A stretch of DNA of 47,593 bases from Candidatus Kapaibacterium sp. (GTDB lineage: Bacteria > Bacteroidota > Ignavibacteria > Kapaibacteriales > UBA4661). The stretch covers positions 1 through 47,593 of the forward strand of contig JANYDO010000359.1 in the NCBI GenBank assembly GCA_025363605.1, in the 5' to 3' direction. Positions within the stretch are counted from its first letter, which is position 1, and the number at the start of each line of letters is the position of its first letter. Positions 1 to 47,593 of the stretch are shown piece by piece. The position numbers were made by a program, and so were the translations under genes. Under the pieces are notes generated by a model that saw only the letters and a program-made list of their open reading frames with translations, did no database searches and was not told the DNA's origin.

Positions 1-534
1 GCGCACGGTGCAAATGCTTCATCCTTTGCCGATTGGTGGGCATACAAAATGGAAGTTGCCGATGCTATCCCATACAATGGCGCAATCCTTAACGCAATGG
101 GACTGAACGTTGCCTTCAACTCCGACGATGCTGAGATGGCGCGTCGCTTGAACCAAGAAGCCGCAAAAGCCGTCAAATACGGCGGCGTACCGGAAGAAGA
201 AGCGCTGAAATTTGTAACACTGAATCCCGCAAAAATGCTCCACGTGGACGCAAAAGTGGGCAGCTTGAAAGTTGGTAAGGATGCAGACGTGGTGCTTTGG
301 TCAGACAATCCGCTTTCCATCTATGCCCGCGCGGAAAAGACATTCGTGGACGGAACGCTCTACTACGACCGCGAACGCGACGCACAAGTCCGTGAGGAAA
401 TCCGCTTGGAACGCGCCCGCTTGACGCAAGCAATGATTCAAGCCAAAAAGGGTGGCGCTCCCACGCAAGCCGCACCGCCGCGCCGCAATTTCGAGAAAGT
501 TCATTGCGACCAACTTGGCGAAGTGGGCTGGTAA
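1..534 (+). CDS. Amidohydrolase family protein, C-terminal part (5'-truncated by the window)
   Basis: Frame is open from base 1 (AHGANASSFADWWAYKMEV...). Motifs FNSDDAEMARRLNQEAAK, VTLNPAKML and GSLKVGKDADVVLW are typical of amidohydrolase C-termini. Confidence 0.85.
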   Translation, partial: AHGANASSFADWWAYKMEVADAIPYNGAILNAMGLNVAFNSDDAEMARRLNQEAAKAVKYGGVPEEEALKFVTLNPAKMLHVDAKVGSLKVGKDADVVLWSDNPLSIYARAEKTFVDGTLYYDRERDAQVREEIRLERARLTQAMIQAKKGGAPTQAAPPRRNFEKVHCDQLGEVGW

Positions 535-562
535 GAATTAATAAAAAAGTATCAAAATTTTG

Positions 563-632
563 GGCTTCGGCAGCACAGACATTCTTGTCTGTGAGATTTA
601 GCGCTCTGTGCTTACCCTGTGCTACTGAAGCC
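563..632. repeat. Intergenic inverted repeat with a REP-like hairpin
   Basis: GGCTTCGGCAGCACAG (563-578) pairs with CTGTGCTACTGAAGCC (617-632) with 2 mismatches; internal hairpin CACAGACA-TTCT-TGTCTGTG. Related sequence at 3975-4019. Confidence 0.6.
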
Positions 633-658
633 AGCAAAATACTTCATCTGTATCAAGG

Positions 659-785
659 TTAGGACTTTTGCAAATCGCATCTGTCATACCGACGTAGGTC
701 GGTATCCATGACGTGTACACGTTGCCGATAGATTCCGACCTGCGTCGGAATGACAGCAAACATGGACAGTTTGCGAAAATCCTAA
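659..785. mobile_element. MITE-like shell (TAGGACTTTYGCAAA ends) enclosing a REP-like doublet
   Basis: TTAGGACTTTTGCAAA (659-674) and TTTGCGAAAATCCTAA (770-785) are inverted with 2 mismatches. The same end family occurs at 47145-47258. Confidence 0.65.
681..756. repeat. REP-like doublet, GTCATnCCGAC family (copy 1)
   Basis: Left arm CTGTCATACCGACGTAGGTCGGTATCCA (681-708); inverted right arm TAGATTCCGACCTGCGTCGGAATGACAG (729-756). Each arm is itself a hairpin. Confidence 0.9.
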
Positions 786-833
786 AGGTCTATTTTGTTG
801 AACAACTTGTTGCACAACGACACGAGGAAAACG

Positions 834-1166
834 TTGAAACTGAAACCCGAAAAACTTCTCGAAGAACTCAAAGCTATTGCCGAAACTATCGGCGTTCAGG
901 TGATTATTGACAAAGGCAATTTTTCTGGTGGACACTGCCTCGTTTACGAGGAGCGCAAAATCGTTTTGAACAAACTCCTGCCACCGGAAGTCAAAGCCGC
1001 CAAGCTCGCACAAAGTCTGACGTTCTATTCGCTGGAAGGCATAGAACTCAAGCCCGCGCTCCGTGATTTTCTGGATAACGAGCGTCTGCGCCTTGCTTCG
1101 CGTACAAAAGATGCTCTGAGTGACGAGGCTCAAGCAGTTGTGAACGACGTTCTGGCAAGCGTGTAG
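834..1166 (+). CDS. Hypothetical protein (about 110 aa)
   Basis: ORF 795-1166. Probable start TTG 834 after GAGG. The sequence LKPEKLLEELKAIAETIGVQVIIDKGNFSGGHCLV looks globular; no function assigned. Confidence 0.7.
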   Translation: MKLKPEKLLEELKAIAETIGVQVIIDKGNFSGGHCLVYEERKIVLNKLLPPEVKAAKLAQSLTFYSLEGIELKPALRDFLDNERLRLASRTKDALSDEAQAVVNDVLASV

Positions 1167-1279
1167 CAGCGTAAGCGTATGAATAGCGTATAACAAGAAC
1201 TCAATCATTGCATAATTTTTTCACTCAACCGTCCTTTCACATTTCAATTCAAAGTTGAATGTAGGACATTACAACAATC

Positions 1280-3802
1280 ATGGCACGAAAACCACCCTCC
1301 CGCATTGCGAAAAAGAAAGCTCCGGCAGCACAAGAGATTGCTTTGCCCGTAGAAAACCTTGCGGCGCAAGATGTTCAGATACAAAGCAATCAGCCCGACG
1401 AACATACGCCGGAGCCGCTTGTAGAGCAGCTGCAAGCTGAAGCGCCCAAAGGTGCAAAACCAAAGACGAGCCCGAAGAATCAAGCTCCTGCTGGTAAGAG
1501 TCAAGCCCCGAATGCCAAAACTCCTCAAGTAGAGAAGCCTTCAGCGGAGAAATTATCAGCAGAGAAACTATCGGCGGAGAAGCCGCTAATGGCTGCTGCA
1601 CCTGTTCAAAAGCCTGCTCCCGTAACAAAACCTGCACCAGCAACGAAGCCCGAACCAAGCGGACAAATACTCCCCTTGCCGCAATTCTTGGCGCAAAAAC
1701 ACGGCTTGCACAACCTTGGGCAAATCTTCATCAATCTTTCTACGCCGGAACTGTATGAACACATCTTGTTCCTGCGCGAAGGCGTTATGTCTGCGCACGG
1801 GGCAGTGATGGTGGAAACGACACCCAACACGAAACTTGCTGTACGCGACAAATTCATCGTGGAGGAAGAGATAAATAAAGAACATATTGCATGGGGCGAG
1901 GCAAATCGAGCTATTGAGCAATCAAAATTTAATGCCCTCAAAGCACGCATCGGAGCGTATTTGCAGAAGCGGAATGTCTATGTCCAAGACTGTTTCGCGG
2001 GTTCGGACACACGTCTCAGAGTACCGTTGCGCGTTGTTACTGAAAATGCGTGGCAGAGTCTTTTTGTCCGCAACACCTTTATTGAAGCGCTTCCGGCAGA
2101 ACTTCGCCAATTCGACCCGCGCATGACGATTATTTCCCTGCCCAACTTCAAAGCTATTCCCGAAATAGACGGCACACGGGCGGAAACATTTGTTCTCTAC
2201 GATTTTTCGCAGCGTCTCGCCATTATCGGCGGCACACGCCATGCAGAAGAAATTAAAAAAGCTGTCTTTACGGTAATGAGCTATGCCATGCCGCTTCGCC
2301 GCGTCTTGCCTATGCGCTGCGCTGCCAGCATTGGTGCAAACGGTGAAACCGTGCTTCTTTTCGGCACGAATGGTGCCGGCAAAACAACTCTTTCGGTGGA
2401 CACCGCGCGAACTCTCATTGGTGACGATGCTCACGGTTGGGGCGATGATGGCGTGTTTGCTTTTGAAGGCGGCGGATATGCCAAAGCGCAAGGAATATTG
2501 CCGGAAACAGAGCCTTCGCTCTATGCGGTATCGCGGACGTTTGGTACGATTCTCGAAAATGTGAAATTCGACACCACGACACGCATTGCGAACCTTGCCG
2601 ATACATCTATCAGCGATAATGCCCGCGTTTCATATTCTCTCGCACAACTTTCTCCGTTGCAGCCGGTCACGCCCAAACTGCGCGGCGCACACCCAAAAAA
2701 TGTCATACTTCTTGTCAACGATGCCTTTGGCGTACTACCGCCCGTAGCGCGGCTGACGCAAGAGCAAGCTGTCTTTTTCTATTTGTCCGGCTATGCTGCA
2801 AAAAATCCCATCGGCGAACCGAAAATCGAGCCGCGATCTGTCTTCAGTGCTGGCTTTGGCGAGACATTCATGGTGCAAGACCCCGTCTCATACGCGAATC
2901 TTTTCCGCGAGCGTCTGCGCCGTAATAATACGAAAGTTTGGCTTGTCAATACGGGATGGCAAGGCGGAACACAGGCAACGGGAAGCCGTATCAAGCGCGA
3001 TTACTCGCGTGCGATTGTGCTCGCGATTACTTCCGGCGCTCTTGATTCGGCGCAGTATAGCATTGATGCGGTGTTTAATCTCAGTGTGCCGTCGGCGTGT
3101 CCGGGTGTACCGGCAGCAATGTTGAATCCGCGTAATGCTTGGGCTGACCGTGCGGTATATGAAAAAACCGCACAAAAGCTCCTCCAACTTCTGACAGAAA
3201 ACTTCAAGAAATATGCAGGACGTGTTGATAAATCTATTGCGCAAGCTCTTGCAGCTCCCGCGCAAACTGCACAAAAACAGAATCCTCCGTCCAATGCACC
3301 TGCGCTTGCAACCGCCGCTGCACCGCAGATAGTAAAATCGGGTGCAAATATGCCACCGGAAATTCTTACACCCGACATTTCGGTAGCTGCATCGCCGGAA
3401 ACTCCCGCAGAAACAGCTTCGGGCAAGAAAATTCCACCCAAAAAAGTCAAACCCGTCAAAAAAGGACGTGGTAAGCAAGTGCTGATAGAAGAAGATGATG
3501 AAGCAGAGGTCGGCGACACAGGTTCGCACGAAACCATAGACGCGCCATACGATAATGACGATGATGCAGGCGCAGATGTCATCATTCCGTCCAGCCTTTT
3601 TGTGAGTGAACCCGAAGGCGAGTTCCGTCCGGATGATGATATGCTAACACCATCTACCTTTGATGATGAAGATGACGACGACATTGCTGATAATGGTGAG
3701 GCGCAAGACGGCAATGACGCTGCCGGAGACGAGCAAGGACAAGCTCAATTCAAGGGTGGTCGCCGCCGCAGAGGTGGTCGTGGTCGTCGTCGCCCGCGAT
3801 GA
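1280..3802 (+). CDS. pckA: ATP-dependent PEP carboxykinase homologue with divergent active site and long low-complexity N- and C-terminal extensions
   Basis: PEPCK motifs LFGTNGAGKTTLS, LIGDDAHGW, FEGGGYAK, DAFGVLPPVARL and VWLVNTGW. Core about 1700-3220. See findings for the catalytic substitutions. Confidence 0.85.
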   Translation: MARKPPSRIAKKKAPAAQEIALPVENLAAQDVQIQSNQPDEHTPEPLVEQLQAEAPKGAKPKTSPKNQAPAGKSQAPNAKTPQVEKPSAEKLSAEKLSAEKPLMAAAPVQKPAPVTKPAPATKPEPSGQILPLPQFLAQKHGLHNLGQIFINLSTPELYEHILFLREGVMSAHGAVMVETTPNTKLAVRDKFIVEEEINKEHIAWGEANRAIEQSKFNALKARIGAYLQKRNVYVQDCFAGSDTRLRVPLRVVTENAWQSLFVRNTFIEALPAELRQFDPRMTIISLPNFKAIPEIDGTRAETFVLYDFSQRLAIIGGTRHAEEIKKAVFTVMSYAMPLRRVLPMRCAASIGANGETVLLFGTNGAGKTTLSVDTARTLIGDDAHGWGDDGVFAFEGGGYAKAQGILPETEPSLYAVSRTFGTILENVKFDTTTRIANLADTSISDNARVSYSLAQLSPLQPVTPKLRGAHPKNVILLVNDAFGVLPPVARLTQEQAVFFYLSGYAAKNPIGEPKIEPRSVFSAGFGETFMVQDPVSYANLFRERLRRNNTKVWLVNTGWQGGTQATGSRIKRDYSRAIVLAITSGALDSAQYSIDAVFNLSVPSACPGVPAAMLNPRNAWADRAVYEKTAQKLLQLLTENFKKYAGRVDKSIAQALAAPAQTAQKQNPPSNAPALATAAAPQIVKSGANMPPEILTPDISVAASPETPAETASGKKIPPKKVKPVKKGRGKQVLIEEDDEAEVGDTGSHETIDAPYDNDDDAGADVIIPSSLFVSEPEGEFRPDDDMLTPSTFDDEDDDDIADNGEAQDGNDAAGDEQGQAQFKGGRRRRGGRGRRRPR
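1531..1586 (+). repeat. In-frame 15-nt tandem repeat (EKPSA/EKLSA, about 4 copies)
   Basis: VEKPSAEKLSAEKLSAEKP in the N-terminal extension. Confidence 0.75.
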
Positions 3803-3821
3803 GAAGACATAAATTGTATAA

Positions 3822-3964
3822 GAAAGTGTTTGAAAATTCGTTTTATTACCCCTCTCCCAACCCTCTCCCAGAGGTAGAGAGCTTCAGAAGCCAAATGAAA
3901 TCTTACTTCCTCTCCCTCTGGGAGAGGACTGAGGTGAGGGATAGTGGAATTTTCAGACACTTTC
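3822..3964. mobile_element. MITE-like element with 18-bp terminal inverted repeats, TAA flanks and an internal CCCTCTCCC-type REP doublet
   Basis: GAAAGTGTTTGAAAATTC (3822-3839) and GAATTTTCAGACACTTTC (3947-3964), 1 mismatch. TAA on both sides (3819-3821, 3965-3967). Inner inverted arms at 3849-3881 and 3909-3940. Confidence 0.75.
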
Positions 3965-3974
3965 TAAAAACCGA

Positions 3975-4019
3975 CTTCAGTAGCACGGACTGAGCGCTGC
4001 GCTCACTTGTCTGTGTTAC
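3975..4019. repeat. GTAGCAC-type hairpin related to 563-632
   Basis: CTTCAGTAGCACGGAC...GTCTGTGTTAC with an inner TGAGCGC-T-GCGCTCA palindrome. Shares CTTCAGTAGCAC and CTTGTCTGTG with the 563-632 element. Confidence 0.5.
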
Positions 4020-4033
4020 AAATAACATCAAAT

Positions 4034-4705
4034 ATGAGGCTCTCGAAAAAAAATGGTATTGCTCTCGCACTTGTATTGATGCTCGCTTTGAGTATGATAA
4101 TTGCATTTCTTGTTCCGCGGCGTTTCGGATTGCCTTCGCAGGAGCGTGATAATGCAGCAGTAGAAATACGAGTGGCGCGGTATCTGTATCATACGGGTAT
4201 TATTATGCCCGTACGGACACCAGAGGTTGACTGGAGTCAAACGTTCCCATGTTTGCGTGGGAAACAATCTTTTGAAATTGGCTGGGGCGATCGTGATTTT
4301 TACATGAGCGGCAGCATTACCGTAGGTTTGGCATGGAAAGCACTTTTTCAATCACAGGCATCGGTGCTGAATGTAAGTGGCTTCGATACAGCAATAACGG
4401 ATGAGTTCTTGAGTACCGAGCCGTTTGCGCAGAAAAAAATTCGCCTCAGCGCGGTTAATTACAAACGCATGGCAACATGGATACGTGCTTCGTTTGCTCT
4501 TCAAAATGGAGCACCCATTTTTCTCCGCGAAGGTTTCTGGGGCGCATCCTCAGCGTTTTACGAAGCAAATACTGCTCAAACAGGTGCATACAGCATTGTC
4601 AATAATTGCAACGTTTGGAACAGCAATGCGCTTGATGCCGCGAACCTCCCTGTTCCGATGTGGTCTGGTGTTCCATATCCGCTCTTGTGGATGCTGCCGG
4701 AATAG
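4034..4705 (+). CDS. DUF2459-family protein with N-terminal membrane anchor
   Basis: HTGIIMP, EIGWGDRDFY and NNCNVW motifs; hydrophobic N-terminus; ATG 4034 preferred. Confidence 0.75.
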   Translation: MRLSKKNGIALALVLMLALSMIIAFLVPRRFGLPSQERDNAAVEIRVARYLYHTGIIMPVRTPEVDWSQTFPCLRGKQSFEIGWGDRDFYMSGSITVGLAWKALFQSQASVLNVSGFDTAITDEFLSTEPFAQKKIRLSAVNYKRMATWIRASFALQNGAPIFLREGFWGASSAFYEANTAQTGAYSIVNNCNVWNSNALDAANLPVPMWSGVPYPLLWMLPE

Positions 4706-4739
4706 CGTATGCGGAAAGCGCATGAAACCGTAGTTTATG

Positions 4740-4765
4740 AAAGCACCTGAAAAAAGCACCTGAAA
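4740..4765 (+). repeat. Perfect 13-bp tandem duplication AAAGCACCTGAAA
   Basis: Copies at 4740-4752 and 4753-4765, about 35 bp upstream of the ATP-grasp start. Confidence 0.7.
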
Positions 4766-4798
4766 TTCGTTTTATCACCATTCCGGGAGTACCGACGT

Positions 4799-6226
4799 AT
4801 GACGTTTCATTCCTACAACCCCGAAGGCTTCTACGACGAGCTGTTTCAAGCAGACGGTTCACCACGCGAGGGCGCAAAAAAACTGGTGGACAAAATTAAC
4901 TCACTCGGCACAAACGACATCCGCCTCCGTCAGCAAGCCGCCGAGAGTACGCTTATGAACTTGGGCATTACTTTTAATGTGTATGGTGACGATGAAGGTG
5001 TCGAAAAAATCTTTCCCTTCGACCTCATTCCCCGTATTGTCGAGGCTGTGGAATGGCATAAGCTCCAAGCGGGCTTATATCAACGCATCAAGGCGCTGAA
5101 TCTCTTTTTGCAGGATATTTACCATGAGCAAAAAATTCTCAAAGACGGTGTCATTCCTGAGTTTGTTATTACCACAAGCAAAGCATTTTTACCACAGTGC
5201 AAAGGTTTGAAGCCGCCCAAAGGCGTATGGTGTCATATTACCGGTACGGATATTATCCGCGACAAAGACGGTACGTTCTATGTACTGGAAGATAATTTGC
5301 GCTGCCCCTCCGGTGTTTCTTACGTTTTGGAAAACCGTCAGGTAATGAAACGTACATTTCCTGAGGTCTTTGCTACGTCTAATGTTGTGCCGGTGGATGA
5401 CTATTCCTCTCGCCTACTGGACGTGTTGCAGTGGCTTTCGGGGCGCACCAACCCTGTTTGTGCGGTACTCACGCCGGGCATCTATAATTCTGCTTACTTT
5501 GAGCATTCCTTTCTGGCGCGGCAAATGGGCATTGAGCTTGTGGAAGGGCGTGATTTGGTCGTTGTCAATGGTACAGTACAAATGCGCACAACCAAAGGTT
5601 TTCGCAGAGTAGATGTGATTTATCGGCGCGTTGATGATACATTTCTCGACCCGACGGTTTTCAATCCTGATTCGCTCTTGGGCGTTCCGGGCATTATGGA
5701 TGCGTATCGCAAAGGGAACGTTGCTCTTGCAAATGCACCCGGTACGGGGGTGGCAGACGACAAAGTTGTGTATGCGTATGTCCCCAAAATGATTCGGTAT
5801 TATTTGGGCGAAGAGCCGATTTTACCAAATGTTCCCACATATGTCTGCTGGGAAGACGAGCAGCGTGAGTATGTGCTGGACAACATCGAACAACTCGTCG
5901 TGAAAGCTGCCAACGAGTCCGGCGGCTATGGAATGCTGGTGGGACCGCACGCCACAAAAGAAGACCACGCAAAATTCCGTGAATTAGTTGCTGCCGACCC
6001 GCGTAATTACATCGCGCAGCCGACCATTTCGCTCTCGCGTGTTCCCACCTTTGTGGATGAAGTTTTTGAGGGACGGCACGTGGACTTGCGTCCGTATATT
6101 CTCTATGGTGAAGATATTTTCGTAATGCCGGGCGGACTAACGCGAGTGGCGCTGCGTAAGGGTTCGCTGGTAGTAAATTCTTCCCAAGGTGGCGGTAGCA
6201 AGGATACGTGGGTGTTGGGGAGTTAG
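4799..6226 (+). CDS. Circularly permuted type 2 ATP-grasp protein
   Basis: YVLEDNLRCPSGVSY, YNSAYFEHSFLA, VDVIYRRVDD, RHVDLRP, PGGLTRVAL and VVNSSQGGGSKDTW signatures. Confidence 0.92.
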   Translation: MTFHSYNPEGFYDELFQADGSPREGAKKLVDKINSLGTNDIRLRQQAAESTLMNLGITFNVYGDDEGVEKIFPFDLIPRIVEAVEWHKLQAGLYQRIKALNLFLQDIYHEQKILKDGVIPEFVITTSKAFLPQCKGLKPPKGVWCHITGTDIIRDKDGTFYVLEDNLRCPSGVSYVLENRQVMKRTFPEVFATSNVVPVDDYSSRLLDVLQWLSGRTNPVCAVLTPGIYNSAYFEHSFLARQMGIELVEGRDLVVVNGTVQMRTTKGFRRVDVIYRRVDDTFLDPTVFNPDSLLGVPGIMDAYRKGNVALANAPGTGVADDKVVYAYVPKMIRYYLGEEPILPNVPTYVCWEDEQREYVLDNIEQLVVKAANESGGYGMLVGPHATKEDHAKFRELVAADPRNYIAQPTISLSRVPTFVDEVFEGRHVDLRPYILYGEDIFVMPGGLTRVALRKGSLVVNSSQGGGSKDTWVLGS

Positions 6227-6371
6227 AGCCTGTTGTGATTAATTCTATCCTGCTGCAATAGAATGTGGCTGTTCCTGTTGTACTCATTTTCTGATACAAT
6301 GAGTATCTTGAGATGTTTATTTTGAATTATAAGCAATCCACACCGTACATTCCACATAACCTTTCTGAGCT

Positions 6372-6530
6372 ATGAAATACAGCATTTGTCTCCGCTACGA
6401 GGATTCAAGCTATGCGGCATGGTGTCAGGGACTGACTGGATGCTGGTCGGAAGGCGCAACAAAAGAAGAAGCTATCACAAATATCTATGACGCGATTCGA
6501 GAATACTTGGAAGTGGCGGAAATGCTTTGA
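6372..6530 (+). CDS. HicB-family antitoxin (52 aa, orphan; below the ORF-track cutoff)
   Basis: Own translation: MKYSICLRYEDSSYAAWCQGLTGCWSEGATKEEAITNIYDAIREYLEVAEML, matching the HicB pattern GCxSxGxTxEEAxxNIxDAI. No hicA adjacent. Confidence 0.75.
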   Translation: MKYSICLRYEDSSYAAWCQGLTGCWSEGATKEEAITNIYDAIREYLEVAEML

Positions 6531-6574
6531 TTACCTAGATTGCTTTTCCAACTATCATTAGCTTAATCCTCATA

Positions 6575-7207
6575 GTGAATGTAAAAACCATAGATAGATT
6601 TGAGGTTATCTTGAGTTTACAAGATGAATTTCTGGATGAGATTCAAAACTCATACTTTATGCGCGTATGTATTGTCATCGCATTGGCAAGTATCCCGTGC
6701 TTTGGTATCGCTTACTTTCTATCCTTGATTCCGACTGGAAGTGAAGCATATCGAATGTGCATCGTAGCAAATCTTGTTTTGACCTCGTTTGTTGCGGCAG
6801 TAACATGGTTTGCAGAGAAATACTCATATTCAATTCCAATCTTTGATGTACCATTTTTTGAAGATGTTTCTATTGCTTCTCTACTGGATTTTCCGTTAGG
6901 AGTCTCTCAACGAATCGAAACACAAGATGTTGAATTGAAGCACGATACGGCATGGATACAAAAGCGCTTACCCAAAGTCTATATGAATTATTGTCGATAT
7001 GTTATTGCGATGGGAATGCTCGGACTATGGTTTTTTATCCTTGAACTACATTCGGATAGGTTACATATTTTGTCTTTACTGAATTGCGCTTGCCCTTTGA
7101 TTGCACTTTATTTTGGAGCGCGTAATTACCCAAGTCGTCAACGTTTAGAAGAAATATATGTGAATTTTTTTCGTGCTCAACAACGCATTACAAGGATTCT
7201 TAAATGA
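6575..7207 (+). CDS. Hypothetical membrane protein, about 4 TM segments, AT-rich
   Basis: 210-aa ORF with four hydrophobic stretches; start uncertain. Confidence 0.6.
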   Translation: MNVKTIDRFEVILSLQDEFLDEIQNSYFMRVCIVIALASIPCFGIAYFLSLIPTGSEAYRMCIVANLVLTSFVAAVTWFAEKYSYSIPIFDVPFFEDVSIASLLDFPLGVSQRIETQDVELKHDTAWIQKRLPKVYMNYCRYVIAMGMLGLWFFILELHSDRLHILSLLNCACPLIALYFGARNYPSRQRLEEIYVNFFRAQQRITRILK

Positions 7208-7527
7208 CCACATCCATCAACCTCCGACCCGACGTGTACGATATTTTACACCGCTCCTACGAGGAAACGAAGCTACAAGAGAAAGCAACGGACATTCTTC
7301 TACAAGGCGTAGTTTCTACCTTAGAGCGATACAGCCGAGAAATACTGACCTTTAAGTATGGATGCGGCTTTCAAGAATTTGAACAACGTTGGGACAATGA
7401 TGCAATTCTGGGTAAACACGGCTACGCAGTCGAATCGGATTTTATTGATTGGGAAATGCTGGAAGGTGAGAAGCAAAAACTTGAATTCATTTTGAATACC
7501 ATATCTCAAATTATCATACAACTCTAA
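7204..7527 (+). CDS. Small hypothetical protein, antitoxin-like
   Basis: 107-aa ORF overlapping the upstream stop. [10 protein letters not shown]...ESDFIDWE resembles small proteins found in putative TA pairs (recalled, not searched). Confidence 0.55.
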
Positions 7528-7531
7528 CTCT

Positions 7532-10096
7532 ATGCCCTACAACCACCAATCCATCGAAGCCAAATGGCAACAATTCTGGGATGTAAATAAAACGTTCCGC
7601 ACGATAACCGACACAACGAAGCCCAAATACTACGTCCTCGATATGTTCCCCTATCCAAGCGGGGCGGGTCTGCACGTCGGGCATCCCGAAGGCTATACCG
7701 CCACCGACATCGTGAGCCGCTACAAACGCATGAAAGGTTTCAGCGTTCTGCATCCGATGGGTTTTGATGCCTTCGGCTTGCCGACCGAGCGATACGCGAT
7801 GACGACGGGAATTCACCCCGCAAAAGTAACGGCGGATAACATTGTGAACTTCACGCGCCAGCTCAAGTCTATCGGTTTCGGCTACGACTGGGAGCGCGTT
7901 ATCAATACCACCACACCGGATTACTACAAGTGGACGCAGTGGATTTTCCTGCTCATTTACAATTCATGGTACGACGAAGCGCAGAAAAAGGCGCGTCCTA
8001 TCGGCGAACTCCCGATTCCGGCGGAGTACAAAACACCGCTCGAAATTCAAGGGTATCAAGATTCTAAGCGCCTCGCGTTTATTGCCGAAATCCCCGTGAA
8101 CTGGTGCGAGGCACTCGGAACAGTACTTGCAAACGAGGAAGTGGACGAATGGACAAGCAAGGGCTATACCGTCGAGCGCCGCCCGATGCGCCAATGGATG
8201 CTGCGTATCACTGCGTATGCAGAGCGTTTATTGCATGATTTCGCCTACTTGGACTGGCCCCAGTCAACGGTGGAAATGCAAAAGCATTGGATTGGGAAAT
8301 CCGAAGGCGCTGAAGTAACGTTCCCACTTGTCGGACATGACGAAGGCATTACGGTTTATACCACGCGCCCGGACACAATCTTTGGCGTTTCGTATATCGT
8401 GCTTGCGCCGGAGCATTCGCTTGTGGAGCGCATAACGACGGACGCGCAACGCACGGCAGTAGAAGAATATAAAAAAGCCGTTGCGCTTAAAAGCGATCTT
8501 GAGCGCACCGAACTTGCAAAAGAAAAAAGCGGCGTTCCTACGGGCGCATATGTACTGAATCCCGTAAATGGCGAAAAAGTACCGGTCTGGATTGCTGATT
8601 ACGTACTGGCGCACTACGGCACGGGTTCGGTGATGGGCGTTCCCTCCGGCGACGTGCGAGACTTTGCTTTTGCAACCAAATTTGGCTTACCGATTCCGAT
8701 TGTCCTCAAGCCTGCAGACGGCTCGGAATGGGACTTCACGAAGGATGGCTATGACGATTACGAAAATGCAATAGCTATCAATTCCAAGAATGATAAAGTC
8801 TCGCTGGACAGTATGGAATCGAACAAAGCGAAAAAATGGATGACGATGTGGCTTGCAAGCGAAGGTTTGGGTAAATTGAAGGTGCAGTACAAACTCCGTG
8901 ATTGGCTGTTCTCGCGCCAACGCTATTGGGGTGAACCTGTGCCGATTATGTTCTTCGAGGACGGAACGCGCCGCGCATTGGAAGCCGACGAACTGCCATT
9001 GAAACTCCCGAATGTGAGCGACTTTCAGCCCGCAGGCACAGGCGAATCGCCGCTTGCAAAGGTGGAAGAATGGATAAACTTCACCGACAAAAAAACGGGC
9101 AAAAAAGCACGGTACGAAACCAACACCATGCCGCAATGGGCGGGTTCGTGCTGGTATTATTTGCGCTTCATAGACCCAAGCAATGATGCGGCACTTGTGG
9201 ACGCGGCATTGGAAAAATATTGGATGAGTGAGGGAAATAATGGCGGTATTGACCTTTACATGGGCGGCGCAGAGCACAGCGTACTGCACCTCTTGTACGC
9301 ACGCTTTTGGCATAAGGTTTTGTTTGATTATGGTTATGTTTCCACGCCGGAACCGTTCAAAAAGCTGTTTCATCAAGGCTTAATTTTGGGCGAGGATTCC
9401 GTGAAAATGTCGAAATCGCGCGGGAATGTGGTCAATCCTGACGACGTAATCAAGGAACACGGTGCGGATGCGCTTCGCATATTTGAAATGTTTATGGGAC
9501 CCTTGGAGGCTGCAAAACCTTGGTCAACGAAAGGCGTAGAGGGCGTTGCACGGTTTTTGAGCCGCGCCTATCGCATGATTACCAATGAAGAAACGGGCAA
9601 ACTTTCTGCCGATGTGAAAGAGACTGAACTCAGCAAAGAACAAGCATTTGTATTGCATTATACCATCAAAAAAGTCGGCGAAGATATTGAAAACCTGAGT
9701 TTCAACACCGCCGTTTCGCAAATGATGATTTTCGTGAACGAGTTCTTCAAGGCAGATGTGAAGCCACGCGCCGCAATGGAATCGTTTGTACTATGCCTTG
9801 CGCCATTTGCTCCGCACTTGGGCGAAGAACTGTGGCAAATTCTGGGGCATACCGAAAGTGTCGCAACAGTGGCTTTTCCTGAATACGACGCATCGAAACT
9901 GGTGCAGGACGAAATCGAAATCGTGTTGCAAATCAACAGCAAAGTTCGCGCGAAGGTCGTCGTTCCAAACAATGCCGATGCAGCAACACTGGAGAAAATC
10001 GCTCTTGCCGACCCGACGGTACAGAAATTCTTAGAAGGCAGAACGCCGAAAAAGATAGTGGCGGTTCCGAATAAATTGGTGAATTTTATTGTGTAG
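7532..10096 (+). CDS. leuS: Leucine--tRNA ligase
   Basis: [14 protein letters not shown] (HIGH), KMSKS, YTTRPDT editing domain, [13 protein letters not shown]. Confidence 0.98.
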
Positions 10097-10241
10097 ATTT
10101 CTGTGAAAGAACGCAATAGAAGTATATCGTGAATGGGACGCACAACCAAAACGAGATGCAGAAAATGGTAAGCTGAATAGGCTTGCTATTTCTGCGCTCG
10201 CGGAGTTTCATGCCGGAATCAAAACCATATAATACCATTTT

Positions 10242-10439
10242 TAATTTGAAGTTATTAGAGAAGTTACGCTTTCCCAAATTCCCCTTCACTTGTGAAGGGG
10301 TGGCAGTCAAGCACAGCGCAGACTGACGGGGTAGCGTCTCACGACGACGAAGAAACACCCCGTCCTCGCTATCGCTCAGACACCCCATCTTTGTCCCAAA
10401 GAGGGGAATTTGAGAAAGCTCAAGCGTAACTTCAGATTA
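10242..10439. mobile_element. MITE-like inverted-repeat element enclosing a TTCCCCT...AGGGGAA REP doublet
   Basis: GAAGTTACGCTT (10260-10271) and AAGCGTAACTTC (10422-10433) are perfect inverted repeats; TAATTTGAAGTTA (10242-10254) also matches 10427-10439. Inner IR CTTTCCCAAATTCCCCT/AGGGGAATTTGAGAAAG; GACGGGGT/ACCCCGTC inside. Confidence 0.65.
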
Positions 10440-10459
10440 TTATTTCCAATTCTTTGTCA

Positions 10460-10483
10460 AACAAGGCAGCATGCTGCCTTGTT
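10460..10483. repeat. Perfect 24-bp palindrome
   Basis: AACAAGGCAGCATGCTGCCTTGTT. Confidence 0.7.
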
Positions 10484-10547
10484 AAATCAAGAGTAGAAAA
10501 ATTCGGTTAAAACCATATAATTTCATCACGCGAAATCAGTTTCTCCC

Positions 10548-12278
10548 ATGGCACTGTTTCACACCACCGAAAAATCACTCCCCAAAGCTATTGCCGATTT
10601 AACGACGGCTCAACTCCGTTCATTGGTTGGCTCGACAATATTCCAACGCGGCGAAAGTTATTACAGCAGTGGCGCTGTGGAAGATATTGCCTACACCGAC
10701 AGCCTAACGCTTGAGGCAACAGTTGGTGGGTCGGAGTTTTATGGTATTATTATATCATTGGACGGCGACGGTGTTGAAGCCGAGTGCGACTGCCCTTACG
10801 ATGGCGGCACGTGCAAACACGTTGTTGCCGTGCTGCTCGAAGCGATGAGCGAAGGCGATAGCATTCGTGGTTATCCCGAAGAAGATAACGAAAGTTCAGG
10901 AAAAACGGGTGTTCTGCCGCTTCAATCTCTCGGCAATGGAGGAACGCCGCCGGAAGCAAGTAAGGAATTTCAAGCGTACGTCGAATCGTTACCCTTGAAA
11001 GAATTGCAAGAGTTGGTGCTGCGTTATGCGCCGGAAGATTTTCGCCGTACTGTACTGACACGTGCGCTGAACGAAACAGATGCCGAAAAAGTGATGAAAG
11101 CCGCCGAGCGTGCTATCGAACAAATATTCCAAAACGATTATCTCCGGCACGACAACAGCAAGCTGGAGCGAGAACTCATGCGCCAGTGCAGCCGTGTGCG
11201 CGGTTTGTGGGAGATGCTGCCGGAGCGCGTCGGGGCTATGCTGGTGGGCATTATCACGACCATTGACGAGGGATTTGAGGAAGGTGATTTTTATGGCCAT
11301 GACGATTACGATTACGATGACGAAGGCTTTGCTTCTGATGAGTTCGATGAGTATGTGGTGCAGTTTCTTCGCTCTATTCCCGTTAGCAAGAAATCGCCGA
11401 TTGTTGCGCAAATTGGGGATGCACTAGGGGCGACAGGGTACGGAGCATTTAGCAATATTGAAAAGCGCAAAGCCGAATGGTACACGCCTCAGGAACTGCC
11501 GGCACTGAAAGAAACTATTCTGCAAGCCATCCGAACCAAAAAATATGGAGGCAATGCGGAACTGGATTACAAGACCATTGCGCCAAACCTTGATGATGCA
11601 GAGCGAGAATTGATGCTGCTTGCAAGCTATATCAATAGCAGTACACTGACGCTTGAATTGGTGGCACTGTACCGAAGACAAGGCAAAGCAACAGAAGCAC
11701 TCAGGATTGTGGACAATTTCATTCAGAAGCCCGGCGAAAAATATTGGTCAATGTTCGGCAGTAGCGCTATTTTGCTATGCCGATTGGAGCTTGCGGCGGT
11801 GATGCAGGAACCACCGACAGCGTATCTGAAATCTGCCGAAAAACTTCTCCAAGCGCACCCCAAAGCTGAACTTTTGCAGGCGGCTTCGGAATATCTTGGT
11901 GCTGGGGCGGAACCTTTAGAAACGTTGCTGCATAAGCAGAACCCCGAAGAATTCTTCCGCTATTTGGACAAGCAAGAGCGCTGGAAAGAGTGTTGGGCAA
12001 TGGTTCACGCAAAGAGCCTCCGCTCCGGCACGGAATACCTATTTGCCATCAAGAGATTGCACACTGAGCCGGAGAATGCCAAAGAGGTATTGCTACGCCA
12101 CATTGAGACCCAAAAGAAAATTGCTGACAACAATGCGTATAGCCAAGTCGCCGAAGCACTGAAGTATTTGCAAACGATTGACAGCGTAAAAGCGCAGGAA
12201 ATCTTACTCGACCTGCGTACGAACTACAAGCGCCGTACAAATTTGATGAAACTGCTGAATATGTATTTTCGCCCCTGA
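10548..12278 (+). CDS. SWIM zinc-finger domain protein with helical C-terminal region
   Basis: IFQRGESYY...ECDCPYDGGTCKHVVAVLL (CxC...CxH SWIM motif); C-terminal YKRRTNLMKLL. Confidence 0.85.
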   Translation: MALFHTTEKSLPKAIADLTTAQLRSLVGSTIFQRGESYYSSGAVEDIAYTDSLTLEATVGGSEFYGIIISLDGDGVEAECDCPYDGGTCKHVVAVLLEAMSEGDSIRGYPEEDNESSGKTGVLPLQSLGNGGTPPEASKEFQAYVESLPLKELQELVLRYAPEDFRRTVLTRALNETDAEKVMKAAERAIEQIFQNDYLRHDNSKLERELMRQCSRVRGLWEMLPERVGAMLVGIITTIDEGFEEGDFYGHDDYDYDDEGFASDEFDEYVVQFLRSIPVSKKSPIVAQIGDALGATGYGAFSNIEKRKAEWYTPQELPALKETILQAIRTKKYGGNAELDYKTIAPNLDDAERELMLLASYINSSTLTLELVALYRRQGKATEALRIVDNFIQKPGEKYWSMFGSSAILLCRLELAAVMQEPPTAYLKSAEKLLQAHPKAELLQAASEYLGAGAEPLETLLHKQNPEEFFRYLDKQERWKECWAMVHAKSLRSGTEYLFAIKRLHTEPENAKEVLLRHIETQKKIADNNAYSQVAEALKYLQTIDSVKAQEILLDLRTNYKRRTNLMKLLNMYFRP

Positions 12279-12334
12279 CCATTTATCAGAAATTCCTCAT
12301 CACACTATAGTTCGTAAAAGCATAGACAAATATG

Positions 12335-13585
12335 TCAAGCTGCTACTTTGTACGGAGTAATGCGTACAGGGCGAACTACAACGCCCTGTATCCCATCGGC
12401 GGAATCACGATTCCAAGCGTTTGGGAATACTTTTCGGAGAATATTTGCCGCTCCGTTAATATCGGCATTGATTTGGCGACCGTCTGAAGCCACAAACAAG
12501 CCCCGATGCTTGCGTTTACCCATGTAGGTCTCGTGTTTGGTAATTGGTTCATTGTCCAAAAACGAGCATTTTGAGGTGTAGCTTTCTTCGGTCAAAACAA
12601 CCGCAATACCGACCAATGCTGCTTTGTATCGCAGTTGGTCAATAAACCGCGCATGAGGAATGTTCACAAAGGCTTGATTGGTGCGCTTGCCAAGATTAAC
12701 CTCTTGCTTCCAGTGCGGGTTTTTACCGATAACCAGTGTACCGATGCCGCGTTCGACCAGTTCTTTGATAACGAGGCTGCTTGCATGATGCAAGTAATTG
12801 TCCATTTTGCAGTTCCGTTTGTGCGTCAGCTTGCGAATACGGCGCGAAGTCTGCTTTTCGCCGCCGCCACGGTCGCCGTGGCATCGTGATTGCAAGGCTG
12901 CTTTTTGCTTGTTGTAGTAGGCGTTCATGGATTTAAGCGGTCTGCCGTTTATCAAGAGCGGACGGAATCCGGCTTGATTGGAAGTTACAGCCGCAAGTGT
13001 TCCAATGCCAATATCTACACTCGCTATCTTGCTTTTGTCGGCGGTCTTTTCAAGGTCGGATTTTTGAGGTGCTTTATCGTACACAACTTCAACAACATAG
13101 TGGTCAAGCTGAGGACTGATGCGGACTTGTTGAATATTGTGCTGCTTGGTCGGCACGTCAATCGTCGTCATGGACAAGCGCACAATGCCGTTACGAAGAT
13201 GCGGCTTGGAAACCGCCTGCACCGTGTAGAGCGCGAGAAATCGCCCTTGTTCTTTGTTTTTGTAACGTGGAAGTTTTGGTTTACCAAGAAAACGCTCAGG
13301 ATGCTTGCCAAACTCGCGCATGGCGGCAAAATGTGCTTTCCAGTTGCGGCAAAGTTGCATCAGAACTTGCTGGGAGACTTTTGACGGCAAGGCACGATAC
13401 GCATCGCTCGGTTGCATGAGTTTATCCAATGCGTTGTAGCCAAGCACCGTGTTGGTCGCAAAGAACTGTTGGCGAATCGTGTAGTTTGCCAGATTGTAGA
13501 GGTTTTTTGCGGCAAAACACACACGGTCGCACTCGGCGAAAAGTCGGTGGTTTTTGGTAATGATATGACGTTCTACAAGTCTCAT
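12335..13585 (-). CDS. tnpB: RNA-guided endonuclease TnpB
   Basis: AKNLYNLANY, RuvC-I ASVDIG, LVIGKN, TEESYTSKCS and RuvC-III INADINGAANI; 416 aa. Confidence 0.93.
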   Translation of the reverse strand: MRLVERHIITKNHRLFAECDRVCFAAKNLYNLANYTIRQQFFATNTVLGYNALDKLMQPSDAYRALPSKVSQQVLMQLCRNWKAHFAAMREFGKHPERFLGKPKLPRYKNKEQGRFLALYTVQAVSKPHLRNGIVRLSMTTIDVPTKQHNIQQVRISPQLDHYVVEVVYDKAPQKSDLEKTADKSKIASVDIGIGTLAAVTSNQAGFRPLLINGRPLKSMNAYYNKQKAALQSRCHGDRGGGEKQTSRRIRKLTHKRNCKMDNYLHHASSLVIKELVERGIGTLVIGKNPHWKQEVNLGKRTNQAFVNIPHARFIDQLRYKAALVGIAVVLTEESYTSKCSFLDNEPITKHETYMGKRKHRGLFVASDGRQINADINGAANILRKVFPNAWNRDSADGIQGVVVRPVRITPYKVAA

Positions 13586-14175
13586 TCGTTCTCGTGCAGT
13601 TCTTTGATGATGGCTTCCGCCATCGTTACGATGGCTGTCTTGCGTTGTGAACGGCGTAATCCGTAGAGACGCGCCGTAAAACTGGTGATGATAGCGACAA
13701 AATCTTGCATCAAATCATCTTTATTGTCGTGGACGTTGTTGATAATCTCAATCGTTTTGCCTTGCTTTTGAAGCAGAACACCAAGATAATTGACACCAAA
13801 CCGCGCCAAACGGTCTTTGTGTTCAACAAGCACAATATCCCAAGCGTCCCAGAGCAAGATTTTTTCCAACAACGGACGTTTATCATTCAATCCGCTTCCA
13901 ATTTCTTTGACTTCGCGGACAATCGTGTAGCCTTTGGCGGAAGCATAGCCACGTAAGCGTTCAAGCTGTGTTTCAACGTTGGCCTTATTTTCCGACGATG
14001 AGACACGGGCGTACAACACCGCTCGTTGCTTGGTTGTAACAACATTAGAAGATTCTTCTTCGACCACAATCGTTCCGCTTGCAAGCTGTGTACCCTTGAT
14101 AAAACCCTGCTTCCAATGGCGGTGCGCTGTGCGGTACGAAATCGAATGGCGTTTGGCATATTCTGAGAGTTTCAT
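13582..14175 (-). CDS. tnpA: IS607-family transposase (serine recombinase)
   Basis: N-terminal HTH MKLSEYAK...YRTAHRHW; catalytic LYARVSS; EIGSGLN, VEHKDRLARFG and TSFTARLYG. Confidence 0.95.
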   Translation of the reverse strand: MKLSEYAKRHSISYRTAHRHWKQGFIKGTQLASGTIVVEEESSNVVTTKQRAVLYARVSSSENKANVETQLERLRGYASAKGYTIVREVKEIGSGLNDKRPLLEKILLWDAWDIVLVEHKDRLARFGVNYLGVLLQKQGKTIEIINNVHDNKDDLMQDFVAIITSFTARLYGLRRSQRKTAIVTMAEAIIKELHENE

Positions 14176-14266
14176 TCGGCAAATATACGACGCATTTGCC
14201 TATTTACGACTATAATTGTCTATAAAATCAACGAAGCTATTTGATACTCAACAAAAAGGAACAACC

Positions 14267-15073
14267 ATGAAAGCCAATGGAAAAACTATCGTCGTTACGG
14301 GTGCTGGAAGCGGCATGGGACGCGAACTCACGCTGCATCTGCTTGCTAAAGGCGCACGAGTTGCGGCTGTGGATATGAACGAAACATCGCTTGCCGAAAC
14401 GCTGGCACTGGCAAAAGACAAACAAGCTATGGCAAGTACGCACATCCTGAACATTACCGACAAAGCAGCAGTCGAAGCACTGCCCGCGTCGGTGATAGCG
14501 GCGCACGGCTCGGTGGACGGCATTATCAACAATGCCGGTATCATTCAGCCTTTTGTACGGTTCTATGATTTGCCGTTCGATGCTATTGAGCGGGTGATGA
14601 ATGTGAATTTCTACGGTACGTTGTACATGATTAAAGCGTTTTTGCCACATCTTCGCGCACGCCCGGAAGCGCATATCGTCAATACTTCCAGTATGGGCGG
14701 CTTTCTGCCTGTGCCGGGGCAAACCATCTATGGAGCATCCAAAGCGGCAGTCAAACTTCTGACCGAAGGGCTGCATTCGGAACTTTCCGATACGAATGTG
14801 CGCGTAACGGTTGTGTTCCCGGGAGCCATCAATACAAACATTACCCAAAATTCCGGTGTTTCCATTTCTTCCGGCGCAGAGGGACAAGAAAGCTCATTTC
14901 CGACGCTTCCGGCGGCGAAAGCAGCTGAGATAATTATTGAGGCAATGGAGCAAAACCGCTATCGCGTTTTGGTGGGTAAAGATGCTAAACTGATGGATAT
15001 GCTGTATCGCCTGAATCCACGCCGTGCGGCGGGACTTATCTACAAGCAAATGCAAACATTATTGCCGAAATAA
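14267..15073 (+). CDS. SDR-family oxidoreductase
   Basis: TGAGSGMG, INNAG and YGASK (YxxxK) motifs; ATG 14267 after AAGGA. Confidence 0.92.
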   Translation: MKANGKTIVVTGAGSGMGRELTLHLLAKGARVAAVDMNETSLAETLALAKDKQAMASTHILNITDKAAVEALPASVIAAHGSVDGIINNAGIIQPFVRFYDLPFDAIERVMNVNFYGTLYMIKAFLPHLRARPEAHIVNTSSMGGFLPVPGQTIYGASKAAVKLLTEGLHSELSDTNVRVTVVFPGAINTNITQNSGVSISSGAEGQESSFPTLPAAKAAEIIIEAMEQNRYRVLVGKDAKLMDMLYRLNPRRAAGLIYKQMQTLLPK

Positions 15074-15241
15074 ATTTCAGCGACATTATTTCCTCGCTCA
15101 CAGAATGTTTGCGAGGCTTCTCTCAATTTGGAGCTACGGGATATTCACCAAGGCGTTGTTGTATGCGGTTTAGCAAGCAAAGGAGTCAGAATTTAGTCTT
15201 GAGTGTACGAATTCCGGGTACTTTCTAACGAGGAATATATT

Positions 15242-15469
15242 ATGAATAATCAACACTTTCCTGTTATTGTCGAACTCGACGAAGACGGTATGTTTATCGT
15301 CTCTTGTCCGACGTTTCGCGGCTGTCATTCTTTTGGCAAAACCCTAGAGGAGGCAATGAGCAATCTTCGTGACGTGATAGAAATGTGTTTGGAAGAGCGC
15401 GGCGAGGGTTTTATCTCAACAAACACATTCGTTGGTGTACGCGATATTGAGGTGCTTCCTCATGCCTAA
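15242..15469 (+). CDS. hicB: HicB-family antitoxin
   Basis: FPVIVELDEDGMFIVSCPTFRGCHSFGKTLEEAMSNLRDVIEMCLE; GAGGA upstream; overlaps the next ATG. Confidence 0.88.
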   Translation: MNNQHFPVIVELDEDGMFIVSCPTFRGCHSFGKTLEEAMSNLRDVIEMCLEERGEGFISTNTFVGVRDIEVLPHA

Positions 15470-16514
15470 ATCTCCTTCGCTCTCCGGTAAAGAAATGCTC
15501 AAGTTTCTTGAATGGTTGGGCTTTGTCGTTGTGCGTACCTGTGGCTCGCATCACAGGATGCGTCATGCTGACGGACGCGTAACGACTGTGGCAGTACATG
15601 GAAATACACCTCTGCCCAACGGAAAGAGTATCATTGGCTGTTACTACTATGATTTGCCCCGTTTGGCGAGGCTTCATCCGAACGGCTCCATTGATACCGT
15701 CATCTGCACCGACCTTTTCAATAAAGATCAAGCAGACAGCTCCGGAAGCCTTTCCAGCTTCTTTCTGCAAAGTAGCGGCAAGCTGCTCGTCGCCGGACAT
15801 TTTACTCGATTCAATGGCTATGATGCTCACCAAATTGTTCGATTAAACGCTGATTACAGCATGGACGAGCCATTTTTGCGAGCGCTACAAAACAGCATAA
15901 CAGCAGAAGAGGTACGAAGTATAGCTCCTCAATCTGACGGAAAAATTCTTGTCGTTGTTGAAAAAAAAATAACGAATCCCTCTGAACAAGGAATGTCCAG
16001 AGATACTGTCCGTCTGAATATTGACGGCACAAGAGATACAACTTTTCAGTGCAGTTTTTATCCCTTGGGTTATGCCGTGTTTTCGCAGAGAATAAATGTA
16101 CAACATGATGGCGGTATTTTGATGAGTGGTTTCCATGAGCGCTTTGGTGGGAATAATCCGCAGATGCTCCCGCTTTTTCGCCTCCATCCAAACGGCACAA
16201 TGGATGAGGACTTCCCCGCAATGCAAGATGGAGAAATCATGATTCACAGAGTCTATGAACTTTCAGGCGGAAAGAGCCTTATTCAGGTGTATTCTTCTGC
16301 CACTATCAAAGGTATATCTTTCTATTCTTTCGCAGTTTTGACCATTCCACCACGCACATTGCTTCCCCACGAGATTCTACCGCCTTTGCCGCCCAAAGAA
16401 AATGATGACTGGGATAAAATTTTTCTGAGAGGTACAGGCTTTTTAAGAAATCCCATATTGAATTCATGCAGCAATGGAAAAACTCTACCCAATCCGATAC
16501 GGCAAAGCAGATAA
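15462..16514 (+). CDS. Chimera: HicA toxin N-terminal 55 aa fused in frame to delta-60-type beta-propeller repeats
   Basis: MPKSPSLSGKEMLKFLEWLGFVVVRTCGSHHRMRHADGRVTTVAVHG is HicA. It is followed by RLHPNGSID, LQSSGKLLVAGHF, RLNADYSMD, QSDGKILV and RLNIDGTRD repeats. Confidence 0.75.
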   Translation: MPKSPSLSGKEMLKFLEWLGFVVVRTCGSHHRMRHADGRVTTVAVHGNTPLPNGKSIIGCYYYDLPRLARLHPNGSIDTVICTDLFNKDQADSSGSLSSFFLQSSGKLLVAGHFTRFNGYDAHQIVRLNADYSMDEPFLRALQNSITAEEVRSIAPQSDGKILVVVEKKITNPSEQGMSRDTVRLNIDGTRDTTFQCSFYPLGYAVFSQRINVQHDGGILMSGFHERFGGNNPQMLPLFRLHPNGTMDEDFPAMQDGEIMIHRVYELSGGKSLIQVYSSATIKGISFYSFAVLTIPPRTLLPHEILPPLPPKENDDWDKIFLRGTGFLRNPILNSCSNGKTLPNPIRQSR

Positions 16515-16559
16515 TCACATCAAGCACCATGTTGTTTTTCCATAAGTATTTTCTTTTTC

Positions 16560-17804
16560 ATGCTCACCACCCACGACTTTACCAACGATGTCCGCGACGA
16601 AATAGCAGCTTTCAAGCGGGACTTCAACCTTGCCGCCGCGACTAATCTTCTCTATACAAAGCCCGATAACGGCGAACGCGTTGGGTTCATGGATGTTGTC
16701 ATCGAAGGCGGTGGCGTGAAGGGGATTGCGGCGTTAGGGGCACTCTTTGCGATAGAAGAGTGCGGTTTGCGATTCCGTAAGATTGCCGGAACAAGTGCCG
16801 GTGCGCTCAATGCCGCCTTTCTGGCATGCGCGGGACGGAGTGCTGCCGACCACAGAACGTCTCAACTGCTGGAAGTATTGGCAAATATAGATTTCCTGCG
16901 CTTTGCCGATGGTGGTGACGATGCACAAGCAGTAGTGCGCCTTCTGACGCTTCCCGACAATGACAGTGCTCTCGAAACCTTTATGAATCGTGCAAAAACG
17001 ACGGTCGCTATGCTGCGGAATTTGAACGAGGTGATTGTGCGCTTGGGATTGAATCCGGGCGGGCGCTTGAAGGGTTTTTTGTGTTCCGAACTTGAGAAAC
17101 TCAATCGTGGCGAGGAGTTTACAGTTGGTTCGCTTCGGCGCAAGTGGCGGCGCGATGCGATAATGATTGACGGCGAATATCTGGAGCAGGATTTTCAAGT
17201 CGTGGCAACGAATATTTCTCAGCGCCGAAAGGTGGTCTTTCCGTTGGACTTGGAAGATTATGTGCGCGATGCCAATTCTATTCTCGTTGCAGATTTGGTG
17301 CGGGCTTCGGCTTCAATTCCCATGTTCTTTTCTCCCTTCCGGCTTAGTGATTTCTCGACTCCGCCTGAAAATATGAAAGCGTCACATTCTACTTGCTTTG
17401 TGGATGGCTTTATTGTGTCTAATTTTCCACTTTCTATTTTTGACGTATCCGATTTTGCTCGTCCGCCGAAATGTCCTACGTTTGGGTTGACCATTGAAGA
17501 TGATTCGCCGCAAGCCGACAATCAGGAACTGGACAATCTCGTAAAAATCGGGCTGGCAATTTTTCAAACCGCCAGCCAGCATGGCGACAAGGGCTATATC
17601 CACGGCAATCCGCAGAACGCCGCGCGAATTGTGCATATTAGCAATCGCATTCGGCGTGGTGAGAAAGAACATTTTGTGAGCGCGATTGACTTTAACCTCA
17701 GCGATAGCGACAAAATTCAACTCTTTCATAATGGTGTGCGGGCTGCGCTGGACAAGCTGGCAACCTGGAATTTTCACGATTATATCCGGCATTATCGTCG
17801 CTGA
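16560..17804 (+). CDS. Patatin-like phospholipase
   Basis: EGGGVKG oxyanion loop, GTSAG nucleophile elbow, RASASIPMFF, and VDGFIVSNFP (DGx). Confidence 0.9.
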   Translation: MLTTHDFTNDVRDEIAAFKRDFNLAAATNLLYTKPDNGERVGFMDVVIEGGGVKGIAALGALFAIEECGLRFRKIAGTSAGALNAAFLACAGRSAADHRTSQLLEVLANIDFLRFADGGDDAQAVVRLLTLPDNDSALETFMNRAKTTVAMLRNLNEVIVRLGLNPGGRLKGFLCSELEKLNRGEEFTVGSLRRKWRRDAIMIDGEYLEQDFQVVATNISQRRKVVFPLDLEDYVRDANSILVADLVRASASIPMFFSPFRLSDFSTPPENMKASHSTCFVDGFIVSNFPLSIFDVSDFARPPKCPTFGLTIEDDSPQADNQELDNLVKIGLAIFQTASQHGDKGYIHGNPQNAARIVHISNRIRRGEKEHFVSAIDFNLSDSDKIQLFHNGVRAALDKLATWNFHDYIRHYRR

Positions 17805-17913
17805 GAGAATACCGCAAACGCACGGCTTGGAAACACGATAGCGATTCCGTAAATTGAAATGCTTTCTATCAAAAGCATTTTTACAGAATGACGACCATAT
17901 CCAGCGAGGAATT

Positions 17914-18188
17914 ATGCGCGTTACACAACACCATCTTGATACCATTGTCAAATGGGCAAAGCATTACGGCGCACGGAAGGTTATTCTCTTCGGTTCTGCA
18001 CTTGAAACGCCCGATGATGCGAACGATATTGATATTGCTTGCGATATGAAGGGATTGGGAATATTTGCTTTTGCGGGAAAATTGAAGAAGAACTGCGCGT
18101 ACCGATAGATGTAGTGCCACTCACACCGCGCAATTACTTTGTGGAGCTTGTTGAAGAGCGTGGAAAGGTGCTGTATGAAACTCTCTGA
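17914..18188 (+). pseudogene. Minimal nucleotidyltransferase (MNT) antitoxin with a -1 frameshift
   Basis: VILFGS...DIDIA motif. After GCG GGA AAA (18073-18081) the -1 frame continues IEEELRVPIDVVPLTPRNYFVELVEERGKVLYETL*, the expected MNT C-terminus. Confidence 0.8.
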
Positions 18189-18255
18189 CCTACAAAAAGA
18201 TATTTTTATTTCAAGACTTCCAACTCCGCCTCCAATCCCATCTCCAAACACTTGA
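18175..18255 (+). pseudogene. Possible remnant of the cognate HEPN toxin start
   Basis: ATG overlapping the MNT end (MKLSDLQKDI...) decays into Pro-rich sequence and stops after 26 aa. Assignment is by position only. Confidence 0.35.
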
Positions 18256-18270
18256 AGCGTAATTTCCTCT

Positions 18271-21200
18271 ATGTCTAATAACTTCACTCGCGAACAAAAA
18301 ATCGCCCAAAGCGCCGATCGTCACTTGGCTGTCACTGCCGGTGCGGGCGCAGGCAAGACAAGCGTTCTGGTGCAACGCTTCGCCTATCTGCTTTTTGACG
18401 ACATTCTTCGTGCCGATGTGCGGAATATCACGGCTATCACCTTCACACGCAAAGCCGCCGCCGAGATGCACCACCGCGTTAGTCAAGAAATTGAGAAGCG
18501 CCTTGCTAACCCTGAGTATAAGCCGCAATGGGGGCGTATTAAAGCTGTCCGGGAGCGCTTTTCAAGTGCCAATATTTCCACCATTCATAGCTTTTGTGCG
18601 CGGTTGCTGCGTGAATTTCCCATCGAAGCGGGTGTGAACCCGAACTTCACTGAGCTTGAGGAACACGAAGGCGTACAGATGAAGGAACACGCCATTATGG
18701 AGACGCTAGAAGAATGGTTGGAGGCAAAAGAAGAAAGCAAAACGATAAAAGCGAAAGGGAAGAAAAGTGCTGAAGATGACGTACATGAGCCGTCCGAAAA
18801 GCAAATTGCCGCACGGCGTGTCTGGATGCTCTTCGGCAAAAGAGATTTGGTGGAAATGCTCAAAACCTTGCTTGGAAGCGCCGAGCGTTTCAACGAACTG
18901 GAGGAACTCTACCGCCAGCACAGTATTGACGCGCTCTTGCAGATAACCGAAGAAATGTTTGTGTCGCGTTTTTTTACGACAGCCCAGCAGTATTGCGCGA
19001 CACTGGATGGCGCTTTGCGCACACTTGATTTTGATGCGTTTTCCGCCACAACGCGCCCAAAACTGGACGCACTCGACAGCACGTTGGGAATCCTTCAAAA
19101 CCAACTGACGAGACTGCAAGAATCCGCTACTGAAGCGCCTTCGCAGCAAACATGGCGCACGGCACAAGATTTCTGGCAACGCTTCTGTTCAGTGATATTT
19201 GAAAACGGCTTAATCTCGAAGTCCACCGGTACGATAAGCGGAACGAGTGTCAATAAAAAATCTGAGAAAAATTTCTTGAACCGTGACCGTTACGTGCTTT
19301 TGAACTCAGAAGCAAACGCGCTTTTCGTTGATGTGGCTCAGATGGCATCGGTCATTCCTCATTCCACGCATGACCGCGCGATGCTGGAAATTATCCATAT
19401 CCTGCTTGGTATTGCCCGTGAAGCATGGACGCTTGTGCGCGAGGAAAAAGAGCGTTTGGGAGCGCTTGATTTTGACGATTTGGAACTCAAGGTAGATAAG
19501 CTCTTGGATAATGAAGATGTTTGCTCCCGAATCCGCATGAAAACACGCTTTCTGATGATGGATGAGTTCCAAGACACCAACGAATTGCAATATCGTCTGG
19601 CAAAAAAAATCATCGGTCGGCTTGGTGAGCAAACTCTTGGTGAGCAAACTCCTCGTGAGCAAGCTGCTCGTGAGCAAGCTGCTCCCGACGAGGAAATATC
19701 AGCCTCCGGCACAAATTTGTTTATTGTCGGCGACCCCAAGCAAAGTATCTACCGCTTTCGTGGTGCGGACGTGCGCGTTTTTGCCAAAGCAAAGCGTGAT
19801 ATTGAGGCACTCAACAAGCGTTTTCTTGCCGCAGGGCAGATTGCGCCGGACTTTCGGACACCTCTTGGCAATATGCCAGCACTCAGCGAAATGGAGAAAG
19901 CAGGAAACATAGGGCTTCGCGCTACCTTTCGCCTTGTGCCGGAAATTGCTGCCTTTGTTAATTGCGTCTGCGGCGACCAGCTACGCCGCACAAAGACGGA
20001 GTTTGATGTTGAGTATGACGATATTGTCTGCGGTGTGGGGTCGTCTCAGTTGCAAGGCACTGTTACGATGCTCCTTGCGCGGTATCCTTATTCAAAAAAT
20101 GCTTCGAGTGCGGAAGCGGCTTCAGTCGAGAGCGAAGCAGATTCGGGCGGAGAGAGCGATGGAGAGAATGAAGAGTCGTTTATTTCCGATGCCCAACTTC
20201 TTGCTGAGTATTTTCGCGCTATTGCCGACGGTACGACTGCGGAGCCAGTGATGGTGCGTTCTACCGACGGTACACCGCGTCCGGCTCTCTACAGCGATAT
20301 GATGATTCTCATGCGCTCACGAAACGGCATGGAGAGCCTACTTGCAGCGCTTCGTCGCTGTAATGTTCCCTTTCTGGTCGTGGGAGGGCGGGGATTTTAT
20401 GAGCGGCAAGAAATTCTGGATATTCGCTCGTTTTTGCTCTTTTTGCAAAATGCCAACGACGACATCGCGCTTGCTGCCTTGCTGCGGTCGCCTTTTTTTG
20501 CTGTTAGCGATACCGAACTGTATGGCATTAGCCGCACAGAGGTCAGCGCCAGCGACGGAAGCGGCGTGAATTCGCTCTGGGAGCGCTTTGGCGAGTATTG
20601 CGGTAGCCAAGCAACAAGTGAGAACGCTCGCCGTGCATACGCCACACTCACGAACTTACTGCCTCTGGCTGCACAGCTATCCATACCAACTCTTATCCGC
20701 ACTATTTTGGAGCAAACCGCATGGCGGGCGATGATTGCTGCCGACGAGCGCTTCGACCAGATTGAGGCAAATTTGGAAAAGTTGCTTGTTATTGCCCGCA
20801 GATACGAAAACAAGGGCTTTCGTAATTTGTACGATTTTGCTGAAGAACTGCGCCGTTTGGCGCTCTATGCTTTCAATGAAGGTGAGGCAGATTCCGGCGC
20901 AACGAAAAATGCGGTGCAGATATTCACCATTCACGGTGCAAAAGGCTTAGAAGCGCCTATCGTGGCGGTGTACAACGCTAATTCCGGTTCGGGTGGTTTC
21001 GGAGGTGGTTTGTCCTTCGATACAGCGCTTGGAATGTCCTTCAAAATGCTTCGTGCCCGCGAAGACGGTACGATGGAGCATCTCTCCACGCCGCTTTATC
21101 ATATTGCTTCCGAGAAAGACCGTCTTGCCGAAGAAGCCGAATCCAAGCGTCTGCTCTATGTGGCACTGACGCGAGCAAAAGACCATTTAATCATTGCCGG

Positions 21201-22362
21201 AAAATGTCAGGAAACCGCTAAAGGCGATATGAAAAAGCCGCAAGGCTTCTTGTGGATGATGTTGGAAAGTCTGAACGCGGAGGGAAAGAATCTTCTGGTG
21301 CTGCCTTCTCTCGACTTTCCGATGCAGAAATTGGACATTTTGCAGGGTGAAGAGTTTACCCAGCGCGAGGTGCAATTTCGTATTCCCATCATTCGTGCGC
21401 GGGAGCAGTTTTTGGCGGATTTTTCTTCCGCCGCAGATCCTCACACTCCGTACAACGAGGAACGTCAACACAACAAGGAACGTCAACGAAATATAGACGG
21501 TATTTCCGTTGAATCACTTGCGGCAGTTCAAAATCTCAGTGCAGTCGTCCATCTTCCGCCAATGCTGCTTGGCACGCTTTCCAGCAGCATCGAAGGCGAT
21601 TTTTATTCTGCCTCGCAGTTGCAGCTTTTTCGCCGTAATCCTGATGAATACGAGCGTCTGTACCGTCTGGGACTGCCACCGGCGGACGATGAAGGATATT
21701 TCACCGGACGAGCTTCCGGCACAGACGACGATGGCGACGAGACGCTCGGCACGACTGCGGGCGAAAGTATTCATGCGGTCTTGCAGCATTTGCCGCTCTG
21801 GATGAATACCGAAGGTGCTGTGCAGCCAAGCGAATTCCAGCGTACACTTGAGCGTGTTCTGCCCTCTACGCGCCGCACGTTCACGCCTGCACTTCATGCA
21901 CGGATTCAGCGCGAGACACAGGCTGTTGCCAGCGCACCACTTGTGCGGCGTTATGCTGAGGCGCTTTTGGGTGGGCAGTACGAATACCCAATCACGATGC
22001 CGCTTGGCGCAGATTTCCTTATCGGAGCGATAGATGTGCTTGTCAAAACGCCGTCGGGAGCGCTGGAAATATGGGACTGGAAAACGAATCGTGTCGGTGC
22101 GGGGCGTGATATGGACAGGCTCTTGGCGGAATACCGCTTGCAACTGGAAGTCTATGCGTTTGTGGCTTCATGTCTTCAGCCGGAGCAAGAATTTTTTACC
22201 ACGCGTTTGCTCTTCACGCGCCGCGCTACATCGAATGCGCAGGACGACGAATGGACGCGAACACTGGAGTTCACGCGGCTGGATATGCCCGTCATTGAGG
22301 AAAAAATTCAGCGCATTATCCAAGAGATTCGTGCTGTGAGCTATGGTTTGGCGGTGAGGTGA
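18271..22362 (+). CDS. AddA/UvrD-like ATP-dependent helicase with C-terminal PD-(D/E)XK nuclease
   Basis: AGAGAGKT, ITFTRKAA, MDEFQDTN, VGDPKQSIYRFRGAD, TIHGAKGLE and YVALTRAK; nuclease motifs GAIDVL...WDWKT...QLEVY. Confidence 0.92.
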   Translation: MSNNFTREQKIAQSADRHLAVTAGAGAGKTSVLVQRFAYLLFDDILRADVRNITAITFTRKAAAEMHHRVSQEIEKRLANPEYKPQWGRIKAVRERFSSANISTIHSFCARLLREFPIEAGVNPNFTELEEHEGVQMKEHAIMETLEEWLEAKEESKTIKAKGKKSAEDDVHEPSEKQIAARRVWMLFGKRDLVEMLKTLLGSAERFNELEELYRQHSIDALLQITEEMFVSRFFTTAQQYCATLDGALRTLDFDAFSATTRPKLDALDSTLGILQNQLTRLQESATEAPSQQTWRTAQDFWQRFCSVIFENGLISKSTGTISGTSVNKKSEKNFLNRDRYVLLNSEANALFVDVAQMASVIPHSTHDRAMLEIIHILLGIAREAWTLVREEKERLGALDFDDLELKVDKLLDNEDVCSRIRMKTRFLMMDEFQDTNELQYRLAKKIIGRLGEQTLGEQTPREQAAREQAAPDEEISASGTNLFIVGDPKQSIYRFRGADVRVFAKAKRDIEALNKRFLAAGQIAPDFRTPLGNMPALSEMEKAGNIGLRATFRLVPEIAAFVNCVCGDQLRRTKTEFDVEYDDIVCGVGSSQLQGTVTMLLARYPYSKNASSAEAASVESEADSGGESDGENEESFISDAQLLAEYFRAIADGTTAEPVMVRSTDGTPRPALYSDMMILMRSRNGMESLLAALRRCNVPFLVVGGRGFYERQEILDIRSFLLFLQNANDDIALAALLRSPFFAVSDTELYGISRTEVSASDGSGVNSLWERFGEYCGSQATSENARRAYATLTNLLPLAAQLSIPTLIRTILEQTAWRAMIAADERFDQIEANLEKLLVIARRYENKGFRNLYDFAEELRRLALYAFNEGEADSGATKNAVQIFTIHGAKGLEAPIVAVYNANSGSGGFGGGLSFDTALGMSFKMLRAREDGTMEHLSTPLYHIASEKDRLAEEAESKRLLYVALTRAKDHLIIAGKCQETAKGDMKKPQGFLWMMLESLNAEGKNLLVLPSLDFPMQKLDILQGEEFTQREVQFRIPIIRAREQFLADFSSAADPHTPYNEERQHNKERQRNIDGISVESLAAVQNLSAVVHLPPMLLGTLSSSIEGDFYSASQLQLFRRNPDEYERLYRLGLPPADDEGYFTGRASGTDDDGDETLGTTAGESIHAVLQHLPLWMNTEGAVQPSEFQRTLERVLPSTRRTFTPALHARIQRETQAVASAPLVRRYAEALLGGQYEYPITMPLGADFLIGAIDVLVKTPSGALEIWDWKTNRVGAGRDMDRLLAEYRLQLEVYAFVASCLQPEQEFFTTRLLFTRRATSNAQDDEWTRTLEFTRLDMPVIEEKIQRIIQEIRAVSYGLAVR
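19621..19680 (+). repeat. In-frame 15-bp tandem repeat, 4 copies
   Basis: CTTGGTGAGCAAACT twice, then CCTCGTGAGCAAGCT and GCTCGTGAGCAAGCT (LGEQTLGEQTPREQAAREQA). Confidence 0.8.
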
Positions 22363-22421
22363 GATTGAAAAACCTTGAATATGTCCGAGACAATATTTTC
22401 CCCATTGTACATTCGCTACAT

Positions 22422-24421
22422 ATGCTTTTACGTCTGGTAACTGCCACGTTCATTTTCCGGCTTTGGTGCGCTGTTGCCATATATTGCCTTACCTTATCGT
22501 GCTTTGCCTACGGGCAAAATACTCTGCCACGAGAACAAACACCGAAGCCAGTCACCAACGCAAAACTCCGCCACCTCGCCGATTCGCTCCAAGAGCAGGC
22601 GCTCAAGTTCTGCAAGAATACCGATAACTACGCCAGCGCAATCCCCCTTCAACTCGAGGCGCTGCATATTTGGCGCGACCTTGCCGATTCCACGAACATT
22701 GCCCGTGCGCTTGATGTTCTCTCGCGCGGCTTTGCTGCTATCGGCGACACCGACCGCGCTCGGCGCTACATAGACGAAGCACTTCTGCTTTTCGACCGCC
22801 AACACACTGTGCGTCCGTATTTGACGACACTGGTCTATCTTGCTTTATTGGAGCAGGCAAGTGGGCGGGTGAGTGCTGCTGCTGCGGCTTTAGAGCGAGC
22901 AGATGCCTACATCGTTCTGCGGCACGTTCAAGACTCGCTGCTCATCCCATCGTCGTTGTACGGGCAAAAAGCAGAGTTTGCGCTTCGTGGCGGTGATTAC
23001 GAAGCCGCGCTGAGATATAATGCAATCTCGGCACGACTTTTCGCCTTGAAGAAAACAAACGCAAGCGCGACGAATCAAGGAGCAAATAAATGTGCCGAAG
23101 CAGTCTTTCTTGCTCGTGTGTGGTGCGCACAGGGCAGGTGGAGTGCTGCATTGCAGTTGCTCTCACCTGTACGGGCAGACAGCACTCGTGCCGGTTTGCT
23201 CAAAACATCGATTCTACTTGATTGGTACCAAACTGCCGCAAAAGCCTTTGCCGGAGCGCGGCGGTACGACTCCGCGTACGTCTATGAATGCGCCGCCCGT
23301 GCCATACACGACACCCTTCAATCCCGCACAAAAGCACAAACACTCGCTAATCTCCAAATCCGCTATGACGTAGAGCGCAAGGATGAACGCTTCCGAGCGC
23401 TTGAGCGCGAGCAACAACTGCAAAACCGCACAGTGCTATTTCTTGTCTTTGGAATTGCGCTGCTTCTTGCATTACTGCTCTTGGCGGCGTGGGCATATCG
23501 CTTAAAGCAGCGTGGAGAGCGGCTTTTGCAAGAGCGCAATCGAGAGCTTCGCGGCTTTTGCAAGAGCGCAATCGAGAGCTTCAACGACTGAACGCGGAGA
23601 AAATGGAGTTTTTAGGCGTTGTGGCGCACGACCTCAAAAATCCGCTTCTTGGTGTAAAAATGGCTGCCGAACAAATTTACAGCACCACAAACCACCACAA
23701 ACAAGCAGACGAAAGAGCGCAAATCGAAAAAGCACAAATCGAAAAAGCACAAACAATTATCCACACAACCGAAGCAATGCTCCGTGCCGTCAAAATGCTG
23801 CTCCGCGCACAGACTCCCGAACTGGACCCAAAGCATGATGCACAGCTAAGTACAGAGTCAAATGCAGAGTCAAGCACAGCAACAAATTTTTGGCTGCAAG
23901 CCCCCACCGCGTTTGATGCTGTCAAGCGCGTTCGTATTATTGTGGACGACTTTGCCGACCGTGCCGAAGCCAAAGGTATTTCGCTCGCGTTTGTATCATC
24001 CGAACCCGCTATTATACTGACGCTTGACGAAGACGCTTTCTACCGTATTGTAGAAAATCTCATTTCCAATGCCGTCAAATACTCGCCAAAACGGGCAACG
24101 GTGCATATCTGTTTGGAAAGTGCCGCCGACCCAAATGTAGATGTGGAAAGTCACCGCACAAGCCCTCAAAGGTGTTATCTTTTCGTAACAAATGAGGGCG
24201 ACGGCATCAGCCCGGAAGAGCAGGCGCAGCTTTTTCTGCCGTACAAGCAGCTTTCTGCCAGACCGACCAACGGCGAGGATTCGACGGGTTTGGGGCTTTC
24301 GATTGTCAAACGCTATGCCGAGGCGCTCGGAGGCGGCGTGCGCTGCGAAAGTAGTCTTGGGAAAGGAGCGACATTTATCGTAGATTTGCCGCAGCAATTT
24401 TCTCACTTCAAAAGCGCCTGA
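22422..24421 (+). pseudogene. TPR-containing membrane sensor histidine kinase split by a 32-bp duplication
   Basis: 5' ORF has a signal peptide, TPR-like helices and a TM segment. 3' ORF has VAHDLKNPL (H box), ENLISNAVKYS and STGLGLSIVK. The two join into one frame if one copy of 23519-23550 is removed. Confidence 0.85.
23519..23582 (+). repeat. Perfect 32-bp tandem duplication
   Basis: GCGGCTTTTGCAAGAGCGCAATCGAGAGCTTC at 23519-23550 and 23551-23582. Confidence 0.95.
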
Positions 24422-24436
24422 CGTTATTTTTGCTTT

Positions 24437-25069
24437 ATGCTTCCAATGCCGTTTCGTATCGTGCTTGCCGACGACCACGCGATGGTCAAAGAGGGAATCC
24501 GCGCTTGGCTGGAATCCGCGCCGGACATGACGATTGTGGGTGAGGCAGAATCAGGGGCTGGGACACTGGAAATAGTGCGGAGTGTGCTGCCCGATGTGCT
24601 GGTGCAAGATATTCGGCTGCCGGATATGAGCGGAATAGAAGTGGTACGGCGGATTCGCAGGGAATTTACGCCGGAGCGCCTGAAGATACTGGCACTCAGC
24701 GGCTCGGAGCAGTATTCCGCACGGAGTGTGCTGCTGGCGGGTGCAAACGGCTACTGCGCCAAAGAAGAATCCCGCGAAACCTTGCTTGAAGCCGTGCGCT
24801 GGGTTTTTGCGAGCAACGAAGAATACATCAGTCCGCTTGCCCGCAAGCACTACGAAGCAAGCGGTGAAGCTATTCGCAAAGCAAACTTGACGACAATGGA
24901 ACTCCGCGTCCTTGCTCTTCTCAAAGAGCCGAATAGCGAAATGGCAACAATACTTTCCCTCTCCGAAAAAACTGTCCGTAACTATCTTTCGACAATCTAT
25001 GCCAAGCTCTACGTGTCTTCGCGCTTTGATGCTATCAAATGGGCGGAGCGCTACGGACTCCTTGACTAG
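24437..25069 (+). CDS. NarL/LuxR-family response regulator
   Basis: LADDH, DVLVQDIRLPDMSG and GANGYCAKE receiver motifs; C-terminal LTxxE...LSEKTVRNYLSTIYAKL HTH. Confidence 0.92.
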   Translation: MLPMPFRIVLADDHAMVKEGIRAWLESAPDMTIVGEAESGAGTLEIVRSVLPDVLVQDIRLPDMSGIEVVRRIRREFTPERLKILALSGSEQYSARSVLLAGANGYCAKEESRETLLEAVRWVFASNEEYISPLARKHYEASGEAIRKANLTTMELRVLALLKEPNSEMATILSLSEKTVRNYLSTIYAKLYVSSRFDAIKWAERYGLLD

Positions 25070-25256
25070 GTCGTGAAAAAAATGTGTGAAAAAAGTCGCT
25101 TTCTTGTGCTATAAGAAGATTTGCAACGTGCGGCATATCTTATCTTTGGTATGAGCCTGTGAATCTTGGAGGGGTCGAACGGCTTTTATACTCCATCCCT
25201 GTCTCATCTGATATACCGAAAAAAAAATCTGTAAAAAAAAATGCCGCCTGCCGTAA

Positions 25257-25276
25257 ATCGGGACATTTGTCCCGAT
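25257..25276. promoter_or_regulatory. Candidate operator palindrome upstream of the IPT/TIG gene
   Basis: ATCGGGACA-TT-TGTCCCGAT, a 9-2-9 perfect inverted repeat; extra GGGACA half-site at 25308-25313. Confidence 0.55.
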
Positions 25277-25353
25277 ACTTCGTGTGTATGTTTGCTGGAG
25301 TGTTTTTGGGACACTGTTCACACTTCCTTTTTACGTTTTTTTTGGAGTTTACT

Positions 25354-28300
25354 ATGATTATGCTGTTTCGCTTCTTCCGCCCTCGAACTATCCCACTTGT
25401 GCTGCTGCTGTCGGTGTGCTGTGTGGTACTCGGTCTTGCACAGACTGCGCCGACTATTTCCAGTATCAGCCCTACCTCTGCTCCAACAGCATATTCAGAA
25501 ATTGACCCCATAACGGTCAACGTTATGAACGTTATGCCCTTTATTTCCGGCAGTTCTGGCTTTGGAGAGATACGCTATGTTCTAAGTAATTCACGTGGAG
25601 ACAGCTTGTATGGGGGTAAAGTTAGCAGACCGAGTAGTACTTTCTTGTTTCCCCTTGAAACTCCTTATAGCGGTCCTGTGAAAGTGTTTGTCTCTTCTTT
25701 ATCAAATCCGATAAATGGAGTTTTTCAATCTCTGGCTCCGGGCGATGTTTTCATAAGAATTATTGGTCAAAACGGAAGGTCAAACAGCGCAATATTTACC
25801 TATACCGATATGAGCATTGTCAGTTTTTCGCCGTCATCGGGTCCCCCGGGAACGGTTGTTACGTTAAATGTGCGCGATGGTGTTCCTATCAATAACAGTA
25901 ACGGTCTCGGGAGTTTTCGCGTATTACAGGTCAATTCACGAGGAGACACAACTGCGATAGGTTACGACGGCTCATTGCCACTCACTTCACGTGTCTATAA
26001 CGGACCATTTCAAGTTACTGTTCCGCCAATATTCTATCCAATAAGAGGTAGTAGTTATCCTACACCTTCTGGACCGCTCACCATCACGTTATCAGGTGGT
26101 CGCTATAATTCAGTGAACCCTATCGGTTCCATCAGTGGTGGTACAGCAAGTGTTGTTTTCACCGTCACCGCCCCCACCCCACCACTACCCATAATCACAA
26201 GTTTTACTCCGGCTTCGGGTACAGTCGGAACGCTCGTTACCTTAACCGGAACGGGCTTCCGTTTTGCCGGCGGTAGGCAGATTCAGTCCGTACAATTTGG
26301 CAGTGGAGCGGTTGTAACCGGTGAAAGTATCGGTGCTCAGACCGAAACGCAGTTGGTGGTACTTGTTCCGCCGGGAGCGCAGACGGGACCTATCACCATG
26401 ACGGACAATAGCGGTCGAAGAATTACCACCACCACACCGTTTACGGTCATACCCCCGGTGCCGACTATTTCAGGGTTCTCGCCCACAAGCGGTATGACAG
26501 GGGCGCTCGTGAGCATTATTGGGACGAATTTCACGGGTGCAACCAGTGTGCGCTTTGGAGGGCTTTCTGCCAATTTGTTTGATGTCAATACGGACGGGAC
26601 ACTCATTGCAGTAACAGTTCCGGCGCTTGCGTCGAGCGGCACTATCAGCGTTACCACGCCAGGCGGCACGGCGACAAGCGCAAATGGCTTTACCATTAGT
26701 GCGCCCGCACCGACCATCACCGCTTTCACGCCCACAGGCGGCATTCCGGGCGCGGTTATCACTATCTCCGGCACGAACTTCACGGGTGCTACAGCTGTGC
26801 GGTTAGGCGGAATAAACGTGCCGTTTACCGCCATAAGCCCAACGCAAATCACCGCTACCGTTACCGATGCCGGGGGTTCGGGTGTTATCACCGTTATTAC
26901 TCCAAGCGGCACCGCCACTTCCGGCACATCGTTTACGTTCATGCTGCCGTCGCCCGTGATAAGCAGTTTCACGCCCACAAGCGGTGGTATCGGCACGAGT
27001 GTCGTTCTTTCCGGCAGCAATTTTACGACTGTTAGCCGTGTTTTCTTCGGTTCGTTTTCCGCACAGGCATTTTCGATTGACAGCGACACGCAAATCACCG
27101 CCATTGTGCCGAATTTTGTTACCACAGCAACGATTATACTCCAGTCGCCACGCGGCACGGCTATTTCGGCAACGCCCTTTACTTATGTGCCGGGAGCGCC
27201 CATTATTAGCGGCATTACCCCAACCGGTGCCCCGGCGGAAACACTTATCACTATTCAAGGCTCCGGGCTGACGGGCGCAACGAATGTACTGTTTACAAGC
27301 ACCACTTTCCCAAGCGGCATCAGTGTTACGCCGACGGTTGTGAGCGATAGAATAATTCGCGTGAGTGTACCCATTAGTGCGTCATCGGGTCCTGTTACCG
27401 TTACCACGCCACGCGGCACGGTGACAAGCGCCTTTGATTTTGTTGTAACGCTGGTAGTCAATGCCCGCTACTTTACGCCTGCTTCCGGCGCAGTCGGCAC
27501 AAATGTTGTCGTGAGTGGTTCACAGCTCGCGGGAGCAACATCGGTGCGCTTTGGCGATGTGGAAGCACCGATTCTGAGCAATACCGATTCGCAAATCCAA
27601 ACCCGTGTTCCGGCAGTCGTAAGCGGGCGTGTGCCAATCATCGTCCGTACTCCATCGGGAGTCGGAACGCCGCCGTACGCGCTCTTTTCCGTGAGCGCCA
27701 CGCCTTCGCTGACAGGCTTTGCTCCGGCAAGCGGCGCGGTGCTTGCAAGCGTGGTGCTGACGGGAAGCAATTTCACGGGTGCAACAGCAGTGAAATTCGG
27801 CTCTACGCCAGCAACAGCTTTTACGGTCAATAGCGGAACGCAAATCACCGCCACTGTTCCGGCAGACGCAGCTACGGGCGTTATCAGTGTCGTTACGCCA
27901 AGCGGCACTGCCGCTTCGGGCGCACCCTTTACGATTATTACTGCGCCGAATATTGTCCGCCTGAGTCCGGGAAGCGGCTCGGTGGGAACAACGCTGGCAA
28001 TCGTTGGCGTGGGCTTCACGGGTGTAAGCAGCGTCAGTATTGGTGCTGCGCTGATGACTTTTACGGTCAATAGCGACGGACAAATTACGGCTACGCTTCC
28101 GGCTGGCGCACTGGCGGGTATTGTGAGCGTTACCACGCCGGGCGGCACGGCGCGGTCAGCCTCGCCCTTTACTATCCTTCCCCCAACGCCCACGATAAGC
28201 GGCTTCGCGCCACCTTCGGCGCTTGCCGGGGCAGTGATTACTATCAATGGTACGAATTTCACAGGTGCAACGGCGGTGAGCTTTGGCACAACGCCCGCAG

Positions 28301-31300
28301 CATCCTTTACAGTGGTGAGTGCCACGCAAATCACCGCTACCGTTCCCGGCGGTGTGAGTGCCGGTGCGGTAAGCGTGGTTACACCCAATGGCACGGCAAC
28401 ATCGAGTGCCGTATTTGCACTGCTTATGCCGCCGCCCATTATCACAAATTTCACGCCCACAAGCGGCAGCCCGGGAGCAAGCATCACCATCACGGGACAG
28501 AATTTTGCGGGTACAAACAGTGTTTCCTTTGGCGCGGCACCTGTGGCAGGTTTTACGGTGTCGGCAGACGGTAGAACCATCACGGCAACGGTCGGCACAG
28601 GCTCTAGCGGCTTGGTGAGTGTGGTTACGCCGAATGGCTTGACAAGCTCAAGCGCAGCCTTTACCTATCTTCCGCCCGTTCCTTCAATAACAAGCATTGC
28701 GCCGACGAGCATCAGAGCGGGTGAAGCCTCAACGCTGACGATACAAGGCGCAAATTTGAGCGATGTACGTCTCGGTGGCACCGACGATGCGGGGAACACC
28801 CTCGCGCCGTCGCTGCTTTCTAACACTGCGACAGCTGTTTCTTTCAGCATCATGCCAATTGGTGCGGGTTTGGTGACCTTCACGCTCACTACGCTCGGAG
28901 GCAGTGTGAATGCTCCGCCCGTAACGGTACAATCGCCACGCCCCTTCATTACCGGCTTTTCGCCGACACGGGCGCGGACGGGCGATATGATAACGATTTC
29001 GGGAACAAATTTGGACGCGGCGAGCGCCGTAACGCTTGGCGGAACGCCCGCAAGCATCGTTGTGGGCAGCAATACCTCTACGCGAGTACAAGGAACCGTC
29101 GGCACAGGCGCGTCGGGTGCGGTGCAAGTAACCACGCCCGGCGGCACGGCATCAGCCGCAGCCTCTTTCAGCTTCGATGCTTCAGCTCGTCCGCCGGTAA
29201 TAACGGGATTTTCTCCGGCAAGCGGACCGGCGGGAACGCGAGTAACGATAAGCGGCACAGGCTTTACGCGGGATGGGCTGAATATCGGCATCAATTATTC
29301 CGCTTGGCACGAGATTGTCAGCGTTACGCCAACGGAAATCGTGTTTGTTGTGGGAGCAAATGCACAAGGGCAGACCGGTCGTATTCAAATCTGGTCGGCA
29401 GCAGGGTACACGGAGTCGTCAGGCAATTTTACCTGTACTATTCCGACAACACTGGACGCGCCCATACCGACAAGTCCCGCTAATGCGGCGACGCTAACCA
29501 GTACCACAAGTTACGTAGCAGTTTCTTTTTTATGGAATGCGGCGGTAGCTGCAACAACGTACTCTATTCAAACTTCGCTTGATGCCGGTTTCTCCTCTGC
29601 TCCCAACGCATATACGGCTTTATGGTCGGTCAGTGGCACAATAGCAAATTCATATATTTATACCCCTCGAAGCGGGCAACCGCCTTTGACGACCTACTGG
29701 CGTGTCCGTGCCCTCAATGGCGCTGTGCAAAGCCCCTGGTCAGCAGTGCAGCGGGTCTTGGCTGCACCTCCGGTGCGTATTCTAAGCGTTTCTCCGGCGG
29801 AAATGCAGCAAAGCGCATCGGTAACGATGACAATAACGGGCGAAAGCACGGATTTCACGATTGCCAGAGGTATTTCCCTTATTTTGGGGAGCACAACTAT
29901 CATTGGAGCGCTACAACCCGGGGCAACCCCCACGCAGTGTACGGCATCGTTCACTATTCCGCCGGATGCGCCGCTTGGGTTCTACAGCGTCGTTGTGAGT
30001 GGTGCTCCGTCGGAGGTAAGGCTTCTGAATAGTTTATCCATAACCTCTGCAAGCGGTGAATTAGAGGTTCCCGTTACCACAGGCTTCAATACGCTTGTCC
30101 ACGGCTTTAACTTTTGTAACTGCTCTGATAATATCTGGCCCACTTCGGCATGGAGCAGTATTGATTATACTTCATCGGTGTATCCGACGGCTGTTCGCAC
30201 ATCCGGTGTCAGCACCAGCGTTTTCCCCTCGTTCGATGACTATGCGGCAATCAAAGATTTGAACACGGGTGCCGGTACTTTCTATTCGCCGTTCTATTCC
30301 GATGGTAGCCGTTATCCCGGCTCGTCGCCTAGCGTTGTTAATGCCTCATACATATCACAGTGGTTAGGTTACGGACCCTGGGGTGGCTCGTGCGACGGAA
30401 TGTCGCAGGTGAGTTTGCTGAATTATGCAGGCGTTGCGACGTATCAATTCTCGGGAAGACCGTTTAGCCTAGGTTCAGCGCTCACCAACGACAATTTGCG
30501 AAAACTTATCAATCGTCATCAAAACTGGCAAACATCCGGAGCTTTCGGAGGGGGTGGAGTATCGGTTAATCAAACACTGGCGCAGCTTCGCGCTGATTTG
30601 GCAAGCGGCGACCCGATGCGTCACCGAAGACTTTGGATATCCCCTCAAGATGGCTGCGTAGGTCATGCTATTATCCCCACAGGAATTACCACAAGTAGAA
30701 ATGTGGCGGGGCAGGTTATTGAGCGTATAGCAGTGTATGACGTGAATCTGCCGGGCAACCTCACGCCTTTTGTGGAGGTCAATCGAACACTCAATACGTG
30801 GGTATATCCTCAATATGATAACCCAGCTAGGCGATGGAGCGGTACGACGGGCTTGGGCTTGTCAAACACCGTCGGTGAAATTCGCACCTTTTCCAGCCGC
30901 CCCGGACCGATTGCCACTCTTCAAGACGACCCGCTGCAAAATATCGTTGTCGGCTTTACTTCGCCCTTTCGTACTGCTTCGGGTGTCTCGCTTGCTCCTG
31001 TGGTTCAGCTGACCACTTCACGGGGTGGGCGTATTGCTTCTGAGGGCAGCGATGCCGTGGCGCCAACTATTCCGGGCGCAATGCTGAACAAGACACTTGG
31101 TGGCTTACCGCCGAATTTTACGTCGTCTGTGAGTGGCTTTACCTTCTCCAATGTGCTTGGTTCGGAAGCGTTCACCATCAGCTATACGCCGGTTACACAA
31201 GACCAGTCGAATCGTTTGACAGCAACAGGTGTCTCTGGCTTTATGGCGGTGGATTGGACGGCTTCTTCGACGACGCAATCTCAGTCTATTGTAATAAACA

Positions 31301-32004
31301 CGCAAAACGCTGCTATCACCATGAGCTCGCCCAATTCGCTTTCCGGCATCAATACAACGTATTTTGTCAATGCGCCGTTTCAATCATCTGCTTCGGCATC
31401 GAACAAAAATATTCTTCGCATTGTCAACACAACGCTTGCTGCGGGCGATACGCTGGCGACGAGCGTGGAGAACAGCGCTACCACACTGGTACTATACAGC
31501 AACGCTACTCCTCGCATCTATGACTTACAGCTTGCCCGCGACACAACCTTGCTCACTTTTCCGCGTATTTCGATGGGCGCAAACGAGCAGCATCAAATCC
31601 GCGCTTCCTCGTGGGATAACCTCCGCACCTCACCGATTTACCTTATCATCAGCAAGCGCGGTGCGGCAGCGCAAGGCGCACAGTCACAGGTACTGCAACT
31701 TAATCCCAATGCTAACAACCTGACCGATGTTCGTTCCGGCGGCGGCACAAGCATTGGCACAATGCGTGTCTTTCCGAATCCGGCTTCAACACTTGTTTCG
31801 GTGGAAGCGTCTGTCGGTGCAGCTTCTACGCTGCGTTTGCAGTTGGTCAATATTCTGGGGCAAGTGCTGTGGAGTCGTGAAGAAACGGTGCAAGCAGGCG
31901 CGTATCGCACAGAGATTGATATGACGAATTTTCCTGCCGGCGTGTACATTGTGCGCATTGCGACGGGCGAACACTATCAAACTGCAAGGATTGTCAAGCC
32001 GTAA
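25354..32004 (+). CDS. Large T9SS-secreted protein with about 15-16 IPT/TIG repeats, an FN3-like domain, a putative Cys-His-Asp enzymatic domain and a type A CTD
   Basis: Start ATG 25354 after GGAG gives a signal peptide. Repeats PxIxxFxPxSGxxGxxVxIxGxNF; C-terminal MRVFPNPAS...GVYIVRI...TARIVKP. Confidence 0.88.
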   Translation: MIMLFRFFRPRTIPLVLLLSVCCVVLGLAQTAPTISSISPTSAPTAYSEIDPITVNVMNVMPFISGSSGFGEIRYVLSNSRGDSLYGGKVSRPSSTFLFPLETPYSGPVKVFVSSLSNPINGVFQSLAPGDVFIRIIGQNGRSNSAIFTYTDMSIVSFSPSSGPPGTVVTLNVRDGVPINNSNGLGSFRVLQVNSRGDTTAIGYDGSLPLTSRVYNGPFQVTVPPIFYPIRGSSYPTPSGPLTITLSGGRYNSVNPIGSISGGTASVVFTVTAPTPPLPIITSFTPASGTVGTLVTLTGTGFRFAGGRQIQSVQFGSGAVVTGESIGAQTETQLVVLVPPGAQTGPITMTDNSGRRITTTTPFTVIPPVPTISGFSPTSGMTGALVSIIGTNFTGATSVRFGGLSANLFDVNTDGTLIAVTVPALASSGTISVTTPGGTATSANGFTISAPAPTITAFTPTGGIPGAVITISGTNFTGATAVRLGGINVPFTAISPTQITATVTDAGGSGVITVITPSGTATSGTSFTFMLPSPVISSFTPTSGGIGTSVVLSGSNFTTVSRVFFGSFSAQAFSIDSDTQITAIVPNFVTTATIILQSPRGTAISATPFTYVPGAPIISGITPTGAPAETLITIQGSGLTGATNVLFTSTTFPSGISVTPTVVSDRIIRVSVPISASSGPVTVTTPRGTVTSAFDFVVTLVVNARYFTPASGAVGTNVVVSGSQLAGATSVRFGDVEAPILSNTDSQIQTRVPAVVSGRVPIIVRTPSGVGTPPYALFSVSATPSLTGFAPASGAVLASVVLTGSNFTGATAVKFGSTPATAFTVNSGTQITATVPADAATGVISVVTPSGTAASGAPFTIITAPNIVRLSPGSGSVGTTLAIVGVGFTGVSSVSIGAALMTFTVNSDGQITATLPAGALAGIVSVTTPGGTARSASPFTILPPTPTISGFAPPSALAGAVITINGTNFTGATAVSFGTTPAASFTVVSATQITATVPGGVSAGAVSVVTPNGTATSSAVFALLMPPPIITNFTPTSGSPGASITITGQNFAGTNSVSFGAAPVAGFTVSADGRTITATVGTGSSGLVSVVTPNGLTSSSAAFTYLPPVPSITSIAPTSIRAGEASTLTIQGANLSDVRLGGTDDAGNTLAPSLLSNTATAVSFSIMPIGAGLVTFTLTTLGGSVNAPPVTVQSPRPFITGFSPTRARTGDMITISGTNLDAASAVTLGGTPASIVVGSNTSTRVQGTVGTGASGAVQVTTPGGTASAAASFSFDASARPPVITGFSPASGPAGTRVTISGTGFTRDGLNIGINYSAWHEIVSVTPTEIVFVVGANAQGQTGRIQIWSAAGYTESSGNFTCTIPTTLDAPIPTSPANAATLTSTTSYVAVSFLWNAAVAATTYSIQTSLDAGFSSAPNAYTALWSVSGTIANSYIYTPRSGQPPLTTYWRVRALNGAVQSPWSAVQRVLAAPPVRILSVSPAEMQQSASVTMTITGESTDFTIARGISLILGSTTIIGALQPGATPTQCTASFTIPPDAPLGFYSVVVSGAPSEVRLLNSLSITSASGELEVPVTTGFNTLVHGFNFCNCSDNIWPTSAWSSIDYTSSVYPTAVRTSGVSTSVFPSFDDYAAIKDLNTGAGTFYSPFYSDGSRYPGSSPSVVNASYISQWLGYGPWGGSCDGMSQVSLLNYAGVATYQFSGRPFSLGSALTNDNLRKLINRHQNWQTSGAFGGGGVSVNQTLAQLRADLASGDPMRHRRLWISPQDGCVGHAIIPTGITTSRNVAGQVIERIAVYDVNLPGNLTPFVEVNRTLNTWVYPQYDNPARRWSGTTGLGLSNTVGEIRTFSSRPGPIATLQDDPLQNIVVGFTSPFRTASGVSLAPVVQLTTSRGGRIASEGSDAVAPTIPGAMLNKTLGGLPPNFTSSVSGFTFSNVLGSEAFTISYTPVTQDQSNRLTATGVSGFMAVDWTASSTTQSQSIVINTQNAAITMSSPNSLSGINTTYFVNAPFQSSASASNKNILRIVNTTLAAGDTLATSVENSATTLVLYSNATPRIYDLQLARDTTLLTFPRISMGANEQHQIRASSWDNLRTSPIYLIISKRGAAAQGAQSQVLQLNPNANNLTDVRSGGGTSIGTMRVFPNPASTLVSVEASVGAASTLRLQLVNILGQVLWSREETVQAGAYRTEIDMTNFPAGVYIVRIATGEHYQTARIVKP

Positions 32005-32060
32005 GAAACAGAATACGGCTTTTGGCGAAGGTTACAATCAAGCCTGAAAAACTTCCGTCG

Positions 32061-32098
32061 TCCCCACGAAACACATTATTGCTCGTGGGGATTTTTTT
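32061..32098 (+). terminator. Rho-independent terminator
   Basis: TCCCCACGA/TCGTGGGGA stem followed by T7. Confidence 0.75.
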
Positions 32099-32191
32099 GT
32101 AAATTTGCAACGTAATTTTTTGTTTGCCCTACAACGTATTGTAGTATTGTATTGCAGCAAACGTCTGTGTTTCACCAATTTCAAAACTACT

Positions 32192-34057
32192 ATGACCGAT
32201 ACACTTCACACCGCCGAACAGTACGAATACAAAGCCGAGATGAAGCAACTGCTTCACCTCATCGTGCATTCGCTCTACACGCATCCCGAAGTTTTTGTGC
32301 GCGAACTCATCTCCAATGCTTCCGATGCGCTCAATAAAGCGCGTTTTCGCCAGCTCACCGACAAAACAATGCTGGACGTGGACGCACCGCTCGAAGTGCG
32401 CATCACGCTTGATTCCGCCGCGCATACCGTTACGATTGAAGACACCGGAATCGGTATGACCAAAGACGATTTGGTCGGCAAACTGGGTACGGTGGCGAGT
32501 TCGGGGACGCTGGAATTTATCAATTCGCTCAAAGCACAGGGCGGAACGCTGGATGGCAATATGATTGGGCAGTTTGGTGTTGGGTTTTATGCGGTGTTCA
32601 TGGTTGCCGATGATGTAACCGTCGAGACACGCCATGCAAACGCTGATTCGGTTGGGCTGCGCTGGAAGTCCGACGGGCAGGGCAGTTTCACGATTGAAGA
32701 AATCGAAAAGCCAACGCGCGGCACACGCATTTCCTTCACGCTCAAAGAATCCGCGTACGAATTTAGCGAGGAATACCGCTTCAAATCTATCATTCAGAAG
32801 TATTCCAATTTTGTGGAATTCCCGATTCTGATTGGAAAACCGGGCGAAGCGGGTGAAAAAGCCAATAATATTCGCGCGCTCTGGCAGATGCCGAAAGAAA
32901 GCGTCACAGCCGACGACGCGAATGAGTTTTACAAATTCCTTAGCAATGATTACCAGAACCCGCTTGGGTACACGCATCTGAGCATCGAGGGTTCGGTTAA
33001 TTTCAAAGCATTGGTGTTTATTCCCGAAACAGCGCCCATGCGCCCGCTCACCTTCGACCAAGACAAATCCTTGCACCTCTACACGAACAAAGTATTGATT
33101 GAGGAAAACTGCAAGCAGCTTTTGCCTGACTATCTCCGTTTTGCGCGGGGTGTGGTCGATACGGACGACTTACCGCTCAATGTCTCGCGCGAAATCACGC
33201 AGACGAGCCCTCAGATGACGAAAATCAACAACGTCATCACAGGCAAGATTCTGAGCCTGCTTCAGGACTGGGCAGCGAATGATGCCGACAAATACGCGAA
33301 GTTCTATAAAGCATTTGGCAGTCAGTTCAAAATCGGTGTGAATAGTGACTACACGAACCGTGAGAAAATTGTTCAACTGCTCAGATTCGATTCCACCACG
33401 ACGGAAAAAGGAACGCTCGTTTCGCTGAAGGATTACGCGGGGCGCATGAAACCTGAGCAGAAAGAGATTTACTACCTTGCGGGCGAACATCGTGAAACGA
33501 TGCTGAACAATCCCAATCTGGAGTATTTCCGCAAGCACGACATTGAGGTTTTGCTGCTCACCGACCCTGTTGATATTATCGTGGTGCCGTCTATTCCTGA
33601 GTTTGAGGGCAAAAAAGTACAATCCATTGACAAAGCAGACCTGAGCGCGAATGAATCTTCCGAAGAAAAAGAACCGTCAATGACGGATTCCGTCTTGCTT
33701 GCGCTCTTCAAAGACGTATTAGCCGAGAAAGTAGAAGATGTCGTGCCGTCCAAACGCCTTGTGGATTCAGCAGTAACGCTGGTCGTGGGCAAAGAGGGAT
33801 TGGATGTGCAGATGGAACGGATGATGAAAATGCTTGACAAGGATTTTCAAGGCGGGCGTAAGCTCTTGGAAGTGAATATGGAACATCCGCTTATCAAAAA
33901 CTTAGCGCGTCTGCAACTTGCCGATGCAGGGAATCCGGCACTTCGGCAATACATTCTGCATCTTTACGAAGGAGCATTGCTAATTGAAGGAAATATGCCG
34001 TCTCCGGCGCTTTTCGTGCGACGCATGACGGAAATTATGACCGATGCGACGAAATAA
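32192..34057 (+). CDS. htpG: Molecular chaperone HtpG (Hsp90)
   Basis: FVRELISNASDA, DTGIGM, IGQFGVGFY, DLPLNVSRE and LEVNMEHPLI; start ATG 32192. Confidence 0.97.
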   Translation: MTDTLHTAEQYEYKAEMKQLLHLIVHSLYTHPEVFVRELISNASDALNKARFRQLTDKTMLDVDAPLEVRITLDSAAHTVTIEDTGIGMTKDDLVGKLGTVASSGTLEFINSLKAQGGTLDGNMIGQFGVGFYAVFMVADDVTVETRHANADSVGLRWKSDGQGSFTIEEIEKPTRGTRISFTLKESAYEFSEEYRFKSIIQKYSNFVEFPILIGKPGEAGEKANNIRALWQMPKESVTADDANEFYKFLSNDYQNPLGYTHLSIEGSVNFKALVFIPETAPMRPLTFDQDKSLHLYTNKVLIEENCKQLLPDYLRFARGVVDTDDLPLNVSREITQTSPQMTKINNVITGKILSLLQDWAANDADKYAKFYKAFGSQFKIGVNSDYTNREKIVQLLRFDSTTTEKGTLVSLKDYAGRMKPEQKEIYYLAGEHRETMLNNPNLEYFRKHDIEVLLLTDPVDIIVVPSIPEFEGKKVQSIDKADLSANESSEEKEPSMTDSVLLALFKDVLAEKVEDVVPSKRLVDSAVTLVVGKEGLDVQMERMMKMLDKDFQGGRKLLEVNMEHPLIKNLARLQLADAGNPALRQYILHLYEGALLIEGNMPSPALFVRRMTEIMTDATK

Positions 34058-34082
34058 CCAAACGACTCCCACAAATACAAGT

Positions 34083-34120
34083 AAAAAACCCACAAGGCGC
34101 AGTGCATCTTGTGGGTTTTT
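34083..34120. terminator. Bidirectional terminator between convergent genes
   Basis: A6-CCCACAAG...CTTGTGGG-T5. Confidence 0.85.
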
Positions 34121-34133
34121 CGTTTGTCGTCTG

Positions 34134-34490
34134 TTATTGATAGCGAACCAATCGCGCTCTTACGGTGCGAATCGTCCATTCCGGTCCGGGCGGTGAAGCA
34201 AAGCGAGCATCCATTTCGCCAATTATCACGGCGTTTGCGCCACGCAATTTCGCCTCAAAAATCATTTGCTGCTCCATCTCCGGCGTAATCACGCTTTCGG
34301 TTGTTTCGAGCAGAATCTCGCCCATAAATTCATACTTCGGCGACTTGACATCTTTTTCCGCATAGACCACATCTATCGTCTGCACAGGCGGATACATTCG
34401 CCCGACGTGGTGCAGACGCACAACGGCACAGCTCGTGAGAACGCTTGCGCTGAAAGCAAGGATGAGAGCGACTTTGAGAAGTGTGTGCAT
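34134..34490 (-). CDS. Small lipoprotein (YbjQ/heavy-metal-binding-like fold suspected)
   Basis: MHTLLKVALILAFSASVLTS-C lipobox; EAKLRGANAVII motif. Confidence 0.65.
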   Translation of the reverse strand: MHTLLKVALILAFSASVLTSCAVVRLHHVGRMYPPVQTIDVVYAEKDVKSPKYEFMGEILLETTESVITPEMEQQMIFEAKLRGANAVIIGEMDARFASPPGPEWTIRTVRARLVRYQ

Positions 34491-34629
34491 AATCGTTTTG
34501 GGTACAAAAAAGTGAAGAACAAGATTTGTAGAAAAAAGCATTCAAGCGGGCAAAGGTTACACGCCGGCAATCAAACCAATCTGAAATTTTTCACCATGAT
34601 AAGTCCTCACCAAGAACAGAAACAAAAGA

Positions 34630-34667
34630 AAAAAGCCTGACAAGAAGACACTGCCGTCAGGCTTTTT
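34630..34667 (-). terminator. Terminator downstream of glgA
   Basis: AAAAAGCCTGAC...GTCAGGCTTTTT inverted repeat. Confidence 0.7.
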
Positions 34668-34678
34668 GATGAATTGCG

Positions 34679-36154
34679 TCAATGCGGAATTTTTTCCTGC
34701 GCCCAATAGAACACGTCAATATAGCGCTGGGCGCACAGCAGCGACGAGTGATTCGCCATCATACCGTTTTTGACCAAGCGCAGCCAGTGTTCTTTTTGGA
34801 AATAGGTTTCGATAGCCCGATGGACGGCATAGCCCATTTCTCCGGCGTTGTAGTCGTCGAAAACGAAGCCGTTGCCCTCCCCGCTTGATTTATTGTACTC
34901 GCTGATGGTATCTGCCAAGCCGCCCACATTCCGCACCACAGGCACAGTACCGTATTTGAGACTGTACATCTGGTTCAAGCCGCACGGCTCAAAAAGCGAG
35001 GGCATGAGGTAGATGTCCGACGCAGCTTCCACGCGGTGCGAAAGGTTGTCGTTGTAGCCAAGATAAATCAAAGCGCGATTGCCGTACTTTTGGCGAATAT
35101 GGCGGAAGTAGCTTTCGTACTGCTCCGCGCCGGAGCCAAGTAGCGCAAAGCGCACAGGGTAATTTTGCAAGATACCTTCCAGCGCATTTTCCACAAGCGG
35201 GATGCCTTTTTGGTCGGTCAAGCGCGTCACCATGCCGATAATGGGCATATCTTCGTACATTTCATTGTCATTCAGCCCCCAATCTTTCAGGAAGCGATAT
35301 TTATTGGTCATCTTGCCTTCAAGATGGCTGACAGAATAAGGCGCATAGATTTTATCATCTACTTCGGGATTCCAAACGCTATAGTCAACGCCGTTCAGAA
35401 TACCGATAAAATCCCCCGCACGTGCATTGATGGTGTTTTGCAGTCCGTAGCCTTCTTTTGTATTGCGCACCTCTGCGGCATAGCGCGGACTGACGGTAGT
35501 GATCTTATCAGCAAAGAAAATCCCGATTTGCATGGAATTGACCACGCCGTGCGATTCAAACCACGAACCTTGATAAAATTCATTCATTCCAAAGCCTGCA
35601 AACGGCATGGCGCGGCGCGGGTCGAACTGTCCCTGAAAGACCATGTTGTGAATGGCATACACGCCTGCGGTTCGTCCGAAGAAGCTCGTCATGCGATAAT
35701 GAATCTTGAGCATCGGCATCGTGAAGGCAGTGTGATAGTCATTCGCAAAAATGATGTCCGGGCGGAAATTGAGTACCTTTGCGGTCTCGAAGACAGCACG
35801 GCAGAGAAAAATAAAACGGCGATCGTTATCGCCGAAGCCGTCGGGATTGCCATATATGCCCATGCGGTCGAAATAGTCAGCATTTTCAAGAAAATAGACT
35901 GGCACAGTTGTTCCGGGAAGCGTTCCTTTCCAGAGGCGGGCGTATTCTGTCCACCAGTCAATCGGTACCGGCACAATAATATCCGTGCGTTGGATGTTCC
36001 ATTTGTGAACGTCAATATTCGCATATTTCGGCATAACGATAATCACGTTATGACCAAGCTGCTCCCAGTCTTTCGGGAGCGCGCCGCACACGTCGCCAAG
36101 CCCCCCGACTTTGGCAAACGGAAACACTTCAGCGGAAGTAAGCAAAATGTTCAT
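34679..36154 (-). CDS. glgA: Glycogen synthase
   Basis: EVFPFAKVGGLGDV (KxGGL), GILNGVDY, RLTDQKG and PSLFEPCGLNQMYS; start ATG 36154. Confidence 0.95.
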   Translation of the reverse strand: MNILLTSAEVFPFAKVGGLGDVCGALPKDWEQLGHNVIIVMPKYANIDVHKWNIQRTDIIVPVPIDWWTEYARLWKGTLPGTTVPVYFLENADYFDRMGIYGNPDGFGDNDRRFIFLCRAVFETAKVLNFRPDIIFANDYHTAFTMPMLKIHYRMTSFFGRTAGVYAIHNMVFQGQFDPRRAMPFAGFGMNEFYQGSWFESHGVVNSMQIGIFFADKITTVSPRYAAEVRNTKEGYGLQNTINARAGDFIGILNGVDYSVWNPEVDDKIYAPYSVSHLEGKMTNKYRFLKDWGLNDNEMYEDMPIIGMVTRLTDQKGIPLVENALEGILQNYPVRFALLGSGAEQYESYFRHIRQKYGNRALIYLGYNDNLSHRVEAASDIYLMPSLFEPCGLNQMYSLKYGTVPVVRNVGGLADTISEYNKSSGEGNGFVFDDYNAGEMGYAVHRAIETYFQKEHWLRLVKNGMMANHSSLLCAQRYIDVFYWAQEKIPH

Positions 36155-36275
36155 AGAGCGGAGGAAAGTAAGGTAAAAAGGGGTTTGCGGATAGGAAAAA
36201 GTTGCGGGGCTGAAAAATAGCAGAAAGGTATAGTCCACGTTCAGCATGGGCTATACCTTTCTGCAAATACAGTCT

Positions 36276-37346
36276 TTACGCAATCGTTACATCATTGCAC
36301 AAATACACATCTTGGATGGTATTGAGCAGTTTCGCGCCTTCTGCCATCGGACGTTGGAACGCTTTCCGTCCCGAAATCAAGCCCATACCGCCCGCACGTT
36401 TGTTCACCACAGCCGTCATCGTTGCTTCAGCGAAGTCATTGCTACCCGATGCGCCGCCACTATTGATAAGTCCTGTGCGCCCCATGTAGCAATTCGCTAC
36501 TTGGTAACGGCAGAGGTCAATCGGGTGGTCGCTGCTGAGTTCGGTGTACATCCGCTCGTCAAGTTTGCCGTAGCTGGAATTGCCCATATTCAACGACTTG
36601 TAGCCACCGTTATTTTCCGGCAATTTTTGCTTGATAATGTCCGCTTGAATCGTCACGCCGAGGTGATTTGCTTGTCCCGTCAGGTCGGCTGAGACATGGT
36701 AATCTTTGTCCGATTTGAAAGCGTTATTGCGAACGTAGCACCAGAGAATTGTTCCCATGCCGAATTCATGCGCTGCGGCGAATGCTTGGGAAACTTCCAC
36801 AATCTGACGACCGCTTTCGGCGGAGCCAAAATAAATCGTTGCGCCCACAGCCGCTGCACCCATTTCATAGCATTGTTTAATCGTGCCGTACATGATTTGG
36901 TCGGCTTTGTTCGGGTAGGTCAAAAGCTCATTGTGATTGATTTTGACCACAAACGGAATTTTGTGCGCGTATTTGCGCGAAACAATACCAAGCACGCCGA
37001 AGGTAGAAGCAACCGCATTGCAGCCGCCTTCGATGGCGAGTTTGACGATGTTTTCGGGGTCGAAATATGCCGGATTTTTTGCGAAACTCGCGCCTGCGGA
37101 GTGTTCGATACCCTGGTCAACAGGCAAAATCGAGGTGTAGCCTGTGCCGGCGAGCCGTCCGGTGTCAGCAATCCATTGCAGATTGCGCAGAACACGGTTA
37201 TTGCGGTCAGAGCCGATAAATTCACGGCTGACAGCATCGCCGCTTGGCAGGTGCAGTTGGTCTTTGCTAATGGTTTTGCTGGTGTGATTCAGCAAGTAGT
37301 CGGCTTTATCGCCCAAGTGCTGACGAATTTGGTCAATCATTGCCAT
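36276..37346 (-). CDS. fbaB: Class I fructose-bisphosphate aldolase (DhnA type)
   Basis: [34 protein letters not shown] and [12 protein letters not shown]. Confidence 0.95.
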
Positions 37347-37601
37347 AGCGAAACACTCCTTATAGTGTGAAGGTAAAAAAGTGAAGAAAATATCGTTTCA
37401 AAACTGGGGCAAAAATACGAAAAAGATACGCCTTTGCTCAAGCAATTCTGTCAAATAGTTCAAAGCCATCCAATATATCATTTGAATACTGTGAGTCGCT
37501 TAGATGCTCACTTTTATATATGAAGGCTTGTAAGTCTCAAGTATGGGGCAATAAGATTTGAAGTTTATTTTGAAAAATTGCCATACCTATTGCGCAGCGC
37601 T

Positions 37602-37619
37602 TTTAACAAATCTTTAACA
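37602..37619 (+). promoter_or_regulatory. Candidate tandem regulator box (TTTAACA twice, 11-bp period)
   Basis: TTTAACA at 37602-37608 and 37613-37619 in the divergent fbaB/37744 intergenic region. Confidence 0.35.
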
Positions 37620-37743
37620 GCCACGGCTTAAACTTCTGCATAGCGCTTGCAATCTCACTATCAGTATCACAAAGCAACGCCTATAAGAAAACGTTGCACC
37701 ACTTTCAGTTTTTTTTATCATCTATTTTTAGGGAGTTTTCACC

Positions 37744-38220
37744 ATGAAAACCAGCATCAATTCCACCGCCGTCGCATATACGCCCGACGCACCGGCACAA
37801 ACGCTTCGCCACACACTTTCGGCAGCAATCCTTGTTTTGATGGGACTTGTGCTTGTGGCAACGGGTCTTTTCGCGCAACCGCCGGCACCACCGGAAGGAA
37901 AAGGTCCACGCATAGCACCGGAGAAAATGGCAGAGCGCCGTACTGACCATTTGAAAAAAGCGCTCAATCTCACGAGCGAGCAGGTCAGCAAAATTCAGCC
38001 CATTATTCTCAAAAGCACACAGCAAGGACAGAAGATGGCTGAAGACGACAGAAAAGCCTTTGCTCAATCCATGAAGACCAATATGGAAGCCACCGATAAA
38101 GAAATCAGCGCGGTGCTGACGGCAGACCAACAGAAAAAATTCGAGGAAATGCGCGGCAAAATGAAAGCGAAAATGGAAGAGCGCATGAGCAAACGTATGG
38201 AGAAAAAAGCCGGTAAATAA
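37744..38220 (+). CDS. Periplasmic Spy/CpxP-like (LTxxQ) protein
   Basis: Signal peptide ending GLFA-Q; LNLTSEQ and VLTADQQKKF motifs; Met/Lys/Glu-rich helices. Confidence 0.75.
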   Translation: MKTSINSTAVAYTPDAPAQTLRHTLSAAILVLMGLVLVATGLFAQPPAPPEGKGPRIAPEKMAERRTDHLKKALNLTSEQVSKIQPIILKSTQQGQKMAEDDRKAFAQSMKTNMEATDKEISAVLTADQQKKFEEMRGKMKAKMEERMSKRMEKKAGK

Positions 38221-38245
38221 ATTTTTATCCGTCATTGACGGGCAT

Positions 38246-38295
38246 ACTCCCTGTTCGATACGCTTCTTGCCAAGCGCTATTGAGCAGGGAGTTTT
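38246..38295 (+). terminator. Probable terminator
   Basis: ACTCCCTGTTCGATA...TATTGAGCAGGGAGT stem followed by a T-tract. Confidence 0.6.
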
Positions 38296-38549
38296 GCTGT
38301 CTGGTAGAGGGATTCCTTCTGTAATTTTGAAAGTCTGCGTAACCAGTGGTTCTTACCTCAACGCCTCGTCTTCACTTCCCGCCGTTTCCCCTGTTTTTTT
38401 TGACGCTTCGCTCTTCTTTTATTGGCTCTCAGCACCGTTCTGACGATGTTTGTACAAGGAACAAGCAACAAACACAACGCTTGAATTCAAGACCACGTAT
38501 GTTTGATTTTTTATCAACCTATTTTTCGGACATTTTTCAGGAATTTTCC

Positions 38550-39671
38550 ATGAAACCGCATTTACTGACAATCTTCTCGAAAAGCATGGTACTATGCGCT
38601 TTTGCAGCAACCGCAGTCTCGTGCAAAAAAGCGATTGAAACCGCCAAACCCGAATACCGCGCCCTTACTGAAGCCGTCTATGCGTCGGGAACAATTGCAC
38701 CGCGCGGCGAATACAAGGTCTATGCGATGGCGGACGGTGTCATTACGCGCCGCGCCGTGGACGAGGGAAGCGTTGTGAAAACAGGCGACGTGCTCTTTCG
38801 TATTGACAACGATGAACAAGCAGCCCGCATGAACGCAGCCCGCGACGTGTATCGCACGGCTGAATCGAACTACAACGCCACATCACCGGCACTCGCAGAG
38901 TCAGAATCTGCTCTGCGCTCCGCACAATCGAAGTATAGCAACGACTCGCTCCAGTTTGCCCGCGTGAGCGACCTCTTTGCCTCCAAAGCCATGACCCAAG
39001 CAGATTACGACAAAGCAAAACTCGCTTTCCAAGTCTCGCACAACGATTTCACTGCCGCGAAACAGCGCTACGAGCGCACCAAACGACAACTTTATGTGGA
39101 TATGCAAAATGCGCAAAGCCAGTTCAAAGTGAGCGCAAAGCAGGAATCCAACGCTCTTGTGAAAAGCTCCAGCGACGGCATGGTGTACGAAGCCTATAAG
39201 CAGCAAGGCGAGGCAGTACGCCGAAACGACCCGCTTGCACTCATCGGCAGTGAGCGTGATGTGTATATCAAACTCAGTGTGGATGAATTGGATATTCAGA
39301 AAATTCGCGTCGGGCAGGAAGTCTTGGTTAAAATTGATGTCTATCAAGACCGCACGTTCAAAGCCCGCGTCGAGAAAATTTACCCGATGCTGATGAAGCA
39401 AGACCAGTCATTCCGCGTGGATGCAGCATTTGTGGATGGTCTGCCCGAACGATTCGTGGGCGTAACGGCAGAAGCAAACATCATTATTAGCCGGAAAGAA
39501 CGTGCGCTTGTTATCCCGAAAGCGCTGTTACTTAATGGCGACAGCGTTCTTGTCAAAAATGCGGACGGCAACGCAGCAAAAGTAAAAATTCGCAAAGGTG
39601 CGGAAAATTACGATGTTGTCGAGATTTTGAGCGGTCTGAGCGATAGCAGTCAGCTAGTTGTGAAAAAGTAA
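38550..39671 (+). CDS. Efflux periplasmic adaptor (MFP/HlyD family) lipoprotein
   Basis: Lipobox AVSC; VYASGTI, VDEGSVVKTGDVLF, coiled coil, VDELDIQKIRVGQ. Confidence 0.9.
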   Translation: MKPHLLTIFSKSMVLCAFAATAVSCKKAIETAKPEYRALTEAVYASGTIAPRGEYKVYAMADGVITRRAVDEGSVVKTGDVLFRIDNDEQAARMNAARDVYRTAESNYNATSPALAESESALRSAQSKYSNDSLQFARVSDLFASKAMTQADYDKAKLAFQVSHNDFTAAKQRYERTKRQLYVDMQNAQSQFKVSAKQESNALVKSSSDGMVYEAYKQQGEAVRRNDPLALIGSERDVYIKLSVDELDIQKIRVGQEVLVKIDVYQDRTFKARVEKIYPMLMKQDQSFRVDAAFVDGLPERFVGVTAEANIIISRKERALVIPKALLLNGDSVLVKNADGNAAKVKIRKGAENYDVVEILSGLSDSSQLVVKK

Positions 39672-39706
39672 AAAATATCGGCGCTATACCGCCAGCATCA
39701 TTTTAC

Positions 39707-39876
39707 GGTTTTAATTGGATGTAGTTAGAAATCTCTCTTACAAATGCGGGAAACAAGACGCTGTCATACCGACGTAGGTCGGTATCTATATCGAAAGGAC
39801 ACGGCACAACACGCTTCCAATGGATGCCGACCTGCGTCGGCATGACGAGATTTTCCAACTAAAATCATTTAGAACC
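39707..39876. mobile_element. Degenerate outer inverted-repeat shell enclosing REP doublet copy 2
   Basis: GGTTTTAATTGGATGTAGTTAGAAATCTC (39707-39735) imperfectly matches the reverse complement of 39847-39876 (GGTTCTAAATGATTTTAGTTGGAAAATCTC). Confidence 0.5.
39761..39846. repeat. REP-like doublet, GTCATnCCGAC family (copy 2)
   Basis: CTGTCATACCGACGTAGGTCGGTATCTA (39761-39788) and inverted TGGATGCCGACCTGCGTCGGCATGAC (39821-39846). Confidence 0.9.
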
Positions 39877-40847
39877 AAAACGATGATATTGCACGACTTT
39901 TCGGCGGGCTGAATCGTAGCGTGGCGACGATACGCGAGATGCTTGGTCAAATCTTGTTTTCCCTGAGCGATACCGTTCAGACGGCAAGTGAAGTCAGCAC
40001 GACGGCGCACCAAATGGCAGCTGGCACGATTGAGGGCGCAACGCAAGTGCAACAATCCACGGCAGCCGTGCAGCAGATGTCCGACGTTATCGCCGACAAC
40101 ACTCGCCAGACCTCAACCGCAGCCTTTGAAGCCGCCGAAGCGCATGGTGAAGCCGAGCGCGGCGGAAGCGTGATGAAAAATATGGTCGAAAATGTGCGGA
40201 ATATCGGCGCAGTGGTGATGGAATCTTCTTCAACGGTCAGTATTCTCGGTAAACGCAGCGAGGAAATTGGCGAAATCGTTTCGACCATTGACGAAATTGC
40301 CGACCAAACGAATCTTCTCGCCCTGAACGCCGCTATTGAAGCTGCTCGTGCGGGCGATGCCGGACGCGGCTTTGCTGTTGTTGCCGATGAAGTCCGCAAG
40401 CTCGCCGAACGCACTCAAAAAGCAACAAAAGAAATCTCCGGCATGATAGCCGTGATACAGCACGAAATGGGCGATGCCGTCCGCGCTATGGCGCGCGGTA
40501 AGCAACTTGTGGACGAAAGCGGCTCGCTGATTACCGCTACGACAGGCACATTTGAAACGATTGTTCGCAAAACCGCCCACGTATCGGACATTATGTCGCA
40601 AGTGGCAAGTGCCAGCGAGGAGCAAGCTGCCACGAGTACGCAGATTGCGGGCAATATGCAGAATATAGCCGGTCTTATTAGCGAAACCAGCACAGGCACG
40701 AACCAAATTGCAGCGACTATTGAAGCCCTCGCCTCGCAAACAATGGATGTGCAGACGCTCGTAGGGCGCTTCCGCATTGATACACTCGCACAGCAATTTG
40801 CACACACTCGCACAGCATTGCCACAAAGCCCCAAACGCTTACGTTAG
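39873..40847 (+). pseudogene. 5'-truncated methyl-accepting chemotaxis protein (half HAMP plus signalling domain)
   Basis: [38 protein letters not shown] hairpin tip. Upstream of GTG 39921 the frame reads [16 protein letters not shown] (second HAMP helix) back to TAG at 39870. No sensor or TM region. Confidence 0.8.
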
Positions 40848-40908
40848 AACTGGTGCGCAGTACAAGAATTTACCATTCAACCTTCAACACTCAATATCTT
40901 CTTCCGTC

Positions 40909-42168
40909 ATGTCCTTTGCACTCATTTTCCAAATCGCCAAAACGCATCTTCTTTCCAAGAAGAAGCAAACCATTACCGCCATGCTTGGCGTTACCTTCGG
41001 TATCGGGATGTTTGTCCTGATGATTAGCGTGATGACGGGCGTGAACGACTATCTCACCGATTCCATGCTCGAATCCACCGCGCATATTCGGATGTACAAC
41101 GACCTCGAATCGTCCTCGCGTCTTTCGATTGCCGAGGAACTCTTCAACGCCGTGCAGAATATGGTAACGATTGCGCATCAAAAGCCAAAAAATATTAAGC
41201 TCAATATTCGCAATGGAATGCAAATCGTGGAGGCACTCAAAAACGACCCGAATGTCGCCGGAGTCTCACCGCAGCTGAGTTCGCAGGTTTTTTACAACTA
41301 CGGAGCGGTGCAATTAAACGGCAGTATAGCGGGTGTGAATATTTTGGACGAAGATAAACTCTTCGATGTGACGGGAAAACTAAAATCCGGCAAGCTGGAA
41401 AGCCTTTTAGCGACGAATAACGGTATCATTATGGGTGCGGGACTCGCAAAAAAACTTAATGCAAAAGTAGAAGACCGCGTACAAGTAACTACGCCCTTCG
41501 GAACAACGATGACACTCAAAATTGTGGGGACATTTGCCACAGGAAACGGCGTGATAGACAACGTAAAAAGTTATGCCAGCATTACAACAGTCCAGAAAAT
41601 CTTGCAACGCGACCCGGGCTATATCACCGCCATTAGTGTTAATCTTCATTCCATGACCGATGCCAAGCGCTTTGCACCGGAGTTTCAGGCGAAATATGGC
41701 GTGAAGTCCGAAGACTGGGAAACTGCCAATGCCGTGATTTTGCAAAGTTTTGTGATTCGCAATTTGATGACATATGTGGTCGTAACGACGCTCTTGGTTG
41801 TTGCCGGGTTCGGTATTTACAACATTATGAGCATGACCATCAACGACAAAATGAAAGATATTGCGATTCTGAAAGCAACGGGCTTTTCGGCGGGTGATAT
41901 TGTAGCGATTTTTCTTGTACAAGCTATTGTTGTTGGTGTCTTGGGGGCATCGCTGGGGCTGTGCATCGGCGGCACGCTTGCATATTTTGTGTCACAGATT
42001 CCGGTGGATTTCGGCGAATTTTCCTCCATGACGCGCTTTCCGGTAGCTTTCCATCTGATTCATTACGTTTCGGGCATCCTCTTCGGGGTTGGCGCGACGT
42101 GTCTTGCGGGCTTTTTGCCTTCGCGTAAGGCTGGGAAGATTGATCCGGTGCAGATTATTCGCGGTTGA
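40909..42168 (+). CDS. ABC transporter permease (MacB/FtsX/LolC-E type)
   Basis: N-terminal TM, periplasmic domain and three C-terminal TMs; DIAILKATGF and PSRKAGKIDPVQIIRG. Confidence 0.92.
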   Translation: MSFALIFQIAKTHLLSKKKQTITAMLGVTFGIGMFVLMISVMTGVNDYLTDSMLESTAHIRMYNDLESSSRLSIAEELFNAVQNMVTIAHQKPKNIKLNIRNGMQIVEALKNDPNVAGVSPQLSSQVFYNYGAVQLNGSIAGVNILDEDKLFDVTGKLKSGKLESLLATNNGIIMGAGLAKKLNAKVEDRVQVTTPFGTTMTLKIVGTFATGNGVIDNVKSYASITTVQKILQRDPGYITAISVNLHSMTDAKRFAPEFQAKYGVKSEDWETANAVILQSFVIRNLMTYVVVTTLLVVAGFGIYNIMSMTINDKMKDIAILKATGFSAGDIVAIFLVQAIVVGVLGASLGLCIGGTLAYFVSQIPVDFGEFSSMTRFPVAFHLIHYVSGILFGVGATCLAGFLPSRKAGKIDPVQIIRG

Positions 42169-42179
42169 AATGAGTACCA

Positions 42180-42634
42180 CTTGTCATGCCGACGCAGGTC
42201 GGCATCCATATCGCCTACGAGCGTTCATCCCAAAATCAATATAATCATTCCCATCAACCAATGAAAACCTACCACATCTACATTCTCGCTAGCGCAAAAT
42301 ACGGTACGCTGTACATTGGCTCGACGAGCAATCTTGTCAAAAGGATGTATGAACATAGCAATTCGCTTATTGAGGGTTTTACGAAAAAGTATCGTGTTCA
42401 CAACCTTGTTTGGTATGAATCCACAAACGATGCTACAACTATGGTTACAAGAGAGCGTCAGATGAAAGAGTGGAAGCGCGATTGGAAAATAAACCGTATC
42501 AATGAACATAACCCGGAATGGCAAAATTTGTATGAAAATGGCGAAATTTCGCCCTTACAGATTCCATAATCAAAGGCAGACATCGAGAAACGGATTCTTG
42601 CGATATGGATGCCGACCTACGTCGGTATGACAAG
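42180..42634. mobile_element. GIY-YIG nuclease cassette bounded by 35-bp inverted hairpin repeats
   Basis: CTTGTCATGCCGACGCAGGTCGGCATCCATATCGC (42180-42214) and GCGATATGGATGCCGACCTACGTCGGTATGACAAG (42600-42634), 33/35 identical. Sits between the ABC permease and ATPase genes. Confidence 0.8.
42261..42569 (+). CDS. Stand-alone GIY-YIG nuclease (102 aa)
   Basis: HIYILAS...TLYIGSTSNLVKRMYEH...FTKKY...LVWYE...RERQMKEWKRDWKINRINEHNPEW; catalytic Tyr, Arg and Glu appear present. Confidence 0.92.
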   Translation: MKTYHIYILASAKYGTLYIGSTSNLVKRMYEHSNSLIEGFTKKYRVHNLVWYESTNDATTMVTRERQMKEWKRDWKINRINEHNPEWQNLYENGEISPLQIP

Positions 42635-42702
42635 CGACCCTCATGTCTGGATATACCACAGCATGGCAAAAATAATCAACTATACCATTCGAGAAATATA
42701 TT

Positions 42703-43389
42703 ATGACTACTCCTGTTCTCCAAGCCCAAGGCATCGTCAAATACTTCCACGAACCGGAAACATTTGCGGTTCTCAAAAACGTCTCATTCGAGGTACAGAA
42801 AGGTGAATTTGTCTCTATTGTCGGCAAGTCCGGCTGCGGGAAATCCACACTCTTGTACGTCCTCTCCACGATGGACACTGACTTCGAGGGCGAACTAACA
42901 CTCAACGGCACAACCATTCACGGTAAATCACAAGACGAACTGGCACGGTTTCGTGGCGAACACATCGGTTTTGTCTTCCAGTTTCACTACCTTTTGCCGG
43001 AATTTACTTGCCTTCAAAACGTGATGATACCTGCGCTCAAGCTCGGTAAATACTCACGCGAAGAAATTCAAGAGCGGGCAATGGAAAAACTTCGCCTACT
43101 CGGAGTGGCCGAGCAAGCGGACAAACGCGCCAGCAAACTCTCCGGCGGGCAGCAGCAGCGCGTGGCAATCGCGAGAGCGCTTATCAACGACCCTACGATA
43201 ATCATGGGTGACGAGCCGACGGGGAATCTGGACTCAAATAACTCTAAAGTTGTGTTCGATATTTTCAGAGACTTAGCTCACACCTACGGTCAAACCTTGA
43301 TTTGCGTCACGCACGACCAAGAATTTGCCCGCGCCACCGACCGAACGATTGAGATGCAAGACGGCGAAATTATTTCGCACGGTAACTAA
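42703..43389 (+). CDS. ABC transporter ATP-binding protein (LolD/MacB-like)
   Basis: GKSGCGKST, GFVFQFHYLL, LSGGQQQRV, DEPTGNLD and VTHD. Confidence 0.95.
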   Translation: MTTPVLQAQGIVKYFHEPETFAVLKNVSFEVQKGEFVSIVGKSGCGKSTLLYVLSTMDTDFEGELTLNGTTIHGKSQDELARFRGEHIGFVFQFHYLLPEFTCLQNVMIPALKLGKYSREEIQERAMEKLRLLGVAEQADKRASKLSGGQQQRVAIARALINDPTIIMGDEPTGNLDSNNSKVVFDIFRDLAHTYGQTLICVTHDQEFARATDRTIEMQDGEIISHGN

Positions 43390-43412
43390 CACCAACGCAG
43401 AGGAGGTCAGCA

Positions 43413-44462
43413 ATGACTATCAATCGCAGAAAAGCATATCCCGTTATTTTCGTTTTTTCGACGATAGGAATTATTGTACGGGGGTTTGTGTTCCCGGAAC
43501 TTGGGCTATTGTTTCATGTGAGTACCCTTGTAGCGTCGGTGCTTTTCATGCCGATTCTATTTGAAGGAACGGTACAAATTCATAACTTCTTTGAGCGTCA
43601 ATTTCCTTATTCTATCAGGTTTTTTGCGGAAGATTACAGGGTTCTGCGCCGGATAATACTGCAAATTCTGACAGGCATGGTGCTGTATGCTTTGCTCGCA
43701 GCACTTGCATTCTGGTTATATCGAGATGTTTTACCAGCGAATTTACGTTTTCCAATGCTAACAAAAACCTTTATTGTAGCGGCAGTTATTGCGAATATCC
43801 TTGCTGTAACGGCTGTCAATCTGGGTTTATTCGGAAAAGAGTTTTTTGATAACTGGAAATCTGAAATTTTACGCAATGAACGCTTGCAGAAAGAGCGTGC
43901 TGAAGCACAATTTGAAAGCCTCAAGAACCAGCTCAATCCCCATTTCCTTTTTAATGCGCTCACCTCGCTCAATAGCCTCATTGTCGAAAATCCGCCACTT
44001 GCGGGTGAGTTTGTGCAGCAGCTTTCCAAAGTCTATCGCTACGTGTTGCAAAGCCGCGACAAGGAATTTGTTACACTCGAAACCGAACTGAAGTTTGTAG
44101 AGCATTATCTTCGCCTGCTCAAAACCCGCTTTGATACTGCCTTACAAATCGAAATCACCGTCAGCGACGAAGCCCGCGAGCGGCTTATCGTACCGGTGAC
44201 ATTGCAGACATTGCTGGAAAATGCTCTCAAGCACAATATTGTGAACACTCAAAAGCCGCTTCAAATCACAATTTCCAGCACCATGCAGAACGGTGTGTGG
44301 TATCTTGTGGTCGAAAATACTCTGCAACGGCGCACACTTGTCGAAACATCCAACAAACAAGGTCTGACAAGGCTGGCGGCATTGTATGAGCATATCAGTC
44401 CGGCGGCGATTAAGGTATGCGAGACCACGCAGAAATTTGCTGTACAACTACCTTTGCTATAA
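43413..44462 (+). CDS. LytS/YehU-type sensor histidine kinase
   Basis: Four TM segments; LKNQLNPHFLFNAL and LLENALKHN. Confidence 0.92.
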   Translation: MTINRRKAYPVIFVFSTIGIIVRGFVFPELGLLFHVSTLVASVLFMPILFEGTVQIHNFFERQFPYSIRFFAEDYRVLRRIILQILTGMVLYALLAALAFWLYRDVLPANLRFPMLTKTFIVAAVIANILAVTAVNLGLFGKEFFDNWKSEILRNERLQKERAEAQFESLKNQLNPHFLFNALTSLNSLIVENPPLAGEFVQQLSKVYRYVLQSRDKEFVTLETELKFVEHYLRLLKTRFDTALQIEITVSDEARERLIVPVTLQTLLENALKHNIVNTQKPLQITISSTMQNGVWYLVVENTLQRRTLVETSNKQGLTRLAALYEHISPAAIKVCETTQKFAVQLPLL

Positions 44463-44523
44463 TTTGCCTTTGCCATAATTTTATGCACAATCCATTATGA
44501 CTCCTGAAACACTTCTGTACACC

Positions 44524-45297
44524 ATGAAAGCCGTCATCATCGAGGACGAACCGCTTGTGGCGAAGGATTTGCGGCACTTGCTGAACCAAATAGATGCCGG
44601 AATTGAGATTTTGAGCGTACTGGACAGCCTCGAAAGTGCGGAGGCATGGTTTTGGGCGAATCCTGAGCCGGACGTACTCTTCTGCGACATTCAGCTTTCG
44701 GATGGCGTGAGTTTCGACCTTTTTAAGCGCATCGAAGTTGCTTGCCCCGTGATCTTCACGACCGCCTACGATGAATACGCCCTTCGCGCCTTCAAACTCA
44801 ATAGCCTTGATTACCTTTTGAAGCCGATTGACCGTGAAGAGTTAGAAGCTGCCTTGTCAAAATTTCAACGTTGGAAAGCGCAAAATATCACACTGGACGT
44901 GCAGTCGCAGCTTGCTGGATTGCTGCGCGACATTGTGCCACACGCGCAAGCACAAAAGCGCTTCAAAGAGCGTTTTTTAGTGCATGGCAAAGGCACGATG
45001 CTGCTTATTCCGGCGGAAGAGGTGGCATTGTTTCAAAAAGAAGAAGTGATATTCCTGACTACGCTTGACGGGAAGCGCTTTCTGACGGATTACAATACAA
45101 TAGAAGAATTAGAAGAACTCGTGAATCCGGCAGAATTTTTTCGTGCCAACAGGCAAACGCTTCTCCGCATTAGTGCTATTGCGGGTTTCCGTGCGGATTT
45201 TACGGGAAAATTGCACATCGGTCTCAAAAATATGCCACAGATTACAGTGGACATTAGCCGCGAAAAAGCCGGTGCTTTCAAGCGGTGGCTTGGCTAA
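44524..45297 (+). CDS. LytTR-family response regulator
   Basis: IIEDE, DIQLSDG, FTTAYDEYA and DYLLKP; LytTR motif FFRANRQ...DISREK. Alternative start 44497. Confidence 0.93.
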   Translation: MKAVIIEDEPLVAKDLRHLLNQIDAGIEILSVLDSLESAEAWFWANPEPDVLFCDIQLSDGVSFDLFKRIEVACPVIFTTAYDEYALRAFKLNSLDYLLKPIDREELEAALSKFQRWKAQNITLDVQSQLAGLLRDIVPHAQAQKRFKERFLVHGKGTMLLIPAEEVALFQKEEVIFLTTLDGKRFLTDYNTIEELEELVNPAEFFRANRQTLLRISAIAGFRADFTGKLHIGLKNMPQITVDISREKAGAFKRWLG

Positions 45298-45394
45298 AGT
45301 CCTTCCGGCAAGCGTGTAAAAATTCATCGTGTGCAGTTTGCCCGAAGATTGTATTTTTGTAGGCATTGTTTTTTCGCCTCCAATCTTGCACACG

Positions 45395-46372
45395 ATGAAT
45401 AGCGCACCATCTCACGCCGTCAGTATTATCATGCCCGTTTTCAACGACTGGCAGTCCTTTACCTTGCTCGTCGAAAAAATTGATGCCGCTATTTCCGCAG
45501 CGAATGAATCTCTGAGCGTGAGTATTCTTGCCGTCAATGACGGTTCAACGTCCGAACCCGCCTTGTTGCAAAGCACCTTTCATGCGCTGCCGAACGTCTC
45601 GTCTATTCGTATTATTCATCTTACTCGCAATTTTGGTCACCAACGCGCCATTGCCATTGGGCTTTGTTACGCCGCCGAACATCTTCCGCATACATCAGCA
45701 ATAGTCATGGATTCCGACGGTGAGGACAAGCCGGAAGATGTCCTGACACTCGTTCGCGCCTCCACTACCAGTCCCGGAAAAATCATCTTTGCCGAACGCT
45801 CCAAGCGCTCAGAAAGCCTTCAATTCCGCTTTTTTTACGCGCTCTACAAACGTGTCTATCACGTGCTGACGGGCGCTCCGATTTCCTTCGGTAATTTTAG
45901 TATTATCCCCCCGGCTTTGCTCAAGCGCGTTTCGTCGGTGTCGGAAGTGTGGATACACGTTGCGGCGGGGATTATGAAAGCCCGATTGCCGCTTGCAGCC
46001 GTGCCGACCGTGCGTGGTGTGCGTCTGGCGGGCGAATCCAAGATGAATTTCGTGTCGCTCCTGCTGCATGGCTTGAGCGGTATTGCTGTTCATTCTGAAG
46101 TAGCTGCGGCGAGGCTTTTGGTGGTATCGCTCATGTTTATTGTGTCCTCTATTGTCGGAATAGCCGTTGTTTTGGGTATTCGACTTTTTAGTACCATTGC
46201 CATTCCGGGCTGGGCGACAAGTTCCATCGGCAGTCTTGTAGCAATTTTTATCGAAGCACTGCTGATGTCGGTGTTGCTCGTCTTTTTGGTGCTGAATAAT
46301 CGCTCCCAACAGCCCTTCGTACCGCGTCTGCACTACAACGATTATGTGGCAGACGTGGAAAATGTGATCTAA
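45395..46372 (+). CDS. Family 2 glycosyltransferase, GtrB/ArnC-like
   Basis: IIMPVFND, VNDGS, RNFGHQRAI and MDSDGED; two C-terminal TM helices. Confidence 0.9.
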   Translation: MNSAPSHAVSIIMPVFNDWQSFTLLVEKIDAAISAANESLSVSILAVNDGSTSEPALLQSTFHALPNVSSIRIIHLTRNFGHQRAIAIGLCYAAEHLPHTSAIVMDSDGEDKPEDVLTLVRASTTSPGKIIFAERSKRSESLQFRFFYALYKRVYHVLTGAPISFGNFSIIPPALLKRVSSVSEVWIHVAAGIMKARLPLAAVPTVRGVRLAGESKMNFVSLLLHGLSGIAVHSEVAAARLLVVSLMFIVSSIVGIAVVLGIRLFSTIAIPGWATSSIGSLVAIFIEALLMSVLLVFLVLNNRSQQPFVPRLHYNDYVADVENVI

Positions 46373-46421
46373 GTCTTCCCATTCTGAAAAATTCTTACAA
46401 CCTCATTTTTTCCAAATTTCA

Positions 46422-47132
46422 ATGAATGACGCAACATACATCGGCAACGAACTTGAATTTTTTGAAAAAGCAGTCAACTGGAAACGTTACTACGCCTCAT
46501 TCCTGAAGCCGTACCTGAAAGGGTGTGTTGTGGAAGTCGGTGCGGGACTTGGCGGTACAACATCGTCCCTTTGCGACGGCTCGCAAGAAGAATGGCTGTG
46601 TCTGGAACCGGACGGAGCGCTCGCAGCACACGTCAGCGAGAAAATCGCTGCCAAGACATTGCCCGCTTGCTGCCGTGTTCATGTGGGATTTTTGAGTGAG
46701 TTGCCCAAAGACCACAAGTACGATGTGGCGATTTACATTGACGTGTTGGAACATATCGAACACGATAGCGCCCAGCTTGAAGAAGTAACGCGCTATCTCA
46801 AGCCCGGCGGACACGTGATTGTTCTCTCGCCCGCGTACCAGTGGCTCTTCAGCCCGTTTGATGCAGCCATTGGGCATTATCGGCGTTATACGCGCCCGAT
46901 GCTTTTGGCAGCCGCGCCGCCTACACTCAAGCGCGTCAAAGCGTTTTACCTTGATTCGCTTGGCTTGTGTACATCGGCAGCAAATAAACTTTTTCTGAAA
47001 CAATCGCAGCCCACGCCGGAACAAATCAAGCTCTGGGATAGCGTCATTGTGCCTGTTTCCAAAGTGACCGATGCGCTTATCGGCTATAATGCAGGGCGCT
47101 CCGTGATTGCCATTTGGCAGTATCAAGGGTAA
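46422..47132 (+). CDS. Class I SAM-dependent methyltransferase
   Basis: VEVGAGLG, DVLEHIEHD, LKPGG and GHYRRY. Confidence 0.9.
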   Translation: MNDATYIGNELEFFEKAVNWKRYYASFLKPYLKGCVVEVGAGLGGTTSSLCDGSQEEWLCLEPDGALAAHVSEKIAAKTLPACCRVHVGFLSELPKDHKYDVAIYIDVLEHIEHDSAQLEEVTRYLKPGGHVIVLSPAYQWLFSPFDAAIGHYRRYTRPMLLAAAPPTLKRVKAFYLDSLGLCTSAANKLFLKQSQPTPEQIKLWDSVIVPVSKVTDALIGYNAGRSVIAIWQYQG

Positions 47133-47144
47133 ATCTTTGACCAT

Positions 47145-47258
47145 TAGGACTTTCGCAAACAAGCTGGAGTGCGAACGGGAGTTCGCATAACTACTGCCTT
47201 CGCCTTGTCAACCGAACTTCCGTTCGGACTCCAAAAGAGTATCTTTGCGAAAGTCCTA
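47145..47258. mobile_element. MITE-like shell (perfect 15-bp IR) enclosing a GGAGTGCGAAC hairpin doublet
   Basis: TAGGACTTTCGCAAA (47145-47159) and TTTGCGAAAGTCCTA (47244-47258). Inner arms TGGAGTGCGAACGGGAGTTCG (47165-47185) and CGAACTTCCGTTCGGACTCCA (47213-47233). Confidence 0.75.
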
Positions 47259-47292
47259 GCCATGTACTTTTTTTGAACATTTTTGAATTTTC

Positions 47293-47593
47293 ATGTTTCT
47301 TAGCAAACCTTACTTCCCTGCTCCGACAGAAAACCGTATGGGCGATGACGGTGATTTACTGACAGCGCGTCGAATCTTTTACGACGAAAAGCCGCGTAAT
47401 CTCTGGGCGCTCATGCGCAACCGCTTTTCGTGGATGAATCGGTATATTGATCCCGAAAAACACGTCGGCGTTGAGGTGGGATGCGGTATTGGCGTTGTGA
47501 AAGAGTTTGTGCGGGCAAAGTCCATTTTGCTGACGGACTATGCCGAAAGTCCGTGGCTGGATGTGAAAATGGTAGATGCCATGAAAACGCCCT
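47293..47593 (+). CDS. Class I SAM-dependent methyltransferase, N-terminal part (runs off the window)
   Basis: Own translation MFLSKPYFPAP...VGVEVGCGIG...LLTDY...VDAMKTP, open to the window end. Confidence 0.75.
   Translation, partial: MFLSKPYFPAPTENRMGDDGDLLTARRIFYDEKPRNLWALMRNRFSWMNRYIDPEKHVGVEVGCGIGVVKEFVRAKSILLTDYAESPWLDVKMVDAMKTP

Follow-up and report, generated by a model that had tools for sequence, protein, structure and literature searches.

Hairpin doublets of a Candidatus Kapaibacterium genome as probable recognition sites of an Ssn-type nuclease, carried by two MITE families

Short tagged hairpins that come in inverted pairs have been described from two directions, as repeats and as nuclease substrates. 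The available passages of Di Nocera 2013 (PMC3733652) define REPs with a CGTC or TGTC tag, an 8-9-bp stem starting with AT, a 4-5-nt loop and a CCA tail that are mostly found as inverted dimers, including "heterodimers" of units that are unlike in stem or loop. Longer palindromes enclose all CGTC-1 dimers of Halothiobacillus neapolitanus and many GTAG-15 dimers of Anabaena variabilis. In the same passages these outer palindromes are treated as insertion targets, the CGTC REPs are presented without a dedicated transposase, and many REPs are argued to act as RNA.

The second line of work concerns the Ssn family (cd10448) of single-domain GIY-YIG proteins, which have about 94 aa. According to the accessible parts of Chenal 2025 (PMC11893778, Nat Commun), ssn genes are flanked by the NTS hairpins of Neisseria or by related SRM hairpins of 20-50 nt elsewhere, with NTS-ssnA-NTS as the typical layout. 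Ssn binds and cuts ssDNA beside the NTS hairpin and leaves dsDNA and RNA untouched, each homolog prefers its own hairpin, and an analogy to IS200/IS605 and REP/BIME is raised. As far as those parts go, Supplementary Data 4 of that study has one Ignavibacterium genome, and the Kapabacteria/Ignavibacteria-like lineage is barely covered. Our literature search for REPs inside MITEs found nothing besides Di Nocera 2013, and the search for work on SsnA and GIY-YIG from 2025 on found Chenal 2025 alone.

Here we describe the window, i.e., a stretch of 47,593 nucleotides (contig C401 of a Candidatus Kapaibacterium assembly of 5.30 Mb in 567 contigs), in which six hairpin arms form three inverted pairs. 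Judged from their sequences, these arms and a gene that lies between two of them are a member of the already known Ssn/SRM (CGTC REP) system. We consider it probable (roughly 80%) that the arms are this lineage's CGTC/TGTC REP (NTS/SRM) for the Ssn nuclease encoded at 42261-42569 and that the gene-less doublets have spread inside two MITE families.

Hairpin arms and the ssn-like gene of the window

A first-pass annotation of this DNA had listed six arms, all of which are found in the sequence; they are given here together with the gene that the third pair encloses.

682..708, plus strand: SRM / TGTC-tagged REP arm of A-T type with GTAG loop (tag 682-685; stem 686-693 with 698-705; loop 694-697; tail CCA 706-708)
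729..755, minus strand: SRM arm, heterodimer partner of the 682 arm, T-A type with GCAG loop and tail CTA; a 24-nt spacer separates the two 24-nt cores
39762..39788, plus strand: SRM arm of A-T type with GTAG loop
39821..39847, minus strand: SRM arm of G-C type with GCAG loop and CGTC tag
42182..42208, plus strand: SRM arm on the left side of the ssn cassette, G-C type with GCAG loop, within the 35-nt inverted repeat 42180-42214
42261..42569, plus strand: ssn-like gene coding for a GIY-YIG nuclease of one domain and 102 aa; it has a gene for an FtsX-type permease (40777-42168) on one side and one for an ABC ATPase (42703-43389) on the other
42606..42632, minus strand: SRM arm on the right side of the ssn cassette, mixed (A opposite C) with GTAG loop, within the inverted repeat 42600-42634

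The six arms share the consensus (T/C)GTC-AT-N-CCGAC-G(T/C)AG-GTCGG-N'-AT-C(C/T)A, with a TGTC tag in five of them and a CGTC tag in one, and with the tail CCA in four and CTA in two. Read arm by arm, the N/N' pair is A-T at 682 and 39762, T-A at 729, G-C at 39821 and 42182 and A/C at 42606, which agrees with the earlier observation of one stem pair that varies between these three states and of a single mixed arm. The 14-nt core pattern gave nine strand matches at the six sites of the window, while shuffled sequences gave 0.41 on average and three at most (0/100 shuffles reached nine). Single arms are predicted to fold as DNA into the 8 bp and 4-nt loop with -7.3 to -9.0 kcal/mol (z about -4); just 5 bp and -5.2 kcal/mol are predicted for the mixed arm. 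This imperfect right arm of the cassette is an observation that speaks against our main reading.

The nuclease that the first-pass annotation had placed in the 385-bp spacer of the third pair is Ssn-like, and the arms belong with the gene, which they bracket with their tags outward. PF01541 (GIY-YIG) matches residues 4-78 of its 102 aa with 52.5 bits, and no other Pfam domain is found. It is the only small GIY-YIG gene found in the genome; the other two matches to PF01541 are in frames 615 and 694 aa long. We detected 496 homologs of ca. 95 aa at 52-75% identity from many phyla, the best named one in a Candidatus Kapabacteria MAG (75%) and most others at 52-65%, and the catalytic-type residues Y7, Y18, R28, H32, E65 and N84 are invariant in an alignment of 21 sequences. 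Homologs from Bradyrhizobium (loci L035 and L065) are 49-54% identical; the part of Supplementary Data 4 of Chenal 2025 (PMC11893778) available to us has Bradyrhizobium as ssnA-positive. A search for solved Ssn structures found none, and the best structural match was a UPF0213 protein (E 7e-4).

The association of hairpin and gene extends well beyond this genome. Among 80 homolog loci taken from reference genomes, in which tagged hairpins were sought within 300 bp of the gene, 77 have such a hairpin, 64 a plus-strand arm upstream and 59 a minus-strand arm downstream. Arms with outward tags stand on both sides in 47/80 loci, the opposite arrangement on both sides in 5/80. Altogether these real loci hold 194 arms, compared to three in 400 shuffles. 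The outer part GTCAT..ATCCA is constant across the loci, and the inner stem varies (CGC, TGC, GGC, AGC or GAC, with long-loop forms in Bradyrhizobium); loop position 2 is free in arms from other taxa.

None of the six window arms matches the published SRM search string, HGTCWYN(0-2)YYVSBRHN(0-5)WNVSBRGN(0-2)RNCYNB, because they have A or T at its two S (G/C) positions in the middle of the inner-stem triplet. The string finds 20 matches in the genome, or 171 once the two S positions are relaxed, and it matches at 49/79 of the other homolog loci. The lack of a match in the window is in itself a point against the main explanation. The GAC-stem SRM is thus a new variant that the published string misses, and counts of SRM-bearing genomes based on this string are therefore underestimates.

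Copies across the genome and covariation of the stem

A search of the whole genome that allowed up to two mismatches found 144 arms, i.e., 69 convergent doublets and six single arms. With 138/144 arms in such doublets, the inverted arrangement that had been proposed from the window holds for the genome-wide copies. Their N/N' pair is A-T in 72, G-C in 36, T-A in 34 and mixed in two, and all eight stem positions form Watson-Crick pairs in 123 arms, seven in 20 and six in one. Nearly all doublets fall into two families. F1 comprises 34 doublets of an A-T arm and a T-A arm with a 24-nt spacer (mean pairwise identity 0.889), and F2 comprises 34 doublets of a G-C arm and an A-T arm with a spacer of ca. 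35-37 nt (0.824).

Two regularities seen in the window change their meaning at this scale. The rule of one GTAG and one GCAG loop per pair is true of all three window pairs but of only 44/69 doublets in the genome (29/34 in F1 and 14/34 in F2). Similarly, the doublet spacers had been called unrelated, which is correct between families but not within a family, where the spacer and ca. 25-50 bp outside the arms are conserved.

To avoid circularity, the arms for the covariation analysis were chosen by no other features than the tag, the tail and the two opening bases of the stem, in an 8+4+8 layout of fixed lengths. Of the 109 matches obtained, 69 are distinct, while 800 shuffles gave five, and all six inner pairs are formed in 61 of the 69. 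Together with the six window arms, the set has 75 rows and 600 cells, of which 98.7% are paired, compared to 82.9% in shuffles and 21-47% in slid controls. Cells changed on both sides number 87 as opposed to 17.3 +/- 3.6 in shuffles (0/500 shuffles reach 87), and such double changes occur at five of the eight stem pairs. The stem position singled out in the first-pass annotation shows all four Watson-Crick pairs in these rows (U-A 48, C-G 9, G-C 8 and A-U 7). G-U combinations fill only 3/600 cells and are not commoner than other mismatches (8).

Covariation of this strength across distinct arms argues that the hairpin is under selection, as the first reading of the window had supposed. Within the genome alone, the covariation is about two (at least two) old compensated events that were multiplied by MITE copying, because a sister species already has these three arm types on the flanks of its ssn gene. 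The within-genome signal is much thinner than the number of 144 arms would imply. Among these, 21 have fewer than eight pairs and single changes of recent date in MITE copies lack a compensating partner, so purifying selection on single copies seems to be weak.

Transposon setting and history in the genus

Both gene-less doublets of the window lie inside larger elements with terminal inverted repeats (TIRs), and a third doublet of another type is found near the end of the window.

660..784, no strand assigned: MITE of family F1 with the first doublet, 125 bp; TIR1 ends TAGGACTTTTGCAAA / TTTGCGAAAATCCTA; 5-bp target-site duplication (TSD) AAGGT at 655-659 and 785-789
39707..39876, no strand assigned: MITE of family F2 with the second doublet, 170 bp; its 25-bp ends match the TIRs of an ISL3-family IS on contig C230; no TSD is kept at this copy
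47145-47258, no strand assigned: RAYT-type doublet on a TIR1 chassis

The F1 family element measures 125 bp with a 15-bp TIR, ends TAGGACTTTCGCAAA / TTTGCGAAAGTCCTA and a 5-bp TSD that is perfect in 27 of the 30 testable SRM-carrying copies and has one mismatch in two; mismatched controls gave 5/1921. The F2 family element has ca. 170 bp, a 25-bp TIR and an 8-bp TSD. Its TSD is perfect in 5/13 complete copies, a proportion that weighs, like the missing TSD of the window copy, against the main explanation. TIR1 or TIR2 adjoins 64/69 doublets, four have no recognisable TIR and one is the nuclease cassette. Neither kind of MITE has coding capacity. The IS on contig C230 is 1175 bp long and has the same 25-bp TIRs as F2, beyond which its homology to the F2 MITE ends, and its transposase belongs to the ISL3 family (PF01610, 143.7 bits; NF033550, 221.5 bits with a cut-off of 180). 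Neither an autonomous element with TIR1 ends nor a transposase for F1 was found in this assembly, and this too is an observation against the main explanation. A full-length TIR1 element in another species of the genus (G005, C78:145150-146109) was considered as a candidate and rejected, since the ORF inside it resembles a response regulator and not a transposase.

TIRs combined with TSDs of fixed length are the mark of a composite transposed in its entirety by a DDE-type mechanism. From these TSDs and TIRs, we infer that the doublets of this genome multiplied mostly as cargo of two MITE families and not as REPINs. The chassis are not tied to one kind of cargo: TIR1 elements carry Ssn-type, RAYT-type and GTAG-REP doublets, and Ssn doublets of GAC type as well as of the canonical CGC type are found on the ISL3-type chassis, the latter in a copy on contig C413. 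The genome's RAYT, on contig C153 (NF047646, 95 bits), is flanked by another hairpin (GGAGTGCGAAC..GTTCGC) and not by the SRM arms. The interpretation offered in the first-pass annotation thus survives in part. Its views that the structure is selected and that the arms are tied to the nuclease are supported, whereas the proposal of non-autonomous REPIN-like units is not, with nearly all doublets inside MITEs that have TIRs and TSDs.

The whole F1 element is predicted, as a DNA minimum-energy fold, to form one long bulged hairpin (-33.1 kcal/mol, z -7.6). We had entertained the idea that differences between the two arms prevent a doublet from folding into one long hairpin, and this predicted fold contradicts it. 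We also looked for empty-site alleles of the MITEs in contigs of public runs, two of which contain 99% of the words drawn from window positions 100-1500 and may be the source sample, and two more of which, from the same study, contain 28%. No empty site was found in these contigs: no joint skips a MITE and the contigs break at MITEs, while one contig spans the ssn cassette and is unchanged.

The age of the cassette and of its carriers can be judged from a set of this genome (G000) and eight other species genomes of the genus.

G000 (this genome): 137 GAC-type arms; ssn present
G005: 15 GAC-type arms; ssn 82% identical
G003: 11 GAC-type arms; ssn not found, genome 86% complete
G008: 4 GAC-type arms; ssn 75% identical
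G001: 1 GAC-type arm; ssn not found
G006: 1 GAC-type arm; ssn not found
G002, G004 and G007: 0 GAC-type arms; in G004, an ssn of 54% identity lies at a different locus with canonical CGC-type arms on its flanks

Enzyme and hairpin co-vary within the genus, since ssn genes of 75-100% identity go with GAC-type arms and the 54% identical gene of G004 goes with CGC-type arms. The eleven GAC-type arms of G003, in whose 86% complete genome no ssn was found, are an observation that runs against our main reading. In G005 and G008 ssn occupies the same permease/ATPase junction as in the window; in G005 it lies between doublet arrays, one of them F1-like with degenerate ends. The closest relatives are G007 and G004, whose permease genes show 94% and 91% nucleotide identity. 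In these two the junction measures ca. 85 bp; no more than CACTTGTCATGCCG is left there, the initial 14 nt of the left inverted repeat, and it is followed by the sequence that stands ca. 17 nt past the right arm in the window. We read this junction as a loss of the ssn cassette by deletion in both species, which makes the cassette an old resident and not a newcomer. Matches to the TIR1 ends are present in each of the nine genomes (2 to 104 per genome) and G005 has one SRM-carrying TIR1 MITE with a 5-bp duplication, so that the chassis is older and wider than the burst of SRM copies seen here.

Competing explanations and comparison with known systems

In the explanation that we favour, the arms would be the predicted ssDNA recognition site of the Ssn-family GIY-YIG nuclease encoded at 42261-42569. 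By homology, this enzyme would read an ssDNA hairpin of 8 bp and a 4-nt loop plus the unpaired tag and cut beside the folded arm, and because it would read the paired hairpin, a change in the stem would survive only with a change of its partner. The doublets at 681-756 and 39761-39846 are heterodimer cores of MITE families F1 and F2, and their ca. 68 copies would have arisen by transposition of whole MITEs through DDE transposases acting in trans, as TSDs and TIRs suggest, with the ISL3 IS on C230 as candidate mobiliser of F2. For the host, Ssn may, among other possibilities, limit incoming or exposed ssDNA or act in recombination.

Alternatively, Ssn could itself mobilise the doublets as REPIN-like units by acting on its flanking hairpins in the way of a RAYT. 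The hairpin-gene-hairpin layout is indeed IS-like, as the analogy to IS200/IS605 and REP/BIME in the accessible text of Chenal 2025 (PMC11893778) implies, and the arms of every doublet are common to the ssn flanks. The same doublet type also sits in two unrelated MITE chassis, to which the CGC-type doublet on C413 adds a further case, and a few doublets show no recognisable TIR; some route by which doublets enter MITEs is therefore needed. However, this explanation is highly improbable in view of the TIRs at most doublets, of TSDs whose length is fixed for each family (5 or 8 bp) and of an ssn gene that is single-copy and syntenic in three species. Hairpin-directed ssDNA transposition of the IS200/IS605 kind leaves no TSD, and we know of no strand-transfer activity in single-domain GIY-YIG enzymes. 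Another mechanical explanation concerns the stem changes, which might be compensated through template switching within a strand, or through gene conversion from one arm to the other, without any selection on pairing. Palindromes are known substrates of template-switch mutation, the mixed arm at 42606 resembles an A-type half joined to a G-type half, and the imperfectly paired arms with their uncompensated recent changes would fit as well. Yet stem length, loop length and pairing persist across phyla in spite of double changes at five of the eight pairs, the hairpin type follows the nuclease clade, and the tag and tail are unpaired but invariant, which template switching would not bring about. 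We give this explanation a small chance as a general account, and template switching may contribute to individual compensations.

Selection could also act on the hairpins at the RNA level, where they might terminate transcription, stabilise mRNA or mark sites of processing, the link to the nuclease being incidental. This would be in line with the view of many REPs as RNA in the available passages of Di Nocera 2013 (PMC3733652), with the long hairpin predicted for the whole F1 element, and with the location of the window MITEs between co-directional genes, so that they are probably transcribed. However, no U-tract follows the window arms, G-U cells are hardly seen, the ssn association recurs in nearly all homolog loci, and the gene with which tag, tail and orientation have been kept has characterised relatives that spare RNA according to the accessible parts of Chenal 2025 (PMC11893778). 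An Rfam search of window positions 600-850 at E up to 10 returned only sub-threshold matches of microRNA-like kind (best 20.8 bits, gathering score 90). A role as RNA elements is improbable as the main explanation, and ssDNA appears the likelier selected form because the characterised relatives bind and cut only ssDNA hairpins and because G-U cells are rare. An RNA-level role may come as an added effect of transcribed MITEs.

If the doublets have travelled as MITE cargo, the burst in copy number (137 arms compared to 0-15 in the sister species) from MITE transposition offers a concrete route by which repeats without a transposase can multiply, and it is a new observation that two MITE families unrelated to each other have spread hairpin pairs as their cargo. 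As a tentative generalisation that we regard as possible but rather unlikely, doublets recognised by ssDNA-specific enzymes would repeatedly have entered the centres of DDE-type MITEs and would owe their amplification to these carriers. Such capture would explain the high copy number of orphan CGTC REPs without a transposase of their own, and in other species the outer palindromes that enclose REP dimers would represent the ends of transposons instead of insertion targets. MITE centres that are extruded as the tips of ssDNA hairpins might be what lets doublets in. Also new are the two Ssn/hairpin specificities, GAC and CGC, within one genus, which make a natural pair for studies of specificity.

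Compared to SsnA and NTS of Neisseria meningitidis as far as the available account describes them, the system shares a single-domain GIY-YIG protein of ca. 95-100 aa, inverted tagged hairpins on both sides of its gene, copies scattered over the genome and the co-variation of enzyme and hairpin variants. Next to the Neisseria NTS CGTCATTCCCGCGMAVGCGGGAATCYRG, the core is here (C/T)GTCAT-stem-loop-stem-ATCCA. It is unlike that system in its inner stem (GAC/GTC here, CGC/GCG there) and in its gene-less copies, which are nearly all inside MITEs, and the protein is known here from its sequence. With the CGTC-1 REPs, as presented in the accessible passages of Di Nocera 2013, the arms have in common the tag, the 8-bp stem starting with AT, the 4-nt loop, the CCA tail, the inverted dimers with conserved spacer, the heterodimers and the nesting of dimers in longer palindromes; here, however, the outer palindromes are transposon ends with TSDs, and those of F2 also bound an ISL3 IS. 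Like REPIN/RAYT systems, this one has short hairpins in inverted doublets and a single-copy enzyme gene with the same hairpins on both sides, but the enzyme is a GIY-YIG protein and not an HUH/Y1 transposase, and the doublets come with TIRs and TSDs. Finally, the carriers resemble MITEs derived from IS ends (Correia/NEMIS, RUP or ISL3-related) in their 125-170 bp without coding capacity, TIRs of 15-25 bp, fixed TSD, intergenic location and dozens of copies; they differ from them in an interior that is not IS-derived and whose core would be a hairpin pair for recognition by a nuclease.

A TIR1 element with another hairpin, and a RAYT gene

TIR1, the terminal inverted repeat of the F1 MITEs that carry SRM doublets (SRM arms being the tagged hairpins of Ssn GIY-YIG ssDNA nucleases), also encloses a different hairpin.

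Window 47145-47258: TIR1 MITE of 114 bp, with ends identical in kind to those of F1
Assembly contig C153, 43-582: REP-associated tyrosine transposase (RAYT), 179 aa, matching NF047646 at 95 bits (cut-off 80)

The MITE is bordered by ACCAT/GCCAT. At its core lies a doublet whose hairpin is distinct from the SRM arms, one arm reading GGAGT-G-CGAAC-GGGA-GTTCG-C and the other GGAGT-C-CGAAC-GGAA-GTTCG-G. The two arms differ from each other in a compensated outer pair, as is likewise seen between SRM arms. Genome-wide this GGAGT..CGAAC/GTTCG hairpin has 39 copies, of which 15 lie within TIR1 MITEs, and it also brackets the RAYT gene of C153, at 7-27 and 600-620. That contig starts 42 nt upstream of the RAYT gene. 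The stop of RAYT and the start of a TolC-like gene overlap.

A GTAG-tagged REP family

Window 575-592, minus strand: one copy of a third hairpin family, ACAGACAAGAGTGTCTGT then GCTAC/GCCAC

Read on the opposite strand, this hairpin is a GTAG-tagged REP. Its family is more abundant, with 223 copies when up to 2 mismatches are allowed. Most are arranged as doublets, and 22 copies lie close to TIR1 ends.

Contig depth and the ssn locus

In contigs of public runs, summed depth is very high at window 40286-40435 and 43060-43363 (up to ~1450, compared with ~8 elsewhere), with many variant letters; these stretches are probably conserved gene parts common to other organisms in the samples. In the sister genome G001 (locus L102) the permease/ATPase junction is ~700 bp long and contains, in place of ssn, an unrelated membrane-protein-like ORF.

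Canonical SRM arms in an ISL3-type element

Assembly contig C413, 1932-2103: MITE with ISL3-type ends around a core doublet in which both SRM arms are of the canonical CGC type

One of these two arms has a long loop. Since the ISL3-type ends here hold a CGC-type doublet, one chassis carries two SRM types. Canonical TGTCAT(T/A)CCCGC arms number ~10 in the genome, against the single ssn gene found.

Follow-up and report, generated by a model that had tools for sequence, protein, structure and literature searches.

A Ssn-like GIY-YIG nuclease gene, its flanking hairpins and the MITE-borne copies of the repeat in a genome of the Ignavibacteria/Kapabacteria group

Ssn nucleases and related systems

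Ssn enzymes are single-domain GIY-YIG nucleases of about 94 amino acids (aa), described as a family (CDD cd10448, GIY-YIG_unchar_3) by Chenal et al. (Nat Commun 2025;16:2388; PMC11893778), and the account given here follows the main text of that paper. The ssn genes are bracketed by hairpin repeats, known as NTS in their Neisseria form (CGTCATTCCCGCGMAVGCGGGAATCYRG) and as SRM for the broader class. The hairpin is bound only as single-stranded DNA (ssDNA), and just one strand is cut, a few nucleotides upstream of the hairpin; for members of the family from Neisseria and Wolbachia, binding and cleavage of ssDNA have been demonstrated to be specific to the hairpin. Cleavage is controlled by GTC, the three nucleotides ahead of the palindrome, and binding by the C behind it, and each of the substitutions Y6A, Y17A and E64A ends cutting by the N. 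meningitidis enzyme. In this bacterium the Ssn system reduces transformation by repeat-bearing DNA, and in Neisseria Ssn cutting reduces recombination close to the repeats. The degenerate string published for SRM searches is a heuristic derived from 29 genomes and not a definition. In its Discussion, the paper likens NTS-ssnA-NTS to insertion sequences and to RAYT/REP/BIME systems, and proposes domestication.

Both the pairing of a GIY-YIG nuclease with a hairpin and the analogy with REP/RAYT, which the original prediction had drawn from the present locus, are already published in PMC11893778; the pairing idea has been in print since 2025 and therefore no longer has the status of a discovery. 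What is new here is a divergent CCGAC hairpin, the history of the cassette within its genus, the dispersal of the repeat in MITEs and a chassis that these MITEs share with a RAYT-type hairpin. The main text of PMC11893778 contains no occurrence of 'MITE', 'miniature' or 'Correia'. In the literature since 2024 on SsnA and GIY-YIG, solely the Ssn paper was found. No paper was found that joins GIY-YIG with repetitive extragenic palindromic sequences, and none on bacteria, judged by title and abstract, that joins GIY-YIG with miniature inverted repeats.

RAYT/REPIN systems reportedly depend on HUH-Y1 REP-associated tyrosine transposases, and are said to have been treated by Nunvar in 2010, by Bertels and Rainey in 2011 and by Ton-Hoang in 2012. 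By analogy, the locus presented here resembles them in its single-copy nuclease gene between inverted hairpins, in its dispersed gene-less doublets and in a presumed recognition of hairpins in ssDNA. It differs from RAYT in having the fold and the hydrolytic chemistry of GIY-YIG rather than the covalent chemistry of HUH-Y1, and from RAYT/REPIN in that its doublets come with terminal repeats and target-site duplications; Y1 transposition is not known to make either terminal inverted repeats or target-site duplications. These last features are shared with DDE-mobilised MITEs: the doublets carry terminal inverted repeats and duplications of 8 bp (family B) or 5 bp (family A), and the family-B ends are common to a resident transposase element. 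Unlike ordinary MITEs, the elements have as cores the hairpins of host ssDNA nucleases (Ssn, RAYT-like), and chassis A occurs with at least three doublet cores. With GIY-YIG homing endonucleases of the I-TevI type the locus shares the catalytic domain and a free-standing gene between two genes, but the protein has no DNA-binding extension and the gene is single-copy and syntenic. A GIY-YIG homing endonuclease was rejected as an identification, the match to the NCBIfam model TIGR01453 for group I intron endonucleases reaching 21.4 bits against a cut-off of 56.05 and the protein having a single domain.

The closest likeness is to Ssn and NTS/SRM as presented in the main text of PMC11893778. The shared features are a GIY-YIG protein of one domain and about 94-102 aa, a gene between inverted hairpins, a repeat dispersed in the genome, GTC ahead of and C behind the palindrome, Tyr/Tyr/Glu at matching positions, and a wide, patchy spread across phyla. 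There are also differences. The hairpin has a CCGAC stem and a GYAG loop here, as against TCCCGCG and MAV in the published NTS/SRM repeats; the host is a bacterium of the Ignavibacteria/Kapabacteria group, a lineage that does not occur in the main text of the paper; and the dispersed copies are inverted doublets within MITEs with duplications, in a member of the family that is known from sequence alone.

The nuclease gene and its hairpins

The window, that is, the whole stretch of 47,593 nucleotides that was analysed, is contig C401 of a 5.30-Mb assembly of 567 contigs that is 97% complete. Its features are collected in Table 1.

Table 1. Positions of the nuclease cassette, its neighbours and the gene-less doublets in the window.
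Feature	Position	Strand	Basis or remark
ssn-like gene, 102-aa single-domain GIY-YIG nuclease	42261..42569, stop codon included	+	PF01541 match
Left SRM-like hairpin repeat	42180..42214; core 42183-42206 = GTC + ATGCCGAC-GCAG-GTCGGCAT + C	+	GTC end outward
Right SRM-like hairpin repeat, inverted	42600..42634; core 42608-42631	-	GTC end outward; one A.C stem mismatch
Whole cassette, limits = 48-nt imperfect inverted arms	42167..42647	.	inverted-repeat search, 85% complementary
FtsX/MacB_PCD-type ABC permease (context)	40777..42168	+	ends 15 nt ahead of left hairpin core
ABC transporter ATPase (context)	42703..43389	+	downstream of cassette
MITE family A copy, 125 bp	660..784	.	terminal repeat TAGGACTTT(C/T)GCAAA; 5-bp duplication AAGGT at 655-659 / 785-789
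Inverted SRM doublet, core of the MITE at 660..784	683-706 / 731-754	+ / -	motif match
MITE family B copy, 170 bp	39707..39876	.	right terminal 25 nt = right end of C230 ISL3 element, 25/25
Inverted SRM doublet, core of the MITE at 39707..39876	39763-39786 / 39823-39846	+ / -	motif match

The protein matches the Pfam GIY-YIG domain (PF01541; E 6.1e-14, 52.5 bits against a cut-off of 22.6) over residues 3-77 of its 102, with no second domain. In an alignment of 11 homologues, Y7, Y18, G20, R28, H32, E65 and N84 are invariant, and Y7, Y18 and E65 stand one residue away from Y6, Y17 and E64 of the N. meningitidis enzyme (PMC11893778), as matched by position. A tblastn search finds the gene in single copy in the assembly, where PF01541 otherwise matches only two long frames, one of 694 aa and one of 615 aa. 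The database holds 496 relatives at E<=1e-5; the best 120 of these 496 are 88-140 aa long, and the named proteins among them are called GIY-YIG nuclease or putative endonuclease. No solved structure of a close relative was found at E<=0.01, and NCBIfam gives the protein no name, its intron-endonuclease match being sub-threshold only. On the basis of its architecture, its motif positions and relatives of 50-62% identity that carry canonical NTS repeats, the gene at 42261-42569 is predicted to be a member of the Ssn family.

As originally predicted, the gene lies between two 35-bp inverted repeats that agree at 33 of 35 positions (42180-42214 against the reverse complement of 42600-42634), each hairpin is preceded by GTC, and the cassette splits a permease-ATPase junction with no evident target duplication at its ends. 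An inverted-repeat search lengthens the arms to 48 nt with 85% complementarity (42167-42214 and 42600-42647). The motif GTCATNCCGACGYAGGTCGGNATC has six matches in the window with no mismatch (683+, 731-, 39763+, 39823-, 42183+ and 42608-) and none in 100 dinucleotide shuffles. An 8-bp stem closed by a 4-nt loop is what the left repeat gives when folded as ssDNA (-9.0 kcal/mol, z -3.5), a value equalled by none of 200 shuffles, while the right repeat, with its A.C mismatch, folds more weakly (-5.2 kcal/mol, z -1.3; equalled by 21 of 200 shuffles). An automatic gene call, P0001 (127 aa), has its start inside the left hairpin. The two gene-less doublets that had been reported in the window are present; both are the inner parts of longer elements (125 and about 170 bp) with terminal inverted repeats of their own, which had been missed. 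The family-A copy at 660..784 is predicted to fold as a single long hairpin (-33.1 kcal/mol, z -7.6).

The hairpin has 144 copies in the 5.3-Mb assembly at up to 2 mismatches, 102 of them exact. GTC ahead of the palindrome and C behind it are found together in 141 of the 144 copies and in all six window copies. The variable stem pair N5-N20 is a Watson-Crick pair in 142 of 144 copies (A-T in 72, G-C in 36, T-A in 34), and three covarying pair types in so many copies indicate that the stem is under selection as a structure; the GTC and C positions are under selection too. None of the 144 CCGAC repeats matches the SRM search string published in PMC11893778, and all of six canonical loci used as positive controls do; the mismatch is read as a limit of the string and not of kinship. 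Because the string misses the CCGAC hairpin, surveys that use it undercount nuclease-repeat pairs. The Ssn family is hereby extended to a lineage and a hairpin sequence outside the published string, and the CCGAC stem represents a naturally different enzyme/site pair, which would be useful if Ssn enzymes become ssDNA tools.

The association of gene and hairpin was followed across phyla at 80 loci whose proteins have 45-82% identity and come from Planctomycetota, candidate phyla, Proteobacteria, Nitrospirota and others, by scanning 300 nt on either side of the gene for GTC + AT-stem-loop-stem-AT + C. The motif is present on both sides at 41 loci, on one side at 23 and on neither at 16. The resulting fractions, 41/80 for both sides and 64/80 for at least one side, agree with their counterparts of 42% and 71% in the survey of PMC11893778. 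An exact match to the NTS consensus of that paper lies within 300 nt of the gene in 4 of the 80 relatives. The original prediction had named enrichment in the flanks of homologous genes and co-phylogeny of repeat and protein as checks. The motif occurs 116 times in the 47 kb near the genes against 10 times in 327 kb of strand-sequence taken from beyond 400 nt, an enrichment of about 80-fold, and its GTC end points outward in 116 cases against 35 in the opposite orientation. Stem classes follow the protein tree more closely than chance would have it: they require 23 changes on it, where shuffles require 30.1 on average and never, in 500 trials, fewer than 26; the tree itself is poorly resolved, and related sequences share labels anyway. 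This evidence supports the view that nuclease and hairpin belong together.

Classical REPs have regulatory and structural roles, and the present hairpins are stable and intergenic. They might accordingly serve mainly as terminators, mRNA stabilisers or protein-binding sites, with the nearby nuclease incidental. The enrichment beside ssn homologues across phyla and the outward orientation of GTC speak against this, as does a stem that is followed by no T-run and the lack of any Rfam match to the repeats in window positions 39500-42800 at E<=1. The two Rfam matches outside that interval are at chance level and belong to eukaryotic families. Binding and cutting of such hairpins have, moreover, been proven by experiment in family members, as the main text of PMC11893778 reports, and a mainly regulatory or structural role is thus considered highly improbable.

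History of the cassette within the genus

Orthologous regions in the genus were found with a 6.2-kb query around the locus. The cassette stands at one and the same permease/ATPase junction in three species, namely this genome (G000), G005 and G008; the ssn orthologues of the latter two have 82% (G005) and 75% (G008) aa identity and are accompanied by lineage-specific additional hairpins. In G004 and G007 the segment corresponding to window positions 42192-42649 is absent from the junction, where a stub, CTTGTCATGCCG, is left: the opening 9 nt of the left hairpin together with its 3-nt leader. An imperfect short direct repeat, TCATGCCG / TCATGTCTG, lies at the borders of the segment lost in these two genomes. 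Relative to the window, the flanking genes are 82-84% identical at the nucleotide level in G004 and G007, and 72-76% in G005 and G008. The junction in G004 and G007 thus reads as the product of a 458-bp deletion, with the order of loss and gain taken from local identity only. The original prediction had called for empty sites at this junction, and the sites found are without the cassette but keep a piece of the hairpin. In G001 the junction is occupied by an unrelated membrane-protein open reading frame (ORF), which rules out a cassette or a pseudogene there.

The ssn gene has a dN/dS of about 0.06 against its G005 and G008 orthologues, at a dS of 1.5 or more that is near saturation. Since the junction is shared by three species and the dN/dS is this low, the cassette is a maintained resident gene under purifying selection and not a recent arrival. 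Several observations could nevertheless be taken to describe the hairpin-ssn-hairpin cassette as an active selfish element, IS-like or homing, with the permease/ATPase junction as its preferred target. Horizontal transfer is suggested by the nearest relatives outside the genus, which have up to 62% identity and come from unrelated phyla; the junction varies among cassette, stub and an unrelated gene; the direct repeat borders the very segment that G004 and G007 do not have; and G004 has a different ssn, of 54% identity, at a separate locus. An active element of this kind fits poorly with a gene that is single-copy in each genome, keeps its locus in three species with saturated synonymous divergence and has a dN/dS of about 0.06, and the 9 nt of hairpin retained at the 'empty' sites fit a deletion better than a target that was never occupied. 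We therefore give little credence to an active selfish cassette, and treat the gene in what follows as resident.

Dispersal of the hairpins as MITE cores

The 144 copies of the hairpin make up 69 inverted pairs, each with a plus-strand copy followed by a minus-strand copy, and 6 singles. One pair has the gene inside and 68 are gene-less, which settles the genome count that had been proposed with the original prediction. The spacing within pairs is 48 nt in 31 cases and 59-61 nt in another 31, and the spacing of 425 nt belongs to the gene cassette alone. Longer units were revealed when the doublets were aligned with 110-nt flanks. Family A is 125 bp long, with the terminal inverted repeat TAGGACTTTCGCAAA on both sides of 30 doublets; 25 of 28 testable copies stand between perfect 5-bp target-site duplications, and a shifted control gave none in 28. 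Copies of family B measure about 170 bp, and their 25-nt terminal repeats are found on both sides of 11 doublets; in 11 further doublets a contig end removes one side, and in others a single end can be recognised. Here a perfect 8-bp duplication is found in 5 of 12 copies (shifted control, 0/12), and the window copy at 39707..39876 has no clean one. In total, a MITE terminal repeat can be recognised on one side or both for at least 57 of the 68 gene-less doublets; 2 more are contig-cut, and 4 have no recognisable terminal repeat on either side at the thresholds used. The MITEs range overall from 125 to 190 bp. Exact empty sites for the doublets were sought for window positions 1-2400 in five genus genomes and were not found, the spacers being too diverged at about 80% gene identity.

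A likely agent is visible for family B. A 1175-bp element on contig C230 has family-B ends and a 378-aa ORF that matches DDE_Tnp_ISL3 (E 1.1e-41). Its ends agree with the family-B consensus at 22-23 of 25 positions, and its right end agrees with the window copy at 25 of 25. The left end of this ISL3 element occurs at 7 places, 6 of which are contig edges, and the element is hence multi-copy. For family A, 33 unpaired terminal repeats in this fragmented assembly yielded no autonomous partner. Cores of other kinds are present in 18 copies of the family-A chassis, 14 of which match at four or more of the five duplication positions. One alternative core consists of GGAGTGCGAAC-N4-GTTCGC as an inverted doublet, and this hairpin flanks a RAYT-like Y1 gene on contig C153 of the same genome; another is CAGACA-N4-TGTCTG, which has 210 copies in the genome. 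As chassis A gives 5 bp whatever its core and chassis B gives 8 bp, it is the shell and not the core that fixes the mode of insertion.

A RAYT was considered as the partner of the CCGAC repeat and rejected. The CCGAC repeats do not track the RAYT-like gene on C153, which has another hairpin at its flanks, and the genome's two PF01797 (HUH-Y1) matches are both on contigs that have no CCGAC repeat. The original proposal that a GIY-YIG nuclease, rather than a RAYT, is paired with the hairpin is borne out in this respect and by the flanking repeats across phyla. Its second half, that the nuclease promotes the spread of the repeat, is not: MITE ends and target-site duplications around the doublets leave spread by the nuclease unsupported here. 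What the repeats track in their dispersal is another transposase, an outcome that the original prediction had itself named as refuting; this bears on how they moved and not on how they are recognised. Most of the roughly 140 dispersed hairpins have no visible origin in nuclease-driven copying.

Copy numbers across the genus are consistent with a burst in this genome. Among the carriers, the repeat has 137 copies in this genome, 4 in G008 and 15 in G005, where 9 lie at the ssn locus; four non-carriers have 0-1, and G003 has 11 with no gene found in a genome that is 86% complete. These counts loosely track the presence of the gene, and room thus remains for a contribution by the nuclease. Outside the genus, the TCCCGCG hairpin has 21 copies in G026, from another family of the order, where it flanks the ssn gene; within the genus, in G004, it is found just at the two flanks of that genome's ssn. 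Three of five fetched G026 loci with TCCCGCG-type doublets have no evident shell, as judged by eye, and doublets can therefore arise by something besides MITEs.

Taken by themselves, the one gene bracketed by inverted hairpins beside 68 gene-less inverted doublets, the left and right hairpin alleles that are fixed and different within doublets, as if these were copied as units, the shell-less doublets of G026 and the abundance of repeats, which is highest in gene-holding genomes, would suit a REPIN/RAYT-like system. Inverted doublets would then be replicative units mobilised by the GIY-YIG nuclease itself, with shells of MITE type as secondary additions. The same hypothesis is voiced in the Discussion of PMC11893778. 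What opposes it here is that the length of the duplication follows the type of shell and not the core, that the ends of chassis B are those of the resident ISL3 element, and that chassis A bears the RAYT-type hairpin and a third hairpin as well. Possession of the gene, moreover, goes with two flanking repeats only in G004 and with four in G008. GIY-YIG enzymes hydrolyse DNA and are not known to form a covalent intermediate, so that they would be unable to rejoin strands on their own. Mobilisation of the doublets by the nuclease is on this evidence unlikely.

It is instead probable that the locus is a resident ssn gene with its cognate hairpins, and that the dispersed hairpins were multiplied mostly by DDE-type MITE transposition. 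If the characterised Ssn members are a guide, a repeat that becomes single-stranded would fold into the hairpin ATnCCGAC-GYAG-GTCGGn'AT, the Ssn protein would bind the folded hairpin through the C right behind the stem, and the cut would be placed a few nucleotides 5' of the conserved GTC, in one strand orientation only. The hairpin doublets would have been multiplied by DDE-type transposition that leaves target-site duplications, with the resident ISL3 transposase as the likely agent for family B. Bursts of MITEs may in this way have strewn Ssn cleavage sites across the chromosome. Single-stranded copies, whether in incoming transforming or conjugative DNA or in replication and repair intermediates, would then be expected to be cut beside the hairpins. 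This resident-gene reading bears on how the repeats multiply, a question that PMC11893778 leaves open in its main text: here they appear to hitch-hike in MITEs, and a RAYT-like system uses the same chassis. It also makes directly testable whether Ssn mobilises its own repeats.

A further and more speculative extension, conceivable although doubtful, is that hairpin-core MITEs form a modular class, in which a DDE-mobilised TAGGACTTTCGCAAA chassis with a 5-bp duplication accepts interchangeable cores, each an inverted doublet of a hairpin that a single-strand nuclease of the host recognises, and the pairing is functional. The Ssn hairpin, the RAYT-type hairpin and the third hairpin would be the cores of such a class. 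If so, nicking at extruded hairpins might aid or restrain the movement of the MITEs, or the MITEs might be a general vehicle that expands Ssn and RAYT sites; the latter would also have a bearing on the large numbers of repeats to which Neisseria, Rickettsia and Wolbachia genomes are reported to have expanded.

Ssn loci in the order Kapaibacteriales

In two genomes of the order, the gene for the small single-domain GIY-YIG nuclease Ssn is present in more than one copy, with three paralogues in G016 (loci L014, L022, and L028) and two in G022 (L013 and L021). Every one of these paralogues is flanked by its own type of GTCAT-hairpin (TCTGAGCG, TCCGGC, TGCGAG, TCAGAA, and others), which suggests that several nuclease-repeat pairs coexist in one cell. 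G005, a genome of the same genus as the source genome, carries 9 of its 15 hairpins at its ssn locus (contig C23:91403-92239, locus L113). At this locus, a diverged element of the MITE family A shell (chassis A) separates the outer hairpin from the gene, and three doublet units lie in tandem downstream; the hairpin arrangement resembles a BIME-type cluster. For the ssn gene of the window, the collection's gene call P0001 (127 aa, 42186-42569) begins at an ATG within the left hairpin (MPTQVGIH...), and alignment with homologues puts the true start at 42261.

Other hairpin families and the chassis-A shell

The source genome contains a third hairpin family, CAGACA-N4-TGTCTG, with 210 copies genome-wide, the majority of which are paired as inverted doublets with a spacing of ~40 nt. 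The terminal repeat of chassis A lies within 110 nt of 23 of these copies, and no partner gene for the family was identified in this genome. A RAYT-like Y1 transposase gene on contig C153 (region 1-620, locus L130) matches PF01797 (E 2.8e-8), and its product is 178 aa when counted from the first ATG. Inverted doublets of the RAYT-type hairpin found beside this gene, as well as Ssn hairpins, are included among the chassis-A cores. The chassis-A MITE at 47145-47258 of the window has such a RAYT-type doublet as its core (GGAGTGCGAACGGGAGTTCGC ... CCGAACTTCCGTTCGGACTCC), and its flanking 5-mers are identical at 4 of 5 positions.

Coordinates of hairpins, mobile elements, and an open frame in the source genome and the window
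Feature	Position	Strand	Details
RAYT-type hairpin flanking the RAYT-like gene	C153:5-27 and 598-620		GTGCGAAC-N4-GTTCGCACTCC
RAYT-type hairpin near the gene	C153:1929-1949		inverted copy
Chassis-A MITE	window 47145-47258		114 bp; terminal repeat TAGGACTTTCGCAAA
CAGACA-N4-TGTCTG hairpins	C239:38772-38834		example
Open frame	C239:10749-13142	-	798 aa; C-terminal part matches Y1_Tnp PF01797, E 1.6e-8
ISL3-family insertion sequence	C230:1-1175 (locus L129)		1175 bp; 378-aa transposase ORF

Transposases and tandem repeats

The left end of the ISL3 element occurs at seven places in the source genome, six of which are contig edges, and the element is therefore a probable cause of assembly breaks. The long open frame on C239 would be a large N-terminal region with a fused Y1 domain. 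In the window, at least eight direct repeats of ~246-249 bp with 60-80% identity lie in series at 26450-29200, and the run is consistent with a gene for tandem repeated domains of ~82 aa. A 32-nt unit, GCGGCTTTTGCAAGAGCGCAATCGAGAGCTTC, is present twice as a perfect tandem duplication at 23519-23582.

What the first reader, a model, noticed from the sequence alone, without database searches (positions are those of the whole stretch)
47145..47258. One MITE-like shell carries two unrelated hairpin cargos
Seen: outer ends TAGGACTTTCGCAAA...TTTGCGAAAGTCCTA enclose a GGAGTGCGAAC-GGGA-GTTCG doublet here. Near-identical ends at 659-674 and 770-785 enclose the GTCATnCCGAC doublet instead. Conversely, the GTCAT doublet sits in a different shell at 39707-39876 and in none at 42180. 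Inference: outer transposon-end shells and inner REP doublets are combinable modules. Either REPs target MITE interiors, or MITEs capture and ferry REPs, giving a nested two-tier mobilome.
Basis: partly seen in the sequence, partly recalled or inferred. Interest (0 to 1): 0.7.

Follow-up and report, generated by a model that had tools for sequence, protein, structure and literature searches.

The report
Miniature transposons carrying nuclease-linked hairpin pairs
The 114-base element is one copy of a miniature transposon whose fixed ends enclose interchangeable pairs of DNA hairpins, so these hairpin repeats spread by riding inside another mobile element.

Summary
The "shell" TAGGACTTTCGCAAA...TTTGCGAAAGTCCTA is a true miniature transposon (MITE) of a Candidatus Kapaibacterium genome. 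There are 53 inverted pairs in the genome, and 35 of 52 scorable pairs have perfect 5-bp target duplications. The orthologous site in two sister species is empty.

Its autonomous partner is an IS701-family insertion sequence found in sister genomes, with the same 15-bp ends and a 5-bp duplication. It was not found in this assembly.

The interiors fall into four classes here and at least five across the genus. In 51 of 53 pairs the interior is an inverted doublet of a hairpin family that also exists outside the shell. Each family is tied to a hairpin-specific nuclease gene:
- The GGAGTGCGAAC family flanks a REP-associated tyrosine transposase (RAYT).
- The CAGACAAGAGTGTCTG family flanks a RAYT in a sister genome.
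- The GTCAT family is an Ssn-related motif that brackets a GIY-YIG gene inside this window.

A second, unrelated MITE (ISL3-derived, 8-bp duplication; window 39707-39876) carries the GTCAT doublet too.

So shells and hairpin doublets are combinable modules, and the composites transpose as units. How the cargo got in is unresolved. The components are known; I found no description of the combination, hence new variant of a known kind.

The parts
47145..47258 (.). Shell A MITE (114 bp) with a GGAGTGCGAAC-type (RAYT-linked REP) doublet. This is the element of the finding.
   Evidence: 93-98% identical to six other copies in the genome and 94% to one in sister genome G007. Absent from the orthologous spacer in G004 and G007. 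Folds as single-stranded DNA into one long hairpin, -33.1 kcal/mol, z -7.56.
47145..47159 (+). Left terminal inverted repeat TAGGACTTTCGCAAA
   Evidence: The same 15-mer ends IS701-family copies in G001 and G007.
47244..47258 (-). Right terminal inverted repeat (exact reverse complement of the left one)
47140..47144 (.). Left copy of the 5-bp target duplication (ACCAT). The right copy, GCCAT at 47259-47263, has 1 mismatch.
47166..47187 (+). REP arm 1, GGAGTGCGAAC-GGGA-GTTCGCA
   Evidence: The same family flanks the RAYT gene on contig C153.
47213..47232 (-). REP arm 2, inverted (GGAGTCCGAAC-GGAA-GTTCG on the minus strand)
47233..47243 (.). Long T-rich linker. Read from the right end it is GATACTCTTTTG. 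Its pattern is shared by all cargo classes on one side only.
660..784 (.). Shell A MITE (125 bp) with a GTCAT (Ssn-related motif) doublet. The 5-bp duplication AAGGT lies at 655-659 and 785-789.
   Evidence: fold -33.1 kcal/mol, z -7.60. No shell A was seen in the homologous spacers of the five sister genomes read: G004, G005, G006, G007, G008.
39707..39876 (.). Shell B MITE (170 bp, ISL3-derived ends) with a GTCAT doublet
   Evidence: The parent IS with the same ends is at G000:C230:1-1175.
42181..42215 (+). Ssn-related motif, left arm of the pair that brackets the GIY-YIG gene
42261..42569 (+). Single-copy 102-aa GIY-YIG nuclease gene, read here as Ssn-type. It is the likely cognate nuclease of the GTCAT hairpin family.
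   Evidence: Compared with Chenal 2025.
42601..42635 (-). Ssn-related motif, right arm of the pair
570..597 (-). Single CAGACAAGAATGTCTG-type (GTAG-tagged) REP next to the 660-784 MITE

Best explanation
Window 47145-47258 is a composite non-autonomous transposon.

The outer part (the "shell") is the pair of 15-bp terminal inverted repeats of an IS701-family insertion sequence, plus a short asymmetric linker. A transposase supplied in trans cuts at these ends and inserts the whole unit with a 5-bp staggered cut. That explains the 5-bp duplications and the empty sites in relatives.

The inner part (the "cargo") is an inverted doublet of a hairpin repeat of REPIN type. It belongs to a family that lives in the genome independently of the shell and is recognised by its own hairpin-specific single-strand nuclease:
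- a REP-associated tyrosine transposase (RAYT) for the GGAGTGCGAAC and CAGACAAGAGTGTCTG hairpins;
- an Ssn-type GIY-YIG nuclease for the GTCAT hairpins.

Different cargoes were joined to the same shell several times. The GTCAT cargo was also joined to an unrelated ISL3-derived shell. Each composite then multiplied by DDE transposition, so in this genus hairpin repeats are dispersed largely as passengers of MITEs.

Shown: the ends, the duplications, the empty site, the partner IS in congeners, the nuclease-gene linkage of the cargo families, and the multiple shell-by-cargo combinations.

Inferred: that the IS701 transposase is the enzyme that moves the MITEs, that the nucleases act on these hairpins, and how cargo and shell were first joined.
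For: (1) It is a MITE.
- 53 inverted pairs in the genome. 5-bp direct repeats are perfect in 35 of 52 pairs and have 1 mismatch in 8 more. At shifted offsets, 0 of 52 are perfect.
- 5-bp duplications are also seen on copies in other Kapaibacterium assemblies.
- The orthologous spacers of G004 and G007 lack the window element.
- A G007 copy has an empty site in G000.

(2) The partner IS.
- G001:C442 holds a 1111-bp element with perfect 15-bp ends TAGGACTTACGAAAA. That is the variant shell also borne by CAAGG-class MITEs in G000.
- It has a 5-bp duplication AAATT and one ORF scoring 363 bits on NF049921 (IS701 family, cut-off 250).
- A 51%-identical paralogue in G001 sits next to exact or 1-mismatch shell A ends.
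- In G007, 8 contig boundaries of the 12 I read carry exact shell A ends followed by that paralogue's subterminal sequence. One end type encodes its C-terminus.

(3) The cargo families are independent and nuclease-linked.
- The contig C153 ORF scores 95 bits on NF047646 (REP-associated tyrosine transposase, cut-off 80). GTGCGAAC...GTTCGCACTCC hairpins flank it on both sides.
- G008 has an orthologous RAYT with two covarying hairpins downstream of the gene, and a second RAYT flanked by CAGACA hairpins.
- Naked GGAGTGCG doublets with variable spacers exist: 25 of 42 hits lie away from any shell.
- The GTCAT pair brackets a GIY-YIG gene here and in G005, G008 and G004. In G004 the gene sits in another locus, and the hairpin differs in its inner stem while matching the published NTS consensus at 27 of 28 positions, by my comparison with the consensus quoted.
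- Across the class, 16 of 30 homologue loci have such flanking inverted repeats, against 0 of 115 shifted controls.

(4) Combinations.
- Shell A carries 4 classes here. Five assemblies of other species show other dominant cargoes.
- Shell B has a 25-bp consensus end. Its 8-bp duplications have at most 1 mismatch in 6 of 12 pairs, against 0 of 12 at shifted offsets. Its parent IS at C230 scores 221.6 bits on the ISL3 model (cut-off 180). It carries GTCAT.
- Of 146 GTCAT hits, 66 lie by shell A ends and 49 by shell B ends.

(5) The shell is restricted to this genus and family, while the GTCAT/GIY-YIG pairing is class-wide. So the cargo family is older than the shell.
- Shell: 8 of 8 congeners and 2 of 2 genomes of other genera of the family have matches. 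The order-level genomes have 0 to 2 matches each, at the level of the reversed-pattern control.
- GIY-YIG homologues: 94 of 201 class genomes.
Against: - No autonomous IS with shell A ends was found in the G000 assembly itself. It has 567 contigs of 2 kb or more. The enzyme acting here is therefore inferred from congeners.
- In G007 only the IS ends are assembled, not the body (one search found no hit there).
- The one complete copy (G001:C442) has ends that differ at 2 of 15 positions from the window's shell.
- 9 of 52 copies show poor duplications (2 to 5 mismatches).
- No site was found where one and the same insertion carries different cargo, and no clearly empty ancestral shell was found. 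The 51-bp C536 pair and the solo end at C444 are ambiguous. The act of joining is not observed.
- Nuclease activity on these hairpins is untested.
- No RAYT was found here for the CAGACA family (only in G008), and none for CAAGGGG hairpins. The related CAAGGGAGC palindrome lies beside the Y1 domain in contig C239.
Confidence: 0.78

Rival explanations
1. Nuclease-driven loading. The hairpin doublets were inserted into, or exchanged within, a pre-existing short shell by their own single-strand nucleases (RAYT or Ssn), which target the single-stranded or hairpin-prone centre of the MITE. It is a sub-model of the best explanation that specifies the route.
For: - All four cargo classes keep the same asymmetric plan: TIR, then a long linker of the form AnnnCnnTTTTG whose TTTTG(C) can pair with the inner CAAAA of the TIR, then the doublet, then a short linker, then the TIR. 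This suggests one backbone that received different cargoes.
- The spacer between the arms is a repeated landing place for other small elements. In G006 L072 another small TIR element with a hairpin is nested there. L077 and G005 L054 carry other inserts. L062 and L070 are interrupted there after the first arm.
- The whole unit folds as one long single-strand hairpin.
Against: - The linkers are similar in pattern, not identical, and the short linker differs between classes.
- No common target motif lies next to the doublet boundaries.
- Neither RAYT-mediated REPIN insertion nor any strand-transfer activity of Ssn has been shown experimentally. The Ssn paper reports cleavage only (sections 6, 7 and 10 and passages of sections 8, 9 and 12 read).
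- No empty backbone was found.
Confidence: 0.35
2. Capture by the transposon. MITE copies acquired nearby hairpin doublets through abortive gap repair or template switching at hairpins, or through recombination between elements. Composites that folded well then amplified.
For: - Chimeras exist. C232:3414 joins a shell A left half to a shell C right half inside the shared CAGACA doublet. C157:16284-16404 has one variant end and one standard end. C47:4437-4516 is a palindromised half-element.
- In G005 the GIY-YIG locus is surrounded by arrays of GTCAT doublets with decayed shell A-like ends. That is a possible birthplace.
Against: - Recombination through a shared hairpin makes chimeric shells. 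It does not put a new cargo between two identical ends.
- The compact, equal-length architecture (113-127 bp) in every class is hard to get from random capture.
Confidence: 0.3
3. There are no independent modules. The hairpins are simply the interiors of ordinary MITE subfamilies, and hairpin copies outside shells are debris of decayed MITEs.
For: - For the GTCAT family nearly all copies are in or beside shells: 115 of 146, with 13 more at contig edges.
- Of the 18 hits with no shell end within 130 bp, my reading of the printed flanks assigns 10 to diverged shell B. C23 is a decayed shell A.
Against: - GGAGTGCG and CAGACA hairpins flank RAYT genes, and GTCAT hairpins flank a GIY-YIG gene, with protein-hairpin covariation.
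- The GTCAT/GIY-YIG pairing is found across the class and matches a motif described in Neisseria, while the shell is limited to one family.
- 25 of 42 GGAGTGCG hits have unrelated flanks.
Confidence: 0.07
4. It is a host regulatory element (terminator, attenuator or mRNA-stabilising hairpin) kept by selection, not a mobile element.
For: - It lies in a 160-bp spacer between two co-directional ORFs: an ORF ends at 47132 and the next starts at 47293.
- Very stable fold, z -7.6.
Against: - There is no T-run after the stem.
- The site is empty in the orthologous spacers of G004 and G007.
- Target duplications at 52 scattered sites.
- Copy number varies from 2 to 100 ends among congeners.
- A secondary effect on neighbouring transcripts is not excluded.
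Confidence: 0.05

Closest known systems
Bacterial MITEs derived from DDE insertion sequences (RUP, Correia/NEMIS, Nezha, MITEAba12 and others, as listed in Di Nocera 2013, PMC3733652, Background passage)
   Same: Short (about 110-125 bp), non-coding, with terminal inverted repeats identical to those of a full-length IS. Fixed-length target duplication, many copies, folds into a hairpin, moved in trans.
   Different: The core is not IS-derived filler. It is a doublet of hairpin repeats that belong to separate, nuclease-linked repeat families. One set of ends carries at least five such cores, and one core occurs in MITEs of two unrelated IS families (IS701 and ISL3).
REPINs and RAYTs (Bertels and Rainey 2011, PMC3116915, abstract seen in listing; Nunvar 2010, recalled)
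   Same: [quoted passage not shown] The cognate single-copy RAYT gene is flanked by the same REPs (C153 here).
   Different: Classical REPINs have no DDE-type terminal repeats and, as I recall, make no target duplication. Here the REPIN-like doublet sits inside TIRs with 5-bp duplications and multiplies as part of that unit. The GGAGTGCG family lacks the GTAG tag.
Ssn GIY-YIG single-strand nucleases with NTS / Ssn-related motifs (Chenal et al. 2025, PMC11893778; abstract, sections 6, 7 and 10 and passages of 8, 9 and 12 read)
   Same: A small single-domain GIY-YIG gene flanked on both sides by oriented hairpins of the CGTCATTCCCGCG...GGGAATC type. The motif is present in many copies in the genome. 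Protein and motif co-vary.
   Different: In this genome the motif has a different inner stem (CCGAC/GTCGG) and starts TGTC. At least 115 of 146 copies lie within 130 bp of a MITE end. The word MITE does not occur in that paper, and it leaves open how the repeats spread.
BIMEs of E. coli and the composite REP-plus-stem-loop repeats of Pseudomonas (Di Nocera 2013, PMC3733652, section 16 passage)
   Same: Mosaic units in which REPs are combined with other short motifs in several arrangements.
   Different: Those mosaics have no transposon ends, no target duplication and no identified DDE partner.
IS elements that target REPs
   Same: An interplay between DDE transposons and REP hairpins.
   Different: There the IS inserts into a REP, so the REP halves lie outside the IS ends. 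Here the hairpins lie inside the ends and travel with them.

Membership tests
MITE (non-autonomous DDE transposon) | Terminal inverted repeats | tested here: met
   15-bp exact inverted ends at 47145-47159 and 47244-47258. 53 pairs genome-wide.
MITE (non-autonomous DDE transposon) | Target-site duplication of fixed length | tested here: met
   5 bp: 35 of 52 perfect and 8 with 1 mismatch at offset 0; 0 of 52 at offsets +-1 to 3. This copy: ACCAT/GCCAT.
MITE (non-autonomous DDE transposon) | Too short to encode a transposase | tested here: met
   114 bp, with hairpin arms throughout.
MITE (non-autonomous DDE transposon) | Full-length IS with the same ends | tested here: met
   Met in congeners. 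G001:C442 is a complete 1111-bp IS with variant ends and a 5-bp duplication. G001:C129/C130 and 8 G007 contig boundaries have exact or 1-mismatch ends. Not found in the G000 assembly.
MITE (non-autonomous DDE transposon) | Presence/absence polymorphism (empty site) | tested here: met
   The orthologous spacers of G004:C30 and G007:C51 lack the element. A G007:C8 copy is absent from G000 C317.
IS701 family (partner IS) | Transposase matches the curated family model above its cut-off | tested here: met
   NF049921.1 363 bits, cut-off 250, E 1.5e-108. Pfam DDE_Tnp_1 and DDE_5.
REPIN / RAYT system (cargo of the window element) | Short imperfect palindrome repeated many times, occurring as inverted doublets | tested here: met
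   42 strict hits (57 with a relaxed loop). Both naked doublets and shell-borne doublets occur.
REPIN / RAYT system (cargo of the window element) | Single-copy RAYT gene flanked by the same REPs | tested here: met
   The C153:43-582 ORF scores 95 bits on NF047646.1 (cut-off 80). REPs at C153:8-27 and 601-620. The G008 orthologue has two covarying REPs downstream of the gene.
REPIN / RAYT system (cargo of the window element) | GTAG tetranucleotide tag at one end of the REP | tested here: not met
   The GGAGTGCGAAC hairpins carry GGAG/CTCC, not GTAG. The CAGACA family does carry GTAG (GTAGCACAGACACTCTTGTCTG).
REPIN / RAYT system (cargo of the window element) | Mobilisation by the RAYT | not testable with these tools
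   Needs enzyme assays.
Ssn nuclease / Ssn-related motif (GTCAT cargo) | Small single-domain GIY-YIG protein | tested here: met
   102 aa, PF01541 52.5 bits over residues 4-78.
Ssn nuclease / Ssn-related motif (GTCAT cargo) | Gene flanked 5' and 3' by the hairpin motif | tested here: met
   Window 42181-42215 and 42601-42635. The same holds in G005, G008 and G004. 16 of 30 class-wide loci against 0 of 115 controls.
Ssn nuclease / Ssn-related motif (GTCAT cargo) | Motif fits the published NTS/SRM consensus CGTCATTCCCGCGMAVGCGGGAATCYRG | tested here: inconclusive
   The G004 flank TGTCATTCCCGCGCAGGCGGGAATCCAG fits at 27 of 28 positions. The G000 motif keeps GTCAT, the loop and the ATC tail but has the stem CCGAC/GTCGG. 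The paper's degenerate SRM search pattern was not available to me.
Ssn nuclease / Ssn-related motif (GTCAT cargo) | Membership of CDD family cd10448, and single-strand-specific cleavage next to the motif | not testable with these tools
   No CDD library is held here. Cleavage needs an assay.
ISL3-derived MITE (shell B, window 39707-39876) | Ends shared with a full-length ISL3 element, and 8-bp duplication | tested here: met
   G000:C230:1-1175 has the same ends and an ORF at 221.6 bits on NF033550 (cut-off 180). 6 of 12 pairs have 8-bp repeats with at most 1 mismatch, against 0 of 12 at shifted offsets. The window copy itself shows no clean duplication.

The most novel reading that the evidence does not exclude
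DDE-type MITEs act as a chassis onto which hairpin-specific single-strand nucleases (RAYT, Ssn) load or exchange their hairpin doublets, in a cassette-like way. MITE transposition, not the nucleases themselves, would then be the main way that such repeat families multiply. This would include the NTS/CGTC-type family, which was said in 2013 to lack a transposase. In return, the doublet's foldback could help the MITE by bringing its two ends together.
Probability: 0.25. Interest if true: 0.85.

Novelty: new variant of a known kind. Interest (0 to 1): 0.62.

Why it matters
How REP-type hairpin repeats spread is still largely inferred. RAYT-driven REPIN movement has not been reconstituted. The 2013 survey stated that CGTC-tagged repeats "apparently lack a dedicated transposase" (PMC3733652 abstract). 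The 2025 Ssn paper shows cleavage but not spread.

Here a whole genus shows hairpin doublets of three nuclease-linked families multiplying inside transposon ends, with clear target duplications. For the Ssn-related motif, at least 115 of 146 copies lie within 130 bp of the ends of two unrelated MITE families.

That gives a concrete, testable dispersal route: an IS701 or ISL3 transposase acting on a short substrate. It is also a natural system for asking whether hairpin nucleases and DDE transposases cooperate or compete on one DNA.

It matters for annotation as well. Counts of "REPs" or "SRMs" in such genomes partly measure MITE activity.

Tried and rejected
- **TA duplication / IS630 origin.** The outer TA looked like a Tc1/IS630-type duplication. 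The duplication is in fact 5 bp outside the TA. The IS630-like element at C179:1-1180 has other ends, ATACCAATT.
- **IS1380 family as partner.** PF13701 gave 0 of 13 genomes.
- **Full-length IS with shell A ends in G000.** I looked at long-range pairs with up to 3 mismatches, 22 selected unpaired ends, the solo end at C444 and the IS-end sequences of G007. None was found.
- **Unpaired ends in G005 (12 read) and G006 (4 variant ends plus 20 read).** All are MITEs, decayed, cut by contig ends or interrupted. None is an IS.
- **A GIY-YIG gene flanked by hairpins as a new REP enzyme.** This is a known kind: Ssn/SRM, Chenal 2025. The lead came from earlier notes of this scan, and I checked it by reading the paper.
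- **Cargo swap at one orthologous insertion.** I compared 8 G007 elements with G000. Two were informative: one empty site, and one independent insertion in the same spacer with a different duplication. No swap was seen.
- **Common target motif next to the doublets, or identical linkers between classes.** Not found; only a shared pattern.
- **Look-up of the element in earlier notes by sequence.** Nothing.
- **Literature.** No paper in the held library describes a MITE carrying REPINs or SRMs. Searches: REPIN+MITE+RAYT, REP+MITE+nested, Kapabacteria+transposase, GIY-YIG+REP, GIY-YIG+palindromic repeats. Subscription journals are not covered.
- **5-bp duplication of ISAba11.** This is recalled. 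The passages found for ISAba11 and IS701 in the review I opened confirm only its family.
Full report
**What is there.**
The element at window 47145-47258 is 114 bp. It has exact 15-bp inverted ends (TAGGACTTTCGCAAA) and an inner inverted pair of GGAGTGCGAAC-type hairpins. A second copy of the same ends at 660-784 encloses a GTCAT-type pair instead.

The window is contig C401 of a 5.30-Mb, 567-contig assembly. Titles of matching public assemblies place the genus in Candidatus Kapaibacterium.

**The shell is a real miniature transposon.**
- Genome-wide there are 53 inverted pairs of the ends, 51 to 127 bp long.
- Immediately outside the ends, 35 of 52 scorable pairs have a perfect 5-bp direct repeat and 8 more have one mismatch. 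With the boundaries shifted by 1 to 3 bases, none of 52 does.
- Of 31 exact pairs in five other assemblies, the flanks I read by eye (about ten loci) show 5-bp duplications, most of them perfect.
- The window copy lies in the spacer between two co-directional ORFs.
- The orthologous spacers of sister genomes G004 and G007, whose flanking genes are 82-93% identical, lack it.
- Conversely, a G007 copy is missing at the matching place in G000.
- The ends occur in 8 of 8 congeners (2 to 100 ends each) and in 2 of 2 genomes from other genera of the family. The 20 order-level genomes have 0 to 2 matches each, at the level of the reversed-pattern control.

**The partner IS.**
I first rejected two ideas. 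The duplication is not a TA duplication of IS630 type. No IS1380-family transposase was found in 13 genomes.

A scan for DDE_Tnp_1 genes in the genus, followed by a scan of the fetched loci for shell ends, gave G001:C442. This is a 1111-bp element with:
- perfect 15-bp ends TAGGACTTACGAAAA;
- a 5-bp duplication AAATT;
- one ORF that scores 363 bits on the curated IS701-family model (cut-off 250).

That end variant is also borne by three paired CAAGG-class MITEs in G000 (C157:16160, C342:1119 and the right end of C47:4437), as well as by the left end of the GTCAT-class copy at C157:16284 and a truncated copy at C442:171.

A 51%-identical paralogue in G001 begins a contig inside the exact shell A end. 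In another contig it follows a 1-mismatch end by 44 bp.

In G007, the closest relative seen, 8 contig boundaries of the 12 I read carry the exact end followed by one of two constant subterminal sequences. One of these encodes the paralogue's C-terminus. This is the signature of a multi-copy IS that broke the assembly.

No such IS, nor its subterminal sequences, is present in the G000 assembly. For this genome the transposase is therefore inferred.

**The cargo.**
The interiors fall into four classes in G000:

| Class | Pairs |
|---|---|
| GTCAT | 31 |
| CAGACAAGAGTGTCTG | 9 |
| GGAGTGCGAAC | 8 |
| CAAGG | 4 |
| no hairpin (51 bp) | 1 |

- Other species carry other dominant classes. There is also a variant of the GGAGTGCG class with a different stem, and a fifth class.
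- Each composite subfamily has multiplied. The window copy is 93-98% identical to six others here and 94% to one in G007.

These hairpins are not private to the shell.
- **GGAGTGCGAAC.** These hairpins flank, on both sides, a 179-aa ORF on contig C153 that scores 95 bits on the REP-associated tyrosine transposase model (cut-off 80). In the strict census, 25 of 42 hits lie away from any shell, many as naked doublets with variable spacers.
- **The G008 orthologue.** Its RAYT has two hairpins with a covarying stem downstream of the gene. A second G008 RAYT is flanked by CAGACA hairpins.
- **A CAAGGGAGC palindrome.** It lies around a Y1-transposase-like domain embedded in a restriction-modification gene on C239. 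Earlier notes of this scan treat that locus.

**The GTCAT family.**
- G005 and G008 have the same arrangement at the same locus.
- G004 has a 54%-identical gene in a different locus. It is flanked by a hairpin with the same outer bases and a different inner stem.
- In a class-wide sample, 16 of 30 homologue loci have such flanking inverted repeats, against 0 of 115 shifted controls.

Notes from this scan pointed me to Chenal et al. 2025. I read its abstract, sections 6, 7 and 10, and passages of sections 8, 9 and 12. The paper describes this architecture as Ssn nucleases with Ssn-related motifs. The G004 hairpin fits the published NTS consensus at 27 of 28 positions. So the GTCAT hairpin is an Ssn-related motif, not a RAYT-type REP, and that side observation is a known kind.

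**A second shell.**
Window 39707-39876 belongs to a family of about 170 bp with a 25-bp consensus end.
- Its 8-bp duplications have at most one mismatch in 6 of 12 pairs, against 0 of 12 at shifted offsets.
- Its parent is present in G000 at C230:1-1175, with the same ends and an ISL3-family transposase (221.6 bits, cut-off 180).
- It carries the GTCAT doublet.
- CAGACA doublets also sit in two further recurrent contexts, shells C and D. I did not characterise these beyond their ends.

**Census.**
Of 146 GTCAT hits:
- 66 lie beside shell A ends and 49 beside shell B ends;
- 13 are at contig edges;
- 18 have no shell end within 130 bp.

By my reading of the printed flanks, 10 of those 18 are diverged shell B, 2 flank the GIY-YIG gene, 2 (C23) are a decayed shell A, 2 (C119) look naked and 2 are doubtful. 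In this genome the Ssn-related motif is therefore dispersed almost wholly inside MITEs.

**How it works.**
*Shown:* composites of shell plus cargo insert as units with 5-bp (shell A) or 8-bp (shell B) duplications, and full-length IS701 and ISL3 elements share their ends.

*Inferred:* those transposases act in trans, and RAYT and Ssn recognise the cargo hairpins.

As single-stranded DNA each composite folds into one long hairpin, end pairing with end and arm with arm (-33.1 kcal/mol, z about -7.6). This may favour synapsis of the ends or exposure on the lagging strand. That is speculation.

**How cargo and shell were joined is open.**
For loading into a common backbone:
- All classes keep one long T-rich linker of the form AnnnCnnTTTTG on one side and a short linker on the other.
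- The spacer repeatedly receives other small inserts.

For capture or recombination:
- Chimeric elements exist.
- Arrays of doublets with decayed shell ends surround the G005 GIY-YIG gene.

I found no empty backbone and no site with exchanged cargo.

**Comparison and novelty.**
MITEs, REPIN/RAYT and Ssn/SRM systems are each known, and mosaic REP units (BIMEs, Pseudomonas composites) are known. I found no description of DDE-type MITEs whose cores are doublets of nuclease-linked hairpin repeats, in several shell-by-cargo combinations. The word MITE does not occur in the Ssn paper. The held library lacks most subscription journals. I therefore rate this a new variant of a known kind, of moderate to high interest.

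Noticed in passing
window 42181-42635: A 102-aa GIY-YIG gene bracketed by an inverted pair of GTCAT hairpins sits between a FtsX/LolE-like permease gene and an ABC ATPase gene. G005 and G008 have the same synteny. G004 has a 54%-identical copy elsewhere with a covarying hairpin. It fits the Ssn/SRM systems of Chenal 2025.
   Followed up: yes
G000 contig C230:1-1175 (not in the window): Full-length ISL3-family IS whose 25-bp ends are those of the about 170-bp shell B MITEs, including window 39707-39876.
   Followed up: yes
G000 contig C239:9447-12635 (L009): A Y1-transposase-like domain and CAAGGGAGCATGCTCCCTTG palindromes lie in frame inside a type IIG restriction-methylase gene. Already treated by earlier notes of this scan.
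   Followed up: partly
G000 contigs such as C31:7470, C66:8143, C516:6296 (shell C) and C372:3543, C425:2167 (shell D): CAGACA-type REP doublets sit in two more recurrent contexts. Shell C, about 130 bp (TAAGGTATTGAAC...GTCCAAATGCTTA), has 79 of 196 hits beside it and no obvious duplication. Shell D has about 20-bp inverted ends (TCAATAGTCTGGACATTTTC). Their mobilising enzymes were not sought.
   Followed up: partly
L072 (G006:C125:24200-26910), reverse strand as oriented, positions about 110-210: A further small element with its own inverted ends (TACCGTTTTGA...TCGAAACGGTA) and a single hairpin is nested in the spacer of a shell A MITE.
   Followed up: no
G000 C232:3414 and C157:16160-16404: Chimeric elements. 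At C232, a shell A left half is joined to a shell C right half within the shared REP doublet. At C157, two MITEs abut, and the second has one variant end and one standard end with the duplication TCCTA taken from the first one's end.
   Followed up: partly
L104 (G007:C33) and L109 (G006:C68), the spacer homologous to window 540-800: The same spacer in G007 and G006 holds a different long palindromic repeat (GTTAAGTTTTGG...CCAAAACTTA), and in G004 it holds an extra ORF. This spacer is a hotspot for small insertions.
   Followed up: no
shell A elements, the inner side of one end (e.g. window 47233-47243): In most subfamilies the long linker ends in TTTTG(C/G), which can pair with the inner CAAAA of the adjacent terminal repeat. 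This makes a mini-hairpin at one end only. Its meaning is unknown.
   Followed up: partly
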